Source: Trichodesmium sp. MO_231.B1
GTDB lineage: Bacteria; Cyanobacteriota; Cyanobacteriia; Cyanobacteriales; Microcoleaceae
NCBI GenBank assembly: GCA_030064815.1
Contig: JASJEJ010000100.1
Span: forward strand, 1-15,296
Length of the DNA stretch: 15,296 nt
Reading direction: 5' to 3'
Shown: one piece after another, positions 1-15,296 of the stretch
How positions within the stretch are numbered: the first letter of the stretch is position 1
Layout of the letters: every line of letters begins with the position of its first letter
Translations under genes and position numbers: made by a program
Notes under the pieces: model-generated
What the model was told of the DNA's origin: nothing
Database searches by the model: none
The model's input: only the letters and a program-made list of their open reading frames with translations

Positions 1-9056: not shown

Positions 9057-9503
9057 ATGGGTCTTTTTGAGCAAGGAACAGCAACAATACAAGCTACTGA
9101 TATTAAATTAGAACCTGCCGAAGCTTTTGCAGCTATTGCTTTAATTGCTGTAGCTGCTGATGGTATTATTACTGAAAGTGAAAAACAAGGTATTAGTAAT
9201 ATTTTCTCTCGCATGGAACTATTTTCTAATTATTCAGAAGAACGTAAGAGAGAAATGTTAGATCGTCTCTTAGGTATGATTAAGAATAAAGAGATTAAGC
9301 CTTTGTTTGATGCTGCTGTTGCTAAACTTCCTAAAGAGTTAAGAGAAACAGTTTTTGCTGTTAGTACAGACTTAGTTTTAGTAGATGGAGACCTTGCTGA
9401 AGAGGAAGAACAACTTTTGAATGAATTGTATAATGCTTTGGAAATTTCCGAAGCAGTAGCTACTAAGATTATTGATGTAATGATGATTAAAAATAAGGGT
9501 TAA
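9057..9503 (+). CDS. TerB-like (tellurite-resistance TerB family) small acidic protein
   Basis: Two copies of the TerB-type motif: AFAAIALIAVAADGIITESEKQGISNIF and ETVFAVSTDLVLVDGDLAEEEEQLLNELYNAL. I prefer the ATG at 9057, which has GAGG 9 nt upstream, over the TTG at 9006 offered by the ORF track. Confidence 0.55.
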   Translation: MGLFEQGTATIQATDIKLEPAEAFAAIALIAVAADGIITESEKQGISNIFSRMELFSNYSEERKREMLDRLLGMIKNKEIKPLFDAAVAKLPKELRETVFAVSTDLVLVDGDLAEEEEQLLNELYNALEISEAVATKIIDVMMIKNKG

Positions 9504-9506
9504 TTC

Positions 9507-9541
9507 CAGTTATCAGTTATCAGTTATCAGTTATCAGTTAT
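9507..9541. repeat. STRR-type heptamer tandem repeat (CAGTTAT)x5, starting 4 bp after the TerB-like stop
   Basis: Direct reading: cagttatcagttatcagttatcagttatcagttat. Confidence 0.8.
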
Positions 9542-9734
9542 CATTCGATACAGTTCAGTCAAGATTTTTTTGAAAATAAATAAGGAAGAAGGAAGGTAGA
9601 TTATTCTATAGATAATTATAGTTAATTCATAAATTTTTTCTGGTATTTATGTAATCTCTAGTTCTTCTATGCCTTGTGAGTTTTAGTCTTATATGAACCG
9701 TATTAAGTTATCATTATCTATGACTGAACCTGGT

Positions 9735-9784
9735 AATTTGAAATATTAATTTTCAAATTTATCTAGTGCGGGCATCCTGCCCGC
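9735..9784. promoter_or_regulatory. Palindrome AATTTGAAA-N7-TTTCAAATT (9735-9759) followed by GC hairpin GCGGGCA-tcc-TGCCCGC (9768-9784), 60-110 bp upstream of the thioesterase start; candidate operator or attenuator
   Basis: Direct reading: both are perfect reverse-complement arms. No T-tract follows the GC hairpin, so it is not a canonical intrinsic terminator. Confidence 0.3.
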
Positions 9785-9845
9785 TACCTAAATGAGATAA
9801 AATTTGCTATGTTTTTTATCCTCATAATTCGATTTATTTCTATTA

Positions 9846-10262
9846 ATGTCTTTTTACTATGCAAGAATAGTTCATTTTCAGGATACTGATGCTGCTGGTG
9901 TGGTTTATTTTGCTAATATTTTAGCAATTTGCCATGAAGCTTATGAAGCGTGTTTAGCAGAATTTGGTATTAATTTGAAGGTTTTTTTTACTAATCACGA
10001 AATAGCTATTCCAATTATTCATGCTGATATTGATTTTCGTCGTCCGATGTTTTGTGGGGATGAGTTAACTATTGAGTTAATGCCTAAAAGTTGGGGAGAT
10101 GATGAGTTTGAAATTTCTTATCAAGTATTTTTAAAGGAGGTGGGAGAAAAGTGGGTGGCGAGAGCTAATACTAAGCACGTTTGTATTCATCCTCGAAGTA
10201 GGAGTAGGCAAAAATTATCTGATGAAATGAGGCGATGGTTATTAAGTTTTGAAAGTTCGTAG
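9846..10262 (+). CDS. 1,4-dihydroxy-2-naphthoyl-CoA thioesterase (hotdog-fold, 4HBT/YbgC-like; phylloquinone pathway)
   Basis: 138-aa ORF. The N-terminal YYARIVHFQDTDAAGVVYFANIL matches the hotdog-fold pattern of Synechocystis Slr0204-type DHNA-CoA thioesterases as I recall them. Size is typical. A menE-like gene lies 3.2 kb downstream. Confidence 0.7.
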   Translation: MSFYYARIVHFQDTDAAGVVYFANILAICHEAYEACLAEFGINLKVFFTNHEIAIPIIHADIDFRRPMFCGDELTIELMPKSWGDDEFEISYQVFLKEVGEKWVARANTKHVCIHPRSRSRQKLSDEMRRWLLSFESS

Positions 10263-10395
10263 TTTGGCGAATATCAAGGAAAAGAAAATGATATATTATG
10301 TTGAAAAATTTTTTTGATTTAATAAATCTATTAATGATTTTATTTATAGAACCCATTTGCTATCTTTTACATTTATTTTTCTTTCTACAACATTC

Positions 10396-10461
10396 GCGAT
10401 ATAGCTGCCGCTAGGCTCTACCTTTCATGTCGCGCAGTGAAACGGAATGGAGTTCTATCGC
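10396..10461. repeat. Second GC-rich structured island: outer stem GCGATA(10396-10401)/TATCGC(10456-10461), inner hairpin TTTCA-N10-TGAAA (10423-10442); contains the 11-mer TTTCATGTCGC shared with 350-433
   Basis: Direct reading. Confidence 0.3.
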
Positions 10462-10480
10462 TAAGTCACTATAATTTTTT

Positions 10481-10605
10481 AGTTGAATAAAAAGTCATGC
10501 ATGTAGGGGAGAAAACTCATATAGGTGTGATTTTATCACAAAAATTGTCAGGATGCAACTGAAAATCCTTTGACGCGCTGAAAAATTTCAGGAGCTTTAT
10601 AAAAT
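10481..10605. repeat. Copy A of a ~125-bp duplicated non-coding element (identical 20-nt 5' end, variable segment, ~90% identical 45-nt core with two hairpins)
   Basis: Aligned by eye with 10771-10895. Shared 5' end AGTTGAATAAAAAGTCATGC. Core: ATCACAAAAATTGT(C/G)AGGATGCA(A/G)C(T/C)GAAAATCCTTTGACGCGC. Core hairpins: CACAA-aaa-TTGTG and AGGAT-N10-ATCCT. Confidence 0.8.
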
Positions 10606-10770
10606 GAAGGTTTTATTAGTTTTCCACTGAGGGGTGATAGATGGAAAGATTCGATGATGGGAAAAACAAACATATTATATTTACGAGAGCTTTACAAGAT
10701 GAAGATATTTCTGGTGTTGCTCCTAGGGAAAATTCCTAAATATTTCCATTTCCTATTACCAAAGAAATTG

Positions 10771-10895
10771 AGTTGAATAAAAAGTCATGCGCATAGGCGA
10801 GCTAACCCAGATAAGTTTTATCCTATCACAAAAATTGTGAGGATGCAGCCGAAAATCCTTTGACGCGCGAAATTTTTCAGGAGCTTCACAGAATG
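10771..10895. repeat. Copy B of the ~125-bp duplicated element, exactly 290 bp downstream of copy A, same orientation
   Basis: See copy A. Confidence 0.8.
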
Positions 10896-11345
10896 CAAAA
10901 ATTAGATACCAAATGTTTTCTGTAGTTGGTTGAATTGCAGTCTTTGACAAGAAATACCTAATTTTTCCGATAATTGTAGTTGCAGGTCTGTTTTTTCTAT
11001 CTTTATTCAGAACATTCAGGGAACTGAAACTGGAGCTATAGATAAATATACTTGACTTAACATTGATGGTAGGATTTGCTTGAGGAGAAATATTAAAGCG
11101 GATAGCAAAAAGACTATTAACGTAAATAAAGTAAAATTGAACAATTTGAATAAATAAATTCATAACAGATCAGAGTTTTATATCGGTCAAGTTAAGTTAT
11201 ATCGATCTAAATAATTTGCATTGACAGGTTAGATAAAGTTTTTTAAGTTTTCAGAGTTCATAATGGGAGAGTTATAGGTTTATTGATTATTCAAAAGTTG
11301 TTGATAATCTTCTCTTTGTCGAATATCATCTAATAGTGATTCTGG

Positions 11346-11708
11346 TTATAGGAGTTCGTCGTAGCAGAATTCTAATTTAATAACTTTTATTTCTGAAGCC
11401 CCTATGACCAGAACACAAATCCTAATTTTACCTGTTTGCCATTCAGAATTACCTAATTTTAAAATCTTACATTCCATACCTTCAGGAGGAAAAATTAATT
11501 CTATATTTTTGAGATTAAACTCCACAGATATGTCTATAGTACTATTGCTCAAACAATCAAACATACTATGATCGCTACTATAGTTGGGCTCAAAAGAATA
11601 TATAAGTTTTTCTTTTGCCAACTCCTTAAATCTTTCAACAGTAAAAGTATCCTTCCCAATCATCAAAATATCAGTATCACATTCTAAAGGTTGAAATGTA
11701 TTAGTCAT
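11346..11708 (-). CDS. Hypothetical 120-aa protein, no recognisable domain (orphan)
   Basis: Clean ORF with AGGA 4 nt upstream of the ATG and balanced composition, unlike the low-complexity artefact ORFs nearby. No motif I can place. Confidence 0.4.
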   Translation of the reverse strand: MTNTFQPLECDTDILMIGKDTFTVERFKELAKEKLIYSFEPNYSSDHSMFDCLSNSTIDISVEFNLKNIELIFPPEGMECKILKLGNSEWQTGKIRICVLVIGASEIKVIKLEFCYDELL

Positions 11709-12150
11709 AATATCCTATCCAACTTTCATCTAGTTAATAATAACACAAAACTTTCACTAATCAAAAATTTATTGATGTATAACACTAGGCAAATAGGTTA
11801 GGAAATTTATAAATGCTAAAACTCAGTTAGAGATTACTTTTAACTTTTGACTTGCACATAGCACTATACTTTCCTCTTTCATTCTTATTTATTTTTGATT
11901 AACTACAGCACTAGAAAAAAAATTAGGATATTAATAAAATTGAAATTCTTTATAACCAATAGTTTTGAGTTAACATGAATGCTTAAAGCTGTAAAAAAAA
12001 AATATAGCAATCCTAAAATAGGTTGTAATATTTTATGGTAGATGTTTCTTTTCCAAACCAAAAAGTGGAATTAATATGACTAAACCTCTACAGTTTTTTT
12101 CACGAATTATTTCACATTACTATACTCGAATTTCATATCAATTAAATTAA

Positions 12151-13122
12151 ATGTCAAACAATACTTATGCCATAATTGGTAGTGGCGCACTAGGAGGTTT
12201 TTACGGTGCAAAACTCCAGAAAGCAGAATTAGAAGTTCATTTCTTACTACACAGTGATTATCAGCACGTTCTGGAAAATGGCTTAATTATAAAATCAAAA
12301 GATGGCGATTTTAATCTCCCTCAAGTTAACGCCTATAACAATACTAATAAAATGCCAAAATGTGATGTAATTATCATAGGATTAAAAACAATACAAAATC
12401 ATTTATTGGCAAAATTACTCCCACCCTTATTAAAATAAAATACTGTTGTATTACTGTTACAAAATGGCTTAGGTGCAGAACCAGAAATTGCCAAAATTGT
12501 TGGGGAGGATAGAGTAATTGGAGGAGTATGTAATCTTGCTTCTAATAAAGTAAGTTTTGGTTATATTCATCATATAGATTATGGTTTAATTAGAATCGGA
12601 AGATATGCCATAAATTATCAAATTGCTGAAATTACTAATAAAATGTGTGAGATTACTCAGGATTTTGAAATGGCTGGAGTTCCGGTTAATCTCACTGAAG
12701 ATTTACTGCTAGAAAGATGGAAAAAATTAGTTTGGAATATTCCTTATAACGGCTTGTCAGTAATTTTAGATGCTCGAACTGACGAAATTATGGGAGATGC
12801 TAATACGAGAAATTTAGTAACAGAAATAATGCAGGAAGTTTTAGAGGGGGCAAAAAGTTGTCGGCGTCAAATTCCAGATAGTTATATTCAAGAAATGTTA
12901 GACTTTACTGACAAATTACAACCTTATTTAACTAGCATGAAAATTGACTATGAGCGACGACGACCCTTAGAAATAGAAGGGATTATTGGCAACCCTTTAC
13001 AAATGGCGAGTGAAACTGGTATGAAGTTATCAAAAATTGGGATGTTGTATCAACAATTAAAATTTTTAGATGCTAGAAATAGACAGAATTTTTCAAGTCA
13101 AAACTCAAAACTCAAAAGTTAA
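12151..13122 (+). pseudogene. panE: 2-dehydropantoate 2-reductase (ketopantoate reductase, PanE/ApbA family) interrupted by a single in-frame TAA at 12436-12438; otherwise intact over ~323 codons
   Basis: The ORF-track entries 12151..12438 and 12643..13122 are in the same frame, and 12439-12642 has no stop. N-term MSNNTYAIIGSGALGGFYGAKL is the Rossmann GxGxxG. The stretch around the stop, LLPPLLK*NTVVLLLQNGLG, aligns to PanE L..L.....P(I/V)LL.NG.G. The C-terminal domain carries the family-typical LLERWKKLVWNIPYNGLSVI. Confidence 0.75.
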
Positions 13123-13504
13123 AAATTTTATCAGTAACTATTCGAGACAAAAGTTTAAGAGTCTATAGAATTCATGTCAGATCTATATTAGACCTCTTGC
13201 AAAAGTTTTAATTCAATAAATTCAAGATCTAAAATTAACAATTTCATCTCCCTATTCCCTATTCCCTGACTTCTGCAAGAAGTCTATTAAAAAGATAAGA
13301 GAGAGATGGAAAGTAAGGAAATGAAGACAAATATGTATAAATTTCCAATTTGCTGTTTGTAGTAGCCTTTTTTCCATAAGAAATTATACCAAATATGCTT
13401 GATTAAAGAGACTTACAAATTTTTGTACTTCTATGTTCCCTCTCTTCATCTTCGTAACTAATCTATGTAAACCAAATTTAGTATTAGACTATAAAGATAG
13501 AGGT

Positions 13505-13532
13505 AATTATCAATTATCCATTATCCATTAAT
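13505..13532. repeat. Degenerate heptamer tandem repeat (AATTATC/CATTATC)x4, overlapping the stop codon of the minus-strand menE-like gene
   Basis: Direct reading: aattatcaattatccattatccattaat. Confidence 0.5.
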
Positions 13533-14947
13533 GAATGCCCTATTCTTTGAATGGCAATTTCCTTTAACAACTCCCGATTAATTTTTCCTTGGGAATTTCG
13601 AGGTAAACTTTCGACCTTTAGCCAATATTTAGGTTGTTTAAATTTGCTCAACTTTCCATGAATAGCAGCTAACAATTTTTCCCTAGAAACTTGAAAATTG
13701 TTACCAACATAAACAGCAGTAACAACTTCACCCCAATATTGATCAGTTAAACCAATTACACAAATATCAGTAACTAACCCAGTTGCCAAAATAGCAGCTT
13801 CCACTTCTGCCGGAAAAACATTTTCCCCACCAGTAATAATTTTTTGACTGCTACGACCTACTATTTTTAAGTAACCTTGACAATCAAAAAATCCTAAATC
13901 ATCGGTTGCTAAATTTTCAGAATTATTAAATATGTTGGGATAATATCCTAATGCTAAAGAACTAGCTTTGATAATAATATTTCCAATTTGATTCTGACCT
14001 AATATCTCTCCACTGTCACTTTGAACAATAATTTTAGCGTGAGGTAATACTTGACCGTTACTATTATTTCCTGCCAAAAAATCTTCTGCTTTAAGAGTTG
14101 CAACTTGAGAAGCAGTTTCAGTCATTCCATAAGTTGGAGCTAATTTAATCTGATATTTTCTTGCTGCGTCAAATAATTCTTCCCAAGCAGCAGCACCACC
14201 TAAAAGCACTGTCTGAAAATTTGATAACCAGTTAGCTGTTTCTGCATTTTGCAACAAATTTTGTAACTGGGTTGGCACCAGGGAAATGAAAAAGTCATTG
14301 GGGTTAATATTCCATTCCTTTTTGTCAAAAATATCTTTATAGGATGACAAATTTACTAAATTTCCTCCACTGGTAAAGGAGCGCATAAACTGCATTAAAC
14401 CACTAACATGATATAGGGGTAAAACACAAAACGAATTAATTTTTTGTAGTTGGAAATATTCTTGGAAACCTCTGACGGATGACATTAGAGTTTCCCATGT
14501 ATGAATAGCAAATTTAATTTTTCCAGACGACCCACCAGTAGGAATCATAATCAAATTTTTTTCATTAGGCAGAGTTGTTTTGCTGGAATTATCTCTAGTC
14601 AACCTAGATGTTTTTTCTAAACTCCCTCCTAGAAATTTATGGTTAAGGATATTTCCCAAAATTATGTCTGGTTGTACTAATTTTAAAACTTGTTCCCATT
14701 CCAGTTTTCCCCAGTTAGGATTACATAAAAATACTTGAAAACCAGCACCAACAGCAGCAATAAAACTGGCAATAAATTCTGTTGTTTTTGGTTCTGATAT
14801 TAATACTTTGCTTGGAGTTTCTGGATTTGATATTTTGATTAAGTCAGTAAACTTTGACTCTGCAAGACAAGAAAATTCACTATCACTAAAGAAGTTGCTA
14901 TCTCTTTTGAGTTGGTATTTTTTTAGGTAGTTAAAAATTTGATTCAT
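13514..14947 (-). CDS. menE: Adenylate-forming acyl-CoA ligase, most likely o-succinylbenzoate--CoA ligase (MenE)
   Basis: 477-aa ORF with ANL-superfamily motifs: IPTGGSSGKIKFA (A3-like), YGMTETAS (A5), LATDDLGFFD (A7), GRSSQKIITGGENVFPAEVE (A8), LPRNSQGKINR (A10). The compact size matches cyanobacterial MenE. A DHNA-CoA thioesterase gene lies nearby. Confidence 0.65.
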   Translation of the reverse strand: MNQIFNYLKKYQLKRDSNFFSDSEFSCLAESKFTDLIKISNPETPSKVLISEPKTTEFIASFIAAVGAGFQVFLCNPNWGKLEWEQVLKLVQPDIILGNILNHKFLGGSLEKTSRLTRDNSSKTTLPNEKNLIMIPTGGSSGKIKFAIHTWETLMSSVRGFQEYFQLQKINSFCVLPLYHVSGLMQFMRSFTSGGNLVNLSSYKDIFDKKEWNINPNDFFISLVPTQLQNLLQNAETANWLSNFQTVLLGGAAAWEELFDAARKYQIKLAPTYGMTETASQVATLKAEDFLAGNNSNGQVLPHAKIIVQSDSGEILGQNQIGNIIIKASSLALGYYPNIFNNSENLATDDLGFFDCQGYLKIVGRSSQKIITGGENVFPAEVEAAILATGLVTDICVIGLTDQYWGEVVTAVYVGNNFQVSREKLLAAIHGKLSKFKQPKYWLKVESLPRNSQGKINRELLKEIAIQRIGHSLMDNG

Positions 14948-14958
14948 AAATTAGTATT

Positions 14959-15296
14959 GAGAAAATTTTGTCGGCAAAATTAGCTGAGTCGCAAAATATT
15001 TCATCTCCCACAACTATATAGATAAAGTTCGACTCGCTCCCACAGATACAGACTAGAAATTTTCTACTTCTGCCTAAATTTTTTCTCAGACCAGAGAAAA
15101 TTTTGTCGGCAAAATTAGCTGAGTCGCAAAATATTTCATCTCCCACAACTATATAGATAAAGTTCGACTCGCTCCCACAGATACAGACTAGAAATTTTCT
15201 ACTTCTGCCTAAATTTGCTCTCAGACCACACAAAGATTTGCCAGAGAAATTAGCTGAGAAACGAAATATCTTATCTCCCACAACTATATAGATAAA
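14959..15296. repeat. 135-bp tandem repeat: two near-identical units (14959-15093, 15094-15228) plus a diverged partial third unit running off the window end
   Basis: Direct reading: gagaaaattttgtcggcaaaattagctgagtcgcaaaatatttcatctcccacaactatatagataaagttcgactcgctcccacagatacagactagaaattttctacttctgcctaaatt is repeated with a 135-bp period. The third unit has an internal deletion and insertion. Confidence 0.85.

Follow-up and report, generated by a model that had tools for sequence, protein, structure and literature searches.

What is the pair of repeats that lies in a gene-poor interval of Trichodesmium sp. MO_231.B1, between a phylloquinone-pathway thioesterase gene and a KGK-domain gene? The stretch of contig JASJEJ010000100.1 that was analysed (15,296 nucleotides, termed here ‘the window’) contains direct repeats at 10478–10578 and 10768–10868, spaced 290 bp apart and 83% identical, and a repeat search of the window finds a second pair, at 10580–10606 and 10869–10895, of 81% identity. 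The window has exactly two occurrences of the 20-mer AGTTGAATAAAAAGTCATGC and two of the 18-mer GAAAATCCTTTGACGCGC, where 0.01 would be expected for each. An earlier note on this DNA had described two direct copies, 290 bp apart, of a 125-bp structured unit. The copies and their spacing are borne out, far beyond chance, and pairwise alignment of the two agrees with four finer points of the description: a segment of ~35 nt that is kept in length but is poorly identical, a well-conserved core that follows it, an end in TTCAGGAGCT...ATG, and a loss of similarity past that ATG. The unit length did not survive. In the family to which these copies belong the unit is ~285 bp; the first copy is a complete module, and the second is truncated.

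Both copies lie within a 580-bp element (10345–10924), between 24-bp inverted repeats. The layout of the element is terminal inverted repeat (TIR), left arm, (~285-bp module)n, right arm, TIR. What had been taken for a gene-free stretch is, over this interval, one TIR-bounded mobile element with a small repeat nested inside it. The parts of the element, and the flank beyond it, are as follows:

10345–10368, plus strand: left TIR, TATAGAACCCATTTGCTATCTTTT, with two mismatches to the family TIR TATAGAACCCATTTGGTATCTTTG
10369–10400, plus strand: left arm (‘leader’), ACATTTATTTTTCTTTCTACAACATTCGCGAT, ending in the half HIP1 site GCGATCGC
10401–10461, plus strand: nested small repeat of ~61 bp (ATAGCTGCCGC...GGAGTTCTATCGC), which splits the left-arm HIP1 site
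10479–10768, plus strand: module 1, a complete ~285-bp unit (nhmmer match, unit-model positions 1–274, 205 bits)
10769–~10900, plus strand: module 2, truncated, of the terminal ‘MQKL’ type (pairwise alignment and nhmmer profile)
10901–10924, minus strand: right TIR, the reverse complement TACAGAAAACATTTGGTATCTAAT, which pairs with the left TIR to give the 580-bp element
10925–11345, no strand: right flank, outside the element; non-coding, between the element and the convergent KGK-domain gene

The two TIRs pair at 16 of 20 positions in their core. The left arm (...TTGACATTGATTTTCCTTTCTACAACATTCGCGATCGC...) is kept upstream of arrays at many loci; many other left arms lack the nested repeat, though some have it, and its paired end motifs occur in 11 of the 150 loci examined. 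The extent of module 1 follows also from alignment with 83 full-length units. Module 2 is cut short after its ATG by the right terminal repeat of the element, and terminal modules at other loci likewise begin ATGCAAAAGTTAG... ahead of the right arm. Most of the usual ~120 bp of the right arm is absent from the window element by comparison with other copies; complete right arms are found at loci L010, L051 and L055, and a junction shortened as in the window at L012. The right flank has 83% nucleotide identity to L012 and 79% to L055, with no ORF common to them. Inside the element, the ORFs of the plus strand are all 40 aa or less and there is no transposase gene; an overlapping 135-aa ORF on the minus strand has no Pfam match. 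A search for tRNA and tmRNA found none.

The earlier note would have taken an absence of further copies elsewhere as a sign of simple local duplication; clearly there are many. A genome scan with an 18-mer found 60 cyanobacterial loci, many with two to four matches 275–290 bp apart, in at least 15 genomes (Okeania, Dapis, a Trichodesmium MAG, and Microcoleaceae and related MAGs). The loci compared are not phylogenetically independent, and there were fewer independent events than such counts suggest. Searching with a profile of the unit (nhmmer) detects ~200 modules in 65 arrays of 1–12 modules each, bracketed by the conserved left and right arms, and also arrays of partial units that cover model positions 83–250. 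BLAST of the repeat against plasmids gave no match. Since the modules form a dispersed family of this size, the duplication in the window is normal array structure and not a local event. The insertion behind the thioesterase gene is common to at least four species, with flanking proteins 84–88% identical; at this orthologous site the invariant blocks are kept in four species, and module copy number differs.

The TIRs point to the way in which the family has spread. Arrays are flanked by inverted copies of TATAGAAnnCATTTGGTATCTTTG, and complete pairs enclose 672 bp at L010, 650 bp at L051 and 580 bp in the window. The same 24-bp TIR bounds insertion sequence (IS) copies of 912–937 bp that encode a 282-aa transposase of the IS4/IS5 family (DUF4096, E=7e-27; DDE_Tnp_1, E=4e-12), and plain MITEs of 167–208 bp carry it too. 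Because its TIRs are common to an autonomous IS of ~0.9 kb, the element is non-autonomous and MITE-like. These TIRs are all that the element and the IS have in common; derivation of the right arm or the modules from the IS interior was rejected, as nothing beyond the TIRs matches and the core aligns with a score in the range of shuffles. No transposase match was found in the genome loci examined. The ends of the element all read TATA (TGTA at the right end in the window), which fits a target-site duplication of TA or TATA that is inseparable from the TIR sequence. Many unrelated sequences flank the insertions. No orthologous site without the element was recovered; the single one examined is filled in all four species. 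A CRISPR array was considered and discarded, since each unit is ~285 bp long and is homologous to the others from end to end, unlike short repeats with unique spacers; phage association came down to two chance matches.

The two copies are very probably a module array inside an IS5-type MITE. The earlier suggestion of a MITE remnant was thus essentially right as to the MITE and wrong as to the remnant: the element is complete and non-autonomous, with a TIR at either end and modules in tandem inside. The full explanation that we favor, a modular IS5-type MITE array with sense and antisense signals, we put at roughly 70%. The modules are very unevenly conserved—19 invariant columns stand beside columns of <50% identity in 108 non-redundant modules—and several signals can be read in them, which in and near module 1 are:

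10470–10475, plus strand: rightward −10-like box TATAAT, a consensus match, 6–7 nt upstream of the module start
10482–10499, plus strand: block 1, near-invariant GTTGAATAAAAAGTCATG; second copy at 10772–10789
10530–10558, minus strand: predicted leftward promoter of module 1, with −35 TTGCAT (10558→10553), a 17-nt spacer and extended −10 TGATAAAAT (10538→10530)
10590–10630, plus strand: SD-like AGGAG (10590–10594) and ORF-A, MKVLLVFH* (10604–10630)
10641–10776, plus strand: 3′ half of module 1, where small ORFs overlap and the second GAGCTT..ATGAA box lies
10641–10739, plus strand: ORF-B, MERFDDGK...
10699–10776, plus strand: ORF-C, MKIFLVLLLGKIPKY...

Block 1 is invariant or at least 90% conserved in the 108 modules, and is kept in all seven modules found independently via the TIR; in the main data set, the invariance of GAAAATCCTTTGACGCGC is an artefact, due to ascertainment through the search pattern. 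The best-conserved feature of the modules is a near-consensus extended −10 on the minus strand, TGnTAnnnT, present at a fixed position in 104 of the 108. Within it T, G, T1, A2 and T6 show little or no variation, unlike the three positions in the middle, a profile that matches, position by position, the known requirements of the extended −10 promoter that we predict here. TGnTAnnnT with its 17-nt spacing is retained in divergent, independently ascertained modules. Transcription from it is predicted to start near 10523 on the minus strand in module 1; in module 2 the corresponding extended −10 is TGATAGGAT (10828→10820), with CTGCAT at 10848→10843. The predicted rightward start is at ~10481–10482, and a TAnnnT box of this orientation stands before 30 of 55 first modules but before just 2 of 99 internal ones. 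A generic scan of the window did not call these promoters because TTGCAT agrees with TTGACA at only three of six positions. The TATnATA core is palindromic, and so a rightward −10 at the same place is possible. A sigma-70 −35/−10 pair on the plus strand inside the module was rejected, as TAGGCG typically lies 19 nt from TATnAT and only deletion copies score. No terminator was found for the leftward or the rightward transcript.

How might such an element work? An IS of the IS4/IS5 family with the same TIRs presumably mobilises it in trans. Module number would change by unequal recombination or slippage between modules, as is suggested by the arrays of 1–12, the arrays of partial units and the differing copy number at the orthologous site. 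The modules themselves would carry sequence-level signals and no conserved fold: GTTGAATAAAAAGTCATG, the leftward TTGCAT-N17 promoter including TGn-TAnnAT, and a rightward SD-ATG with an ORF of eight codons. The whole array may be transcribed rightwards as one RNA from the promoter in the left arm, and every module would fire a short leftward antisense RNA over the 5′ end of the sense RNA or over the module junction. In this way the element would act on itself, and possibly on flanking genes. Among working models we think this one, of sense and antisense transcription, the most likely; we offer it tentatively, and would give it less than even odds.

The signals might mean more than this. Modules could be self-contained sense/antisense RNA gene pairs, selected by the host at old, vertically inherited sites and both spread and amplified by the IS5-type MITE. 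The strong leftward promoter would then produce a short RNA with a variable 5′ part of fixed length and an invariant, U-rich 3′ part (CAUGACUUUUUAUUCAAC), and this would oppose a rightward RNA with translated mini-ORFs; a copy-number-tunable regulatory RNA/mini-peptide system, or an addiction-like cassette, are examples of what might result. We consider this possible, though unlikely. A guide-like role for the variable segment was examined in addition, and no targets occur in ~1 Mb of related DNA.

They might also mean less. A silent selfish repeat, that is, a long-period satellite carried in a MITE, would owe its conserved blocks to binding of transposase or a host protein, or to gene conversion. 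Fixed spacing of invariant blocks with free drift between them does fit protein–DNA contacts; the box GGAGCTTCAnAnnATGAAAAT occurs twice per module in direct orientation, ~88 nt apart; the arrays of partial units imply that units recombine readily, and the ORFs decay freely. Against it, the conservation of TGnTAnnnT follows a promoter position by position, and the rightward −10 box stands almost only before first modules. Sites for transposase beyond the TIR are not expected, since the internal sequence shares nothing with the IS. Downstream of arrays, furthermore, convergent genes outnumber co-directional ones by 38 to 12 (50 cases), a bias suggesting that outward transcription has consequences. 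On balance we think silence unlikely.

A third possibility, improbable in our view, is that modules are cassettes resembling type I toxin–antitoxin systems, spread and amplified on the MITE, with ORF-C (MKIFLVLLLGKIP..) or ORF-A as toxin and the leftward antisense RNA of the next module as antitoxin. The predicted antisense promoter is strong and conserved, and the tandem intergenic arrangement is that of the Ldr/Rdl and Ibs/Sib loci of Escherichia coli. The stop of ORF-C in the window falls within block 1 of the next module, in reach of the predicted antisense RNA of that module; only by way of the next module would an antisense RNA overlap ORF-C. The ORFs are short and hydrophobic, have SD-like boxes of their own, and show a modest excess of synonymous change: the fraction is 0.34 versus 0.15 expected for ORF-A (family peptide MK[MIV][LF]V[VI]F[HY]) and 0.36 versus 0.24 for ORF-C, with the remaining frames at expectation. 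The SD/ATG region (CAGGAGCTTCAnAnAATG) is conserved, also in independently found modules, and recurs in module 2 (SD 10879–10883, ATG 10893, plus strand); in the alignment, the GG of the SD is replaced by TG, GA or GT in a sizeable, uncounted minority of modules. The coding signal of these small ORFs is nonetheless only weak. ORF-A has just eight codons, its stop is not always retained, and its peptide is lost in divergent modules. Only some half of the modules (about 51 of 83) have ORF-C intact; it varies in length (4–25 aa) and at its C-terminus, and its hydrophobic run, of ~9 residues, is too short for a membrane helix; in single-module elements there is no downstream antisense promoter to cover it. 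The ORF that the earlier note saw between the copies is present at 10641–10739 (ORF-B), with 32 codons. In other modules breaks and frame shifts in the ORFs are common, and reading continues from B into C in just 9 of 83. Six tiny hypothetical proteins are the sole database matches to the fused module ORF, and no longer protein or transposase with the N-terminus of the module was found among 5.8 billion proteins. Another ORF, of 17 codons and located in the 5′ domain (MRIGEQ...), was dismissed; it has in-frame stops in many copies and a synonymous fraction at expectation.

More improbable still is the interpretation that the earlier note had put forward, of a structured RNA with a hairpin-rich core, or of a leader that controls a downstream small gene since decayed. 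Taken as cis-regulatory RNAs (riboswitch, attenuator or thermosensor), the copies have in their favor an SD and an ATG conserved after a conserved region of ~120 nt, and an AUCCU that may pair either with AGGAU upstream or with the SD AGGAG. The AGGAU/AUCCU helix is paired in 93% of cells, with four compensatory A–U changes and six G–U intermediates. The hairpins can indeed be drawn; as conserved structures they are unsupported. Rfam gives no match in the window at gathering score, and at E<=10 only matches at chance level (E 0.6–3.7). RNAalifold predicts no pairs at all for the 108 non-redundant modules, and a looser run (full unit, 5′ domain and minus strand) just a few local hairpins. The center pair of CACAA/TTGTG is broken in 45 of the 108, and the pair-by-pair test of the named hairpins is not convincing either, with double changes in 2 of 10 pairs and a covariation score of 0.083 versus 0.071 in shuffles. 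Mutual information is dominated by gaps and lacks Watson–Crick covariation, and shuffled sequence folds as well as the length-conserved variable segment does. A long-range helix, AAAAAGUCAUGCG/CGCGCGAUUUUUU, can be drawn by eye; its sides are invariant or fixed by the method of copy search, and block 3 (the 3′ arm region), on one side, is not conserved in independently found copies. As for duplicated leaders or promoters of decayed small genes, which the earlier note had also suggested, this is partly right, in that every module has promoter-like and SD-ATG signals. The modules belong, however, to a dispersed family of ~200, in TIR-bounded mobile elements with arrays of up to 12, and the mostly convergent orientation of downstream genes argues against a leader role. 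The family is real and so far uncharacterised, and is neither a structured RNA nor a riboswitch; a search of the literature found nothing on it.

With just two copies in the 15-kb window, the pair might be taken for a unique intergenic segment that was lately duplicated on the spot. This is refuted by the ~200 modules at 60 loci in at least 15 genomes, by the same insertion in three other species, and by an identity between the window copies of only 83%, too low for a recent event.

The favored reading, a modular MITE array with sense and antisense signals, can be set beside several known systems. In a study of T. erythraeum, tandem repeats and non-coding transcripts were found to dominate the transcriptome (PMC4143802); the T. 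erythraeum repeats described by Pfreundt et al. have units of 736–973 bp and are something different. In Porphyromonas gingivalis, the BrickBuilt MITE is laid out as leader, (repeat)n and tail, and its segments show bidirectional promoter activity (Klein et al. 2015; PMC4596501). Like it, the present element is non-autonomous, intergenic, multi-copy and restricted to a species or lineage; it too ends in small inverted repeats and has its tandem repeats between a leader and a tail. Unlike it, the repeat is ~285 nt rather than 23 nt and each unit has promoter-like and SD-ATG signals of its own; the promoter activity of BrickBuilt is a measured one and that of the window element a prediction, and host phylum and IS partner differ.

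BOX elements of Streptococcus pneumoniae (boxA-(boxB)n-boxC, with boxB of ~45 nt) are thought to act via RNA secondary structure, and can influence the expression of neighboring genes. They too are dispersed, intergenic, and composed of a variable number of tandem modules between two terminal ones. The element here differs in having no detectable conserved structure, and in that an autonomous IS with the same TIRs has been identified. With ordinary MITEs derived from the IS5 family it shares a TIR in common with an IS, A/T-rich ends (TA/TATA), many copies, and the want of a transposase of its own. It departs from them in its size (0.6 to >3 kb), an interior unrelated to the IS, an expandable array, and blocks that are strongly and unevenly conserved.

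In IS10, RNA-IN and RNA-OUT overlap across the start codon of the transposase and control its translation. Here, too, a predicted inward promoter near one end is opposed by a predicted outward one ~40 nt further in, and the 5′ ends would overlap, with a sense start at about column 3 and an antisense start at about column 45. There is, however, no transposase, and the predicted overlap, upstream of the SD-ATG, recurs from module to module. The NsiR1 array of Nostoc, and Ldr/Rdl and Ibs/Sib of E. coli, are tandem arrays of small RNAs or of type I toxin–antitoxin genes. They resemble the modules in being head-to-tail units of a few hundred bp, with their own promoters and with small RNAs and/or tiny hydrophobic ORFs. 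Those are single chromosomal loci, whereas the modules are TIR-bounded mobile cargo at dozens of sites, match neither NsiR1 nor another family in Rfam, and have a poorly conserved peptide. Most likely, as far as sequence can tell, the element is a modular MITE with predicted, built-in signals for bidirectional transcription, comparable to BrickBuilt and BOX.

Cyanobacteria of the Okeania, Dapis and Trichodesmium type have unusually large non-coding genome fractions. The family is a concrete and so far undescribed addition to these: an element, presumably mobilised by an IS5-type IS, that carries as its cargo ~285-bp units in an expandable array, with a predicted near-consensus promoter in each. 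It accounts for ‘gene-free’ stretches and spurious small ORFs, which makes it useful for annotation even if it is merely selfish, and array length could likewise serve in strain typing. Should the promoters prove active, each genome would have dozens of arrays from which sense and antisense transcription enters the surroundings of ordinary genes, and an insertion retained in four species would point to domestication.

The repeats lie in a stretch of a 47.8-kb metagenome scaffold (ENA ERZ23487464); the window has a G+C content of ~32%, and its genes, menE/menC neighbours among them, are cyanobacterial in content. The repeat-bearing region (10263-11345) is bordered by:

9846-10262, + strand: 4HBT_2 thioesterase gene, left border
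11346-11708, - strand: KGK-domain gene, right border

A repeat search of the window recovered two co-oriented copies, 10478-10578 and 10768-10868, 83% identical at a spacing of 290, and a second repeat stretch in the same orientation (10580-10606 and 10869-10895). The 20-mer of the earlier note and the 18-mer GAAAATCCTTTGACGCGC each occur just twice in the window against a chance expectation of 0.01. Both results bear out the two direct copies, 290 bp apart, that the earlier note described, and the pair is a genuine feature, beyond chance. Pairwise alignment upholds the described layout as well: an identical start, a divergent ~35-nt segment of conserved length, a well-conserved core, and an ending TTCAGGAGCTT..ATG, beyond which the resemblance dwindles.

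The unit is not the 125 bp first proposed; the aligned copies are homologous across ~285 bp. We term this unit a ‘module’, and a head-to-tail run of modules an ‘array’. Scanned against one genome per species, the 18-mer returned 81 loci. Approximately 60 come from Okeania spp., Dapis spp., a Trichodesmium sp. MAG and unclassified Microcoleaceae or cyanobacterial MAGs, frequently with 2-4 matches at 275-290 bp spacing; the rest are lone chance matches in unrelated bacteria. A profile HMM of the ~285-bp unit matched 65 arrays with 1-12 units each, about 200 modules in total, in Okeania, Dapis, the Trichodesmium MAG and related MAGs. Of the two window copies, the first (module 1, 10479-10768) is full length; the second, module 2, begins at 10769 and is cut short. 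Further arrays matched by the HMM are made up of incomplete units covering model positions ~83-250, and these point to recombination between similar internal boxes. At three loci (L047 2904-4170, L050 1193-2666 and L041 6392-7218) such units, of ~170 bp, are repeated 6-8 times, apparently through recombination between the within-module boxes GGAAAATCC and GGGAAAAATTCC. We infer that arrays grow and shrink through unequal recombination.

Many loci share a leader 5' of the first module (TATAGAACCCATTTGGTATCTTTGACATTGATTTTCCTTTCTACAACATTCGCGATCGC...) and a tail 3' of the last, ending ...GGCAAAGATACCAAATAGCTTCTATA, the inverted complement of the leader start. Searches with this 24-bp terminal inverted repeat (TIR) found inverted pairs around arrays; the enclosed elements measure 580 bp in the window (10345-10924), 650 bp in L051 and 672 bp in L010. 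The window's right arm is mostly absent, and the ATG of module 2 passes directly into the right TIR, a junction identical in L012 (Okeania sp. SIO2F4). A TIR scan of metagenomes gave 68 loci, several with 912-937-bp elements between the same 24-bp repeats; the encoded protein, 282 aa long, has the domains DUF4096 (E=7e-27) and DDE_Tnp_1 (E=4e-12), the hallmark of IS4/IS5-family transposases. Plain MITEs of 167-208 bp have these TIRs too, as does a frequent class of elements with runs of the heptamer GGAGTCA. Sequence comparison of the module-bearing element with the IS found nothing significant in common outside the TIRs; the element is therefore MITE-like and non-autonomous, a derivative whose cargo is foreign. 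The window copies are neighbouring modules of this single TIR-bounded element, which lacks a transposase and belongs to a dispersed module-array family that shares its TIRs with an IS of the IS5 family. Among the origins offered in the earlier note, that of a MITE is correct. The IS would move the element in trans. All element ends read TATA, which fits a TA or TATA target duplication without proving one, and neither an empty site nor a transposition event was observed among the loci compared.

In L069 (~7800-7835), the right TIR of a module-bearing element directly adjoins the left TIR of a second element with these ends, with one TATA in common (..GCTTCTATAGAACCC..), a junction compatible with a TATA target for insertion. 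Another TIR stands alone at 3594-3634 of the window (TATAGAACCCATTTGG; minus strand, outer end 3632), intergenic before the vault-protein gene and flanked by short tandem GAAGGAA-like and GGAGTCA heptamer runs (3485-3560, 3729-3755); many elements with this TIR in the metagenome loci carry GGAGTCA runs. In the window's left arm, a ~61-bp repeat (ATAGCTGCCGC...GGAGTTCTATCGC; 10401-10461) splits a HIP1 site (GCGAT|...|ATCGC). Because its paired end motifs recur in 11/150 fetched loci, it is another small dispersed family of repeats, with GCGATCGC as its apparent target.

The insertion is old. In L055, from a Trichodesmium sp. MAG, the element has 3 modules, and in L074, from Okeania sp. SIO3I5, it has 4; at both loci it immediately follows the thioesterase gene. 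L055 and L012 have the window-type right flank after it, with the KGK and panE genes; the right flank of L074 differs, and the L012 contig stops inside the element, short of the thioesterase gene. Identity to the window is 84-92% for the thioesterase, TerB and DUF815 proteins of L055 and L074 and 79-83% for the right flanks of L055 and L012. With the same site occupied between homologous flanks, the insertion predates these species. Array length has since altered and variable segments have diverged; invariant blocks have been retained. The 420 bp that separate the KGK gene from the MITE (10925-11345), 79-83% identical in two other species, have no ORF shared across the three, and their indels are not multiples of three; this interval may hold its own conserved non-coding feature, such as a 3' UTR, terminator or sRNA. 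Beyond it, the N- and C-terminal parts of ketopantoate reductase (panE/ApbA, 12151-13122) fall into separate ORFs, 12151-12438 and 12643-13122; the frame apparently shifts in an A-rich run near 12430, which makes the gene a pseudogene or an assembly error.

On the far side of the element, the DUF815 AAA ATPase (7553-8860) and TerB-like protein (9006-9503) genes keep their positions in L055 and L074. They lie downstream of two genes outside the cross-species comparison: one for a 791-aa Ser/Thr protein kinase fused to WD40 repeats (1109-3484) and, adjoining it, one for an 865-aa homologue of eukaryotic major vault protein (3783-6380; Vault repeats and MVP shoulder, E down to 2e-68), here on a cyanobacterial contig. 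The G+C content of the vault-protein gene, 41-47%, is well above the surrounding 29-35%, which suggests foreign origin or strong compositional constraint.

What do the modules encode? Array context argues against modules serving as the leader or 5' UTR of a co-oriented gene: with modules read as ‘+’, 38/50 arrays have a convergent gene as their nearest downstream neighbour (the loci are not fully independent, and the count is indicative only). Upstream neighbours have no orientation bias (27/25). The downstream bias suggests that rightward read-out in front of genes is selected against.

Translation of the modules' mini-ORFs is possible, and a conserved protein product unlikely. Synonymous variation is in modest excess in ORF-A (10604-10630 in the window; MK[MIV][LF]V[VI]F[HY], 8 codons; 0.34 versus 0.15 expected) and ORF-C (10699-10776; MKIFLVLLLGKIPEY..; 0.36 versus 0.24), and at expectation in all other frames. 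Stop positions shift among modules, the ORF-A peptide is not retained in divergent modules, ORF-C is recognisable in about 51/83 modules, and ORF-B (10641-10739) continues into it in just nine of the 83. Database matches comprise six tiny hypothetical proteins.

A structured RNA with a hairpin-rich core, one of the readings in the earlier note, is not supported. Among 108 non-redundant modules (<88% pairwise identity), RNAalifold predicted no base pair. In the two proposed hairpins 87.8% of cells pair, and the covariation score is 0.083 versus 0.071 in shuffles; 45/108 modules have a disrupted central pair in CACAA/TTGTG, and AGGAU/AUCCU has four compensatory and six G-U cells. The variable 35-nt segment, fixed in length in 110/122 distinct segments, has the same mean folding energy as shuffles (-3.6 versus -3.5 kcal/mol), and the window has no Rfam match. 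Conservation is instead sequence-level and uneven, with 19 invariant columns, many more ≥90% conserved, and adjoining columns <50%. In seven modules located via the TIR rather than the 18-mer, GAAAATCCTTTGACGCGC is often not conserved, so that the apparent invariance of the ‘TTGACGCGC’ core across the main set is in large part an ascertainment artefact; these modules retain GTTGAATAAAAA[AG]TCATG, ATGCAA, TATCA and CAGGAGCTTCAnAnAATG.

On its minus strand, the invariant TATCA block reads TGATAnnAT, matching the extended -10 consensus TGnTAnnnT (counts of 108: T 105, G 108, A 108, T 108, A 108, T 88, variable, A 88, T 108). The positions that matter in an extended -10, TG, T1, A2 and T6, are exactly the invariant ones, and one middle position varies freely. 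TGnTAnnnT stands at a fixed place in 104/108 modules, and TTGCAT lies 17 nt upstream, a spacing kept in divergent modules. A rightward TAnnnT box precedes GTTGAA by 5-9 nt in 30/55 first modules versus 2/99 internal ones, and the palindromic TATnATA core allows a rightward -10 at the leftward -10 position. The promoters, predicted from consensus matches, are:

10470-10475, + strand: rightward -10-like TATAAT (TATACT in many other loci)
10558->10553 (-35-type) and 10538->10530 (extended -10), - strand: predicted leftward promoter, module 1
10848->10843 (-35-type) and 10828->10820 (extended -10), - strand: predicted leftward promoter, module 2

A generic promoter scan of the window reported neither the leftward nor the rightward sites, and no terminators were found.

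The element is a modular MITE, a kind already known; this family is undescribed in the literature searched. Pneumococcal BOX elements are modular repeats, and together with the BrickBuilt MITE they are the closest described analogues. BrickBuilt, of P. gingivalis, is laid out as leader-(23-nt)n-tail, and promoter activity has been measured for it in both directions (PMC4596501). In contrast to both, the module here is ~285 bp, each carries its own predicted promoter and SD-ATG signature, and there is an identifiable IS5-type partner. Rightward transcription of the array would start from the left arm, and every module would fire a leftward RNA, its 5' ~24 nt variable and the next ~18 nt invariant and U-rich, overlapping the 5' end of the sense RNA or a module junction. 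Such transcripts could act in IS10-like self-regulation, in sense-RNA processing or in interference with neighbours, or could do nothing.
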